A stretch of DNA of 63,909 nucleotides, filler included, from Folioceros fuciformis (Eukaryota), in NCBI GenBank assembly GCA_049999805.1. It is 5 parts of 3 records of this genome, joined end to end, with 100 filler letters (N's around TTAATTAATTAA, not from the genome) between each part and the next. Parts side by side here need not be neighbours in the genome. Positions count along the whole stretch, not along the records: positions 29,083 to 43,134 come from JBNGIO010006373.1; 4 more parts are not named here. One strand, given 5' to 3'. The position numbers and the translations under genes are program-made. Shown here piece after piece: positions 1-63,909 of this stretch. The number at the start of each line of letters is the position of its first letter. The stretch's first letter is position 1. The notes below the pieces were generated by a model, which saw nothing but the letters and a program-made list of their open reading frames with translations, did not search any database and had not been told where the DNA came from.

Positions 1-8
1 GAGAGCTC

Positions 9-530
9 ATGTATATAGAAGGATGTGTGAATCGTGAAGAAGCGAAGATGTTGCTTGATCTAGCAGCAACACATAATTTCATTTCTCCTGGCAGAGCAAG
101 TAAGCTTGGTTTGACATGGGCTAGTATTTCAGAGCCATGTACAGTGAAACAAGCAAAAGGAAAGCTGCAGTTCTTAGGACAGCTAGAAAAAGTTCCTTTG
201 CAGATAGGCAATTGGACAGGACAAGCAAGCTTCACAGTTGTAGATATGGATGATCATGAAATCATCTTGGGCTTAGAATGGATGAAGGCCAATAAGGTAT
301 GTGTAGACGTGGACTCACGCACCATACAGATCGTAGGAGATGAAAAGCACAAAGTGAGTTGTGCAGTCCTTGAGCATCAGCTTGGGCACAAGATTGATGA
401 AGTCATCTCTAAGAAAGAGCTCAAGCGTTGTGTCAAAAATGGAGAGGAACTCTATTTGTTGGTGTTGCAAGGACTAGAAGATTACGATCGTACACAACAC
501 ACTTTTAGGCCACATTTATGCATCTCTTGA
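9..530 (+). mobile_element. Ty3/gypsy retrotransposon aspartic protease remnant
   Basis: LLDLAATHNFIS is a degenerate form of the retropepsin LxDSGATHNFI motif and is followed by ILGLEWM (ILGMDWL-like). The ORF stops without an RT in frame. Confidence 0.75.
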
Positions 531-2239
531 CAAAAACGTATGAAAATGCGGATAACAATCCAGGATTATTAGTGGCTACAGGGGAGGAAGGGTATAGCCT
601 CTGCAGCACAGGCACCCCTAACAAAAATCAACACATATTCTTCCACTGCCAGCCTTCCAGCGCTAAAGAATGAGTGTAAGGTGAGAGTCTGCCTACTGAC
701 GACATCCATTGTGAAGGGTACTATCCACACTTGAGTACTCCCCGTCATTTACTTCCACTATGCATGCTCATACGTGTCCCAAAATCCCCTTTGATTTCCT
801 TAAGTTCGTGACGACCCTCCATTGCCTTACCTACCCACCGCATAGGTTTATTATCCATGAAACACTTAACTGACATTAACTAATACCTAACACATATTAC
901 CCTATTAGACCTAGGGTTTTATTCTCCTACTTCCATGTAGGACTGACAAAACAACACTACAAAACACTCATAGAAATACACTCTTGATGGCCGTAGATCA
1001 ACCTACAAAAATTAGACCAACTACCTTAACCATTTTACTCATCATGAGACAAATAATAGACTAATCAAGTGAAGTTTGGTGAGACATTGACATTTCAGAC
1101 CTACCACATCCGTAGGTATCACTAGCTCGTAAGTTGACCACGAAGGAAAACAAAACAGGACTCGACAAACACAAAAGAGAAAAAAAGAAACAAACCAAGC
1201 TACTTGTTGGGCAAATCACTAAAGACACTAGAATAGGAGCCCGTCCCATATCCCAAAATTTCACATTCCACACTTTGCAACTAGCATGAAGTATACACAA
1301 AATGCAAGAACCTAGCCCTGAATGTACATACATGAAGCTAGTTTGCATGCATGAAAGTACAATAGGTGGAACCAATCTCAATGGTGAAACATCCAGTTAC
1401 CAGCTCTCATTTCAAACTAATGAATTTAATTTACGTTCCATCTCTATCACATGTTTGAAGTCTTCAACTGACAGGCCAAGCCCACACCACTGCTTCTAAG
1501 TAGCTTTCCAAATGGCCAGTTCTAGGTAGAGCAATGTCCAACATTGTTAATCCTCAAGGCTTGGAATACTTTAAGCTATGTGTGAAACACGCAATTGCAT
1601 CTACCGAACATACACATCGACTACCTGACAGAAAAAGCATTGCAAAATCTAACCTTTGACCGGGGGTTCTTATAGTGCTCTACACTTTGTAGAAAACGAG
1701 ATTGGTGACGTCTTGTGTGTGCGCCTCCAGACATTGATCAATGTCTAGAGCAACCCCAGCTTAAAGCTGAAAAGGATCAAAAGGAAAATGAGAGCTAGGT
1801 ATGGCAAGAAGAAGGTATGTTTAAACGGTGTACTCCAATTAAGCAATGACAAATTATGTTGCCTTACTAGTGTTTTCCTATAGGTGGCAACAAAGCCTGT
1901 TGAAAGCGAATCAAGTGGGGAGGCAAGTGAGGAGGAGCAAGGCCCCGAAGAGCCTGTAGTTAGTGCTGAACTTCAGAGGCGTTCGCAGAACCTTCTAAAC
2001 CCTCATGGCAGAATACGAAAAGAGTGAGATGTCGCATATCCGTCATGAGTGAGAAGGCGGCCAAGTACGCATCTCGTGAATGTGAATATGAATAAGGAGA
2101 AAAGCGAAAAGCGAAGCCCTTTAACGTATATCATATGGTGAGCGTGGTGGGAAAGGTAGGAGGAACACCGTCCATGAAAGTAGGAGGGACATGGGCCATG
2201 AATTTTGGAGACACGAGCAACACTAAATCTTTCTGTATA

Positions 2240-2905
2240 CATACAATGATGTTTATATGTTATACGTCCTTTCTCGTATCCAACATATGTAGACTATACC
2301 AGTGGTCTGTGATATTAATGTGGCATTGATAAAATATAATGACACGTAGAGACGTAGCCCAAAAAGGCCCGAGTTTTTATGGCATCTTGCGCCTAAACAA
2401 TATTAATAGCATACTGTCCTATGTTGTATGAAATGCATAGCCGCCCTTTCTTGTGTATGACATATGTAGACTTAATATACATCTATTATGTGGCATTAAT
2501 AAAATATAGTGACAAGGAGCCCAAGAGACCCGATCAATATTCATGACATCTTGGACCCAAATCGAATTAATGGCATGGTGTCCCAATAGCATTAATGGCA
2601 TGGTGTCCTACTGAAATGCTTCGCTCGTCCTTTCTGGTATACGGCATATGTAGACTTCGATCAGTAGTCATGGCATCTTGGGCCCAAACAGAATTAATGG
2701 CATGGTGTCCCCATAGCATTAATGGCATTATGTCGCCATAGCATTAATGGCATGGTGCTCTAGTGAAATGTGTAGCCCATTCTTTCTCGTGTATGGCATA
2801 TGTAGACTCAGCATATCACTATTTTGTGGCATTAATAAAATATAGTGACACAGAGCCCCATTAGTATTTATAGCATTGCCCAAACGATATTAAAGGCATG
2901 GTGTC
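2240..2905. repeat. Degenerate tandem repeat (~150-185 bp period) in AT-rich TE-like DNA
   Basis: CATATGTAGACT recurs at ~2284, 2461, 2646 and 2797. ATTAATGGCATGGTGT recurs several times in between. Confidence 0.7.
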
Positions 2906-4691
2906 TCATAATGTGTGAATGCGTAGCTCGAGGTGTAGCATAGCGGGCCCACAAGGGGCCTTAATGAAAACCATACCAAACACCTAAGCAAAGAAAATGT
3001 GACGACGGTTGATTGTCACGACATTAGAGTTACAATTTTTGTCACAATATCCTAGCTCAGTATGACCGAACCTAACTGTAACAATTGCCACAAATGTGTT
3101 ACAAATAACCTGGTTTTAGTTACACTATACCATAATATGGATGCCCAACATGTACTAGTGTGAGTCATCAACGGTCATGAGTGATGTTTAGGACCTGAAC
3201 ATGAAAACCCAAGCAAGAAGGGATTTGGGCCGCTGGTAGTGGTAAATGGAAATACTAATGAGCTTAGATGAGTTTGTGATGAGACCCCAAAGGAATACCA
3301 TGAATTGGCTCCTTGGATGCTCATCACAATGATTGCATTATTGAGCTTAGTTGAGTTTGTGATGAGACCCCAAAGGAATACCATGAATTGGCTACTCGGA
3401 TGCTCAACACAATGAGTGCATTGCAAGCAACGCTGTACCCTTAGGAGATCCTTCAATGATACATTCTTCTATTTCCAATATCATGAGCTAGCCTTCCATG
3501 TTCTCGGGGAACAACTTTTTGTGCCTTGCTCATATGAGACATAACTTTAAACACATGCAATTGATGATGAAAGACACAGGTCACACCAAGTGCCACTTAT
3601 CAGAGTGATGCTAGATTGAAAATGAGAACTTGCATTCTAAACACGTTTCAACTTCTTGTAGGCAAAGATCGGGTTGTGAAGACAATACCAAAAGATGGAT
3701 CATAGACCGATTTGCGATAGCTCAGGTAGCTACTTGCCTTATCCACCCATAAGCATAAGTTGCAAACTTGATACCCTTAGAAGCCCCTGTCAAACTTGTA
3801 TGCACCTCGAATCAAACTAATACGTCACACAGTACTTACACACATGAAAAAGACCTCAAGGCTAAGAAATAGCAAAAAATTGCTTACAATGTTTTTACAA
3901 GGGTAAGACCAAAATGTGTGTATCAATTTCATGAACTACTAGATCTTGGAAAGTTGTGCCATGACCTTGATACTTCTTTGCTATCAAAACCACCAATCGT
4001 AAATTTGAGCTAACTTTTTCATCCTTGCAAGCTTGACCTCAATTGAGTTTGTTCTTAAAGGGCCTTATTGACATTCCAAATGCTCTACTACTTTTGGTTC
4101 TCGATCGATTTGTTCCTATGATTGTCGATTCACTCCTTTCAATTTCATCAGGTGTTGCACATGGTAAAACACAAAGGATTAGAGGAGCTTAAATGGGTTA
4201 TTCTTATATCTAGCCTTATTGGAACCACTTTAATGGTATACATTATTATTGACTCTTATGGCACATGCCCACGAGAATACACATAGCATATATGGTTCAA
4301 ATTAGAAACATTCACTTTCACATTTTACATTTCTAAGGATATATTATAAGGATATACATCTATATCAATATAGGAGATGACCCTAAACCCTAGACCTATA
4401 TATATATTGAAATGTAGATAACACAAAGGTGCTTGAAGTGTTAACGAGTCTAGATGCTAAAAAGCTCTTTAAGATTCTTTGAATCACTACAATTATAATA
4501 CCTAATGTGTGAACTTTGAGTTTACCAAATCTTCTAAGAGTTGATTATCTTTAAGATAATAATTTATTATTTTATACCTATATAAACCTCTAGAAGGAGT
4601 TACAAGCTCATTTGGTGTGTATGTACGTTGGAGCTCCCATTCCATAAGGAAGTGCGCTTTGAGAGCTTGTTGTGCCGAAGCTACAAGGTAA

Positions 4692-4941
4692 GTGGTTTTC
4701 TTTGGTGGGAATGAATTAATGGTGTTTAGGACTATGGTTTTCTTTGGCGGGAATGAATTTGTGATGTTTAGGACTATGATTTTCTTTGGCGCTAATGAAT
4801 TGGTGGTGTTTACGAATATGGTTTTCTTTGGTGCGAATGAATTGGTGGCGTTTAGGACTATGGTTTTCTTTGCGGGGAATGAATTAGTACTGTTTTAGAC
4901 TATGTTTTTCTTTTGGGGGATGAATTGGTGACATTTAGTCC
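4692..4941 (+). repeat. 42-bp tandem repeat, ~6 copies
   Basis: Unit ATGGTTTTCTTTGGTGGGAATGAATTRGTGGTGTTTAGGACT repeated head-to-tail just upstream of the RING gene. Confidence 0.9.
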
Positions 4942-5017
4942 TAATTTGCATTTTTTGTTTGATGCTAAAGAATTATTGTTATTCAGCAAAAGCATTATCA
5001 TAAAATCTTCACCAACA

Positions 5018-5602
5018 ATGGATGCAAAGGGTGACCATGATAATTGCCAAAGAAAAGAAGATGATGTTGAGGATTGCAGCATTTGTTTATTACATATGAA
5101 AAATGTTTATCTTATACAAATGATGCCGTGCAAACATAAATTTCACAGGGTTTGTATTAATGAGTGGATAAGGTGTGGTAAAGATTCATGCCCTATATGT
5201 AGGAGATCGTTACATGAAGGATATATGGAATCAAGACCTACCTCATATGATCTTGAAATTTCAAATGATGGTCTAGGTTTGGCAAATTATCAACTCTTCA
5301 ATGAGAATCTTGAAAATTTAAGGCATCTTCTAAGCTCCGCATTGGAGGAACTCTTGGTACATGATGCTGAAGATTTGGATGATCGTATAGGTTCAATATT
5401 AAGTGAGTTCTTTTTGGAATTAAGATCTAGCTTCGAGCAACAAGGTTTGGTAGTAGACCAACCCTATCTAAATGATTTAGAGGATCGTCTAAATTTGGTG
5501 TTAGATGAACTTTTTCTTGAAGATCCCGAAAATTTAAATGATCGTCTAAGTTTAGCATTGAATGAGGTATTCCTAGAAATAAGGTCTAGGTTATTGCAAT
5601 GA
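5018..5602 (+). CDS. Intronless AT-rich RING-H2 (C3H2C3) E3 ligase-like protein with acidic helical C-terminal repeats
   Basis: CSICL-x-PCKHKFHRVCINEW-x-CPICR is a complete RING-H2 pattern. First ATG is at 5018. The C-terminus has a 53-aa internal duplication. Confidence 0.7.
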   Translation: MDAKGDHDNCQRKEDDVEDCSICLLHMKNVYLIQMMPCKHKFHRVCINEWIRCGKDSCPICRRSLHEGYMESRPTSYDLEISNDGLGLANYQLFNENLENLRHLLSSALEELLVHDAEDLDDRIGSILSEFFLELRSSFEQQGLVVDQPYLNDLEDRLNLVLDELFLEDPENLNDRLSLALNEVFLEIRSRLLQ

Positions 5603-7480
5603 GGTTATTCATGACATTTGTTTGTTTGTTTGTTTTTTTTTTCCATCATTGGATAATGGATACAAACATGATACCTATAAGTATATTGTATGATATATTC
5701 TTATTTTTTGGGGTTTGAAATAAGATATTTTTTATTAGATGTACTCTATTGTTATAATACATTAAATTATAGAAATATTGATTAATTTTATTTTAAAATT
5801 TGAATATTCATATGATAAACAAAATAAGTGTCTTGTACGGAATACCGACATGGTAAAACCATATCCGGTCCACATTTGTGGACATCACAAAGTGAAATAT
5901 GTCACTGTATTGTTTGTTAGGGTTTAGGGCTGAACATGATGGATATGCCAAGTACGAAGTATATAGGATTCCTAGCAAACCTTGCCGTAATCAATCCCTA
6001 ACAAGAGCGCACGGGGACGGCCCCTAAGTGCTCTCTCTTCTCTATCTTCATACCCTCGGCCGTCCCTTGGTGCTATTTAGTTCATTTGCCACAGCACATG
6101 CCGCTTTTGATTTCATCTACAAAGCTTTTAAGAGGATGTCCTTTCTGGGTGTTACACGTTTCTTCATCACAACACTGGGCTACATGGCACACGCAGTTCT
6201 TAATGGAATGCGATTTGACGCTTGCATCCCCTAGCTTTTGGACATGTTCAAGGGGACTTTCTAAGACATGACATTTGGTGATACGGTTCGCTTATACACC
6301 TTCGTAACTGATTGTGTATATTTTTCAGAGTTAGTGACAATAGTTGTAATACAAGTGCCGCTACATGCTCCTAAGTAGGTGCTAGAAGCCAAGGCGTGCG
6401 TAGGACCCCTAGTCCTCCCACTCTTCCAGTCAAAGCAAGTGATGGTTGTGTGTTTGAGTGAAACCATATGGATGAATGTCATGTATGGTGACTTGTGAAC
6501 TCATGTATTGTCTCTAGCACCATTCTTGGCAAGATGCAATGAAAGGTTTGTGAACCCTACAATTGTGGGTGGAGGTCCATGCTTGGAATTTATCACCAAT
6601 ACATGGTGCTCTGTAGTCATGGAGAGAGAGAAACCTTGGTCCCTGGTCGTTAGTGGGTCCTAGCACAAACCAAGCATGGAGCAGATGTCGGGGGTTGGAA
6701 GTGGGCGTGAAGGGAGATTTCCTAAACCTAGGAACTACAACCGTTGATGCATGGAGGTTGTGTTGCACACCTAGTAGAGTGCTAGTGCAAGCACATTTAA
6801 ACATACATACATGGTGCATGCCCGTGGGATGGGTGAACTCTAAACATCACAATGTGTTAAAAGGTTGTGTTGCATTAGTCCGCAATAGCCATATAATAAG
6901 ATTGAAAAAGTCTTTGTATTCCATAGTGTTGAATGTCATATGATGATATGAAAATTGTTTATTTGTTCAATTGCAAGTTAACACATGTTATACTCGTCAA
7001 ATAAAAAAGCGGTGCCTAGCTAAGAAGCCAAGTTTTGTGGATGTGGTATATATAATTTGCGTGTCGTGTTCGCCTTTTCATGGCCTCCACGCGTGCCACA
7101 CGTGGCGCGAGCATGTCCGTTTGTACTAGAAGTTTTTTTGTGGCACATATTGTTTTCCTTTTCGTAGCATTAAATGAAGAAGTTTGGACGAGTGTGGGAA
7201 ACCTTGAAGGGGGAGTCTGTCTCTCGGGAATGGAAACCTTTCCACACTGGGAACTGGTATGGGGCGGACGTTGTACCTGCTTCCGCGTCAGAGCGATGGA
7301 TTGGTTGCTGCGGGACGGCAAGACCTCCAGTCTGCCATGACGGGCGACATCACGTCACCGCCAAGTCGAAAGCCGGCTGCAAGCGTAAGCTTTCTGTGGA
7401 CGCAAATCTCGGAATCGACGAAGGTGGCCAGGATTGCAGATTTTTCTAAAATTTGGATTGGCCGCTGTGCGAGCCAAGGG

Positions 7481-7572
7481 CCTGGAGATCAGGCTGCACT
7501 GTTGCTGACCTGCAGATCAGGCTTCACTGATGCTGGCCTGGAGATCAGGCTGCACTGATGCTGGCCTGGATC
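7481..7572. repeat. 28-bp tandem repeat, ~3.3 copies
   Basis: CCTGGAGATCAGGCTGCACTGATGCTGG unit repeated. Confidence 0.85.
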
Positions 7573-8722
7573 TGTCGTGCCTTTCCAACGCCATCTGGTA
7601 GTCGGCATTGGCTCTCAAGGCCGGTTGGCGACGGATTGTACGACATTTTGGCTTGCGAACGGCTTTCTGCATCCTTGGTTGCCCGACTCTCTGACAGTCT
7701 CTCTCCTTGTGAGCACCGCTGTCTGGCCTGCCCCGGCGGAAGGGGTTAACCGTTTCCGTTGGTTGCGTCGCGGGCAACGGGATTTCGCACTTTCACACCG
7801 TGCGGCAACGGGAAAATTTCATCCGGATTTTGCCTTCGCAAGTAGGGTCGTCGCAGCTTACGGTGATCGGGGCTCACGCCCACGTCCTGGGTGTTTGATT
7901 GGCTGGTGAGGCATTGGGTGCATCGCTTCACTCTGCTTTGCTCCGCTAGTATCGCAAACAACCACATGACTGCTGCAGCTCTGTGAGTCTCTTTTGTCAG
8001 AATTGTGCGTGCGAGGTTGAAGCAAGGATGATAGTAACGGCAACCTGAAGGCTGATGGACAGCTATGGTGGGGTGACGAGAGAGTGTGGACGAGGGCCGT
8101 TGCCTGTTGCTTTCCCTGCTGAACTGTGGTACTGCAGCAGGCCCTGTCGTTTAATGTGTGTCACTGTCTGACCACCTGTAGCACTGACGTACCTTCCCTC
8201 TGCCTGGGTCCTCCAGCCTGCACCGCAAATCAAGTAGCACTTCCGGCCTACCCCGGTGCACCACCAGTCCTTCTTATACAGCCTGTCCGACTTGATCTGT
8301 GGGTGGGGGTTGTCCTGGAGCCTGCTGGAGCTGGGGCTGGCCCTGTCCCTGGCCTGTGGCTCTGTCGGCTTCAAACTGCACCTCCCGCTTTTCCTCCAAC
8401 TTATCTGCCTCCCATGTTCTGGGAGGTTGTCTCGATTCAGGACCCTGGAGAAGCTGGTGTTCTGTAATCACGCCACCTCGAGCCCGCTCGCCTTCTGGAT
8501 GGACTGCCTTGTGCGCCTCCTCCACGCTTGAATGGGATGCTGATCCCGGATCAGAGTCGTTGCGTAGGTGGCCGGATGTCGGATTGACATTGGCTTGAGG
8601 ACGGTGGGTGGGCGTTGGACAACCGCTGCCCAACCAGCAGTTGGAAGCTGGGACTACCGTGGCAGTGAGAAGGCCAGCGGAAGACTACAGTACAGGGCTT
8701 CGTGGCATTGAGCACCGTTCAG

Positions 8723-12010
<3,288 letters not shown>

Positions 12011-12528
12011 ACGTAAGGTAGACATCAACCCAATGGATTTAGATGTGCTAACCTCTCCTCTCGTGCCCAGCAGATAGATCGTGTCTCGATAACCAGCAGA
12101 AAAAAACTAGTTTGTGCTCTCCTCCTGGTGGAACCTGTTGCATCCTGGGTACTCTAGGAACGTTCTTCCGTCCTGGTGCCTGATGTTGAATACCGGGTTC
12201 TCCGTACACCATTCTTTCAGCACATATGCTACCGGCTATGCCAATGACATGCAGTGATGGTGGGATAGCAATTCCCGACTCTCGAGCTAGAAAGGACCTA
12301 CCTCCCTGCAAACTGTACATGTTCAAGTCATATTGTAAGCATAGTCGTGGGGGATTCGCTTTTATATTGCTCAAAGTTCCACTCCCCCTTTCCTTTCCGT
12401 CCGTCTGCCTCCAGCCAGTTAGTGTGATTTCTGTACTGTCCTAGGCAACCTGGACATCGCCGCATTGCTCTGGCCATCTCACACTCGAGTATGGAAATAT
12501 ATAAAAATACCCTTCCTCAGTGCGGTCT

Positions 12529-12591
12529 GCTGGAGTAGCTCAGTTGGTCAGAGCGTGTAGCCTTTCGGAGATTATAGCCCTCCCTCCGGCG
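12529..12591 (+). pseudogene. tRNA-Asn-derived sequence lacking most of the anticodon arm (pseudo-tRNA or SINE head)
   Basis: 5' GCTGGAGTAGCTCAGTTGGTCAGAGCGTGT resembles plant cytosolic tRNA-Asn. Acceptor stem GCTGGAG/CTCCGGC+G is pairable. T arm GGAGA-TTATAGC-CCTCC is degenerate. Anticodon loop is missing. Confidence 0.65.
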
Positions 12592-12640
12592 TCTAATTCA
12601 GGATGAGGATCGACGCAAGACATAGCGTTGAACGTTCAGG

Positions 12641-12742
12641 ATAAGTTGTTGTACTTGCTCCTTTTTGTTTACTTATAAGTTGCTGTACTTGCTCCTTTTT
12701 GTTTACTTATAAGTTGCTGTACTTGCTCCCTTTTGCTTTCTT
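12641..12742 (+). repeat. 34-bp tandem repeat x3 containing T-runs
   Basis: ATAAGTTGYTGTACTTGCTCCTTTTTGTTTACTT at 12641, 12675 and 12709. Confidence 0.9.
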
Positions 12743-13993
12743 ATCACGACGTGTGCTTAGTTTGGAGCTTTGTGATGCCTCATCAAAGCTAACAAATAAA
12801 GATAGGTAATAAAGATGAGGAAGGAAGTCTTGGCTTAAGGCTTGGTCTTGGCCTTGGAAAGCATAGATCATGCACTCCAAGCATACACATTATCGTCCCT
12901 CACAATATGTAGTTCCCACATAATCCACATAGATGTCAAACCTTTGAGTTAGGCTTAGGTGCTAGGGGTTTGGCAATGCATCCTTAGTTGACCAAACATG
13001 ACTATAATTCACACAAGATCTACATGCAACTCCTTACCTTGAAAAACAACTAATGCATACCTAGCAAAGGCATCTTTGTATTCACATTTTGTGCATATTG
13101 TGTGCCACCTTCATTGAACTCCTCACCATCAAGGTCATTAGTTGCATATGTGAATGACATATGCCTTGTAGTTGGGCCCGTCCTTAGAGAGGTATTGGAA
13201 GAACATGTTGTGACAATGAAGGTGATATAGAGCTATAGATGTGTTAACAAGGTTTATGATATTTAAAATTTATTCCATTGAAGTCATACCTCCTCACTAA
13301 ATCCATCATGTGGTCCTAATCTTTGTTTGCGTGCATTGGACAAACCATGGCTGCACATCACCTCCATCTTCATCCTTGTGCTCATTTACACCACTCTTGA
13401 TGTGGATTGTGATAGGGAATTCGCTTGTTAAAGACCCCTCTTGATCTAGGTTGTGTAGGTGCTATGCTTGTTAAGACCACTCTTATGCAAAGTTGGGAGC
13501 ACAAAGTTATTCCCACCATACCAACGCTGCCAAGCTAATGTTTGCAAGCTGGAGAAATTCGAAATGTGGACATGAACATCGCAATTAAGTTCCTAGGCTT
13601 AAAGGGATATTGCCACAACCAGCGTTAACGATGGGAAGAGAACGATACGTGAGAAAGTCTTTGTGTTTGATTAGCATGCGGAACGGACAAAGGAGCTTCT
13701 TAGAGTTTTGCCTTGGACCGGGTCCAAGTTAAGAGGAGGGTCCGATTTGGGATTTTGATTTTCGAGGCTAATGGGTCATGGGATGCACCGCAGCAGACAC
13801 TTTGGTGGCGTTGATGAAAGAACATGGGGAGCCCCTCTGTCCTCATTGCTATTCCATACTTAAGGCGCCTCCCCGCATGGTTAAAAAGTGTGAAGGCGTG
13901 TAACAGTCGTTTTGCCCCTAACGACTAATTACACTGGCATATTTAGGCACACTGTTACGTGAGAAACTGGAGGAGTTTGAGCAAGGTGTGGCT

Positions 13994-14787
13994 ATGGCAG
14001 AAAGGAGGTCTCGTCTGCTGCTGCTGCCGCTCTGCGTCTGGTGCGCGTGCTCGCTATGGCAGGGGCAGGCTGCGACGGTGTCGGCCGAGGCCGAGGGTGA
14101 GCTTGGGTCGGTGCGCGTGGTGTTCCAGACCAAGTACGGGGACATCGAATTCGGCTTCTTCCCTAAAGTGGCGCCCAAGACTGCCGCTCACATCCAGAAG
14201 CTGGTGACTCTGGGTAGCTACAACACGAACCATTTCTTCCGCATCGACCGCGGGTTCGTGGCGCAGGTGGCGGACGTGGTGTGGGGTAGGGAAGCGCCTC
14301 TCAACAAGGAACAGCGCATCGAAGGGGAGAAGAGCTTGCCAGGAGAATTCTCCCATGTAACTCCACACAAAATGTTGCTGCCCGCATTGGTTCACGTTGG
14401 AATTTGTCTGACTGTATCCGTCGTCGTGGTTTGCAGGTGAAGCATGTGAGAGGCATCTTGTCCATGGGAAGGCACAGTGACCCAGACAGCGCGCAGTCCT
14501 CTTTCTCCATCCTGTTGGGAGACGCTCCGCATCTGGATGGCCAGTACGCGGTGTTCGGGAGGGTGACGAGCGGGGACGACACGCTGGCCAAGCTGGAGAC
14601 TCTGGAGACTCGGCAGGAAGGCATGTTTGTGATGCCTAAGGAGCGGGTCTCCATTCTCTCCAGCTATTGGTATGACCTCAACGACATGAGCCCCGGCAGC
14701 TGCCAGGAGCAGCTGTCCGCTCTGAAGCGGAGACTCATGTTGTCCCAATCCATCATCCAAGAGCAACGCAGCAAGTGCTTGCCCTGA
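13994..14787 (+). CDS. CYP23: Cyclophilin-type peptidyl-prolyl isomerase, CYP23-like, with N-terminal signal peptide; 2 exons (13994-14356, 14437-14787)
   Basis: VVFQTKYGDIEFGFFPKVAPKT, FFRIDRGFVAQV, HVRGILSMGR, SSFSILLGDAPHLDGQYAVFGRV. One GT-AG intron. Confidence 0.9.
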
Positions 14788-14948
14788 TGAGCTTTGCTTG
14801 TCTCTATTCTTGTTCAAACAGCACCGACCATATGATCAGGTGGATCTGTGTCCGTCACAAAAGTTGGATATATTACAACACTTAACAGTACAGCGCAGTT
14901 GCTAGTGACTGCAGTAGCGAATGTAAGGAACGATGCACCAGAGTCTAT

Positions 14949-16301
14949 TCATTCCTCTTCTCGATCCGAACGTCCGTGAGGGGGGATAGTACGATGAGAA
15001 GACTTGTCGACCGAAGCTTCCAAGGAAGAGGATGGGACGGCATCGGGGAACTTGAGCCAGGGATCCACCCGCAGGACGTAAGACCTCTGGAAGTCGTGGG
15101 GGCATGGGGGGAGCCACTTCCACACAGGAGGCTGCTGAGATAGATCACAGGCAACGCCCAGAGATCTGGAGAATATGTGTAGACTATATCCAGAAGCCAC
15201 AAACTCAAGGCAGCAGAACCACAGCTCGTCCCACCACAACAGGAAGGCGGCCTCTCCCTTCGCGGCCTGCCGATCCGGAAGCAGCTGCCTGAACATCTGC
15301 TCTGGCATCCTCTCCACCAACACCCATGTCATCCACGTCTCCTTAAACTCCCATATGAGAAGCGAAACCATGCCAGCAATGAGCGACCCGAAGAGAACCA
15401 GACAGAAGAGCCTGCCATCGATGCTCTGCAGGGAGTGCACCACCCGATGAAACAAGCTGTCCTCAAACTGACCCGGCCACTGCACGGGCAGCGGCAGCCA
15501 GTCTTCCTTCCCTAGGTCATGAAAAACCATCTGCTCCAGCTCCTCGCAAAGCCAGCACAGACCCCCGGCCCACATAGCAGCCGGCACCCCGGGTCCCTCC
15601 CGCAGCGACGTGACCGGGGAAGGAGCCTCTATCCGCCTCCACCATCCACCCGCCCTCGACGAATCGAAAACCCAAAACTCACTGCTCGTCCCACCACCCT
15701 CCGAACCCGAACCCGAGCCCGAGCCGGATCCCGAACCCGCCGCGACTGCTCTAGAGCAGACCCCGATGAGCTTGAAGTGGCCAGTACCCTCGTCCGCCAG
15801 CACTCCCCGCACGGTGCTGATCGGAGCCGGCGGGCGGGGAAGATCATACCTGGCTCCCGTGAGCGGATTCACCAGCGAGATGCTCCCGGCGGGCTGGCAG
15901 CACACCACACCTCCCACAACGCCTCCCACGGCCGACTGCGACCACCTTACGCCCTCATGCAGCCATCGGGCGAGCTCGATACTGTGCCAGGCGGCCTGCG
16001 CCGGGTCGTAGAGGCATGCCTTCTGCTCCCCTGACAAGCCTCGTCCTATCACCAGCAGCCAGGACTCGTCCTCGCACGCCGCGCCCCTGCCCGGTCCGCC
16101 TTCTTCCTGCTCCGGCAGCGCCCCTCGCAGCTCCTTCCTCCTCTCCTGCACAAAGCTGGGGTTGTGTATCACCCTGCGCCACGCCTTGCACACCAGACGA
16201 GATTGGAAGACGCTTGCAACCGGCAACCGCGCCAGGATCTTGGCTACCATCTCTATGGGAAGCTCCGCGCACGGCATTGAGCTGCCGCCGTCCTTCCCCA
16301 T
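14949..16301 (-). CDS. Intronless F-box protein (F-box plus beta-propeller/FBA-like region)
   Basis: F-box LPIEMVAKILARLPVASVFQSRLVCKAW, then LYDP..W and LVNPLTG repeats; 450-aa ORF. Confidence 0.88.
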   Translation of the reverse strand: MGKDGGSSMPCAELPIEMVAKILARLPVASVFQSRLVCKAWRRVIHNPSFVQERRKELRGALPEQEEGGPGRGAACEDESWLLVIGRGLSGEQKACLYDPAQAAWHSIELARWLHEGVRWSQSAVGGVVGGVVCCQPAGSISLVNPLTGARYDLPRPPAPISTVRGVLADEGTGHFKLIGVCSRAVAAGSGSGSGSGSGSEGGGTSSEFWVFDSSRAGGWWRRIEAPSPVTSLREGPGVPAAMWAGGLCWLCEELEQMVFHDLGKEDWLPLPVQWPGQFEDSLFHRVVHSLQSIDGRLFCLVLFGSLIAGMVSLLIWEFKETWMTWVLVERMPEQMFRQLLPDRQAAKGEAAFLLWWDELWFCCLEFVASGYSLHIFSRSLGVACDLSQQPPVWKWLPPCPHDFQRSYVLRVDPWLKFPDAVPSSSLEASVDKSSHRTIPPHGRSDREEE

Positions 16302-17188
16302 CCCGCTACACCGGCCCGGCCCGGACCGGACCGGCCTTCCTCCTCACCCCGCCCTGCCCCCAACTCAGGAGTGGGTGATGGATCGAATACTCGGCCAGCC
16401 GGCCAGACAACCAGCCCCCAAACAAACCCCGCAAGTCCGTACGCCAGAAAATGGCGGGAACCTCACTGCTCTGGGCCCTTCCTGGCCCCTGCCTGCGTCG
16501 CACCGGCCGGGCAGGCCTTCTGCATTCCGGCTCCTCCCTCATGACGTGGCATTCAAAAGTGCTTTGGGACCCGAAGCCATTTTGAATGGCAGACGCGAAG
16601 CATCGTAAAACTTCGTGTATCTTCCGAGGGCAAAGCCCCGGGGTTTGTGCAGGACAAATGGCGGGAACTTTGCTGCTCAAAGGCCTCATCCAGCTGCATT
16701 TTCCAGGGGGCCCGGATCTGCCGTCTGTCCGTCTGGCAGCGGCCTAGGTGCTCACATGGTTAGGCCTTGTTTGAATCCGGAAAGTGGCAAAGAGATGGTG
16801 ATCTTGCGGCGTAACAGCTCTTGGAATTGTGTGTGCTTGTCGGGGCTTTCGGGGTAGATAGATGCGTAGGGATTCTACCGTGTTGGGTAGTGCCATCGAA
16901 CTGCGCATTGCTTCGGCTAGATGGACCCGACGGCTAGCTACGGAATCTAAATGCGGATAATCTGTGGGCTTAAATTTCGCGGTGGTGGTTCAGGCCGCTG
17001 GCCATGGCCCCTCCAGACAATGCCGGACCTATGTACGGCATGCATGAGGAGAGGTTAATTTCGGAGATTCTCGCCGCCGGCAAAGTCCTCTGTCTTCCCG
17101 ACGCGTTGGGCTCATAGGCCGTTGGACTGTGGGCGGAAATGTGGAAAATGTGCGGGGATGTTGGCCGTGGTGTGAACAGGACTGCAGT

Positions 17189-20100
17189 ATGGCACTCCGG
17201 GGGCATGAGAGCTTGGTGAGATTAGTGGGAAGGAGGAGACGGCTGATCTCAACTGTTCACCATGTTGGCCCTGATGAGCAAACTCCTTCCGATGAGCATG
17301 GATTGGTAGATTTGCTCACACACTGTTCTCTATTTCTGAAGGACCTGCGCATAGTGAACTTGAAGGGCAGACTGAATTCTGATGTTGGGGCCCCGCATGA
17401 CCTTGTTCAGGTGCCATTGTTTATGGAAGGCGAATCTTTGGTGGAGCGCGGACCTCAGAGATCAGACAAGGAAGCAATTGGCAGGAAGGAGGAGTACGGG
17501 GAATGTGTTCAGTGTCCTGTATGCTCCAAAGGCGTCCGCAGCTGGGCTATCAACGATCACTTGGGTTTGGACTGCGCTGTAGACTCGTTTCTTGTGTTTG
17601 TGTTGCACCCTTCCTTATCCTTCCTTCCGCCTGCAGATTCTTGTCTCGGAGGCACCAAGAAACGGAAATGTACGCAGTCAACGCTTTCTCGTTTTGCCAC
17701 GACGAGTGTCAATGCCGCGGAATGTGTCGTCAAGTTTACTGCCTGTAACGGAACTGCCTTCAGTCATACTGCATCTTCAACACCAAGAAGCATGTCAATA
17801 GCAGTCAAGGTCAGAGCTGCCGAGGTATTGAAATTGTCGGATCCAGACAAGCAGGAAAATCAGATATCTAGTGTTTATGGGAGTGTGGCTGGGCAGATCA
17901 CTGCACATGTTGACCACGGATGTAGCACAATCAGCTCTAAGGTGCCAGCCACAAGTCCCCTACATGTAAGGGGCTCCGAGAGCAGTGCAAATCTGGAAGA
18001 AGCAGACATATCCAATTCTGCACGCCACTGTAGTTGCATCTGCCATAGTAATTGGCAGGCAGACGCTGGGAATGAAGAGATACGGGCGTTGCGAAGTGAA
18101 CCAGATGATATGTTGTGTTTTGGTGTATTGTGCTCTCGCATTGTTGGTCGACGATTTAGACGTGGAGTCCAAATAGGAAAGGGGATGCTTGTCGTACTTC
18201 GCAGAGAACCAGACAATACACAGGATGCCAATGCTATTGAGGTACAGCGTTGAAGTTGTTTTGGATCAAAGTTTCAGCCTCAATTATAGAGTATGTGATC
18301 TCTTTTAGGTTCCATATTCATGCCCGCTGTGCTTGAGATTCAGGTTGTGCCTTCAGCCTCTCCTGAAGGTCCTGCCTTGGGACACGTACCCAGAGAGCTT
18401 GCCGTACATCTTGCGCCCCTTATGGACAAGTTCAACTTGGACATCCAGGTAGTTCTTTGAATTGGTGGAATGGCACTTCAGTTCTTGTGAAGCCAGTACT
18501 TGTACTTCTGTCGCTGGAGTCCTGAACTTTATGGTGATAAGCGCCTAACATAAACTGTTGCGAATTTCCGGTTTCCTTTTGTCAACTGAAGCGTAGATGT
18601 TCAGGGTACTGTGACAGGTGTACCAGATCAAATGTACAAGAGTGTACCAGTCAGTCTTCTACTCAAGTCTGTGTGTGGAGGAGGCCCTCAGGCAAGAGAA
18701 GATCTTGAAGCAAGCTGGCAAAACGTTTTATGCGCTGCAGGTGTAGCGAATAGTGAGCAGCAAATTGTGCAAAGGCGGGTCTCGAAATATCAAGAGAACT
18801 TCCTTTATTTACTTGATAAAGTGCTGGAACAAGATTCTCACTTGTTTTCAGAGAAGGAGAGAGCTTTTTTAGGTGATGGACTCGTTCAGCGAGCAGTTCG
18901 TATCCTAAGAGCAAATGCTGCTCTGCTTCATGCTCAATTACTCTGAGCTCATTGTATTGGTTGTTGTGCAGGATCTTTCTCAAGTTTGTCAGATGATGCA
19001 CAACGACTCTTTCTACGACTCTATCAACGAAAAGGTATATCTCATGTTGCACTGGTCTTGGACTGCAAACATTTTGTCGCCTAACTCTTTGCACAACCAA
19101 CTGCAGGTCCCTGGTTTCGTATTTGTAACATGGCGTATGTGGACATAGGGGATGTCAATTTAGCAAGTCAAAGCCTTCTTGGTAATGCTCTGAAGGTGCT
19201 TTTCCTTCTTGGTCGAACAGGATTGCCTTTCCCTAATTCCTTAACAAGCCTTCCTTCATCTTGAAGATGCAAAATATTTCACAACAGCTGATTTCTCGTA
19301 TGATGAGGGATGTAATGAGTCTGGCCTTCGGGAGAGGTTGGAAGTTTTGAATGTTCCTGAATTGAGGAAGTTACTGAGCTCTGCCCAAGTGAAGGTTAGC
19401 ACACTCGTCAATGAGGTTGATCTCAATTGAGTCATTTGGCAGAAGTTTTCTTAAGTTGAAATTTGAAGAGTAAATCTACTGTATGTGCTGTAGCAGACAA
19501 AAAGCGAGGCTGCGTTGGCTAAGCGAGAGGAGCTCATCAATGCAGGAGTAGCTGCAGCACTGCAAAAGCAAAGCTGTATTTCAGATGGCCAAAAGTGAGT
19601 GCAAAAGGGAATAAAATATGGAGTGGGACTATGCAGATTTTTGCCTTTCTTAGGCCTTCAAACAGGTCGCATTACATCCTGTGCAGAACTGTGGACTTCA
19701 TGAACTTGGTGTTAAAAATCACGGGGACCTGTGTACGCCTTGCTGACACTGCTAGTTTCTTGCTGTGGCGGTTACAGGTATCCTGTGAGGCACTGGTGTT
19801 ATGTTCTGCTGTACTCATTTCGGCTGTCCCGGTGACTCATTGTGGTGTTTGGCAGAGGCTTTTTTTCCTAGATGGAGGGCAAGAGCTATCCTCGTTTCTT
19901 TTGGTGGATATGGGTGTTCTCAAATACCCATCATATAAATGTCAACGTACTCAGCACGTTTTTCTGACGAGGGATGCGCTTGTTTGCTACGAGCAGGTTG
20001 TGTCGATTTTTCTTTCTGAGGTCGTGCCGTCCGCGTGTGTAAGTCCACCGGAAGATGTTTTTGTTGACGTGTTTTTGTCCGTAACATGAGCAGGCTTTAG

Positions 20101-21636
20101 AAGTGGGCCAAGCAATGGACATGGCGTTGGAGTCGAATGACTCACAAGCTGCTTCAGATCTTCTCAAGACGGCAGTGAATGAGCTCCAATCCGGCCAAGA
20201 TGTGTCGGCTGATATCAGCAATACTTTTCTTGCACGATTTTCAGCAGTCTGGGTGTATGCTACTGTTTGCACCTTAGGTGTTTCCCTCCTCGAACGTGAA
20301 AAAAGGTATTACCTTGCCCGCTTTGCTAGTCACTGGACTGCCAGTCGGACGTGCGCTGTGCCCCTCATGCAATTTTGACATTCAGGTATGCAGAAGCTTT
20401 GAAGATTCTAAGACTTCTGCTGAGTAAGAGGTGTTGCCCTGGACGACGAGGCTACTGGACTGTGAGGTTGTCAACGGACTTGGAACATCTGGGTCGCAAG
20501 GAAGAGAGCTTGCAGGTCGCTGAACAAGGCGTGAACGACCCCTTGATTCGACGGGGTGACTGTGTGTCATTACAGCGGCGTGTTATGCGCTTGGGGAAGC
20601 CTCCAAGGCGGTGGAAAAGACCACCATATGCTGATGCTCTGGAAAGAAAATGCACAGAAGTAAGTTTTATAAATGTGATCCGTGCTACTCGAGAGTAGGG
20701 ACTAAGCCTGTAATTATTCTCTCATCTTTGTGTCATCTTCCTGTCGTTGTATCAGGTTCAGATCCGCGGCAGGCCACTGAGATCAGTGATTGGTGTGAAA
20801 AGCAGGTTCTATGGTTTCGATGGTTACCAATGTGGGGTTGAAGAACTTGCCCTCCAGTTTTACGCTGGAGATCTAGGTGGTGGATGGCATGGTGTGCACT
20901 CGGAGGGGGGTATATGGATGACTTTCTTCGGCATATTAATGTGGGACGTGCTCTTCGCTGACATACCTAATGTGTTCCAAACACCATTCCAGGTACCTCG
21001 TTTTTCGCTCTCCTTGGGCGGCTTTCTTCCATGTGGACGTCTTTCATGCTGATGGGCTACAAACATTTTCAGACTGCGCCTTTGGACCTGGACACCGAGT
21101 CATTCTACCCAACGAGAGAATCAATGATCGAAGAGAGGCTAGATGTCCTCCGCACACAAGACGTGGCCCACCTTGTGGCAGAATCATGGAACTCCCACTA
21201 CGGTACCCTGTGTACAGGCGTAAACTGGGAGCGCCATACACTCACAGAACTCCAGACCATCGCTGAGTGCATCGGGGGAAGAGGTCTCGCTGCCATCTGC
21301 AAGCTTCTGGCAGAAGACCACAAGGGGTTGAGCGGGGGAATGCCAGACCTCCTGCTATGGCGTAAGCCTCAACAGGAAGCCAATACTCATGACAACTCTT
21401 GCTCCAAATGCAGCTGTTCCTCATCCGGGACCGGGCACAGCCGCCTAAGGACCCACGGCGAGGCCAAGCTAGTGGAGGTGAAGGGCCCCCGGGATCGGCT
21501 CTCGGAGCAGCAGCGCGCCTGGATCCTCATCCTCTCAAACGCTGGCCTCAACGTTGAAGTCTGCAAAGTCCTGGAGAATCTTGACGAGGACGTGAAGCTG
21601 GTTCGGACTATTTCCTCCAACGTGTACAGCCTGTGA
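17189..21636 (+). CDS. FAN1: Fanconi-associated nuclease 1 homolog (UBZ zinc finger, HIRAN, VRR-NUC), multi-exon
   Basis: N-terminus GHESLVRLVGRRRR as in plant FAN1. CPVCS..INDHL UBZ, HIRAN (LRREPDNTQDANAI), VEELAL..GWHGVHSEGG, and PD-(D/E)xK nuclease GMPDLLLW...LVEVKGPRDRLSEQQRAW. Confidence 0.93.
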
Positions 21637-22482
21637 TTTCCTTTGATCAGGTCAGCAATCACCTTCCCTCCAGTGCCGGGTCAGGGTTGTTTGTCAATTT
21701 GCTCAACCCCGTCCATGAGCTAATCGCGTAATTGCGATTGCTGGGAACCGTGGGTTGTGACGGGTGCAAGCACTGCGCCAGCGAATGTGCCTCTCTCCTA
21801 TCATTGGCTGGTGCAGGCCCGTGTTGCTCAGTCGCGGCTGGCCTCTCTCTTCTGCACTAGCCGCCGTGGCGAAACTGTCGCCCCAGCCATTAACCCCTAG
21901 TAGCAGGGCCGCAGCTTGTGGATGCCACTTGTCATCCTGTTTCTGGGTGTATGACCAAGGAGTTGCGCCCGTGGCCCGCCCCCTCGCGCCGGCCCTTGTG
22001 CCTACGTAGATGCCACGCACTTTGGCCCGTTCTAGTGCTTTTATTTATGTACACCGCTCTTCGTCAGACCAGAGTTCCTCACGGAGATATGTGATCCAAA
22101 CATGCCCAGAGGCTGCAATAATGTAGGCTGTGGGGCCCGCGCTGCGGCCAGCACCGGGACCCGGTCCTGCTGCGCGGTAATTGTGGCGTCGTAGCTGTCC
22201 ACGACATGTGACTGAGTTTCTCTTTTTGCCTTCTCTCTCTAGGGCCTAATAAGTGCCTCTCAGTCTCACGGGCAGACAGATCACGAAGGTCAGGTCTGGC
22301 TTCAGTTGCATTCCCTGTGGGAATTGCAGGGGAGTCTGATCGCGGAGCAACTTGAAGAAAATCCTCCGATGTGAGCTCGCATTCCCTTGCTCTAGTGCTT
22401 GGAGTTGTCTGGTTGGTCTGGTTGGAAATCTTGGCGGGCGTCAGTATTGATCCTTGCTTTTGGTTGGCTGGTAGATCGCACC

Positions 22483-24296
22483 ATGGCTTGGGCGATGGCG
22501 GCGTCTGTCATCTCCACTGCGGTGATGTTTGGTGTTGCTGCGGAAGAGGCTGGAGCTGTGGAGACTGCCCCGGGTTTCACCTTTTCAACGCAGAAGGTGC
22601 AGGCGTTGCTCCTTGGGCTGTTCGTGGTGGTGGTGGGAGGGATTTTGGTCTCCACGTCTTCGCAGAAGAAGCTTAAGCTGCCCCCGGGCCCGGCAGCGGT
22701 TCCCATCTTCGGCAACTGGTTGCAGGTTGGAGACGACTTGAACCACAACACGCTGCTGTCATGGGCGAAGAAGTTCGGGGACTGTTTCTTGTTGCGGATG
22801 GGGCAACGAAACTTGGTGGTGATCTCGTCCCCGGAGCTGGCGAAGGAGGTGCTCCACACCCAGGGAGTGGAATTCGGGTCGCGCACAAGGAACGTGGTGT
22901 TCGATATCTTCACCGGCAATGGACAGGACATGGTGTTTACTGTCTACGGCGATCACTGGAGGAGGATGAGGCGGATAATGACTGTTCCCTTCTTCACCAG
23001 TAAGGTCGTGTCCACTCTGCGGGAGAGGTGGGAGAGGGAGGTGGACATCACCTTGGCCGACATCAAGAGTATGCAGGGAGCTAGTACCACGGGAATTGTG
23101 ATCAGGAGGCGCTTGCAGCTCATGATGTACAACTTTATGTACCTCATGATGTTCGATCGGAGGTTTACGGGTGAGGATGACGAGGTCTACAACAAGCTCA
23201 AGGTGTTGAACGCGGAGAGGAGCAGGCTGTCTCAGAGCTTCGAGTACAATTATGGGGATTTCATCCCGATTCTGAGGCCGTTTCTAAGGAAGTATTTGAA
23301 CCACTGCCGGTACATCAAGGAGAAGCGTCTCGGGCTCTTCAAGGATTACTTCCTTGATGAACGCAAGTAGGGGTTCCTCTTCAGGAGTGGTTGGCTTTTG
23401 CCGCAGCTCGTGGCTTTGGGACCTTAAACTTTGTTGGGTTTGCTGACCGGTGAGACTTTGACCTCCAGGAGGTTATTGAGTACCAAGGGAGTGGCCACTG
23501 AGAAGCTGGGGATGGACCACATCTTTGACGCCGAGAGAAATGGAGAGATCAACGAGGACAATGTGTTGTATATTGTCGAGAATATCAACGTTGCCGGTGG
23601 GTGTTGTGTACTGGAGCAAGCTGCATCCCGTGTGGTTGTTGCATTGACTGGTTTTAGTGTCTGACTTTCGTGAGTTGTGCCTCTTTCGCTGCAGCCATCG
23701 AGACGACTCTGTGGTCCATGGAGTGGGGTATTGCTGAACTGGTGAACCATCCCCACATTCAGACCAAGTTGAGGAATGAGCTTGACGCCGTGTTGGGTAA
23801 AGGGGTCCTTGTTACCGAACCAGACTTCGCGAGTGGAAAGCTGCCTTACCTGTCTGCCGTCGTGAAGGAAACTCTCAGGTTGCACATGGCTATTCCTCTT
23901 CTGGTGCCCCATATGAATCTTCACCAAGCGAAGCTCGCTGGCTATGACATCCCCGCTGAGAGCAAGATTCTCGTCAACGCCTGGTGGCTCGCCAACAACC
24001 CAGCAACTTGGAAGAAGCCAGAGGAGTTCAGGCCTGAGAGGTTTTTGGAGGAGGAGAAGGGTGTTGAAGCCAATGGGAATGATTTTCGGTTCCTCCCCTT
24101 CGGAGCGGGTCGGAGGAGTTGTCCTGGAATTATTCTGGCCTTGCCACTTTTGGGACTTGTGTTGGGAAGGTTGGTGCAGACATTCGAGCTGCAGACGCCT
24201 CCAGGCGTGGACAAGATCGACCTAACTGAGAATGCGGGCCAGTTCAGTCTGAGAATCCAAAATCATTCGACCGTGGTCGCGAAACCTCGACCGTGA
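22483..24296 (+). CDS. C4H: Cinnamate 4-hydroxylase, cytochrome P450 CYP73A; exons 22483-23366, 23469-23596, 23695-24296
   Basis: [57 protein letters not shown]-helix, ETLR, PERF and heme motif [10 protein letters not shown]. Two introns at the typical CYP73 positions. Confidence 0.97.
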
Positions 24297-25564
24297 GGTT
24301 AACGTGTCCTGCTTGACTAGGTTAGGGTGTTAGTGTTTCGTTTAGAGGTTTGCAGAAGAACTCATTCTAGTNNNNNNNNNNNNNNNNNNNNNNNNNNNNN
24401 NNNNNNNNNNNNNNNNNNNNNNNNNNNNNNNNNNNNNNNNNNNNNNNNNNNNNNNNNNNNNNNNNNNNNNNTTCTAGTAGTGAACTCATAACAGGTTACC
24501 TGTTACCTCGAGAATGGACATGACTGAAGGTGATATTTCAACTTTAGGTTCAAATGTGAATGCTTTGCCCAATCAATTCACTTACGGCATGTGATGGCTG
24601 AAGCTTGTGTGACTGCTTGTCAATCGCAGTACAGCTCAAAATCCAAGGAGTTATTTATCGTGAACGGAGAATCACGTGGGACACATGAGTTAATAGACTT
24701 TTTTACATAAGCTATCCCTTCCACATCCTCACACTTCTGAACACTTTTCACTACCAAAATCCCTTAATGATATTTCTGTTCTGAACATTGTTTTATAAAT
24801 TATACGAGTCACACAACACGCGTAACTGTGGACGACGATACACTAAAATAACACTCCTCCTTCATAGGCTGGTAATTCACAAATAAGTACTAATTATATA
24901 TGTAAAATAGACCACGTGAAACGTGTGAGGATCCCGACCACACAATTGATTGGAGAAAAGATGATGACCAAGAACGTTCTAGTCAAGACCTAAGCAGAAA
25001 ATTGGATCATGTCACGAACTATTCCATCGTGACAATGACTCTATTTTCAATGTAAAATCTCTTTTCTTTCCTCACCCGTGCTTCTTGGAAAGCGAGAATC
25101 TGTTGCGATGGATTCAAGTTTCTGTCTCTAGTACACCTAATACAAGTTCCAGTTTGCAATGCCAGATTCGTGTCTCCACATCGCGATCACGTTGCTCCAC
25201 GGTGAGCATGTTCGACTAGGTCCTGTCTCCTCCACTTCCTGGTCGCGACCAAAATTGCAAGAAAAAAATCAGAAAGCCCTGCCATGACCATGGTTTGCGG
25301 CTTAGGCCTAGCCTCCATTACGTCGGAAGTCAGGCGTTGGTGTTTAACTCTTCCAGCAGTCCAGATTCCGGGAGCAAATCGGCTTCAACGCGCAATTGCG
25401 CAACCCCTCTACGTAGGGGCGTTTTCGACCTTACGAGTATCATGTACTGTAACGACCAGAACTGTTGTCGTTACTGGGCAGCAACCCATCGAAATCAGCT
25501 TACGCCATCCTCGCGAAGGCACATCGGATACTGCGGTTTGTGGACAGATTTCCTGAGGAGCCAG

Positions 25565-28340
25565 CTACGGCTTGGTCGCCCACCTAAACTGTAACCAATG
25601 AAACAATGAAGATATCGTTAGAGGAAAATTGGAGATCACAAACGTCATCAGTAGTGCATAGGGGTGCACACGAATTTCAGAACCTCCAGCAGGCCGGTCG
25701 GAAAATTTCAGCTGTCGACCCGTTTCGGACCGCTGTTTCCGATAATTCCGTGCGGATTTGATACCCATCACGGCAGCTCCAGCCATTACGACAACTCCAA
25801 CGATGGTCCGGATTAAAGCCGTTGAACGTCTGGGAGCAGCGCAAGGCTTGTCGGCACTCGCATAACACGGGTCTTCATCAACTGTGCTGCTGCTCTCAAC
25901 ACTTGAATCACAAACTGATGACTGTGTGTCTTCTGAAGACACAAGGCTACTTGAAAAGCATGACAGAAGTGCATCATACTTATCACTGGCCCTCATAGAA
26001 CATAAAAAGCAGTCTGCACAGGATCCAGCTTGTAGGCGCTCTCTGATCTCAGCCTCCACATCTGTACATCCATTTGGGTCAGGATTTTCGAACGTGACAT
26101 ATTTTCCCTATTCTGGGATTCAGAGATACTCCCAAACCGACACATACGGCAATCCCCAAAGGTGATTGAAGTGATTATCTTATCTATACGTCACAAAGTT
26201 ACCAGTTCGTGTGCGGTGGGAGGACCCACAGACGTCCCTGTGTAGACCGCTTGACGGTGCACTACGAGCATCCCACATTGAGGCTGTCACCTGCCGTCAA
26301 GTTAGGGGAACGGGTTGGATCAGATTTCGTGCAGCCAGCTTAGGGTGGACATCATAAGTTAAATGAGCTTCTGCGAAGAACACATGTAACAAGGGCTTAC
26401 GCGACATTGCTGAGGCCATGAAAACTCAGCGGCTGTTTCCTTCGTGGACAAAACACCTGCAGGGACAATGTGTTCTCCATCTTTTGACGATGTTAGCAGA
26501 CACAACGAGAACTTCCTAAGTTGACAGAGGAGTCTGTGTGACAACCCTGTCAGAAAGAAGGCAGCAGCGTGCATGCAATCCAACTTTTCTGTCCTAATGT
26601 GTTCCTGGTTCTGTCCTGGAGTGTACAAAATGTCGAAAGTACCGAGAAATACATCAGGATACTGTTGTAAGCACGCATGATGATGTTATGTTATGTTATG
26701 CTATGTTATGGGTACAGAATAGGAAGAATTACCGAGAAGCCTGTCTTCCAATTGGTATGGAACAACCACGTTGGTAAGCTTTGCATTCAACTCACAGAGA
26801 ATAGATTCCACGTCCTTCAGGAGCTGAACCTGCAAACGTTCCCAATCAAACAAGAGCCTGAACAAGAATCCATACCGCAAGTTTGAAGAAGCCAGTGAAT
26901 CGAAAAAACAGTTATACCTCATGGGGAGGCTTGTCACAAAATTCTTCAGCCTGCGAATCAGGCATACAAAGTTAAAGGCTAAGCCTCGAATGAGCTTGCT
27001 GAGATTCATGAACATTGTTTAACTCTCCTGCCTGTTCTACGAACCTGCTCAAGACGGGCATCCAAGCTCTGCACCACAACGGGCTTGCTCTCCTTCTCAG
27101 CAAGAACAATGCTTTCATCACAGGGTAGAGCTTCAAGCCCAGGAATACTGGAAAGACAGTTTCAGAACCGATTAGAATACATACTGCAATAACAAAAAAA
27201 TACCCAGTGCAGCGATCAATTGGAAAATTGCTGATGGAATTCCTGCCAGCCGGTTTAAGTAGAATTATTATCCAAGAAGGTTTTTTTGTACCTGCATTGT
27301 TTAGGGCTCCATTGGATAACACTGACGAAATCCAGATCGAAAGGGCTTTCTTCCTGGCTGAAGGAATCGCACTGCACAGTCATCTGCAAGTTGACGGCTT
27401 ACAATGCATCAGTTGCACGTTCATGTGATCCACACAACGTATCTTTCAATGTCTCTCGAACTCGGGAACATACCTTCAATTTGGCAAGACTAGACCCGTA
27501 CTTGGAGTTTGCTGCGTACACTGGATATTCCACAAGAACTTTAAAATCCCTCTCTTCAGAGAACTGCAGGCTCATCCGAAGAGAATACGTGACTGTTGTG
27601 CGTACAAGCTCCTACGTTCAGATTCCACAAGATAACAAGGACATAGTATTGCTGACCTCCTTTAAATCCACAGCAATGTGACCAGTTAAACCAGAGCTGC
27701 ATGCCTGGAAAAGAAGGCAGGAAGAATTAGAAACATTTTTCGAGTTGTGCTGTACCAGCGCAGCATGATTCTGCAAGAGAGGAAGTCTTACCTCATCTGC
27801 CAGCACGTTGCCAAGCACGAACAGACATTTCACAGCAGACACACAGCTTGTTAGATTTCACATCACACCAGGAGCCAACCAGTGCTGAACATAAGGACCT
27901 GATTTGCATCCACCATTTCTCAGCACACTTTCAGCTAATACAGCAACAACTAGGAAGGGATGTTATCATCAAAATCCATACCAATGTAGACATGAAGCTT
28001 CCCAAAGTCCTCAGGCTTTGCACATGTCATGCGACAGCTAAGTTGCTGGTCGATTAAACACTCGTCATGTATAATGTCAAAAGATCCGATTTCATGTTGC
28101 TCAGTACCGTAAAGCACGGTGATATTCAGCTGCCGTCTTGAGCTCGACTCAGACGCTTGTACCAAAGGTGTTGGTATCCAGGAGATCAGCTGAAAATCCA
28201 GCAAAAACTGGTAGACGGGAGCCAATTGCCCTATAGCTGGATGGGTTAACCCCTCGACAACCATGGTTACAGAGTACCGTAGCAGAGCATCTCAGCACAT
28301 GATGCCTCCCTGTAATTGTCCAAGTGAATGGCTCCACCTA
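25565..28340 (-). CDS. Probable multi-exon gene of unknown function with a C-terminal hydrophobic segment; boundaries uncertain
   Basis: Series of short open segments bounded by YAG/GT sites. Last part encodes LIRTIVGVVVMAGAAVMGI followed by basic residues. No family recognised. Confidence 0.35.
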
Positions 28341-29326
28341 AACAGAATGAACCCAAGATGATGGCAAGCCTGCGCAAAGCAGCACTAAATGTTCACAACG
28401 TTGAATTCCAAATCATACCCCTCATTAGAGGCCCTAAAAGCCAACTACAGGATTCGTTTCGAACGTACTGCTAGGGACTTGTGGCTTGTCGCTAAGCTTG
28501 CGAACACTCAAACGAGGAGCGCTCTCTCAAAGCGCTAACTGCCTCGTTGAATCGGCTGTCAGGCACCCCCGGCAAAGCACTCCGTCGTCACTCGGCTACC
28601 ACGCTGGAATCCTCGTCATCCTAGCACCCCGGGATGACTTGAAAGTAAACATCCACCTGAACACAGGGGGCACTGCGCACCTGTGACAGACTCCTTCCAC
28701 CAATACTGTCGATCTATTTTCCAGTCGCGACGGTGGGGTGTGAACCTGAAGCGCTTCACAGTCTACCATGCGGGATGTAAGAAACTGGAGACCAGACGAG
28801 CAGGAGGAGTGTATGCGTCCATGGTAAAAAGCTGGCACCATTGAGGAAAAGCGGGAGTGAACAATCGGCGGAAAGGACTGAAGCAACAATCTGCACCCCT
28901 GCCAAAAGTTAAGAGGACCACAAGAACTGTTTGTAAGCGCTCTGAAAGAGCCGTTGAGGCTGATCCGCTCTCGCTACCACACNNNNNNNNNNNNNNNNNN
29001 NNNNNNNNNNNNNNNNNNNNNNNNNNTTAATTAATTAANNNNNNNNNNNNNNNNNNNNNNNNNNNNNNNNNNNNNNNNNNNNATTTTTGATTAAATGAAT
29101 ATGCAGATTAAATCAACATGTTGATCAATTACATCTGAAATGTATATTAAAGAATATTAATTAATAATTTCTAAAAGTGAGTTTTTTAAAATAAACTCAA
29201 AAGACACGTCTAATAGGCGTAACCCTAACCAAGCGTTGTGACCTTATTAATCTCACTTAAGCTAACCAAACGTGCCCTAAATATAATCAGCATATGTATG
29301 CGAATACTCTTTAACATGTGAATCCA

Positions 29327-29963
29327 GCCTTAGTCTTCCCCCTCAACACAACGGGTTCTGAAACCATGGAGATCTTTACTTCCTTTAGTCTTCCCCCTCA
29401 CCACAACGGGTTCTGAAACCACGTATGATCTTAAGCATAGTCCTGGCTTCCATCAACTATGATCTTCACAGTCCGGCTTCCACTCACTAGAAGTCATCAA
29501 CTATGATCTCCATAGCTTCCACTCACTACAGGTGATAACTATGATCTACGTGGCTTTTACTCGCTACACCGCTTTTGGAATTCTGGCTCACAATTAAGCA
29601 TGCTCGGCCACACAGCTTGCAGCTTTTACTCGCTACACCGCTTTTGGAATTCTGTCTCACAATGAAGCATGCTCGGCTACACAGCCTACAGCGTGTTGTG
29701 CAAAAGTTCTCGGCTTCTTTCGTGGCGAACACTTCCAGGGCTTACTTAACGATTGGCCAGCAATCTTCCTAAGTAAATATTTGTCCCAAAACGCCTTTAT
29801 CCTCTTGGTCGAGTTGTCTGCCCCAATTTACCTCTTGCTTAGAGTACTTCCCTCTGAATGCTACTGTCCAGTTCAAGTCCTCTATAAAGTCGAGTTGTCT
29901 GCCTCAATTTACCTCTTGCTTAGAGCACTTCTCTCTGAATGTTATTGTCCAGTTCAAGTCCTC
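29327..29963. repeat. Cluster of short direct duplications (LTR/TE-like)
   Basis: TAGTCTTCCCC(C)TCA.CACAACGGGTTCTGAAACCA x2, GCTTTTACTCGCTACACCGCTTTTGGAATTCTG x2, and an ~81-bp GTCGAGTTGTCTGCC...CAAGTCCTCT x2. Confidence 0.75.
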
Positions 29964-30136
29964 TTTACAGAACGAACCTAAGGCAAGATGCTGCAAGTTT
30001 TCAAACCCTAAGATATGTTCATGGGTGCATAAGAATGGTTAGCAAGAAACACTGCAAGTGTATCGGACCTATTGCTCCATGAAATTGAGAAGTGCACTTC
30101 CTAAAGCCGTGCACTCATTGTAGAAACTGTGCACTT

Positions 30137-30318
30137 GAGATCGAGGGTTGCTGAAGACCCTTGAACTTGAGATTGGGGTTGTTGAAGACCCTTGAACCAG
30201 AGATCGAGGTTGCTGAAGACCCTTGAACTTGAGATGGGGGTTGCTGAAGACCCTTGAAATGGAGATCGGGGTTGCTGAAGACTCTTCAAGTGGAAAGGGG
30301 GTTGCTAAAGACCCTTGA
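30137..30318. repeat. ~30-bp minisatellite, ~6 copies
   Basis: GAGATCGGGGTTGCTGAAGACCCTTGAA(CTT) unit repeated. Confidence 0.85.
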
Positions 30319-31419
30319 GAACCATAACACTCATAAGGAGGACCTACTGCAAGCGCATGGAACAAAAGATACGCTTACGTTTACCATCTACCAAAAGCCG
30401 AAGACTAAAAGCCCGTTCATGCTTTATAGCCCGAGAATGCACTTCGCCTCAAGTGCAGCTCAGAAAATACGAAAGTATTCAAACTGAAGTACATATAGAT
30501 TTGTATACCACATACGTATTTCACAGGGATGTAGAGGACGAGTTTGGTGACAACCGGGCCAACAAACGACGATGGATTAAAAACTAACCGATGGAGTGGA
30601 GCCGGTGACAGGGCACGTAACGACGAATCCCGCACGCCTCTCGAGAAGAGGTAGTAAATTTCAGGGGAGGCTTAGGCGCTGGCGCAGCCGTGGGGGCATC
30701 TCGAGACGGCCGCTCTCCGTTCACCCGGTGCTATGAACGTACATAGAGTCACAGAACGCAGTTACGCTGGACCGGACCCACCCCGCCCGATTCTAATTCG
30801 CTGCAGGACCGGGAGTCTCCCATGCACCCCGGCGTGCGCCTCAGTCTCCTCAGCCATAAATGCTTGGCGCGTGTCATGTAAACTCGTGTCATGTTTCTGT
30901 CGCTCAGCCTGCCCGTCGGATCTTGACCCTAAACCCGGGAACCCCCTGAGCCCTAAGTCGCGTGACTTAAGCCCTAGACCCACAGCCCAGCGAGCGCATG
31001 CAGGCGCAGGGTTCGAAGTTTTCAAACCGGAGGAGCCGGGACGGGACGGAGAGGAGAGGAAGGAGGCGGGGGTGGAGGAGGAGCAAGGACGAGGAAGGAC
31101 AGCAGGCAGGCGGGAGGCACGCCGGACGGGTGGGCAATGAATGCACAGCTTGTCGTACTGTAAACCCCTGAGCGGGTCGGTTACATAGGAAACGGCCTTT
31201 CTCGGAATTACTATGTGCGTCGGCTTTACCCCAACACCAGCTGGTGGCAGTGGAGGCGACGGACGATGGATCGTGCGAGAGGAGTCGGATGACTTCGATC
31301 GCCTCCCTCCCTCGAGTGCGAGTCCCCGTCTAGTTGCCAGTGCGGCAGTGTCGAGTGGGACACCATTTGCAGCAGCATCAGCAGCAGCAGAAACAGAAGA
31401 GAGCTGGGAGGCGGCGCCC

Positions 31420-34161
31420 ATGGCGTGCACGTTCTCGCATTCGGGGCTGGATGGATCCGGGACGGGCCCGGAGCGCGTGTGGAATCTCTTGGCGCACCCG
31501 GCCTTGCCGATGCAGATGGTCGGGCACATAATGAAGCACGCGTTCCAGAGCGCGGCTCCGCGGACCAGCGCGCTGCTCTCGCTCAATGCTGTGCCAGGTT
31601 CGGGGTCGGGCTCGCAGCAGGGCAAGCCCCTGCTGCAGTCGCTGGCTGGCGCGCTGCAGGGCAAGAAGAAGAACAAGAAGTCGTGGCTGGCGCAGCTGCA
31701 ATCCGGGACCGCCATCTACCCTTGCATCTGCATCTCGGCGGGCCAGCATTCCGACACCAGCGCCGCGTACCTGCTCTGGCCGACCTCTGGTCGAGTCAAC
31801 CATGGCAGCCCTGAGGAGCGCGCTTCGTACTTCCACGGCCTCCAGAAGGATGTACTCAGCGAGCAGGATGCTGCTTCCTTCCCCCGCCCCCGGGGCCACC
31901 AGGCCACTACGCTGCTCGAGCTCATGACGGTGCGCGCCTTTCACAGCAAGGCCCTCCGCCGCCACAGCCTTGGGACCGCGCTGGGATTCAGGATTCGCGG
32001 CGGAGTCCTCACCTCCACCCCCGCCATCGTGGTTTTTGTAGCCAGGAAGGTTCATATGCAGTGGTTGCTCGACGTCCAGCGCTTGCCCAGCATTCTGGAG
32101 GTGAGGGGACTTTCTAATCATTTCCTTGCCTGGCTGTGGGACTCATTTTCTTTGGCTTTGCCTTGCTTCACTTTGCTCCCTGCCTCTTTTCATCTCTGGC
32201 TTGTACCTTTGCTGTGGTTCGTGCTCCAGCAGGGGCCCGGAGGCGTATGGTGTGATGTGGATGTGCTTGAATTTTCGCACTACACGGCTCCTACCTCAGC
32301 TCCCAGGGAGCCTATTCATGGCGAGCTGGTGGAAGGTCTGAGGGGGAACGATCCTTACATTGGACCCGGTTCGCAGGTGCACATTTTACCCGCCAGGTTG
32401 CGTCTATGTAACCGGGACTCACTCCTCCTCCTCATCCTGTTCCCTTGCCTGTTTCAATGCATTATCCCTTTCCATAACCTTAACAGGCTGCCTTGACCCG
32501 GAAAAACTCTTATGTCTCATTCTCCCTCGCCTTCACACTTTCCTCACCTGCCCCCTTTTCCCAATCAAGTCCCGGCTCATGCTGGGGCTCGTTCTCTGCA
32601 TTTCTTTCAAAAGTTAGTGCTGTTCACCGTTTGGAGCGTCTTGGTTACACGAGCGAATTCCTACCGGTCTTTCTGTTGTTTTTTCTGAGGCTGTTTTTAA
32701 AACTCGCTTCAGGTTGCGAGCCAGGAGACGTACGGAACGCTAGGGGCCGTAGTCAGGAGCCAGACGGGGCTGAAGCAGTTGGGGTTTTTGACGAACCGCC
32801 ACGTGGCCGTGGACCTTGACTATCCTAACCAAAAAATGTTCCATCCGCTACCTCCCAAGCTTGGGCCTGGTGTGTTTCTAGGTGCGGTGGAGCGGGCCAC
32901 GTCATTTGTCACGGATGACTTGTGGTATGGCATATTTGCAGGGATGAATCCAGGTCTATCACACCACCACTACCCTCCATGGTTCCCATGTTTCTCTCGG
33001 CATGGCGCATCGGCATTTCCTGACTTTCTTGTGGGCACCCGAAGGTTGTGCGTGGGAAACTACCTAATCGATGCACATGCCGTCGTCTGTGTTTGGAACA
33101 GAGTCGTTTGTACGAGCTGATGGGGCCTTCATTCCTTTTGCTGAAGCTTTGGATCTGGGTAATGTGACAACAACTATCAAGGGGGTTGGGGAAATGGGCG
33201 AGGTCATGGATGTTGACCTTCAGGGCTCTATTGATAGTGTGGTAGGCAAGCCAGTGTTGAAGGTGGGACGGAGCTCGGGTTTGACGAGGGGCGTTATCAT
33301 GGCTTATGCAGTGGAATACAACGACGAGAATGGGATATGCTTTTTCACTGACTTTTTGATCGTCGGCGAGAACAAGCAAAGTTTTGATTTGGAAGGGGAT
33401 AGTGGAAGCCTCATACTCGCAGTACCTACAGAGCCATCTCGGAAACCTAGACCCATCGGTATCATATGGGGGGGCACTGCAAACAGGGGCAGATTGAAGC
33501 TGCGCTATGGGCACGGGCCGGAGAACTGGACGAGTGGAGTTGATTTAGGCCGGCTGTTGAATCTTCTTCAACTTGACCTCGTAACCAGTGGTACTGGTAC
33601 ACTGTTGCCCATGTGTTTGTCGCTTCTTCACACTATAACAGTAATCCTTCTACTGACAGTTACCAATCTGTGTATGCGTGTGCTTAGATGCGGACCTGGA
33701 AGTAGAGGTGGTCCCCCAGTCTCAGGAGTACCTAGGTCAGTCCCAAGTACCAGGCAGATAGTTGTAATATGGCCAGTCTCCATACTCTCCATTATGGCAA
33801 GTTGTTAATACATGTGCCCTGGGAAACAGGCAAGAAACAACCCAAGTCTGTGGTGGACCATTCCCTACGACCTGATACTTCCGCCAGGTCATTTCTCACC
33901 TACCCTAGCAGAGAGGGTGAAACACAGGCCGATTCATCCGAATTTACTCCTCGAGGTGCTGAGGGACGGCGGGTCTCCCGCGAGTGGGAAGCGGAGTATC
34001 GTGCTCCGGAGGGTATGGGAATATCTCTGTCTGGCATTTCTCATGGCGAACCTGACTCAGGGTCCAGGCACGATTTCAGGAAGAATGTACAGGAGGATGC
34101 ATCATTAGGCTTGGGCCTATTTGATGGACGTGAAGCCAAGCGAAGACGCTCCAGCACTTGA
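31420..34161 (+). CDS. NAL1: NARROW LEAF 1-like trypsin-family serine protease, multi-exon (an upstream in-frame ATG at 31213 is possible)
   Basis: QATTLLELMTVRAFHSK, SLGTALGFRIR, GPGGVWCDVDV, GFLTNRHVAVDLDYPNQKMFHPLPP, FVRADGAFIPF, FDLEGDSGSL, IIWGGTANRGRLKL. H/D/S triad intact. Confidence 0.93.
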
Positions 34162-35189
34162 TGTGACTTATTGTTTCCTTTTGGTTATCTGCAGAGTTGG
34201 AGCTCCTTGCTCTAGACTAGCGGTCAGGTTCAATCCACTGGTGTAGGCATCATGAAGGTGTCCCAAGGTATGGCGGTTGTGAGATAGAGGCCAACATTGC
34301 TCCGAGAGACCTGTTCCATCTCACATTAGCACTCCAAGCAGGGGAGTTGGTCCGAGCTGAGGAGTTGCTGCCTTGTAAGTTTGTAGTACTCCGGTTGTAA
34401 GAATATGGCCTTCTTAAGTGCGATACTCTGTGACCTGGTTGTATGATTCTTTTCCTTGTGCACTGTATAGTTGCCCATTTGCAATGCGTCGCCTGCGGCT
34501 GGTTGCTGTTTTCTAAGATTTCCCCCTTGTTGGGTGACAGGGAAGGCAGTTGTCTAAATTTGTTGCCGCATGTTCGCAACTTCTGGTGTCACATTTGTCA
34601 TGTCGTAGTTTACGATTACATAGTGAGGAGAGCAGACATGAGTATGGACGTGTCTAAGCATAATGAGCTTCAGAACCAGCTCAGCTCATCTGCAAGCTTG
34701 CAACTTCTCGCCCCAGAATGGCAAGCCTTGTAATACTATTTCGCTCTCTTGCTCCTTGATACCAATTTTTTGTCATCAACTGCCAGACTTTGCTCTTCCC
34801 TCGACACGTTTGCCGCTGCAGGGATGATTCCCATACCTCCCTCCCTCTGGAGTCTAGTATGCGTCTTTCTATTGTTCTTTTCATCAGTTCAATCGCTGCT
34901 GAAGGTGAAAGGGAAAGAATTCCCGTCATATCTCCGTTGCTTCGAGGTTCTCGTTATTCCTGTCCTGTGCAACATGTCCAGTTGATTTAGAACGTGAAAA
35001 GTGAAGGAAATTCTTAGATGATTTCTGTGTGAGGAGACACGGTTTCAGGTGAAGCAGGCACTACTATCTGCAGCCGACGACCTTTTACCAGGGACCCCAG
35101 TTTGATTGGGAATGCTCTTACATGTATGAGGTTGACTGTGCTCGGTCGTGTCCATGTTCCAGTGGATACGAGGTACAAGGAACCGGAAC

Positions 35190-35960
35190 CTAACCTACAC
35201 TGGTTGCAGATCCTCTGCAGTGGATGGTCTTTACCTGGATGGAGTTGGTAAGAGACAGAGCCCTGGCTGCGTACAAAGAATCAGCCTCAGCCGACAACGC
35301 CTTCCATGCTGCATCCACATGCCCTTGATGGGTGAGAGGAGATTCCGCAGCCTTTCGAAGCCACCTACCTGTGCACGGCAGATCCAGAAGGGGGCCTACG
35401 TCACATTCTAGCCCAGCAGGATCCAACGTACACCTCTAGGAGCATGGAGAAACATCGTGTGTCAAAAAAGGCGTGTCCCGTCATGTTGATTTGCTTCCAC
35501 AAGTCTGTAGTTGTGACCATAGCCGTTATCGGTGTCTCCAGAGTGGTTCGAGGCCGGAAGCACACGAGTCCCAGCGACCTAGGGTATGTCGTGATCCTGT
35601 GTGTCATACCACTAACCTCAGGCTGAAACCGATGGATTCTACGTACTAGATTTTCGAAGTGTTCCGCAAGCTTGACGTTGCCGATTCCTGATGTAGCCTC
35701 GTAGATTGGAGATACCATGCATGCGCAGTCGTAGCACCATCCACAGCTTCACAGCCCTGTACTCACCACACTCAGACAGGTGCCATTCGCATGTTGTGGC
35801 ATGGCCTGAAGCGACGACCAACTTCAAGGGGGATTTGCGAGTCTTTGCAGTGCATCACCAAACTCTCTTCCGAAGCCTGGTGATGTCGGAAACACAGAAG
35901 GCCCACATGTTGGAGCTAGAAGGGACTCCAGAAGAAGCAAATTCTTGAGCATTCAGAAGC
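35190..35960 (-). pseudogene. Aromatic L-amino acid (tyrosine/tryptophan) decarboxylase pseudogene, C-terminal half
   Basis: Frameshifted pieces RAVKLWMVLR..GISNLRGYIRN, VKLAEHFENLV, PRSLGLVCFR and SPLTHQGHVDAAWKAL match group II PLP decarboxylase C-terminal motifs in order. Confidence 0.75.
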
Positions 35961-36989
35961 AGAAAGCCTGTCCGGGTTGCTTCCGACATCGCACGCAGTC
36001 TACAAATCTGAGATTCCTAGCCTGCCTAGTGAGCACAAAATCTCCGACTGCCAGCGGCGGTGTGACAGTTTTTCATGTCCGCTACTACCTACGTCCTCTG
36101 ACTGGAAGCCTCGTGCTCGTGGCACGTGGTGCTGAAGCACGAAGCTGCGTGATGGCCATGGCCTTGGGGCCCGGAGGTGATTTCGGGTCAGTCTTCCAGC
36201 TGCACGTCGTACACCACTGCTGCTCACTGCACGTCGTACCACCACTGGTGCCACCAGAAGTCGTACACCCCCAGTGCTTGCTTCCTTAAGTTACCTCGTA
36301 ATACTATACGCTGTATGCTGCTCGTTCCACTTCAAGAATCTTTAAGCGTGTGTTGACACTGACCAGCATCTTGTGAAATCCGAACTGGACTGCACGTCCA
36401 GATGATCCCTGGGAGCACACTTGAGTCGGTTCCAAGTGTCAGTCATACAGGGAGAATTCGGATACACCCAATCTCGTTTCTTCGGAGCTCTTCCTACTGT
36501 GCTGGAAGTGTCGTTGGCCATGTCAATTACACGTGCAATGTGTGCATACCATATGGAATATCCATCTCGTCATCGTCATCGTCATCGTCATCGTCGCCGT
36601 CGCCGTCGCCGGTGTTCCCTCTTCGATGTCCCTTCCGCAGGCTCCGGCATCTGCTGCGGAGGAAGCAAAACAACCGACTACGTACAGCAATGCTAGGGCT
36701 CCCAGATCCCAAAGAAAACGCCAACAACAAAGACGGGCGCTAATTTGGTGAGAAGAGGCTGTTCCTGTTACTGGCCCCCAATTGTTGTCTGATCGACGGG
36801 CGAATTCCAAATCAGAAGTGTCATTTCGGAGGTGACCATCGATCATAACTAATTTGATGATGAAATACGATTCTCCTGTCCCCGAGTGATGATGATGAGA
36901 TAGATCTGTGAGTACAGGACCTGCAGGGCCTGAAGATCTGTCAAATTTCTCGGATGCTCTACGGTGACAACTGTTGCAGGCTTGCAGGA

Positions 36990-37330
36990 ACCCATTCACT
37001 TCGTCTGATTACTTGTAGACTAGATACAAGCATGCGAGCCTCCAGTAGGATGGAAGTTTTTCAAACCACCCCAGCTCCAGCTGTTGTGAGAATTTTGACA
37101 GTATCCGGCTCAATCTCAGCTGTGCGCCAAGAGGTAACCACAACACAGTCTTCACGGACGAAGACTCTACCCTCATCACGTTGAAGTCGAAGTGCTCAAT
37201 TGCCCTGAACTACTCATCCAGCTCCTTGGTAGCCGAGTCCAGCCTTTCTGGTAACTCTTCCATTGACGTCCACCACCGGCATTCTTCAAGAGAAGCAGTT
37301 GCTGAAGACCTTAGCCGCTCCTCCCTCAAC
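36990..37330 (-). pseudogene. Possible degenerate leucine-rich-repeat gene fragment
   Basis: Manual translation gives SLEECRWWTSMEELPERL and QQLELGWFEKLPS with stops. Weak LRR resemblance only. Confidence 0.2.
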
Positions 37331-38107
37331 TGCACAGGATCCAAGCACAAAGGACCATCAGCAATAATCCGAAACAGACATTAGGACCAGTATCCCGCTT
37401 ATCCCCAGTCCCTCACGGTAACGTTTTCAAGGAACAGGTAACCTGGGCCAAAATGACACACAACAACACCACGTACATAAGATGCCCTCTCAAAGCTTTT
37501 TAGGAGCCTGCACCGGATCCCGCCGGTATATGCCAACATTCTGACGGCACAGACGTCATAAATGAACAAAGGACCGTTGTGACGTGTGCGTTCTGACAAA
37601 AATGGAGGTACAGTACGCAGTAGGTACTGCGACTGCTCTCTTTCATGTCTACCTCCTCTTGCCACCCTTCTTCTTGGATTCTTTCTTTGCCTTGTCATTT
37701 CTTTCAAGGTCTTTCCGTGCCAGTTCTTGGATCTTTTTCAGTTGAAGATCCTTCTCGCACCATACAAGATTCCAAATCAATGGAGTACTTCAATAAGAAT
37801 TGAGTGAAATGTCACAGCAGTGAGTTTAAGATGGCAATCAGCTATGCTTATCCCTCTTGCCTACGGTGCACTAAACCTAAAACTGACCACCATCTGAGCA
37901 AAGGGACACAAGTACGAGTCAAACGAGATACAAAGATGTAGTAACCTTAAGCATGCTTTTCACTATCTTCTTTTCAATGGCTGCGAGCAAATTACATCAA
38001 ATTTTGCTTCATGATAGACGCTTCCTAGTGCACACATCAAGACTGGGTCAGAAGACTCATCATCCTGCCCTAGGTGCACAGGACCTCTGCCAGCAACGTG
38101 ACGATAG

Positions 38108-38661
38108 TTAAACAGCAAGGGGAATCCTGCACCGTCCTGGGTGGCAGGTTTTAACAAACGATTTGCAAGAACGATCAGCAAGGACAGTGGAGCAAAACGT
38201 CTGCATCAACCACGGAATGGTAAAACATCCAAGAGAAACAACAGTGGGACTAACCTGTGCTGTATCGATAGGCTCGTGTGTGTCTTCAGGAACCCATACT
38301 CCAGTTACCGGATCTGGTTTCCACCACTTCTGCTTACTGGGCGTAGGCGACTCTTTGACCCTATCATGATTGGCCCTCTTCCCCGTCTCCAGTATGTCCT
38401 CCCTCTGCGCATCTATAGCAGTCTTGTCGGATCCCTCTCTGGAGCTACTACTCATCCCTCGATTACCACTGCAGAGCGAAGTGATGGGGTTAAAACCTAG
38501 CCGCAGCATTACGCTTCTCCTGTACGCTGCGAACCACATCGGTAAATCGGATGCTGCGTTTGCGTTGCTTACCAATTCCATAATTCGGTGCCGCTCTCAC
38601 TCAATGCCCTGGACGTGCGCAAGAGCATGGCAGCAACGGGAGCGCCATTCACGCCCAGCAT
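38108..38661 (-). CDS. LEA_3 family (LEA5/SAG21-like) protein; exon 1 38661-38573, exon 2 38468-38255, 3' end uncertain
   Basis: W-motif WWKPDPVTGVWVPED. Exon 1 MLGVNGAPVAAMLLRTSRALS resembles an organellar presequence and splices in phase (TG|T). Confidence 0.75.
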
Positions 38662-39340
38662 CTGCCATGGCTGACATGCAACGACCCGTCGAAGCGCAGC
38701 CATGGTTGGTATCAGATCTATCACGATTACCAGCCTGCCTCCCCCCTACTTTAAAGGTAGGTCAGGCTTCTATGTCGGAATGAATTGCTGCGCACACGGA
38801 TGGACGCCTCCTGACAAAGCTATCGTTCGACGGGTATGCGTCTCGTTTAGGGTTTCCTCGCTGGCGAAGGTGGAGCAATTCGCCAAGGCCAGATCGAATC
38901 CGATCGGGTTGACGCCAAGCAAGCTGTAGAAAGTCGTGGAGACTTTTATCAACGCGATTAACGGGTTCAGCTGTTTCCAGAGTTCCGACTCCTTTTCGAT
39001 GAGAAACCACGGCTATACCTAAACAGAGAAGAAGTCTCATTGGATTGAAGACGCGAAAGAAAGGCATCGGATACCCAAGACTTGTGCTAAAATTGATGGC
39101 TCTGTGCTAGTCCATGTGCTCTTGTTCGACTGTTTCGTCCGGAGAATATCGATCTTCTGAGGGAGCAGCATAAGGCTTTGATTCACTTCTTCTTGGTCAG
39201 AATTTTTAGAGATGGTGGCAGGTGAGACTCGGATTTGCTGTAATCTCATCGTTTGTTTGAGGGTACGGCACTCGGAGCTCCTGCCCGCTGTTAGGGTTAT
39301 CTAATGATTGAGGAAAACAGGGCAATGCAGTGGAGATGTC

Positions 39341-41647
39341 ATGGCTGCCACCACCAGTGCATGCGGCTCTTCTTGCGGATGGCATCCCCTGCAGTTCCAG
39401 AATGTGTTCGTTCACCCTAAGCTCTTCTGGGGTGAATGGAGGTGGCTTAAGACAGGGGCCAATGGAGGGACTCGTCTTGTTTCTTGTGCATCCATCTCTT
39501 CCAATCAAGAAATTACGATGCAGAGAGAGCGGCAGGAGCTGTTGTGGCGCCACTTCTTCTCCACTCCCTCCGATTGGTGGGACAACAGGGCGGACAAGAA
39601 AAGCGCCCGGCATCCCGACTTCAGGCACAAAACCTCATGGGAGCCTCTATGGCTCGACAATTATCACAAGCCCGCCTGGGTAGATACGCAGCTAGCCAGG
39701 TGGGACTCGCAGCTGGGCGAAGGGCATGGGGGAGGGCAAGTGGTAGGAGACTCGGGAGTCCAAGGTCTGTGGCCGAGCGGCTCTCACCAGCCGGCCTGGA
39801 AAGATGTTGGAGGAGAAGATCCAGTGCTCCAGATCTTGAGGAGACGGTGCGAGGAGGCAGAGCTGGGTGAGGCCGTAGAAGCGTTGGATCTCTTGGTGCA
39901 ATGTGGGTGTCACATCAGCCGCACTCTGTTTTATCGTCTCCTCAAAAGGTGCATGGCACAGAAGGATCTTGCTTGTGGCAGGCGAGTTCATTCTCTTGTT
40001 GTCGAATGGGGCTTGGGGTCCAGTGCATTTTTGGCAACTCACATCATTGGGATGTATGCCTGCTATGGCGAATTGCAGGATGCAGTGCAGGCTTTTCGAG
40101 ACGTGGCTATGCCGGACATATACATGTGGTCCTCCATCATCTCAGCGCATACCAGGCACGGGCAGCCCAGCAAGGCCATCAGCTTCTACCGAGAGATGCG
40201 GGAAGCAGGGACAGGCGTCGAGGCGGATAATCACATATTCGTGGCAGCTTTATCGGCGTGTGCCGCTGCAGAGGACCTGGTTGCTGGCAAGGAGGTGCAT
40301 GCCCACATTCAGGCTAGTGCTGTCAAGGCCGACATTTTCGTTGGCAACAGCCTTGTCAATATGTATGCTAAATGTGGCAGCTTGGATGACGCTCGCAAAG
40401 TCTTTGACGGCCTGCCCAGGAGAGATGTCGTCACATGGAATGCCATGATCGCAGGGTACTCTCAGCAGGGGCTCGGGCGGGAAGCCCTGGCTCTTTACGA
40501 AAGTATGCAACGTGATGGCATCACTGTGGCTGATAACGTCACATTTGTGTCGCTTCTTCAGGCATGTGCGACTGTGGGAGCGCTGCAGCAGGGAATGCAG
40601 CTTCACACAGAGATACGGGCTAGAGGTCTGGACACTGATGGCATGATTGGTAATAGCCTGGTGAGCATGTATGCCAGATGTGGGATGTTAGACACTGCTC
40701 GCAACGTCTTTGATGCTTTGCCCAGGAGAGATGTGGTGACATGGAATTCTCTCCTCAACGGACATGCTGAACACAGCGACGGTCCCATGGCCATCCAGTT
40801 GTTCGAAGACATGCTGCAGCAAGGGGTTGAACCAAATGCGACGACTTTTACATGTCTAATGGTGGCATGCAGTCATGCTGGCCTCGTGAATGAGGGGCAT
40901 CAGTACTTCAGGATGATGGTGGAGGAATACGCAATTGTGCCTTCTGACTATCACCACAGTTGCATGGTTGATCTTCTTAGCCGCTCTGGCCAGCTGCATG
41001 AGGCGGAACGTTTACTGCGAAGCACATCATGTGTGAATGATGTGGTGGCCTGGACATGTTTGCTGAGTGCCTGCAAAGGTTACGGTGATCTAGCTTGCGG
41101 GCAAAGGTGCTTCGACCATCTTGTAAAATTGGCACCTGAAGACGCAAGTGCGTATGTGCTGCTGGGGAACCTTTATGCCAATGCCGGCAGATGGAACGAT
41201 GTGGAAAGAATCGAAAAACTGAGAAGGTCTGGAGGTGCTATGAAGAAAGCTGCAAAGGCTTGGATCGAAGTGGAGAGGAGGGTGCACGAGTTCACTGTTG
41301 GAGAAGACAGGTCCGACATCTCCTCAAAGCTGCGCAGCGTGAACAGGAGGTTGAAGGAGGAAGGGGGCCATATTCCACAGACAGTCCTGGTGTTGAAGGC
41401 AGTGCCTGAACAGGAGAAGGAGGATGCCTTGTGTGGGCATGCAGAGAAACTGGCCTTGGCTTATGGTTTGTTGAACACACCTGACGGCACAGCTTTGCTA
41501 GTCACCAAGAACCTCCGCATGTGCAATGATTGTCACAGCAGCACAAAGATAATGTCACGCCTCGAGAAGCGAGAGATCATTGTGAGAGACGCACACCGAG
41601 TTCATCAATTCGTGGATGGGTCATGTTCGTGCAGGGATCGGCTTTGA
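39341..41647 (+). CDS. PLS-class PPR protein with E1/E2 and DYW:KP-type deaminase-like domain, plus N-terminal OSB 'PDF' motif; intronless
   Basis: About 11 P/L/S repeats (DVVTWNAMIAGY, NSLVNMYAKCGSL), KKAAKAWIEV instead of the PG box, HAEKLA, KNLRMCNDCH, HRVHQFVDGSCSCRDRL. N-terminal WWDNR..K..RHPDFRHK..EPLWL. Confidence 0.95.
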   Translation: MAATTSACGSSCGWHPLQFQNVFVHPKLFWGEWRWLKTGANGGTRLVSCASISSNQEITMQRERQELLWRHFFSTPSDWWDNRADKKSARHPDFRHKTSWEPLWLDNYHKPAWVDTQLARWDSQLGEGHGGGQVVGDSGVQGLWPSGSHQPAWKDVGGEDPVLQILRRRCEEAELGEAVEALDLLVQCGCHISRTLFYRLLKRCMAQKDLACGRRVHSLVVEWGLGSSAFLATHIIGMYACYGELQDAVQAFRDVAMPDIYMWSSIISAHTRHGQPSKAISFYREMREAGTGVEADNHIFVAALSACAAAEDLVAGKEVHAHIQASAVKADIFVGNSLVNMYAKCGSLDDARKVFDGLPRRDVVTWNAMIAGYSQQGLGREALALYESMQRDGITVADNVTFVSLLQACATVGALQQGMQLHTEIRARGLDTDGMIGNSLVSMYARCGMLDTARNVFDALPRRDVVTWNSLLNGHAEHSDGPMAIQLFEDMLQQGVEPNATTFTCLMVACSHAGLVNEGHQYFRMMVEEYAIVPSDYHHSCMVDLLSRSGQLHEAERLLRSTSCVNDVVAWTCLLSACKGYGDLACGQRCFDHLVKLAPEDASAYVLLGNLYANAGRWNDVERIEKLRRSGGAMKKAAKAWIEVERRVHEFTVGEDRSDISSKLRSVNRRLKEEGGHIPQTVLVLKAVPEQEKEDALCGHAEKLALAYGLLNTPDGTALLVTKNLRMCNDCHSSTKIMSRLEKREIIVRDAHRVHQFVDGSCSCRDRL

Positions 41648-43996
41648 CCCTGCGGTAGGGTATGTCACATAGGGACAGCAATCGTCTAGGGCCTTGCAGT
41701 AGTGTGCCGGGAAGGGAAGAGCCCATTCGCGTCGGGGAATCATCATGTGGTGAGTCGCGATGGGCGCAGTAATCCCTCCACATTTCCCGGCCAAGGTCTA
41801 TCCATGTTCACCTTGCACAAGGTCCATGGTTCCTCCAAGATGTTTGCAGGAACAACGTACATATGCATCGCGTACAGCACTGTCATGTACGCATCCCTTG
41901 TGCTGATGACGTTGCTAGGGTCATGAGAGGAGCATGAAGTGAGGTATGAAAAGCCGTCTTTGAAGGGAGTGGCGTCCACATCCATGTAGTACAGCTGGAC
42001 TGCTCAGTCCAGCTGGTGTCTCTCTTTTTCACCCGTTTGAGTATGATGGGCACTTGTGCAGGCAGGCAGGGTTTTTTGACAAGTCTGCTCTTCCGCCTCA
42101 TGGCCTGTGAAGTTGTCTGCCATGGCTGACAGGAACCTGCAATATGTTCCACCTACGGTGGTGTCCGCCCTGTATGTACGTGCGTGGAAGTTGGAATGAC
42201 TGATCTTCAGATGGTGAGACATTCCACAAGCAAACAACTACACACACGCAGCGTTGTCGTGTCAGGACAGTGTACTCTCACCGGTGCCCATTTGTGTCCA
42301 CTCCCACTTTCCTGCCCCTTTTCCTTCCCTTTCCAGCTTCCGGAACTGTCACTCACCTGTGAGGCTGTGGATTCTTCTCCACCCAATTGCATACACAGTT
42401 CTCTTCTCTCCCCTGCTCCAAGTCGGCAGTGTGCACACAAAACATCGCCGTCCCATGTCCACATGTTGACTTTGACTTGCATGAACATGAATGTCTTGTA
42501 TGTGTGTCTCTATGTAAGCCTACCTTTTTTAATAAGAGCTTTTTAATGGGATCGAAGAGACAAGATCCACAATTCCAGACAGCTGCAAACATCTGTAGTT
42601 TTGAATGTGGTGTTCGAAGTGGATCAAGAAGCCGCTCCATACTGTACGTGAAGCGTGTCAGTAATTAATTAACATCATATGTATTTCGCTCACGGAGCCT
42701 CCGCCCGCCCCACTCCTGGCCTTGGCGCAACGCTACGTGATGTCAGAGCGTGATAATGGAGGAAGCGGGTCTGGCCGCCCGGCGCCGGCCAAGCAAAGGC
42801 AGCCGGCAACCCAAGGGCACGCACACATTGCATACCTCCCGGCCGTGCCGTGCCGTGCCGTGCCGTTTTCCACAGTCTTGGGGACAGCTGCAGCTCTGGC
42901 TCCACCTTCCTGGCTACCTTGCTCCCCAGTTCCGGCTCGCCCACGCCATCCCCGCGCGCTTACTTGCCAGGCAGCGCTCTGTTGCCCGGAGCGTGGCTTC
43001 CGAGTTCCGCCGAGGCGCCAGATGCAGCTTGCCTCGGCCTGCACCTGATTAAACTAGTGTATGTGTGTCTCGCAAATCTCCCTTTTCGTTGCTCCTTTCC
43101 CCGCCTATCCTCTCCCTCTCCTGCTCCCTCCCCCNNNNNNNNNNNNNNNNNNNNNNNNNNNNNNNNNNNNNNNNNNNNTTAATTAATTAANNNNNNNNNN
43201 NNNNNNNNNNNNNNNNNNNNNNNNNNNNNNNNNNACCACAAGATCGCCTTGCTCAACAACATTTCTTCACTCATCTTCTTAAAAAAAAACATTAATCACC
43301 CTTACACCAAACATCAAATTTAAGACTTTAAAACAAACGTGGCATGTAGGTATTCCTGCAAGAATATTCACAACGGAATGCTGGCTGCCCAAGACAAATT
43401 ACTGGTAAGCATAGTAGTTTCTCAAGCTCACTTGCATTTATTTATGAATTAAAAAGAACTTTTTTTTATTTTTATTTTTAAAGAGAATGACGAATTAAAG
43501 TTCTATTGTTCGCAGAATCCCTTGGATTCATTCGTTATCATAGTGACAGCCCTTAAGTTGCTTAACATTGGATTATTACTTAATCCCCTTTTCCCAATTT
43601 TTTATGCTCAGGAAGAAAGTTAGATACTAGTTACCTTTGAGTGGATTATGATTCACTTTCAACCCAAAAAGTTGATAGAATTTGAGCGTGAAGATTAAAA
43701 TGAGGACATGTTTATCCAAATGATTATTTTTTATTATTGAAAAAGAGATGGAAAGTCCCATCTACTCCAAAGGTTAAAGATAGAGGAACAACCAAGCAAG
43801 GCCAAAAGGGTACTAGCCCCTTGAACAAAAAACTTTTTGTAAACTAAAAATATCTAAATATTTATAAAAAAGAGTATTTAAATCTATGTATGTTGTAGTA
43901 ATGAAACACTTAGGGCTGCAAGAATTGATACAAAAGAGTATGTTAGTAAGACTATATTTTGTATGATGCTGGAATGGTCTTAAGAACTCATTCACC

Positions 43997-45100
43997 ATGG
44001 TATGCTTTTGTGTTTGTAAGTCCCAAATGAATGCCATAATAATCTTTATAATTTTATGTATGAAACATTGGTATGCAGATTCAATTCGTGTTAGTCATGA
44101 GTAGACAAGGTAAGATTCGATTATCCAAATGGTATACTCCTTATTCCCAAAAAGAAAGAGCTAAGGTAAGCACAAAGTTTGACGAACAAAATTTGTGTCT
44201 CATGTGTGTATTGAGTATGAAGACAAGCTTTGTCTTTAGAGTTAAAGCAAACTTTCATCTGTATGCATTGGTGATAGTGTACTTTGGGGATTCAGATAGT
44301 GAGAGAAGTAAGCAATTTGTTCATCAATAGAGGACAAAGACTTTGCAACTTTGTGGAATGGCAGAACTATCGGATAGTGTATAAACGGTAATTGTGATTG
44401 TAATGTGGGGAAAGGGGATTGAACTTTGTTGATAGGAGGACGAGGAAGAGGAAGGAGATGTAAGATTGGTTTTGTTGTGGTGCCAGATTTGCAAGTTTGT
44501 TCTTCGCTATGTGTGTGGATTTGGGGGATAATGAGCTTGAGACATTAGAAATCATCCAACATTATGTAGAAATCTTGGATCGGTACTTTGGAAACGTAAG
44601 TGGGTTCTTCAATTTCTTGCATGTTGGAGGAGGAAGGAGAAAGGAGGAGAGGTATGTTTGCTTTGGTTTTAGTGGCGTGCAAGTGTGGATTGATTGAGGT
44701 GCACAGGTGTGCGAGCTCGACCTCATCTTCCATTTTCATAAGGTGAGAAGCCCGTTTGAAAAGGCTAAGCATTGTTGGGTGGTTTGCTCGAATAAGAAAT
44801 GACATGTTGGAGGTGGTGCAGGCGTACTACGTGCTGGACGAGGTGTTACTGGCTGGCGAACTGCAAGAACCAAGTCGGAAGTCGGTGGCACGAGTCATGG
44901 CAGCGCAAGTAAGTGGTGCCAATGCAAAGGTCATCAGATGGCAGGCGAGATTTGGGTTTTAGTGTGCAGGTGGTGAAACGTGGCCTGGCCTGCTCCCGTG
45001 TCTTTCTGTGGGTTGCGTGCAGGACGAGGCTGTGGAGCAAGCCAAGACGGAGGCCACGTCCATCACCAGCATGATAGCCAATGCCGTCAAGTCTTCGTAA
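43997..45100 (+). CDS. AP1S: AP-1 clathrin adaptor complex sigma subunit, multi-exon; first coding exon is ATG only (43997-43999)
   Basis: [80 protein letters not shown]|gtatgc...cag|ATT splice. Confidence 0.9.
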
Positions 45101-46259
45101 AGGGCAGAGCAGGGCCGGGCGGGGCAGCGCAGGGCAGGGCTGGGCCGGGCCGGGCCGAGCCAGTGACACTCGTCGGTCTAGCGGAAGCGGAAGTGCGCAA
45201 GTGCGTAGACATCACACACAGGCTCCAACACTTCACGTGGCCGTCTGCCGGGGTTACGTATAGACAGGTGCATAGCCTTATGAAATAAAGCCGGCAGGGC
45301 AGGCAGGGTGGGATCAGAAGAGATGATGCGGCATCAGCCTCGGCATCGGGCCCCTCCGTCCCCGGGGCACACGCTGGGTTCCTCGCTTTTCCCACGTGTC
45401 CCAAGACGAGCCGATGACCCTCCTGCTCCCGCTTCCCCTGCCCCTTCCGCGTCCCTGATTTCTTGAAAACCTTGACCCCTTGCCGGCTTGCAGCTTCCTG
45501 CCGGGAGAAGCCGCGCCGAGCCGAGTCGAGCCGAGCTGCAGGTCTGCCGCCCTGCCGGCCTACACCATTCCTAGGGCAGAGCTTGGAAACGGGTCTGCGG
45601 CGGTCGTTCAACCACGGACAAAGCGGCATCACGTGGCTCCATGAGTTGTGATTGAGGGAATCTCAATATCTCAGGACGCCCGAGGCGCAAGACGGAAGGC
45701 GGACGCCACAAACAAAAAGAACTGAAGGCCTGCTGTAGCCGGGGCCGGGGCCGGGGCCAGGCCCTGAGAGCGCTGAGCCTCAGGCTGGTTGATTCACGTA
45801 TGTTGGTGGTGGACAAATCCGGACGTTTTTATTGGCCGAGATCATGTCATGCCTTTCACATAAAGAGCCCGGTCACCCGAGAACACCGCATGAAATTGTG
45901 TCAGTTTCATGAGGCCGGTCGAAACTGACACACACCGGTTGAGTTTCTACCTACAATGATGTGCCACATGGCATATTTACTTGTTCCAGTTACGATGCTG
46001 TAAACTCATAGCAAGCGCCCCCCTGGCCATGGGTTGGATAATGCCGCCACCACACAAACAACAACTGGGCTCTCGCGAGGAGAATTGTGGAAGGATCATC
46101 TCGTCAACCTCATTTATGTTCGAGGAAGATTACAAGTGGAGTTTGACAAATCTCCCAGGTTCCTCATCACCTTACTGTGATTGTGCTTTTCATTTCTGAT
46201 CGTACTTCCTTCGGACCCGTTCTCCTCGCATTGTGTAGGCATTGATGTATACAATAAGG

Positions 46260-46827
46260 TGGTAATCAAGCTGTCTTCCATTTGTCCCAACTTTGACAAG
46301 AATGGAGAAGGATGCCGACAAAAAATGGAAAACAATCTACAATGACTATAAGCACGATAAAGCCTTGAATGGTATTCCAGGGAATGCTAGGTCTAATAAG
46401 TGTCTTTGGTTTGATCTTGTAGACAATATGGAAGAAAGAGCTCATGTGGTTTATCCCTTAGGAAGCCAAGTAGATTCGCATTCCGGCTCACAAACAAGTG
46501 GTTCACAAGACGAAAGACCATGGAGGCCCATCACCTGATTCCTCATGTTGTTCACAACCTCAAGAGCCAAGCGGTGTTGATGGGCATTCCAGTGCACCTA
46601 TTTCTCAACGTAGGCAAAACACGGAAGCTAGGGAGAGGTCAAGGTCTTGCAATGATGGAGACGTAGATAATCATATATACAATGTGCAACTCTTAGAGAG
46701 CCTTACAAGGAACATAGAAAATAGTGAAGGCCAAAAAATTGCTTTATTATGGAGCTTGACTCAACCCATCATTGTCCTGGTCAGTGCTCTAGGAAACAAG
46801 TCATATGAAATGATAGCATCTTCCTAG
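46260..46827 (+). pseudogene. Harbinger-associated Myb/SANT (trihelix-like) protein, frameshifted
   Basis: KKWKTIYNDYK...KCLWFDLVD matches trihelix/MADF-like motifs. The frame is broken. Confidence 0.6.
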
Positions 46828-47577
46828 CTTTAAATTGTACTAACTCTCGCTTACACTCTATTCACTCTCACTCATACTTTCGGTCATTTCATCCTCATTC
46901 GAAAAAGTGTTCTGGCTTACCTCGTATGTCTTTGCACTGTAAAAGGCATGTGCAATGGCCGAATTTCTTGGAACATCTTCTGCATACCCGGGAAGCTCAA
47001 GCTCGTTTCTATCCCCGTGCTCATAAGTACCACCACTATGAACTGAGGGCATGACATTGCGAGCTCTTACTACACTGATTTCAAATAAAGATTCCCTTGC
47101 TACGTTACTTGCCTCTGTCTCCATATCACCAAGCACACAACTTTCACAATCATGAATTGCCTCTTTAAGCCATGCATGATCAAAACTATCCTTTTTTGTA
47201 TGCACATGTTATATAGGATAAGACATGCTTGCACCATCCTAGGGGCATATTTCTGTTTCATATCCAACCGTTTGAGAAGGCACTTGAAACGAGCTTTAAA
47301 CATGCCAAATGCACACTCTATAGCCATGCAAGTACTACTCTGGACAAAGTTCCGATCCTGCTGTACTGGTGAAAATCCATCTTTCAAGCCTTTGTATGGT
47401 GTTCACATGTAATTACGAGGTCAATAGCCGCATCACCCACCAAACTATATTGTCCTAGCTTACCACGTTTACACATGTGCCCAAGTGTGGCGTGCTTGAA
47501 CAAGTTCCAATCTTTAAAGCTACTTGCCCAACTGAAATCATAATCCCATACATAGCAATGTGTAGAAACTGTAAGTT

Positions 47578-47690
47578 GTAGCAACTGAGAGTAAAAACCC
47601 TTGCAGCAACTGAGAGTAAAAACCCTNNNNNNNNNNCTTGCAGCAACTGAGAGTAAAAACCCTTGCAGCAACTGAGAGTAAAAGCCCTTG
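47578..47690. repeat. 25-bp tandem repeat inside the transposase
   Basis: TTGCAGCAACTGAGAGTAAAAACCC repeated, with a small gap inside. Confidence 0.85.
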
Positions 47691-47928
47691 CGGTTATAAT
47701 AGTCTGTCTTATTGATAGAGGGTCCTATGATTTGTATGTGACTCCCATCCATAGCCCCAACAACATATGGAATGCCTCTAATGGCTTCAAACTGGTTAGC
47801 ATACCTCTACATACACGAGCCCGTCCATGGCCATGAATATATATATCATGTAAGGTTTGCACCAAAGCCGCACAAAATTGGTGAACACATACACAAACAA
47901 TAGATGCAATCTTCCTGCAAGTGGCGTC

Positions 47929-48188
47929 AAATGTGGCTTTTGAAATGCACATTCTGGAAATGTGGTTTTTGAAATGCACATTCTTGGAAATGTGGCTTTC
48001 GAAATGTACATTCTGGAAATGTGGCTTTTGAAATGTACATTCTAGAAATGTGGCTTTTGAAATGTACATTCTGGAAATGTGACTTTTGAAATGTACATTC
48101 TGGAAATGTGGCTTTTGAAATGTACATTCTGGAAATGTGGCTTTTCAAATGTACATTCTGGAAATGTGGCTTTTGAAATGCACATTCT
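47929..48188. repeat. 29-bp tandem repeat, ~9 copies, inside the transposase
   Basis: AAATGTGGCTTTTGAAATGTACATTCTGG at 47929, 47958, 47988, 48017, 48046 and onward. Confidence 0.92.
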
Positions 48189-49134
48189 TCTCTTGAACAT
48201 TGCATCACTGAGCCCATGAGCTGTTGGTCAAAGAATGATTTGGCTTAGTGCGTATGCCCAATGAAAGAAGCCCAACTATCTTAAACTTGCAACTGCAAAA
48301 CATAGCCCCAAGAACCCAACACCAATGCCAATGATGACGAGTGAGCCCCTCCAATGTCTATATACACAAGGATGCCCAACATGATTGCTTGCAAGAGGAG
48401 CATGTCGTAGGTTCCATTGCAATCATGGCTAGTAGGTACAAGGGGTGGACGAAACTAAGAGATGGACGAAGCCACGAGATCAGGTATACTTTTATGTTTC
48501 TTATTAAATTACCTAGTAATAATAATATCTACATCTCATTATATGAAATAATATAAATAAATAACCACATCATCGGGATGGTGAAACCATTCCACTACTA
48601 ATGGAAGAGCAAACGTGCCAGGACCGACCGTGACAGTGTGTGAATCCAGCCTCAAGAGCCTCAGTCTGACACAATCTTCCCTTCTGTACAACGTACTGTA
48701 TGTATGAATATATGTACATACATGTATGATTCGATGCTGATAAGCGGATCCTGGTGACCGGAGACCGGCTATACCCGGGAGCACAATTGTCGATACAGTT
48801 TTCGAAGTATAAGGGGGCGGGGACTCGTGAGAGACAAGAAGTGCCTTTCTCAGGCGGGCCCCTGACACGTGCTACCTACTACGCATTTATGGATGGAATG
48901 TGTGGGTCGCTTTCTTTGGTTTCGGGAATCGGGCGGCCATTGTGCTCTCGTCAAGTCTGTGGCGAGCCGTTAGGGACACGTGGGCTGTGGGGACTCCGGA
49001 CGCATAAATTATGCCCTGGAATTAAATCGCATCTTAGCACCTAGCAGTGCGTCTCAATCTGCTCAGTACATCTGTCCATACATCGCTTTGCAGGCAAGTT
49101 GGCAAGTAGGCGATGATCTGTGATCTGATCTGCA

Positions 49135-49322
49135 CTGCCCTGCCCTGCCCTGCCCTGCCCTGCCCTGCCCTGCCCTGCCCTNNNNNNNNNNNNNNNNNNN
49201 NNNNNNNNNNNNNNNNNNNNNNNNNNNNNNNNNNNNNNNNNNNNNNNNNNNNNNNNNNNNNNNNNNNNNNNNNNNNNNNNNCCTGCCCTGCCCTGCCCTG
49301 CCCTGCCCTGCCCTGCCCTGCC
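49135..49322. repeat. (GCCCT)n microsatellite spanning an assembly gap
   Basis: Perfect pentamer runs on both sides of the N-run. Confidence 0.9.
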
Positions 49323-50756
49323 GGACACTCGGACTCATGGGCGGGTTCAAACAAGCAAAGATGGAAGCCAAGCCTGCAACAAGTTGTGCCAAATTGTGTT
49401 GTGCATCGGAGTGCGTACTGTAAGGAGCTCCTTGCCACTAATTCCCACCCTTTTCCCTTTCTTCCCTTCCTAAAACTGGAAGTAGGGACAAGGGGTGTCC
49501 GTGTCCTCCTAGTGGCAGCGGATGGAGATCCCGGGATTTTCCACCCACCACCAACAAACGCAGTGCTGCAGACCGGCAGAGCGTCAGAGTGGCAGAGCCC
49601 GGAGTGAAGGAGTTGTAAACTTGCACTAAGCAAGCTTCCAGCCAGCAGCAGACAGCCGGCAGCCAGAGCAGCAGCCAATCGGCAGGAGTAGCAACTGCCC
49701 ACCATCCCCCGCTCTGAGTACGACATGAGCGGGGTGACACCCGCGCGCATCATCGCCCAGGTACAGTGAGATGCGTTGGAGGAGGAAGGGAAAGGCAAGG
49801 TTGAGGGAAAGGGAACAAATAGCCACGACGAAGAGTTGACGAGGGGTATCGCCAGGGATAGCGGTGGCGGTAGCCGCCGCCCGTGAAGCCCGACTGCCTG
49901 ACTTCCCATCTTCTGTCACGCGCTGAGCATGGGGGATTGTGTGGACAGATTACGGCCCCACATGCCTGAATTACTCGTTCTAACCTTTTCAGCAGCAGAA
50001 AGTGGGCTCTGTCCAGCGAAAAGGTTGGGGAAAGGCAGATCGAGTCTGTCGGCGATCCAACATCAAAGCAACAGGGCGGGCGGCGAAGGATTCTCGCCAG
50101 ATCCCTACTCTTTTTATTACCATAAACCTCAACTTGGACGGCAACTAGGACACCTACCTGCAGCCGGCAGCGGGAAGCTGGAATCGGAGCCTACTTGATG
50201 TCCGCCCACTCGCCTTCACACTCTGTTGCTAACACTGTACACTGCACACCCTACACAATACAGACTACAGTCCAGTCCACACACTGTGCAGTGTAGACGA
50301 CTGTACTGCATGTATCACCATCCCCACAAAAAGCCTCTCGGGTGAAGTGTTGAAGGGTTTAATGAACCACCCGCCAACGCGGGCGCCGGCCGCCTGCCGG
50401 GATGACTCTCGCTCACCACGTACAGTATATGTAACATGTGCATGTACCACACTGTATGTATTTCAGCCACCCATGACCTCCCGTCTCACCGGTCACCTCA
50501 CTTGCTGTCACTGTCCTCGACCTTTTCCTTCTTCCTTGGACTTTCGAATTCATTTTCGTCCTTCCTCGCTGGTAGCGGATCCGATCAACAATCTTGCACC
50601 ACCAACCTCGCCGGGTTTGGGGCCCGATCTCGCTTGCTCCTGCACCTCTTTATAGTCGCCCAGGCCCTCAGACCTCTTTGGACTTAGATGTAGGAGCCCT
50701 AGCTCTGGTCGCTGCGGTTTGTCGAGTGTTGGGACGTTGGATCCGAGGTAGCGGCC

Positions 50757-51950
50757 ATGGCCGTGAGGAAGGAGCCTGAAGGAGCTGTGTTGGAAGATTG
50801 CAGGGATTCGAAGGTGAGAAGGAAGGCGGAAGAGTGGAAGATGGAGGTGAAGGAGGAGGAGGAGGAGTACCTGCCTGGCCTGCCTCAGCATCTGGCGTTG
50901 GAGTGCCTGTCTCAGGCCCCGCTGAAGGCCATGTGGAGCGTGAGCAGGAGCTGGAGGAGGCTGCTCTACCGGTGTGTCTACTTCCAGTCCATGCGGCGGG
51001 GGCATGGGCTGGCCTCGCCCTCCTCCCTCTACTTCTTGGTGCGGAGGCGGGTGGAGCCGGAGGATGATGCCCGTCACATCTTCGCCTGGCTCTCCTTTGA
51101 TCCGCTGGTGGGGAGGTGGAGCTGGCTGCCTCCAATGCCGGAGGAGGTGGAGTTTCAGCTCTCCAGCCCCGGGCTTATCGGGGTGGCGCACTCGGTGCAG
51201 ACGCAGAGCACGGAAGACCGCCTTTTCGTCGTGGCGGGGATCAAGCGGGACGACGGGGGTGCTATGGTTCCTGCGCTGCCCAGGCCCTTTGTCTTCGACA
51301 TTGCCACGCAGTCTTGGCGGGCCGGCAGGCCCTTCCCCGTGCCTAGGAAGTGGTGTGCTTGTGGCGTCGCCGGGGGAAAACTCTACGTCGCCAGCGGGTG
51401 CGGGAAGGAGTGGGACGAGGGCTTGTCCAAGCGTGCCGATCGGTATGATCCGGACCGGGATGTGTGGGAGGAGCTTGATGATCTCTCCACGTCCAAGATG
51501 AGCGGGGAGGCCATGACCGCCGTGCACTCGGCGGGAAAGCTCTATTTCTCTAGCGGGAACGGGATCTTCCTTAAGGTTGGCATGGTGTTGGATGCCGCTA
51601 CCGGTGCCTGGACCGCCATGAAACCCGGCCTCAGGCAGGGCTGGCGCCCGACCACTGTCGCGGTGAATGGACGCTTCTATGCAATCGACTGTCTGTCCGG
51701 GAAGGTGGAGGTCTACGATCGGGACGCCGATCGATGGAGGCTCTTCTTGGAGGATGCGAGGCTCCAGCGCATGAAGCACGTTGTCGTCCGCTGTGGGAAG
51801 CTCTGCGGGATTGTTCAGAGTGATGAAAGCGGGAGCCTGCTCCGGGTTGTGGATTTGATAGCTGAGCCGGTTTCGTTTCTGGACATCAATGTGCCCGAAG
51901 GCGAGGTTGTGGCCTTGCAGGTCGGGAACTCGAATCCCAATGTTCTCTGA
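50757..51950 (+). CDS. F-box/Kelch-repeat protein, SKIP25/KUF1-like; intronless
   Basis: LPGLPQHLALECL..SVSRSWRRLLY, FDP..W..LPP, PRKWCACG..GKLYVASG, SGEAMTAV..GKL, GWRP. Motif order matches the SKIP25/KUF1 clade. Confidence 0.85.
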   Translation: MAVRKEPEGAVLEDCRDSKVRRKAEEWKMEVKEEEEEYLPGLPQHLALECLSQAPLKAMWSVSRSWRRLLYRCVYFQSMRRGHGLASPSSLYFLVRRRVEPEDDARHIFAWLSFDPLVGRWSWLPPMPEEVEFQLSSPGLIGVAHSVQTQSTEDRLFVVAGIKRDDGGAMVPALPRPFVFDIATQSWRAGRPFPVPRKWCACGVAGGKLYVASGCGKEWDEGLSKRADRYDPDRDVWEELDDLSTSKMSGEAMTAVHSAGKLYFSSGNGIFLKVGMVLDAATGAWTAMKPGLRQGWRPTTVAVNGRFYAIDCLSGKVEVYDRDADRWRLFLEDARLQRMKHVVVRCGKLCGIVQSDESGSLLRVVDLIAEPVSFLDINVPEGEVVALQVGNSNPNVL

Positions 51951-52333
51951 GAGAGGAGGAGGAACGAAGGAAAAAAAGGATGCAGAATGGATAGACGTCC
52001 TCTCCTACTGCCCCCCCATTCCACTACGACAAATATCCTGGGTTTGGGAACCGCATGGTCTGGTCCGAATGCTTTGAGGGAGCTATTTGGCTGTGATCTC
52101 TTTGTGAATTGAAGGCGCAGGCCTGCTACGAATGGAACTTGGCGTNNNNNNNNNNNNNNNNNNNNNNNNNNNNNNNNNNNNNNNNNNNNNNNNNNNNNNN
52201 NNNNNNNNNNNNNNNNNNNNNNNNNNNNNNNNNNNNNNNNNNNNNGGGTAACAGTCTCCCTGGTCTGTAAGGTCGCTTTCGTTTTGCTCCTGAAGGCTCC
52301 TTGCATTCCTCTGAAGGCCTTCTTCTTGAGATT

Positions 52334-53386
52334 TCATGCTCTGTGCTTGACGGCTTTTTCCGGCCGTAAGCTCGAGATGATGCAATTTAGTAGAGGCCTG
52401 TGAGCAGGCCAACAGCGACCAAGAACTTAATGTAAATTACGACTGAGCGGTTGTGCCCGCGTTTCAGAAGATGCGATAGACCCTTTCTTAAAGCCGTAAA
52501 ATGAGCGGAAAATCTGGCCCAAAGGCAATGAAATCACACGAGGGAACGGTTGAATTGAATAACATACTGTTTTCTAGAATCCTCGTTGTCCGAAACTCCA
52601 AGCTCCTTTGCCAAGATTGTGCGCGTCATAGCCACTTCGGGTTGTCCACTCTCTACGCAACCAGCAGAAACAGCGTCACTTGTCACATTTCGAGCCAGTC
52701 CCCGAAATTGAAATACCCGTGTTCACTCCGTCCTTGGATTCATGGCAGTCAATTTCTTCACGAACCCAACACGAAGACGTGATTTGTGCTCTCCAGTTTC
52801 TGGTACAGAAGATACTCTCGAACTAGCTCGTTGATCACAAACTCTAGATCTGATATTGGTTTCCCCTTCTGCACCTGCATGTATTGCAAAGCACAATCTT
52901 AGAAGCTCGTACAAGAAAATCAGGCAACACACCTGGCTCCTTGCGTGGTCGAACACCTACTCCTTCCGGTACGCAAGAACCATGCTTACAGGTTTCTCAT
53001 CGATGGAGTTGAAAATCTCTGCTCGTATTTTTGCCCGAATAGGTGCAAGCACGCCACGCTTCTCCAGCACTTCTTTCAACGCTGCTCCTGCTTCCCACGA
53101 CGACGACCGAGTGTGTGTGAGCACGCAATTTTCACGGCATGCGTGCTTCAACTTTATCAAGCCTTTCTTGTGCTTGCTTTAGAGCGTGGACGGTCCGACC
53201 CTTGGCCAATTTAGCTTTTGTGCAACCAGTGGTTGATTTCGTCCACCACACAACGGAATGCCACTGTGCAGACTCACTCTTGCTTGAAGGGACTACTTGC
53301 GAGAGAGAGACCTGTACGATTATGGGAAGGGATGCAACGTGAAGCGGAGTGAGGTTTGAGTAGTTGCCTATGTTCTCATCCGCCAT
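52334..53386 (-). CDS. CEP20: FOR20/CEP20 (FOPNL) LisH-domain centriole/basal-body protein; exons ~53086-52990, 52874-52766, 52652-52568, 52397-52334; start exon uncertain
   Basis: Spliced translation ALKEVLEKRGVLAPIRAKIRAEIFNSIDEKP-VQKGKPISDLEFVINELVREYLLYQKLESTNHVFVL-ESGQPEVAMTRTILAKELGV..-QPLLNCII. All listed junctions are GT-AG and phase-consistent. Confidence 0.82.
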
Positions 53387-53568
53387 CGCGCCTGGCTCCC
53401 CGCAATCAGGATGTCGGTGTAGTCATGAAACGACCCCAAGCTGCCGATCTCCACCAAGAGGAGATGCTCAACTTCTTTCTTGTCTTTCTTTTCCCAAAAG
53501 AAGAGACAGCGCGCTTGAACCTGTCGTCTTTTCCGTTTCGTTCCTAACAGACCAGCTCTTCTTGGATG

Positions 53569-53804
53569 GCGACTGGCACAGATCCAAGACTCAGGGCAGC
53601 AGACAGTTCCCGCGAGAGGGCTTCGAGTTTCAGCGTTAGCGCACCTAGCGACTGGCACAGATCTCAGACTCAGGGCGGCAGACAGTTCCTGCGAGGGGGC
53701 TTCTAGTTTCAGCGTTAGAGCACCTGGCGACTCGCACAGATCTCAGACTCAGGGCGGCAGACAGTTCCTGTGAGGGAGTTTCTGGTTTCAGCGTTAGCGC
53801 ACCT
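53569..53804. repeat. 79-bp tandem repeat x3
   Basis: GCGACTGGCACAGATC..AGACTCAGGGCRGCAGACAGTTCC...TTTCAGCGTTAG.GCACCT at 53569, 53648 and 53727. Confidence 0.92.
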
Positions 53805-55504
53805 GATTGCCCTCGACGAACACTGCTTCCACAACTCTCAAAAAGGGAGACCGGTACAACATCCCAGCGTACTAATGGTGCTAATGCAGACAACTTACTT
53901 GGAGTTCCTCACAGGAGAAGGAGACAAGGGCTCTCTGACTTGCTCAAGCTCGAACCACATAAAGTAGGGGAAACACATGAGGCGGCCATGAGTGTTTAGT
54001 GTGTACCAAAATGGCAGGACCAACCTCCGACTACACGTCTCACAGGGGTTAGGGCAAGGAGAAACTCGTCCAGATGACTTGTTGAACACACAGCAGGGAT
54101 ATACCCGCGCTGTGAGCATGCACCACGGAGGACAAGCTCCACGGGTGCTCCTTCCCTGCCTACGGCAAGTTCCCGTATCCAAGTTCACACTTACTAGCAA
54201 TTGTGTCGCAGTCCGCCAGTCATGCTAGAACCTGCCCTGTGACGGCCATTCAACCATGCAACTACAATCGAGCCACTGGGAGTCCTCTACCTCGTCAGAG
54301 CACAAGTCGATTGCGATAGCCCCGGGGTTAGAGAAATTGAAAACAGGAACAATCCAGCTGTCCTCTCCGCTGCTACATCTGAATCACGAGAGAACCCTTG
54401 CCAAGCGTGTCATGTCCGACTTGCATTCGACTTCCCTTCCGTCCGCCGGACCCCAGCCGATGACAAAGTCGACTGGACATGCAACAGGGTACCTTCGCGG
54501 AGCATACAGCCATTGTTACAAGATGGGGGCCCTCATGTTGGAAGCCACGACGCGGTGGCAGAAAATCTTAGGCAACGTTTCGACAGGAACATAAATAATA
54601 AGACACACCTTTCTAAGGAAAAAATGGAAAAACATCATGACCTCAAAGCAAGGATCTCGACAGGAACTACAAAATTCGTTTTGAAAACTTAAAATGGGAG
54701 CCAGCAGGCAAAGAAAGGTAAGGCAAAAGAATGTAGTACAGTCCTAGCTTCTGAGAACAGGGAACCATTTGGTTGGAGAGTATCTCTCGCCAGCCAAATG
54801 GATGATTATAAGGGAAAAGTTGCCCCCCTTTACGTCTGTGTCAAAGGACTTCCAAATACACGGGATCATGGAACCGTATGGATCCTGATATCTGTCCATT
54901 TTTGGACCCCATGAACGTTGCTGTGGTGTGTTGTTCTGTATAACGTGGCTGGAAGAGGCGCAGGTTGGTTTCTGGGTAGATTCATGTTTCCGAGGTTTCT
55001 AACCACTACAAGCCATGGAAGTTGTAACAAGGTTCACATTGTAGCCGATTCCCGGGAGCGGGGATAGTCTGTCTATCCGTCTTCTCATGACTTGGGGAAT
55101 CCCGTCCACCAACTTTACAAGAACGAAGCCACTTCAGAAGACACTTAACCTCTTCTGATCGCGGTATCCGTTACCTCTTCCTCTTCGAACGGTCAATTAT
55201 TGGTAGCATCGTTGTGGATTTTGGATGCCGTCACACGATCACTCTACAGTGCCATACCTGTGCACGGGCGTCTAGCGTTTGTCCTCAAGACGCTTTCTGC
55301 TGATGAAAAAAATGCTGACTAAGGCCAAATCCTTCACTTGCCCTTGAGGAGTACTTCCAAGCTTTCCAGTCACTGGTGGTCAGGAGTCCAGTAACCGGTA
55401 GCCATTGCTACTGCTCTGGGAAGTTGCAGAAGTCTTCGATAAAAATGACATCCGCACAAGGAAATGCTGCCTGTTTATCACAACTCCCGCTTGCAGAGGA
55501 ATAG

Positions 55505-57684
55505 TTACTGACCTTTCATAGCCACCGTCACAAGCCTGTTGGGTGAAGGCCTTGCCACCAACCCTTCACTTACCCACCCAACGGCACTCAGATTCTGTTG
55601 CATTCGATGGAACTCCTCTTCCATTATCCTGTGAGATACCTCGAGCACACCCCCTTTCACACAGTCCCCCGAAATTGTCCCTGTCACAAACCTATTTTGA
55701 TTCTGTAGGTTGTACATGATTGTGACTTGAAACAAGGCTCGAAGCATGTCCCTTGGAGTCACCGATTCCTTCAGTACCACCTGGACAATAAGCACGCAAG
55801 AGTTGGCTACACACTGAGCAATCAACACCATACGAAACAGCTGGAGACAATCCCCTACACTTACCAGCAGTCGATCCCCTCTCCTGGCAAGCATGTACTG
55901 CTCCCTTTCATAAAGGGGTAGAAGTGCTTCTGCTTCTTCCCGTGTGTGGATCAAGGACCCCAACATCGAACCCAGCTCTAGGTTATGATCAATGCTTTCA
56001 GCATCTCGTTTGCTGCTCTCGGACAAGGTATTGAGTCCTTCCTGTATGACCGGAAACAGAACATGGATGTCAACAGGCATACTTACAGGCTCAAGCTGTG
56101 CTTTCAAGTGAAAAATTGTCGGACAGGGCGAGCACAACGAATACCTCACCTGCTGTCCCTTTAGACGCAAGTGCAGAACACCCATCCGAGGAAAAATGGG
56201 TTCTTCAGCATTGACCTCTCGCACAGATGGTACTGAGCCACTTCTTAGATACTCAGACAGAACCAAGCCTGTCGGACAGCACGGAGAAAACAGGGTTTCA
56301 GCAAATAATACTCAACGAGTCAAGAAACGAACTGGAGAGAGCCCGTGAACAAATAGACGATGCCTTACTGCCACGGTACGGATTCAGAGTTCGAAGCTGG
56401 ACGGCCTGATAAGACTTCAGGTTGAAGAACATGTGCAAAGCAGTTACGACAGCAAAAGTTGCCAAGAGGCGAGGGCCAGAAGATCCCACGTAACCAGAAA
56501 TAGCTATTCCTAGAGCGATGCCCATGGATTTGCTGACCATCCCTTGAGCTTCACCTTTAGCCACCAACTGGCGCACCACAGGAGCTCACACAGGTTACTA
56601 CAACATCCATGTGCTATTCCTTCATGCGAACCTTACCACGTAGTAAAGCAAGGGAGTAGAATGTGCATACCTCTGCAAAGTTCCTCTGAGCCGCAAATCC
56701 TGCATTGAAGCAACTCTTGGTTGCAGCCTGTAGGTAACATCACAACACCCGCACACCATTGGTAAACTCATCTTAGCAGGAGTAGGCGAACCATCATAGG
56801 TGCAGGAGGAGGGACTCCGCCTACTAGGCCTAACCTGGATCATACCCGATGCAGATCGTCCGGCTCCTGCAGCTGCTCCCAAGTAGACAAAGAGATGAGG
56901 AAATACTGGAGTCAGAAGCTCTAGGCCGTAAGACGCATTCTCTACCAAGTCCGATAGCATTCTCCACCCTTTAGGATGGACATCGAAGTGACGACCATAT
57001 TTGGACAGCATAATTTTGCTCAAGTAGCCAATGCCATCCCTGAGAACCCAATTAATTGCTGCTGCAGTGGGAATGGCACCTTTCCCTAGACCAATGGCAT
57101 ATAACAAAGCCTGCAGCAACAAGAGCTGATTAACATGCAGTCGTCCTCACCAAAATCTCCAGTTGCAAACGAGCACGACATAGAAACTGCCACAACCATT
57201 CTCCTTCAGCCCTGCAGTCAGCACAGTACAGCTATAGACATCTCACCTGTGTAGTAAGCACACCACTTATTTGACTGGCAATAATCTGGCCCATCCTCCA
57301 CAGTGTGAATTCTGTGTAGTCATCTGTTACACTTCGGGGATAGCCTTCTGGCAGCATCACTTGCTTAACAAGAGCCCCACAGCGTCCAACCGCATCCTTA
57401 AACTGCCTTTCCAAACTCTCCAAGCCAGGCCGAGTCCTCTCTACCCTTGAGCCATATTCTTCTATCTGGTCACCAACTTTCTCCACAGCATTGTTAATGC
57501 CAGACTTCTGCAGATCCTTCCGCTGCACATCTTCACCTACTGGATGGACTAGGGTGTTCAAATCGCTTGTAGTCTTCAAACCCCAATCGTGAGCTGGTGA
57601 CCCATCTGCACTAAATTTTTCAGCTTCGTCCGCCATCAAATTTGCATACTCCCTGTCAGTGCCACCTTTCACGAGTTCATGCTC
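55505..57684 (-). CDS. RUS1: ROOT UV-B SENSITIVE 1 (DUF647) homolog, multi-exon, 5' end truncated at assembly gap
   Basis: [96 protein letters not shown]. Confidence 0.93.
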
Positions 57685-57784
57685 NNNNNNNNNNNNNNNN
57701 NNNNNNNNNNNNNNNNNNNNNNNNNNNNTTAATTAATTAANNNNNNNNNNNNNNNNNNNNNNNNNNNNNNNNNNNNNNNNNNNN

Positions 57785-60700
57785 TGCAGCTGGTCAAGAG
57801 TTCGTAGAAATTAGGTCTGGGAGTCAGGGCAAGCCTGTACACCCATGGCCTCCAGATGTTGATAGTGCTTGCTAGCAGGAAGATACTTTGTCAGAATGTC
57901 GGCTGTGTTTAGGTCTGTCGACACATATTGAATTTTCACATGTCGTTGCTCCACAGAATGCCGGATAAAGTGATGATGCACTTCGATGTGCTTTGTACGC
58001 GCATGGAAACGGGGGTTGGCAGTCAGAGCTATCGTGGACATGTTGTCACAGTAAATAGGAGTGGGTTGTGACTGTGGAAATCCAAGACCTGCCAGAAAAC
58101 ACCGCTCCCATACAGCTTCTTTAGCACCTTCCGTCAAGGCTTTATATTCAGCTTCGGTGGATGACAGAGCAACAGAAGATTGCTTCTTCGAGCTCCAGTG
58201 AATGGCAGTGTGATTCAAAGTAAAGCAATAGGCCGAAATGCTTCTCCTGGCATCTGGGTCTGTGGCCCAGTCAGCATCAGCATACCCACACAAGGTAGGC
58301 TCTTGATTTCGCCCCCTGAAGCATAGGCCGTGCTGCATGGTGCCCTTAAGGTATCTAAGGACGCGTTTAACCGCATTCCAGTGTGCAGGGCCAGGGTTAT
58401 CAAGGAACTGGGAGACAGAGCTCACAGCATACTGAATGTCTGGCCGTGTCCAACAACTAATGTAATTGAGGCAGCCCACGGCATGACGATAAGGAATCTG
58501 AGCCATAGCCTGGCGCTCCTCATCTGTCTGTGGACATTGATCATGAGAAAGCTTCAATCCTGCAACGCCAGGAGTAGACACGGGTTTAGTAGTGTCCAGG
58601 TGAAAACGGTGCAGGGTTTCAGCAATATATTTAGCTTGATGAAGCATAAGGGAGCCAGCTTCCAGATCACGAACAAGTTGGACACCGAGGACAAAGGTAA
58701 GAGCTCCAATGTCTTTCATGTCAAACTTCTGATGGAGCATGTCTTTGACCCAAGATAACAAGCCTGGATCGTTGGATGCGAGAATGGCATCGTCGACATA
58801 CAAAGCGAGAACCACGAGAGTACCATCCTTGTTGTAAAAATACACGTTGGCATCACCAGGGTTTTGAATGAAGCCGATGGATTTAAGGTACTTGTCAATT
58901 GTTTTGTACCACTCCCGTGCTGATTGTTTTAACCCATAAATGGTCTTCTTAAGATGGCAGACCCAATCTGGATGCTCGAGGTCCACAAAACCCTCAGGCT
59001 GCGACATATAGATGTCCTCTTCCAGCTCACCGTAGAGGAAAGCTGTGCAGACATCCATCTGCTGGAGGTCCCAAGCGTTGGCGGCAGCTAGAGCAAGTAT
59101 CATACGAATAGACTAGGTCTTTACCACAGGACTGAAAGTCTCTGTGAAGTCAATACCTGGAATCTGGGTGAAACCCCTAGCCACAAGCCGAGACTTATAT
59201 CGAGCAATCTAACCCTGGGCATTCAATTTGTGCTTGAAGACCCACTTGCAGCTGACAACTTTCCGACCTTTAGGTAAGGGGCACAATTCCCATGTATCGT
59301 TCTTTATCAAGGAGTCATACTCATCCTTGATCGAGGGGATCCAGTGTGCCTTGTCAGCACCCGTGATTGCCTCCCGATATGACTTAGGTTCAGGCTTGAT
59401 GAAGAGTGGATTGCTCACAGAAGACTTGGATTTTGGCAGGGTTACTCCAGCTCTAGGTCGTCGAAAGTCAATAGAAGCATATGGGGGTTCTGTCCACTGG
59501 GCGGGAGGATTCCTGGTGCGCTGAGGATAGCGACGTTCTTCAGGCTGTACAGCTAGAGGAACTTCAGCCACATCGTCATCATCAGTAACGGGACCAGGTA
59601 AATTGTCATTCAAATCAGAATCAGTAGAGTGGACAGAAATACCTTCTGCAGCGAGATCATTTTCAGCCTCATCCTCTGCTGCAGGCTGTTCCCTGACATC
59701 ATTAGTATCAGAAGCCTGGTCTTCTTGAACCAAGTGAGCAGGCGGTGCTACATGAGCAGCTGGATCAGGAGCCTGAAAATCTGGTACAGCAGGGTCATTG
59801 GCCTGTGGATGTGCAGGACCCGCTCCAGGGTGTTGCACGGCTGCAGGAACCTCAATGAGCACAACTCCAGGTGTGTCGTCTTGTGGAAATTCGGATGAAT
59901 CTTCCATGTTTGTCAAGTCCACATGAGTGACTCTTTCACTGTTGTCTGACAGGTGATCAAAATATGGCTTGGCAGGACACACAAGTTCTTTGAAGGTCAC
60001 GCTTCTGGCAAAGACTACTGTCGAAGTAAGTGGATCAAGCAACTTATAAGCTTTAGCCTCTTCCCCATAACCCACAAAAACAAGTGGGCGTGCTCTATCT
60101 TCTAACTTTCGTCGCCGCTCTTCACGGATATATGCATATGCTGGGGAGCCGAATACCCGCAGATGCAGCAGGCTCGGCTTTCTTCGCCATATTACCTCAA
60201 ACGGAGTTTGTCCATCCACAGCGCTTGTAAGAAGCCTGTTAAGGAGATAAGTTGCTGTAACCACTGCCTCTGCCCAGTATGCTTTGCTTAAACCTGCCCA
60301 TTCTAACATGCTTGTCATTCCTAGCAGAGTCTGGTTACGACGTTCAGCAACGCCGTTCTGTTGCTGAGTATACGGTACAATCAACTGTCGTACAACTCCC
60401 TTTTCCAGCAGGAACTGGTTGAAGTGGGCATGGGTAAATTCTCCCCTGTTGTCAGTACGAAGCTGTTGTAGCAAGCATCCAGTCTGCCTTTCCGCCATCA
60501 CCAACCATTCCTGAAAGATCTCAAACGTATCGGACTTCAACCGGAGAGGGTATGTCCAAGAGTATCTACTAAAGTCGTCAGTAATGGTAAGGTAATATAG
60601 GGCACCGCCTAAAGAGGGGACATGAATCTTGCCTGAAATGTCCGCATGTACTAACTCTAGTACCTGTGATGCACGATGAGCCACTGATTTAGGAAAAGGA

Positions 60701-62541
60701 ATTTCCTTTTGCTTGGCTATGACGCAGGCATCACAAAGAGGTAGGTCTTTAAAACATTTTGGCAAGGGCTCTCTATAGCAGTTCAAGTTCGACATTTTTA
60801 TCAACTTGTCTCTATTAGCATGACCTAGTCTAGCATGCCATAAACTGGCTTGGGCAGACTGTGATAAGTGAGCGGCATGCACAGACTCAGGGGGAATGCA
60901 TGTGAGATCAAGCTGGTACAAGTCATGAAAAAGATGTCCTTTACCTACGACCTGTCCATCCCCCCCTCGCTTCTTAAGTTCACAACTATGAGAAGTGAAG
61001 AGGAGGTCGTACTCTCTAGAAGACATTAATTGACTAACTGAAAGGAGGTGCTTGGCCATGAGGGGAACATGCAGGACGTTGTCAAGATGGAGGATGGACC
61101 CATCGTGCAACCGGAAACGACATGTGCCTGACCCAGCAATGTGCAGACCTGTACGGGTAAGTTCATCTCCCAGCAAAACCTTATCAGACGTATGAGAAGG
61201 TCGATAGTGACTTAGCAAACTTCTGTCGTTACAGATATGGGAGGTTGCCCCAGAATCTAAGTACCAACTATGAGGGGAAGGAGGACCTGCAGACCATGCA
61301 AAACAAACGGTCATGACGACAGGAGGTTTGTTAGCAGTTGATGAAGGCTTAGCGACAGTGTGGGCCTCAGCCTGCTTAGGCTTCTCGACCTTACGAGCTT
61401 CGCCAGCTTTCTTTTTTCTGCAGTCCCTCTCCCAGTGGCCCTGGATGCCACACCAATTGCAGGATCCAGGCCGCTTGCTGGAAGAAGGTCCAGAAGGTGA
61501 GTCACCAGGAGTGGGTCTACCCTTCTGTCCTTTATGCTGCTTCTGTCCTTTAGTATAAAGAACCTTGTCTGTTTTTGTTTTTCCACCCTGTGGTGTATAA
61601 TGAAGTCTGCTTTGCTCCTCTTGCAGGAGAGCACCGATCACGTCCACAAGGCTGATTTGTGGTGCTTTGCCAGCAGCTACAGCTTTGTCTGCCGCGCGAA
61701 TGGAAGCACCAAATCCGGAAACAAAGGTCTGGTAGCTGGGTGGTAGGCAAGTGAGGAGTTGAGCGACTGCATCCAACTCCGGAAATTGAGATCCTAGGTT
61801 CAGAAGCTGGGCCCTTAGTTGGCGAAACTTCAAGACGAAAGGTCCCACCTTCTTGCCTTCTCTAAGTCTCATTGAAAACAGCTCTCCACGGATTGCACAC
61901 TGCGTAAGTATGTTCTTTGCCTCGTACGTTTGCAGCAATTGTGTCCAGATTTCGTTGGAGTCTGGTAGGTAAGCCACATCGGGCAAAAGGACTTCATCAA
62001 GACCACTAATCAAGACCGCACGAGCAACGTGGTTCAGGTTGTCCCACTTCTCTATCTCATCCGCTGGAGCTCCTGCAGCTGGTTTAGGGAGGGTGCCACT
62101 AACCACATTCCACACGTGCCGAGCTTGCAGGGCAGCGGTCATTCGCACACGCCATCCATGGAACTTGGAGCCATTGAAACGGTCCTTCTCTTTAAATTCC
62201 ATGGAGAAGGATGGTGTAGGTATCACTGGCACTGGTGGAAGAGATGGAACTCCTCCACCGCCACCTCCAGCACCCCCTCCGCCTCCACCTCCAGCACCCC
62301 CTCCTCCTCCACCTCCAGCGCCCCCTCCTGTAGCCATTCTGACTTACTTTGATAAGATTATCAGGTGCTCACGGGTGATCAAGCTGATTGCATAAGGTAC
62401 TCTTCTCGAGGTAGGTCGAGATGCTGTAGGAGNNNNNNNNNNNNNNNNNNNNNNNNNNNNNNNNNNNNNNNNNNNNTTAATTAATTAANNNNNNNNNNNN
62501 NNNNNNNNNNNNNNNNNNNNNNNNNNNNNNNNCTGACAACA
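57785..62541 (-). mobile_element. Ty1/copia LTR retrotransposon, near full-length gag-pol (62337-57811) with two premature stops; LTRs probably collapsed into the flanking gaps
   Basis: Gag zinc knuckle CNWCGIQGHWERDC, protease WYLDSGATSH, integrase WHARLGH..CDAC..VHAD..LRTDN..GVAERRN, RT LQQMDV/LYVDD, RNase H YADADWA..EAEY..TKHIEVHHHFIR in copia order. Confidence 0.95.
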
Positions 62542-62579
62542 AGAGGAAGCGGAATAGGGTGCTACACCTTATTGGGTCC

Positions 62580-63020
62580 GAGCATGCTGGAAACTGCCAC
62601 ACTACACGTACATGTTTATCAAACTGTTGGCGGCGACCACACCACTTTGATACCTTGTTTCATAATTTCTGCATGAAGCAGCTTTCCTTCCTTTCTTCAA
62701 GGCAACGGTGCCTACTCTTGCACATGCCTGCAAGAGGCACACAGGCACACAAACATCACATGCGTGGGTACAGCCTTTCCTTGTTCTTGCATAATACTGT
62801 GAAGGTGAAGAACCCTTTCCTTCCTTGTTCTTACATAATACTGTAAAGGTGAAGAGCCCTTTCCTTCCTTGTTCTTACATAATACTGGAAAGGTGAAGAG
62901 CCCTTTCCTTGTTCTTACATAACACTGTAAAGGTGAAAAGCTTCTTGCCCCAAGCCTTGCTGTGAATATCCTGAAATGACAATAGTCCGTGTCACCACAT
63001 CTTTGTGATGAAGTCCATTG
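62580..63020 (-). pseudogene. Decayed PLS-PPR gene fragment with internal ~43-46 bp tandem duplications (62773-62945)
   Basis: KDVVTRTIVISGYSQQGLGQEAFHLYSVM and EGKLLHAEIMKQG pieces with frameshifts. Confidence 0.7.
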
Positions 63021-63469
63021 TCGTGCCCAAAAATTATGGTCCTGAAAAGGGCATCTTTCGGTATTTCGGTTTTTGCTAAATTGTGCGACGGTCTGAAAAT
63101 TGCGTGGGATCGGATCTGCCGTCTCAAACTGGACTGGTTTTTGGATAAGTCCGTTGCGACACCAGACTAAGACCATGTCCGAGAGCCCAGAGTACAACTC
63201 GGATAGGGCTGTGCTTTCGGCTCCGGGATAACTGAATTCGGCCGGACTTGGAGCTGAGATGGTTGCCGGAATCAGCTCGGGCATCGACTTCCAGACTCCG
63301 GCTAGAGAGTGGAGATGAGACGGCATCCCCAACACCTGTGACGGATGACTGAGATCGGTCGCGGTTCTGGGTGTGGCTGGAAGACTGGGCGGTAGTGAGC
63401 TGTGGAGTCGTCGGGCGGCCATGTCCGAGATCGACCAAGTGTTGATTGCCCGTTTGCAAGACTCACAAG

Positions 63470-63590
63470 TTGCCCAGAAGGTGCCTTGCGTTGGGATGAA
63501 GCATGCGGTGGATTGGTGGGCACTGGGGATTCTGCTCTACGAGATGTTGTACGGGCGGACGTCGTTCTGCGGTCGGAAGCCGGCACTCTG
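63470..63590 (+). pseudogene. AGC-VIII/phototropin-type kinase subdomain IX fragment
   Basis: AVDWWALGILLYEMLYGRTSF with no other kinase subdomains in frame. Confidence 0.65.
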
Positions 63591-63909
63591 CCTCTCCGCG
63601 CAGCCATGACCATACCAAGAGTGACCCCCGTAGCCGGAGTTTCAAGGTGGACAGTGACCGCGACAAAAGACCCCACCTGCAGCGTTACTCCTACAACGGT
63701 GCTTGCAGCAAGGTGATGCAGGTGCTGGACAAGGGTAGGGCGGTGGCACTGGCTGCATCCGCTGGTTCCATGTCCGTGGCGGGGGACGCTTAGGTGTGGG
63801 AGATCAGCTGGAGATTCGGGCCTCGATGGGGGAGCCACCACAACGGTGTCGACTTGGCCGACCCCACCTAGCTTAGCCACCTGTACGGCCTTCCTTCATG
63901 TCAATCAAT

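Follow-up and report, generated by a model that had tools for sequence, protein, structure and literature searches.

Why should a protein built like an organelle RNA-editing factor carry, ahead of its PPR tract, the PDF motif of OSB proteins? The question is raised by a gene in the window (the whole 63,909-nt stretch of Folioceros fuciformis DNA, filler included, that was analysed): PPR-DYW editors and the OSB PDF motif are each well known, and it is their combination that seems new. The sequence-only reading had placed the motif in the same uninterrupted ORF as a PPR-DYW editing factor, and the frame bears this out. It is open throughout from ATG 39341 to the stop at 41645–41647, and Pfam finds PPR (1.9e-50), E_motif (2.8e-13) and DYW_deaminase (1.1e-34) in the 768-aa product, with no family on its N-terminal ~180 residues. 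The parts of the gene, with the basis for each in brackets, are:

39212–39221, + strand: possible first coding exon (ATG 39212, encoding MVA plus the first base of a Gly codon; in-frame stop upstream at 39179)
39222–39320, + strand: 99-nt intron, GT..AG, just 5′ of the main ORF (skipped in RNA-like X2 record 12)
39341–41647, + strand: main ORF for the 768-aa PDF-PPR-E-DYW protein, stop codon included (ORF list; Pfam)
39341–39532, + strand: presequence-like N-terminus of 64 residues, a putative organelle transit peptide (composition; low pLDDT)
39533–39694, + strand: PDF motif, residues 65–118 (phmmer, alignment, profile, BLASTP)
39695–39820, + strand: linker of ~42 residues joining the PDF motif to the first PPR-like helix pair (low pLDDT; unalignable)
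39821–41023, + strand: PPR tract of 12 PPR-like helix pairs, residues 161–561 (AF2 helices, pLDDT >90; Pfam PPR families)
41042–41230, + strand: E1/E2 motifs, residues 568–630 (Pfam E_motif; two helix pairs in the model)
41237–41644, + strand: DYW deaminase domain, KP-like class (Pfam; sequence signatures)

Counted from the ATG, the Pfam E_motif match covers residues 581–643 (592–654 counted from the TTG at 39308). The N-terminal 64 residues, which include 3 acidic, 6 basic and 12 Ser/Thr residues, have no relatives that align, and alignment among relatives also fails in the linker stretch that follows the PDF motif. The motif is present in a single copy, a six-frame pattern scan having found no second one in the window.

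The 54-aa stretch QELLWRHFFSTPSDWWDNRADKKSARHPDFRHKTSWEPLWLDNYHKPAWVDTQL, translated from window positions 39533–39694 (+) and including the peptide that the earlier reader had picked out, is a genuine OSB-type PDF motif, as that reader had proposed. Searched with phmmer against 1,835,955,588 proteins, it gave 592 matches at E ≤1e-3, 134 of them at ≤1e-10 and 14 at ≤1e-30, a similarity far beyond chance. Among the matches were a Populus 'protein OSB1, mitochondrial-like' (P0035, E 4.8e-20) and a Euphorbia 'organellar single-stranded DNA binding protein 3' (OSB3; P0036, E 1.1e-19); 39 of the 138 matches scanned had a Pfam SSB domain, and P0023 carries one as well. BLASTP against the OSB3-named protein, which has two motifs, gave 61% identity over 51 aa (E 5e-19) for one and 46% for the other. 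The accessible parts of two reviews (PMC6963530, PMC4166229) describe the PDF motif as ~50 residues with a conserved Pro-Asp-Phe; the profile built here has 52 positions, in keeping with that length, and P-D-F lies at residues 92–94. In a gap-free alignment of 44 sequences W12, W22, D24, P35, D36, F37, W47 and P54 were invariant, and none of the near-invariant positions (W, P, W, D, R, K, P-D-F, L-W, P, W-V) is altered in the window motif. Other searches with the motif added nothing: a word-indexed homologue search returned no three-word candidate, which reflects a limit of the index given the 592 phmmer matches, ESM Atlas gave no usable match for residues 55–125, and a PDB sequence search returned catalases only (E about 8–10).

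The fusion also holds in RNA-like sequence, as far as the start of the repeats. X2, X4 and X7 were taken as RNA-like solely because they contain GT..AG joints without counterpart in the DNA run; in X2 and X4 such joints occur in a neighbouring gene, where the DNA run X1 lacks them, and depth over 29100–30967 is 0.5–1.3 in X2 versus 15–46 in X1. An X2 contig from the same organism runs unbroken over 39318–39982, and an X4 contig from a relative does so over 39311–40458, with 95 differences in 1148 positions, so that in both the start codon, the PDF motif and the first repeats stand on one unbroken piece. The listed X2 pieces include none over 39983–40074, between records 12 and 13. Upstream, X2 record 12 joins 39218 to 39318, and a 3-base shift gives the skipped part GT..AG ends; the DNA run is continuous over 37718–41435 (X1 record 7), this intron stretch included. 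The frame spliced from ATG 39212 is open and encodes 778 aa, adding MVAGQCSGDV. Because the X2 contig skips 39222–39320, translation may in truth begin at the in-frame ATG 39212, in the upstream exon, and not at 39341. The choice between these two starts leaves the PDF motif unaffected. Joints within the PPR region (for example, 39630 to 40073 and 40467 to 40727) were rejected as introns, having sides of 21–30 letters and non-canonical ends and occurring partly in the DNA run; they are read as paralogous PPR repeats matching one another.

The 768-aa protein has the PLS-class PPR-E-DYW architecture: a tandem PPR array, then E motifs and, last, a DYW deaminase. Its DYW domain contains KKAAKAWIEV (635–644), HAEKLA (700–705) and CNDCH (728–732) and ends in CRDRL, so that the zinc-binding signature HxE(x)nCxxC is present (HAE at 700–702, CNDCH at 728–732). 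As set out in the available text of PMC11845758, DYW:KP domains have Lys-Pro in place of Pro-Gly at their N-terminal end, Ala or Cys in place of Ser after the zinc-binding His, and a variable C-terminal triplet. The Ala after this His (HAEKLA) and the DRL terminus are both as in DYW:KP; the pair itself reads K-A, its Pro replaced by Ala, and is clearly not PG. In the 11 closest DYW relatives the corresponding stretch is KKPA.A.IEV (KKPG in one), HAEKLA is found in 10 (HVEKLA in one), and all 11 have non-DYW C-termini. The KP-like assignment of the sequence-only reading is thus upheld, with a K-A pair of the protein's own, and the protein is predicted to edit organelle RNA as a PLS-class PPR-E1-E2-DYW factor of DYW:KP-like type. 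The same partial source notes that natural KP proteins are so far without established activity (PMC11845758); membership of the class makes U-to-C the probable conversion.

Structure models separate the confident body of the protein from its N-terminal part. In the full-length AF2 model pLDDT exceeds 90 over PPR-E-DYW, with 12 helix pairs, E1/E2 and an alpha/beta domain, the first PPR-like pair beginning at residue 161, and falls below 50 for residues 1–58 and 126–157. Over the motif region it reaches only 38–67, too low for this model to fix the position of the motif relative to the solenoid. Folded alone, a 70-aa piece with the motif gave pLDDT 91.4 and pTM 0.75, and the PDF domain is predicted to be a compact alpha-beta-beta-alpha module. 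A fold search with the motif model found no solved relative; WW domains were among its weak matches (E about 5–10), and these WW matches do not rise above chance (probability ≤0.04 and a query-based TM ≤0.25).

The idea that this architecture is singular is not supported by a count of PDF-bearing proteins. Among the best 120 PDF-bearing proteins of 378–2000 aa, 87 are PPR proteins versus 33 of OSB type, 36 combine PDF, PPR and DYW, and the PPR proteins carry 1 to 4 PDF copies each. Conversely, among full-length PPR homologues, 18 of the closest 120 have 1–3 PDF motifs. The named PDF-PPR proteins belong to a lycophyte, to Sphagnum, to a leafy liverwort and to a fern, with none from seed plants among the matches listed, and a fern transcriptome ORF (P0094) is a further case. 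The statement that canonical PLS-DYW editors lack such a module stands only for the seed-plant rows among those 120 homologues (0 of 40, made up of 27 from Ginkgo, 10 from Cryptomeria and 3 from angiosperms); in mosses, liverworts, lycophytes and ferns the fusion is common. The suggestion that the motif offsets a short PPR tract found no support either, PDF-bearing PPR proteins measuring 512–1386 aa (median 850). A nucleoid tether, RNA melting and ssDNA substrates, also raised by the sequence-only reading, are candidate roles. Judged from these sequences, the window gene belongs to a large class of PDF-PPR proteins, some having DYW and others lacking it, whose members occur widely among liverworts, mosses, lycophytes and ferns. 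Where DYW domains of the PDF+PPR+DYW set could be pattern-matched (33 of 36), all were of PG type, ending in DYW, DFW or EYW. The only other protein with PDF and a KP-type domain among the matches listed is a Logan contig product (P0171, 52% identity in the homologue listing and 55% in an alignment), and the PDF search drew a blank in 10 of 11 close KP relatives, in some cases perhaps because a short Logan contig lacks the N-terminus.

For all its frequency, the combination seems never to have been described before; the earlier reader, too, was aware of no characterisation. No mention of PDF with PPR was found in the main-text passages searched, and earlier papers could mention PDF-like motifs in PPR proteins. 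The available portions of a general PPR review (2024), of a catalogue of the domains added to moss PPR proteins (2022) and of two surveys from 2026, on domain fusions in editing factors and on OSB/PDF evolution, are silent on it.

PPR-linked PDF motifs cluster apart from OSB motifs, the labels changing 10 times where 300 shuffles gave 39.6 changes on average, and have a consensus of their own (FFSDPSQWW and NPxWV). The PPR-linked PDF domains form a subfamily distinct from the OSB-type domains, and with separate clusters and a separate consensus the ligand preference may have shifted. Conservation of the motif points to constraint: between P0171 and the window it is 60% identical, with unalignable flanks, and in relative C only 6 of 181 bases differ in the motif stretch, as compared with 39 of 607 in one PPR-coding stretch and 87 of 891 in another. 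A close KP-type relative (P0184) has a decayed copy, in which WW.NR is retained and P-D-F is gone.

As the best explanation we propose, tentatively and at a little under an even chance, that the protein is a PDF-PPR-E-DYW editing factor of the KP-like class in which the PDF domain is an extra binder of single-stranded nucleic acid. The N-terminal end of a PPR solenoid lies on the 5′ side of the bound RNA. Held at that end by a flexible linker of ~40 residues, the PDF domain would act as a sequence-independent single-stranded nucleic-acid binder on the 5′ side of the RNA, adding affinity or capturing unstructured transcript upstream of the PPR footprint; the PPR tract would provide specificity and the DYW domain base conversion, probably U-to-C. 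The ssDNA preference of OSB1 and OSB2 counts against this explanation in that it favours DNA over RNA as the ligand, and the low pLDDT of the motif region in the full-length model and the K-A reading of the KP pair weigh against it too. The ligand of the PPR-linked subfamily may, for its part, differ from that of OSB proteins, or be other than nucleic acid.

An alternative that takes the OSB preference at face value is unlikely: the PDF domain would keep an OSB-like preference for ssDNA and tether the editor to organelle nucleoids, so that editing takes place beside the template on nascent RNA. Its ssDNA sites would be displaced strands of transcription bubbles or R-loops, or replication or recombination intermediates. 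According to the parts of two reviews that were available, the PDF motif of OSB1 alone suffices for ssDNA binding (PMC6963530) and OSB1 and OSB2 favour ssDNA over dsDNA or RNA (PMC4166229); the window motif, moreover, keeps all near-invariant OSB-type positions and shares 61% identity with an OSB3 motif. The separate clustering (10 versus a mean of 39.6 label changes) and consensus of PPR-linked motifs speak against so simple a retention, since the preference may have shifted.

It is improbable that the domain is a protein–protein contact or regulatory module (for self-association, partner docking or control of DYW) and not a nucleic-acid binder at all. Docking would suit a domain that is small, rich in Trp and flexibly linked, and the range of 1 to 4 copies in PPR proteins is in keeping with this; the WW-domain fold matches that also point this way are not significant, lying at chance level, and ssDNA binding is the sole function recorded for the motif in the accessible parts of PMC6963530 and PMC4166229. 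A further reading, to which we give an equally small chance, is that PDF would be an ancestral in-cis helper of PLS editors in seed-free plants, its PPR-linked subfamily having switched from ssDNA to ssRNA and raising the affinity or on-rate of weak PLS tracts. MORF/RIP and ORRM proteins are the trans-acting helpers of seed plants. If true, PDF would be functionally parallel to them, the frequency of the fusion in liverworts, Sphagnum, lycophytes and ferns and its absence from the seed-plant rows would be explained, and the window gene would extend the helper to the KP-type (U-to-C) branch. That the motif is a functionless, inherited relic in the window protein is very improbable: the decayed copy in P0184 and the lack of a match in 10 of 11 close KP relatives indicate that it can be lost, but some of these absences may reflect missing N-termini in short Logan contigs, every near-invariant position of the window motif is intact, the motif stretch is conserved between related species at least as well as the PPR-coding stretches, and 87 of the best 120 PDF-bearing proteins, from four lineages of plants, keep the architecture.

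Should the domain bind RNA or nucleoid DNA, models of how the 'stand-alone' editors of early land plants find their targets would have a missing component, and designer PPR editors, including those for U-to-C, would gain a candidate accessory module. The results also suggest that heterologous assays in which everything before the first PPR is trimmed may lose a functional part. Against the proposed role of the PDF domain stands that moss PPR56 edits in E. coli minus its N-terminus (available text of PMC10482289), though this shows only that an N-terminal part can be dispensed with in that assay.

Several known systems share parts of this architecture. OSB proteins have in common with the window protein the ~50-aa PDF motif and its invariant W, D, P-D-F, W and P positions, and differ in the order of parts: in OSB proteins an SSB-like OB-fold domain lies N-terminal to the motif or motifs, whereas in the window protein only 64 low-confidence residues precede an N-terminal motif that is followed by PPR-E-DYW. 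Pfam found no SSB or other OB-fold family in the whole protein at E ≤1, and with the PDF motif shared but the SSB domain absent the window protein is not an OSB. PPR-DYW:KP proteins, candidate U-to-C editors of hornworts, lycophytes and ferns that include the designer proteins KP2, KP3 and KP6, share HAE and a non-DYW C-terminus with it and differ in having a K-P instead of a K-A pair; an N-terminal PDF domain goes unmentioned in the accessible parts of the KP papers. Maize PPR4 and PpPPR_3 offer an analogy only, with an RRM as the small nucleic-acid-binding domain before the PPR tract (available portion of PMC9459714); PPR4 belongs to the P class and acts in splicing, unlike PLS-DYW editors, and RRM is unrelated to PDF. 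The public PDF-PPR proteins are ordered as presequence, 1–4 PDF motifs, PPR tract and often E and DYW. KAJ7570437.1 (Diphasiastrum complanatum), CAM6033764.1 (Sphagnum compactum), KAI5076972.1 (Adiantum capillus-veneris) and the Calypogeia fissa entries have the same part order as the window protein, and where the DYW domains of such proteins were pattern-matched (33 of 36) they are of PG type, in contrast to the KP-like domain of the window protein.

The gene lies on the plus strand, and its main open reading frame (ORF) and the N-terminal motif that it carries have the following positions:

39341–41647, plus strand: main ORF in one continuous frame, 768 aa, ATG at 39341 and stop at 41645–41647
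39533–39694, plus strand: PDF motif, translation QELLWRHFFSTPSDWWDNRADKKSARHPDFRHKTSWEPLWLDNYHKPAWVDTQL, residues 65–118

Pfam analysis of the product revealed PPR repeats (1.9e-50), an E motif (2.8e-13) and a DYW deaminase (1.1e-34), and the first approximately 180 residues matched no Pfam family, even at E ≤ 1. A six-frame pattern scan of the window yielded the motif only once. Translation, ORF and Pfam therefore agree with the sequence-only reading in its description of the motif together with PPR and DYW parts in one uninterrupted ORF. The window contains 12 runs of N (for example, 24372–24471 and 43135–43234; 662 N in sum), none of which falls inside this gene.

[quoted passage not shown] A phmmer search of 1,835,955,588 representative proteins with the 54 residues returned 592 matches at E ≤ 1e-3; of these, 134 reached ≤1e-10 and 14 reached ≤1e-30. 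Between 2 and 13 matched stretches were present in many of them, and two bear the names 'protein OSB1, mitochondrial-like [Populus nigra]' and 'organellar single-stranded DNA binding protein 3 [Euphorbia peplus]'. BLASTP aligned the motif to this Euphorbia OSB3 with 31/51 identities (E 5e-19) at one of its motifs and 23/50 at the other. Pfam scanning covered 148 of the best 150 of the 592 matches, the database proteins P0002 and P0005 being omitted for size: the ten longest comprised eight PPR proteins, one protein with an SSB domain and one kinesin, and the remaining 138 included 39 with SSB and 3 with PPR at E ≤ 1e-3. In a 44-sequence alignment the motif was free of gaps, with W12, W22, D24, P35, D36, F37, W47 and P54 invariant. 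Judged by these matches, the OSB-named proteins, the co-occurrence with SSB and the invariant residues, these residues constitute an authentic PDF motif, as had been assigned from the sequence. The window protein itself is not an OSB, because Pfam detects no SSB-like domain in it.

Modelling of the full-length protein (31-sequence alignment) gave a mean pLDDT of 82.1, exceeding 90 in the PPR–E–DYW part, with 12 PPR-like helix pairs (161–561), two E helix pairs (568–630) and an alpha/beta DYW domain; residues 1–58, 80–93 and 126–157 fell below 50. Modelled alone, a 70-aa piece containing the motif (44 sequences) reached a pLDDT of 91.4 and a pTM of 0.75, with a helix (2–17), strands (22–24 and 37–39), a short bridge (45–46) and a second helix (56–69). 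Foldseek against 350,542 PDB chains found nothing at E ≤ 1e-3 and 12 chains at E ≤ 10 (best query TM 0.27), and a PDB sequence search with the motif gave chance matches only. With a confident solo model and no significant Foldseek or PDB match, the PDF domain appears to be a separate compact fold, without a solved relative in the PDB, that is joined to the solenoid through a flexible linker of approximately 40 residues.

Transcript evidence came from four sequencing runs holding the stretch: X1, which is DNA-like and possibly the source run, X2 from the same organism label, and X4 and X7 from two others, the last three flagged 'RNA?' as a guess only. In comparisons over 29100–43100, a GT..AG joint in the neighbouring gene (32950>33099) was present in X2, X4 and X7, and three more (33589>33687, 33733>33828 and 34374>34541) were present in X2. 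Because these joints are absent from X1, and because depth over 29100–30967 is 0.5–1.3 in X2 versus 15–46 in X1, we treated X2, X4 and X7 as RNA-like. Record 12 of X2 spans 38573–39218 and 39318–39982, reaching from upstream through the start codon and the entire PDF motif to the first PPR, and records 13 and 14 cover 40075–41435 and 41431–42541; record 17 of X4, from a related organism, covers 39311–40458 with 95 differences. RNA-like contigs thus run unbroken from the start codon via the motif to the repeats, and among the contigs listed for the compared runs none starts or splices between motif and repeats, in line with a single transcript. The 99 nt skipped by record 12 constitute an upstream intron:

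39222–39320, plus strand: intron, 99 nt, with GT..AG ends once shifted by 3 bases

Upstream of the main ORF, a stop at 39179 is followed by an in-frame ATG at 39212, so that, with this canonical intron, the protein may start as MVAGQCSGDV-MAATT and comprise 778 aa, 10 residues more.

Joints inside the PPR region were rejected as introns, being short-sided, non-canonical and partly also present in the DNA run, and we read them as cross-matches between paralogous repeats. Summed contig depth in all four runs was 534–1313 at 40308–40774 and 66–280 at 41242–41708, compared with 10–40 nearby, with many loose contig ends at both; these are PPR- and DYW-coding stretches common to many genomic and transcriptomic paralogues. 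The RNA-like contig reaching 38573 implies a long 5′ leader or overlap with a neighbouring transcript. At approximately 32700–34950, RNA-like contigs from as many as three organism labels show four or more small GT..AG introns (148, 97, 94 and 166 nt) in the neighbouring gene.

To survey the architecture, a PDF profile built from the phmmer matches was applied to full-length homologues of the window protein; of the best 120, 18 have between one and three PDF motifs in their N-terminal part.

Rows with a PDF motif among the 120 best full-length homologues
Diphasiastrum complanatum: 12/22
Calypogeia fissa: 4/4
Ceratodon purpureus: 1/3
Funaria: 0/1
Ferns: 0/6
Ginkgo: 0/27
Cryptomeria: 0/10
Angiosperms: 0/3
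Rows without source name: 1/44

A profile search among proteins of 378–2000 aa gave 315 PDF-bearing proteins at E ≤ 1e-5, the best 120 of which include 87 with PDF and PPR and 36 with PDF, PPR and DYW. Because gene models can miss N termini, these counts and those for the homologues above are lower bounds. The fusion picked out from the window sequence is real and no isolated case. Diphasiastrum contributes 58 of the 87, Sphagnum species 16, Calypogeia 3, Adiantum 1 and sources without a name 9, with no seed-plant member; as every row represents a cluster at 90% identity, the lycophyte number may be raised by alleles or isoforms. The other 33 are angiosperm or source-unnamed multi-motif proteins, 11 with OSB or single-stranded-DNA-binding names and 12 with a recorded Pfam SSB domain. 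Fern members exist in Adiantum and Ceratopteris, and one is an ORF from a Pteridium transcriptome. The 87 PPR proteins hold one (50), two (28), three (8) or four (1) PDF copies, the first starting at residue 5–189 (median 92) and the last ending at residue 70–731 (median 176); in the 13 PPR-bearing phmmer matches all PDF motifs lie in the N-terminal part. On the sequences searched, PDF–PPR fusion is very common outside seed plants.

A FastTree phylogeny of 398 PDF motifs, 41 of them PPR-linked, was built without the additional members of the motif-match clusters whose names were listed. The PPR label required 10 changes on this tree, whereas 300 shuffles of the labels required 39.6 on average and never fewer than 35, and 30 PPR-linked motifs fell within one 42-member clade and 8 within another of 11 members. 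Because relatives share labels, and given the low branch supports of these clades (38 and 59) and the 52 alignment columns, the tree is best read as showing clustering of PPR-linked motifs and not a dated single origin. Non-PPR members of the PPR-rich clades are mostly short proteins, possibly fragments from an N terminus. Several positions distinguish the PPR-linked consensus, E.LW..FFSDPSQWWDNR..K..P..PDFKHK.T.E.LW.....NP.WV, from that of OSB-type motifs; the window motif retains all near-invariant residues and groups with those of the database proteins P0171, P0003, P0115 and P0093.

Other carriers were also observed. P0002, P0051 and P0023 are odd angiosperm gene models that could be real fusions or merged models; they are a Kingdonia protein in which the motif occurs 13 times, a PDF-bearing Coptis kinesin and, from Striga, a protein with the name 'Interactor of constitutive active ROPs 2' that combines SSB and PDF. 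P0004, P0009, P0013, P0005 and similar proteins (ENA, JGI or Logan) have signal-peptide-like starts and 7–11 variant PDF-like repeats (for example, W.DFR..K) without SSB or PPR, the Pfam matches of P0004 being weak and to unrelated families only; these repeats may mark an additional branch of the family, either non-plant or algal.

The DYW domain retains zinc-site residues (HAE 700–702, CNDCH 728–732). The KP subclass is described as having Lys-Pro for Pro-Gly, Ala or Cys for Ser after the His and variable C-terminal residues, and as confined to early-branching clades with U-to-C editing (PMC11845758). The window domain reads KKAAKAWIEV and HAEKLA and ends in ...CRDRL. Its 11 closest DYW relatives share non-DYW ends and read KKPA.A.IEV, or KKPG in one of them; HAEKLA is kept by 10, with HVEKLA in P0163, and remoter matches show PG, HSE and DYW. 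By these residues the domain is of the KP-like class, with Ala replacing the Pro. Only P0171 (950 aa) among the 11 has a PDF match. P0184, a close KP-type relative (56% identity), holds a decayed copy at alignment columns ~241–290, with DPSQWW.NR retained and P-D-F gone, which suggests motif loss within the KP clade. Pattern-matched DYW domains in 33 of the 36 PDF+PPR+DYW proteins were all of PG type, and PDF with a KP-type DYW is thus the rarer combination among the proteins examined.

On RNA, the N terminus of a PPR tract points toward the 5′ end, and the DYW domain works immediately 3′ of the bound stretch. Given this polarity, a flexibly tethered PDF domain at the N terminus would be positioned over RNA upstream of the recognition site. 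The sole motif activity recorded in the cited accounts is ssDNA binding (PMC6963530; PMC4166229). We tentatively favour a role in sequence-independent binding of single-stranded nucleic acid, which might add affinity or capture unstructured transcript. The proposal that the motif makes up for a short PPR tract found no support, because PDF–PPR proteins span 512–1386 aa. Tethering of the editor to nucleoid ssDNA for co-transcriptional editing is conceivable, if rather unlikely. That the domain is a protein-contact module we consider doubtful. A relic is highly improbable in view of several signs of constraint: all invariant residues are retained, identity with the P0171 motif is 60% and the flanks are unalignable, and contigs of a related organism differ at 6/181 bases in the motif stretch versus 39/607 and 87/891 in PPR-coding stretches.

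In the searched library we found no literature linking the PDF motif or OSB to PPR/DYW proteins; 'PDF motif' with ssDNA and PPR retrieved only a replication review, and 'PDF domain' with 'pentatricopeptide repeat' retrieved nothing. Term searches found no mention of PPR in the text of a 2026 paper on OSB evolution (PMC13393729), of OSB or PDF in that of a 2026 survey of editing-factor domain fusions (PMC13386178), or of OSB, PDF or ssDNA in that of a 2024 PPR review (PMC11897456). The add-on domains given for Physcomitrium PPR proteins in a 2022 overview are RRM, LAGLIDADG, SMR, NYN, CBS and SAP (PMC9459714). The PDF–PPR class is thus undescribed within the searched library only. Together, these results identify the window gene as a transcribed PDF–PPR–E–DYW(KP-like) editing factor. 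It belongs to a large class of proteins in seed-free land plants whose architecture has apparently gone unremarked, and the KP-type combination is uncommon within that class.

What the first reader, a model, noticed from the sequence alone, without database searches (positions are those of the whole stretch)
41243..41647. DYW:KP-type domain ending in DRL: candidate reverse (U-to-C) RNA editor
Seen: no PG box (KKAAKAWIEV), HAEKLA rather than HSEKLA, CNDCH zinc ligands, and a C-terminal DRL instead of DYW. Known: DYW:KP (GRP/DRH-type) domains are restricted to hornworts, ferns and some lycophytes, the lineages with U-to-C editing, and engineered KP domains have shown U-to-C activity. Inference: this is a natural U-to-C editor candidate and a variant, with KA in place of the KP signature and DRL in place of DRH.
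Basis: partly seen in the sequence, partly recalled or inferred. Interest (0 to 1): 0.72.

Follow-up and report, generated by a model that had tools for sequence, protein, structure and literature searches.

The report
Typical hornwort-type reverse RNA editor candidate
This is an intact, transcribed plant gene for an RNA-binding editing protein, one of hundreds of similar genes in its genome; it likely turns U into C in organelle RNA as known relatives do, and its odd-looking motifs are ordinary family variation.

Summary
The motifs are real and confirmed in three sequencing runs. They end a complete PPR-E1-E2-DYW gene that is transcribed, spliced and under purifying selection. The 133-residue domain belongs to the DYW:KP clade, hornwort DRH-like subgroup: HAE, Met92, the xHP deletion, all zinc ligands and the catalytic Lys88 are kept, and it is up to 86% identical to DRH paralogues. 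It is not a special variant. KA occurs in 18 of 85 KA/KP pattern matches in this genome, and 33 of 88 DRx-type ends are not DRH. The host's mitochondrial cox1 DNA has Tyr at an invariant His, so U-to-C editing is likely needed. Direction is unproven: the published DRH-consensus editor (KP1) showed no activity, and another KP domain edits both ways. No target could be predicted because no organelle genome was available. The same motif is fused to C-to-U-type DYW proteins in a moss and a lycophyte, so it is not specific to reverse editing. Verdict: new member of a known kind.

The parts
39212..39221 (+). Short first coding exon with the likely start ATG (39212); an in-frame stop lies upstream
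   Evidence: RNA contig joint; spliced frame open for 778 residues
39222..39320 (+). 99-nt GT..AG intron
   Evidence: Skipped in an X2 contig, continuous in DNA contig X1 record 1
39321..39529 (+). N-terminal extension, presumed organelle targeting peptide (not tested)
   Evidence: Sequence only; inference
39530..39706 (+). OSB-type PDF motif (about 59 residues), homologous to the ssDNA-binding motif of plant OSB1-4
   Evidence: Profile A2 finds many named OSB1/2/3/4 proteins, e.g. P0091 OSB1 at 51% identity; HMM hit 109 bits on this protein; PMC6963530 passages
39920..40732 (+). PLS repeats L1-S1-P1-L1-S1-P1-L1-S1; 5th/last residues YS, TD, SD, VD, ND, ND, VD, ND
   Evidence: Pfam PPR hits; motif boundaries set by hand
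40733..41041 (+). P2-L2-S2 repeats (NN, TS, SD)
   Evidence: the repeats resemble the designer KP motif consensus in PMC9478123 Suppl. Fig. 2 (by eye)
41042..41245 (+). E1 and E2 motifs, 34 residues each
   Evidence: Pfam E_motif E 2.7e-13
41246..41647 (+). 133-residue DYW:KP-clade, DRH-like deaminase-fold domain plus stop: K1 A2, H65-A66-E67, K88, M92, C93/C96, K101, H120, C127/C129, D131-R132-L133

Best explanation
The gene encodes an intact, transcribed PLS-class PPR protein with a DYW:KP-clade (hornwort DRH-like) domain that likely binds one organellar mRNA site and likely converts a uridine there to cytidine. Shown here: complete gene, splicing, domain anatomy, clade placement by residues, profiles and tree, and retention of every residue reported as essential. 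Inferred: import into an organelle; base-by-base binding by 11 PPR repeats (predicted G,G,n,U,U,n,U,Y at -13 to -6); zinc binding by H65/C93/C96 with E67; and, by analogy with the model for designer KP proteins, attack of Lys88 on uridine C4 to give a Schiff-base RNA-protein link that is later resolved to cytidine. KA and DRL are tolerated drift in variable positions. The N-terminal PDF motif is probably an accessory, non-sequence-specific single-strand-binding module.
For: Residues: A66, M92, K88, K101, V119 match 42/42, 42/42, 41/42, 42/42 and 42/42 DRH-like paralogues, while PG domains have S66 (32/34) and F119 (32/34). Mean identity is 79% to own DRH-like, 70% to GRP, 51% to fern-type KP and 44% to PG domains (the DRH-like set was partly picked by similarity to the query). 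Tree: the PG/KP split has SH-aLRT 96 and the query lies on the KP side, among DRH paralogues, with an end branch of 0.097 (median 0.19); GRP is a separate branch (97). Profile scores: own-DRH 260.5, fern KP 184.5, PG 158.7 bits, the same pattern as a DRH paralogue. All five lysines mutated in KP6 map to retained lysines K1, K51, K58, K68, K88 (offset taken from K713 = K88). Purifying selection: against 35 paralogues dN is 0.09-0.23 and dS 0.78-3.0 (33 computable, 2 saturated). Host: high-depth (about 4,700-6,200x) DNA contigs match a nuclear cox1 fragment with one difference elsewhere, and that sequence has TAT (Tyr) where mung-bean COX1 has His378.
Against: KP1, the DRH-based designer domain, was not among the three of seven with U-to-C activity. 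Lys88 is also present in 34 of 34 PG domains, so it does not set direction. G64 and V113, present here, pushed KP6 towards C-to-U, although the U-to-C-active GRP type also has them (15 of 15). The activity of natural KP proteins was stated as unknown in 2025. The AU test did not reject a tree with query + PG on one side (p 0.365), and the query scores equally (239.3 bits) on the GRP profile and the non-self DRH profile. No target site was identified, and the RNA base at the cox1 U-to-C position was not itemised.
Confidence: 0.6

Rival explanations
1. Same family and anatomy, but the enzyme edits C-to-U or works in both directions: DRH-like domains may be the C-to-U-leaning branch of the KP clade.
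For: KP6 does both reactions. The DRH consensus carries all three substitutions (G64, V113, H133) that made KP6 a C-to-U-only editor. KP1 gave no U-to-C. Few full PG-type DYW genes turned up (6 full-length among the stretches fetched from the top Pfam hits), although the 54-codon cox1 piece has 7 codons that look C-to-U-correctable against 1 U-to-C (read from the alignment; 2 seen edited in RNA).
Against: KP1 was also not reported to do C-to-U (no C-to-U was detected in E. coli). G64 and V113 are shared with U-to-C-only GRP designs. This protein has T17, A116 and V119, which favoured U-to-C in KP6, and lacks H133. Hornworts are rich in E+ proteins that could do C-to-U with a trans DYW (PMC13386178 passage).
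Confidence: 0.27
2. A redundant or weakly active family member: the domain is intact, but its target has been lost or KA/DRL plus private substitutions lower its activity, so it edits nothing important.
For: The array is short, with about 6 informative repeats. Three residues are found in none of 42 DRH-like paralogues (I43, A83, Q121). In PG enzymes the last residue caps the second zinc and its loss reduces editing.
Against: Intact 778-residue frame, spliced transcript, low dN/dS, short terminal branch, D131 and K101 of the stabilising salt bridge kept.
Confidence: 0.13

Closest known systems
Hornwort DRH-type DYW:KP PPR proteins (Gerke et al. 2020, not held and known only through PMC9478123; designer KP1)
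   Same: PLS-E1-E2-DYW layout, 133-residue domain, HAE, M92, K88, D-R ending; up to 86% identity to own-genome DRH paralogues
   Different: Ala for Pro at position 2, Trp for the commoner Cys at 6 (11 of 42 paralogues have Trp), Leu for His at 133; all three occur among paralogues
Hornwort GRP-type DYW:KP (designer KP2/KP3, shown U-to-C)
   Same: Same clade, HAE, K88, G64, V113, M92; N-terminal PDF motif in 11 of 11 fetched GRP-type genes
   Different: Query keeps K101 and D131 (GRP mostly has E101 and G131, and ends in P); 70% mean identity; separate branch with support 97
Fern-type DYW:KP (designer KP6; Ceratopteris protein P0029)
   Same: KP clade, HAE, K88, M92
   Different: About 51-55% identity; E64/L113/F133 typical of ferns; KP6 is bidirectional
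DYW:PG C-to-U editors (OTP86 7O4E/7O4F, DYW1 7W86, synthetic 9KFX)
   Same: Same fold family, zinc ligands, catalytic Glu and active-site Lys
   Different: PG pair and xHP stretch absent, HAE not HSE, M92, V119 not F, no terminal Trp; 44% mean identity
OSB1-4 organellar ssDNA-binding proteins (PDF motif)
   Same: N-terminal 59-residue motif, about 33-58% identity to hits named OSB
   Different: One copy, fused ahead of a PPR-DYW editor instead of behind an OB fold; binding not tested

Membership tests
PLS-class PPR-DYW editing factor | (P1L1S1)n-P2L2S2-E1-E2-DYW architecture in one frame | tested here: met
PLS-class PPR-DYW editing factor | HxE(x)nCxxC zinc site with catalytic Glu, plus second zinc site | tested here: met
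   H65 A66 E67, C93 C96; H97, H120, C127, C129
DYW:KP clade | Groups with KP domains, apart from DYW:PG | tested here: met
   KP side of a split with SH-aLRT 96; FastTree agrees; profile 260 vs 159 bits. The AU test alone was inconclusive (p 0.365): the constraint can be met by re-rooting the poorly resolved KP side on the query
DYW:KP clade | Literal Lys-Pro pair at the domain start | tested here: not met
   K1 kept, Ala at 2. The pair is a consensus, not invariant: 18 KA vs 67 KP by pattern, 11 of 42 DRH-like paralogues have Ala, at least 6 changes on a weakly resolved tree. Filed in the clade on the other features; a strict by-name reading would exclude about a fifth of its paralogues
DYW:KP clade | Deletion of the xHP stretch; 133-residue domain | tested here: met
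DYW:KP clade | HAE (or HCE) instead of HSE; Met92 | tested here: met
   PMC9478123
DYW:KP clade | Lys88, essential for U-to-C in designer proteins | tested here: met
   AAG at 41507; necessary but not diagnostic, since 34 of 34 PG domains have it
DYW:KP clade | Host lineage performs U-to-C editing | tested here: inconclusive
   mtDNA-depth contigs carry a Tyr codon at COX1 His378; RNA contigs over that place have 2 and 3 differences where 3 edits are expected, but the letters were not listed
DYW:KP clade | U-to-C catalytic activity | not testable with these tools
   needs an assay
DRH subgroup | Literal DRH ending | tested here: not met
   DRL. 55 of 88 DRx-type matches end DRH and 33 do not (hand tally); called DRH-like for this reason
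DRH subgroup | Nearest relatives are DRH proteins; K101/D131 kept | tested here: met
GRP subgroup | GRP ending, E101, own branch | tested here: not met
DYW:PG | PG box, HSE, terminal DYW | tested here: not met

The most novel reading that the evidence does not exclude
This is a natural U-to-C editor from the DRH branch, for which no activity has been shown. Its N-terminal OSB-type PDF motif, carried by hundreds of KP-type paralogues but left out of the designer KP editors as described, is the missing accessory module: it holds or hands on single-stranded RNA so that the Lys88 cross-link, which stays stuck in bacteria and human cells, is resolved as it is in plants.
Probability: 0.1. Interest if true: 0.8.

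Novelty: new member of a known kind. Interest (0 to 1): 0.3.

Why it matters
As one gene it matters little: it is one of hundreds of KP-clade paralogues in a lineage already described as the U-to-C model. It is still a clean test subject for an open question. No natural DYW:KP protein had been shown to edit as of PMC11845758 (2025), and the DRH consensus gave no activity. The broader lead is the PDF motif on many KP-type editors. If it affects turnover or cross-link release, it would bear on how reverse editing is completed in plants and on making usable U-to-C RNA tools.

Tried and rejected
Sequencing error behind KA or DRL: rejected. KA/DRL as a distinct variant or subclade: rejected. Pseudogene: rejected. 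PG-type placement: rejected on residues, identity, profiles and tree; the AU test gave no verdict. Target prediction: not possible. G000 showed no rbcL or psaA/B and only a short nuclear cox1 fragment; by eye, the bases upstream of the cox1 Tyr codon do not fit this protein's code. PDF motif as a U-to-C-specific marker: rejected, since it also precedes PG-box/HSE DYW domains in Ceratodon (P0175) and Diphasiastrum (P0133, P0137, P0150) and HSE-type ones in Sphagnum (P0145), and precedes PPR proteins of Riccia and Adiantum. Blank for the PDF motif: single-sequence homologue search, ESM Atlas, Pfam, PDB (only weak CP29 matches, E 0.04 or worse); the representative search gave 1026 unnamed hits at E up to 0.001. 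The run search listed no holder on record as RNA; X2 was judged RNA from its spliced joints. X24 gave no cover of the cox1 fragment. Earlier scan findings: none. No structure was predicted.

Full report
Observation. The finding is the 3' end of one open frame, 39308-41647 (+). Pfam finds PPR repeats, an E motif and DYW_deaminase (E 1.1e-34). Contigs of runs X1 and X3 (DNA-type, one sample) and X2 (another study) cover the domain end with no differing letters. One X2 contig skips 99 bases with GT..AG ends at 39222-39320 where X1 is continuous, so X2 is RNA and the gene is transcribed and spliced. The spliced frame begins at ATG 39212 and gives 778 residues. That contig also runs into the opposite-strand neighbour, so it does not show one transcript or a start site.

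Anatomy. After a presumed targeting region come a PDF motif (39530-39706), L1-S1-P1-L1-S1-P1-L1-S1-P2-L2-S2, E1, E2 and a 133-residue DYW domain from 41246 (boundaries set by hand). Numbered from K1, the domain reproduces the positions in PMC11845758 (T17, G64, K88, V113, A116, V119) and M92 in PMC9478123. Against solved DYW:PG structures it lacks the PG pair and four residues of the xHP region but keeps both zinc sites.

Family context. The domain search of G000 (87 Mb) gave 557 candidates; the 150 scored are 67-100% identical to the query. A strict pattern found 18 KA (the query included) and 67 KP starts, with 0 in the reversed controls. A DRx-stop pattern gave 88 matches. My hand tally: DRH 55, DRP 9, DRN 5, DRQ 4, DRI 3, DRA 2, DRC 2, DRR 2, and one each of DRK, DRF, DRL (this gene), DSC, DSQ and one with an earlier stop. 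DRL is thus unique as a triplet, but the last position is freely variable, and 3 of 42 DRH-like paralogues end in Leu. These counts are lower bounds. Hornwort origin is inferred, not shown: the genome holds both DRH and GRP types, which PMC9478123 describes as the two hornwort KP variants, and the nearest hit named to species is a Ceratopteris protein at 55%.

Classification. I aligned 126 domains: 60 fetched own-genome ORFs, the query and 65 of the 86 database hits. The 21 hits dropped were 15 near-duplicate grass PG proteins and 6 others, mostly with irregular ends. Diagnostic columns side with hornwort KP throughout. An IQ-TREE quick tree on a 75-row subsample separates PG from KP with SH-aLRT 96 and places the query among DRH paralogues on a short branch; no starred branch resolves its exact sisters. 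The AU test against 'query + PG on one side' did not reject (p 0.365); with 134 columns and a star-like KP group that constraint can be met by re-rooting, so I count it as no verdict. Profile scores were own-DRH 260.5, other-DRH 239.3, GRP 239.3, fern 184.5, PG 158.7 bits, nearly the same as DRH paralogue L091 and unlike GRP paralogue L082; scores across profiles are not strictly comparable. The published PG/WW/KP HMMs were not available. dN is about a tenth of dS against 35 paralogues.

Mechanism. In designer KP proteins, Lys88 is essential for U-to-C editing and is proposed to attack uridine C4, leaving an RNA-protein cross-link that persists in bacteria and human cells but not in a fern (PMC11713852, PMC11845758, PMC11332814). 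This protein keeps K88 and the four other lysines tested. The lysine of 'KP' is kept, and its mutation lowered KP6 activity; I saw no test of the proline in the text I read. In a PG structure the last residue caps the structural zinc and the Asp pairs with a Lys; both partners are kept here. So nothing argues that KA or DRL changes the chemistry. Direction remains inferred. K88 is universal in DYW domains. KP1, built on DRH proteins, was not among the active designs, and KP6 works both ways. The residues that tilt KP6 are mixed here: T17, A116 and V119 toward U-to-C; G64 and V113 toward C-to-U; neither C6 nor H133.

Host editing. A nuclear cox1 fragment (L131:1502-1684) is matched by DNA contigs at 4,700-6,200x depth with a single difference, so it reports the mitochondrial sequence. 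It reads Tyr (TAT) where COX1 of PDB 7jro has His378; that this His is a haem a3 ligand is recalled. A U-to-C edit would restore it. RNA contigs show two C-to-U-type changes (1538, 1607). Two RNA contigs over the Tyr codon carry 2 and 3 differences in a stretch where three edits are expected, but the tool did not list them, so U-to-C is inferred from DNA and not seen. The RNA and DNA runs are from different samples.

Target. With L2, S2 and E1 at -5, -4 and -3 (PMC9478123), the code gives G(-13), G(-12), U(-10), U(-9), U(-7), C/U(-6). TD:G and ND:U are from PMC12733224; SD:G and NN:C/U are recalled. No organelle genome was in G000, so no scan was run.

PDF motif. The N-terminal motif has 438 candidates in G000; most of the 150 scored lie in long open frames typical of PPR genes. 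A profile of 25 copies retrieves many proteins named OSB1-OSB4, whose PDF motif is reported sufficient for ssDNA binding. Among fetched ORFs it is present in 11 of 11 GRP-type, 21 of 42 DRH-like and 0 of 6 full-length PG-type genes; separate upstream exons would be missed. A seventh PG-side frame, L077, has a partial PDF motif joined to a short DYW domain with no PPR hit in that frame. The motif is also fused to PG-type DYW proteins in Ceratodon and Diphasiastrum, so it is an old fusion in seed-free plants, not a reverse-editing marker. I found no paper describing it: searches were (uninformative), plus term look-ups in PMC13386178, PMC9459714 and PMC10482289. I recall, without being able to check, that Gerke et al. 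2020 may mention a conserved N-terminal domain in these proteins; that paper was not held.

What I read. PMC9478123: parts 1-3 of 6 and supplement 2 (the DYW alignment figure is not held as text). PMC11845758: parts 1-2 of 4. PMC11713852: parts 1-2 of 3. PMC11332814: part 1 of 6 and passages. PMC13324415: passages and section 13. Passages only: PMC13386178, PMC10030945, PMC6963530, PMC10482289, PMC9508816, PMC12733224. PMC9459714: term look-up with no hits. Gerke 2020 and Gutmann 2020: not seen, known through citing papers; their supplements (editomes, HMMs, candidate lists) could bear directly on this gene.

Verdict. A real, expressed, selected member of the known DYW:KP clade (DRH-like), likely a U-to-C editor (0.6), with ordinary motif variation. 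New member of a known kind; interest 0.3, most of it from the untested direction of DRH-type enzymes and the PDF fusion.

Noticed in passing
window 39530-39706 (+): OSB-type PDF motif at the N-terminus of this editor and of hundreds of paralogues (438 candidates); no Pfam model and no paper found on the fusion.
   Followed up: yes
L077:15-800 (-) (G000:C2033): Open frame joining a partial PDF motif, a charged linker and a short HSE/DYW domain with no PPR repeats in the frame; could be a trans-acting DYW donor for E+ proteins. Upstream exons not examined.
   Followed up: partly
L131:1502-1684 (G000:C1915): Recent nuclear copy of unedited mitochondrial cox1, one base from the mtDNA-depth contigs; shows one U-to-C-type and seven C-to-U-type codons.
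   Followed up: partly
window 38108-38596 (-): LEA_3-family gene (Pfam E 7e-8) head-to-head with the PPR gene, with spliced CT..AC joints; one RNA contig runs across both 5' regions, suggesting overlapping or very close divergent transcripts.
   Followed up: partly
window 57814-62343 (-): Copia-type retroelement, gag-integrase and reverse transcriptase in two frames, flanked by runs of N.
   Followed up: no
L010/L023, L013, L019/L021 (G000 C5800, C6162, C6265): Several DRH-like genes sit as close tail-to-tail pairs, about 1 kb apart on opposite strands.
   Followed up: no
L087 (G000:C6235): GRP-type gene with two PDF motifs; database proteins P0089 and P0090 carry three ahead of PPR arrays.
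   Followed up: no
window 14952-16343 (-), 22396-23367 (+), 50703-51947 (+): Ordinary neighbours: F-box protein, cytochrome P450, Kelch-repeat protein.
   Followed up: no
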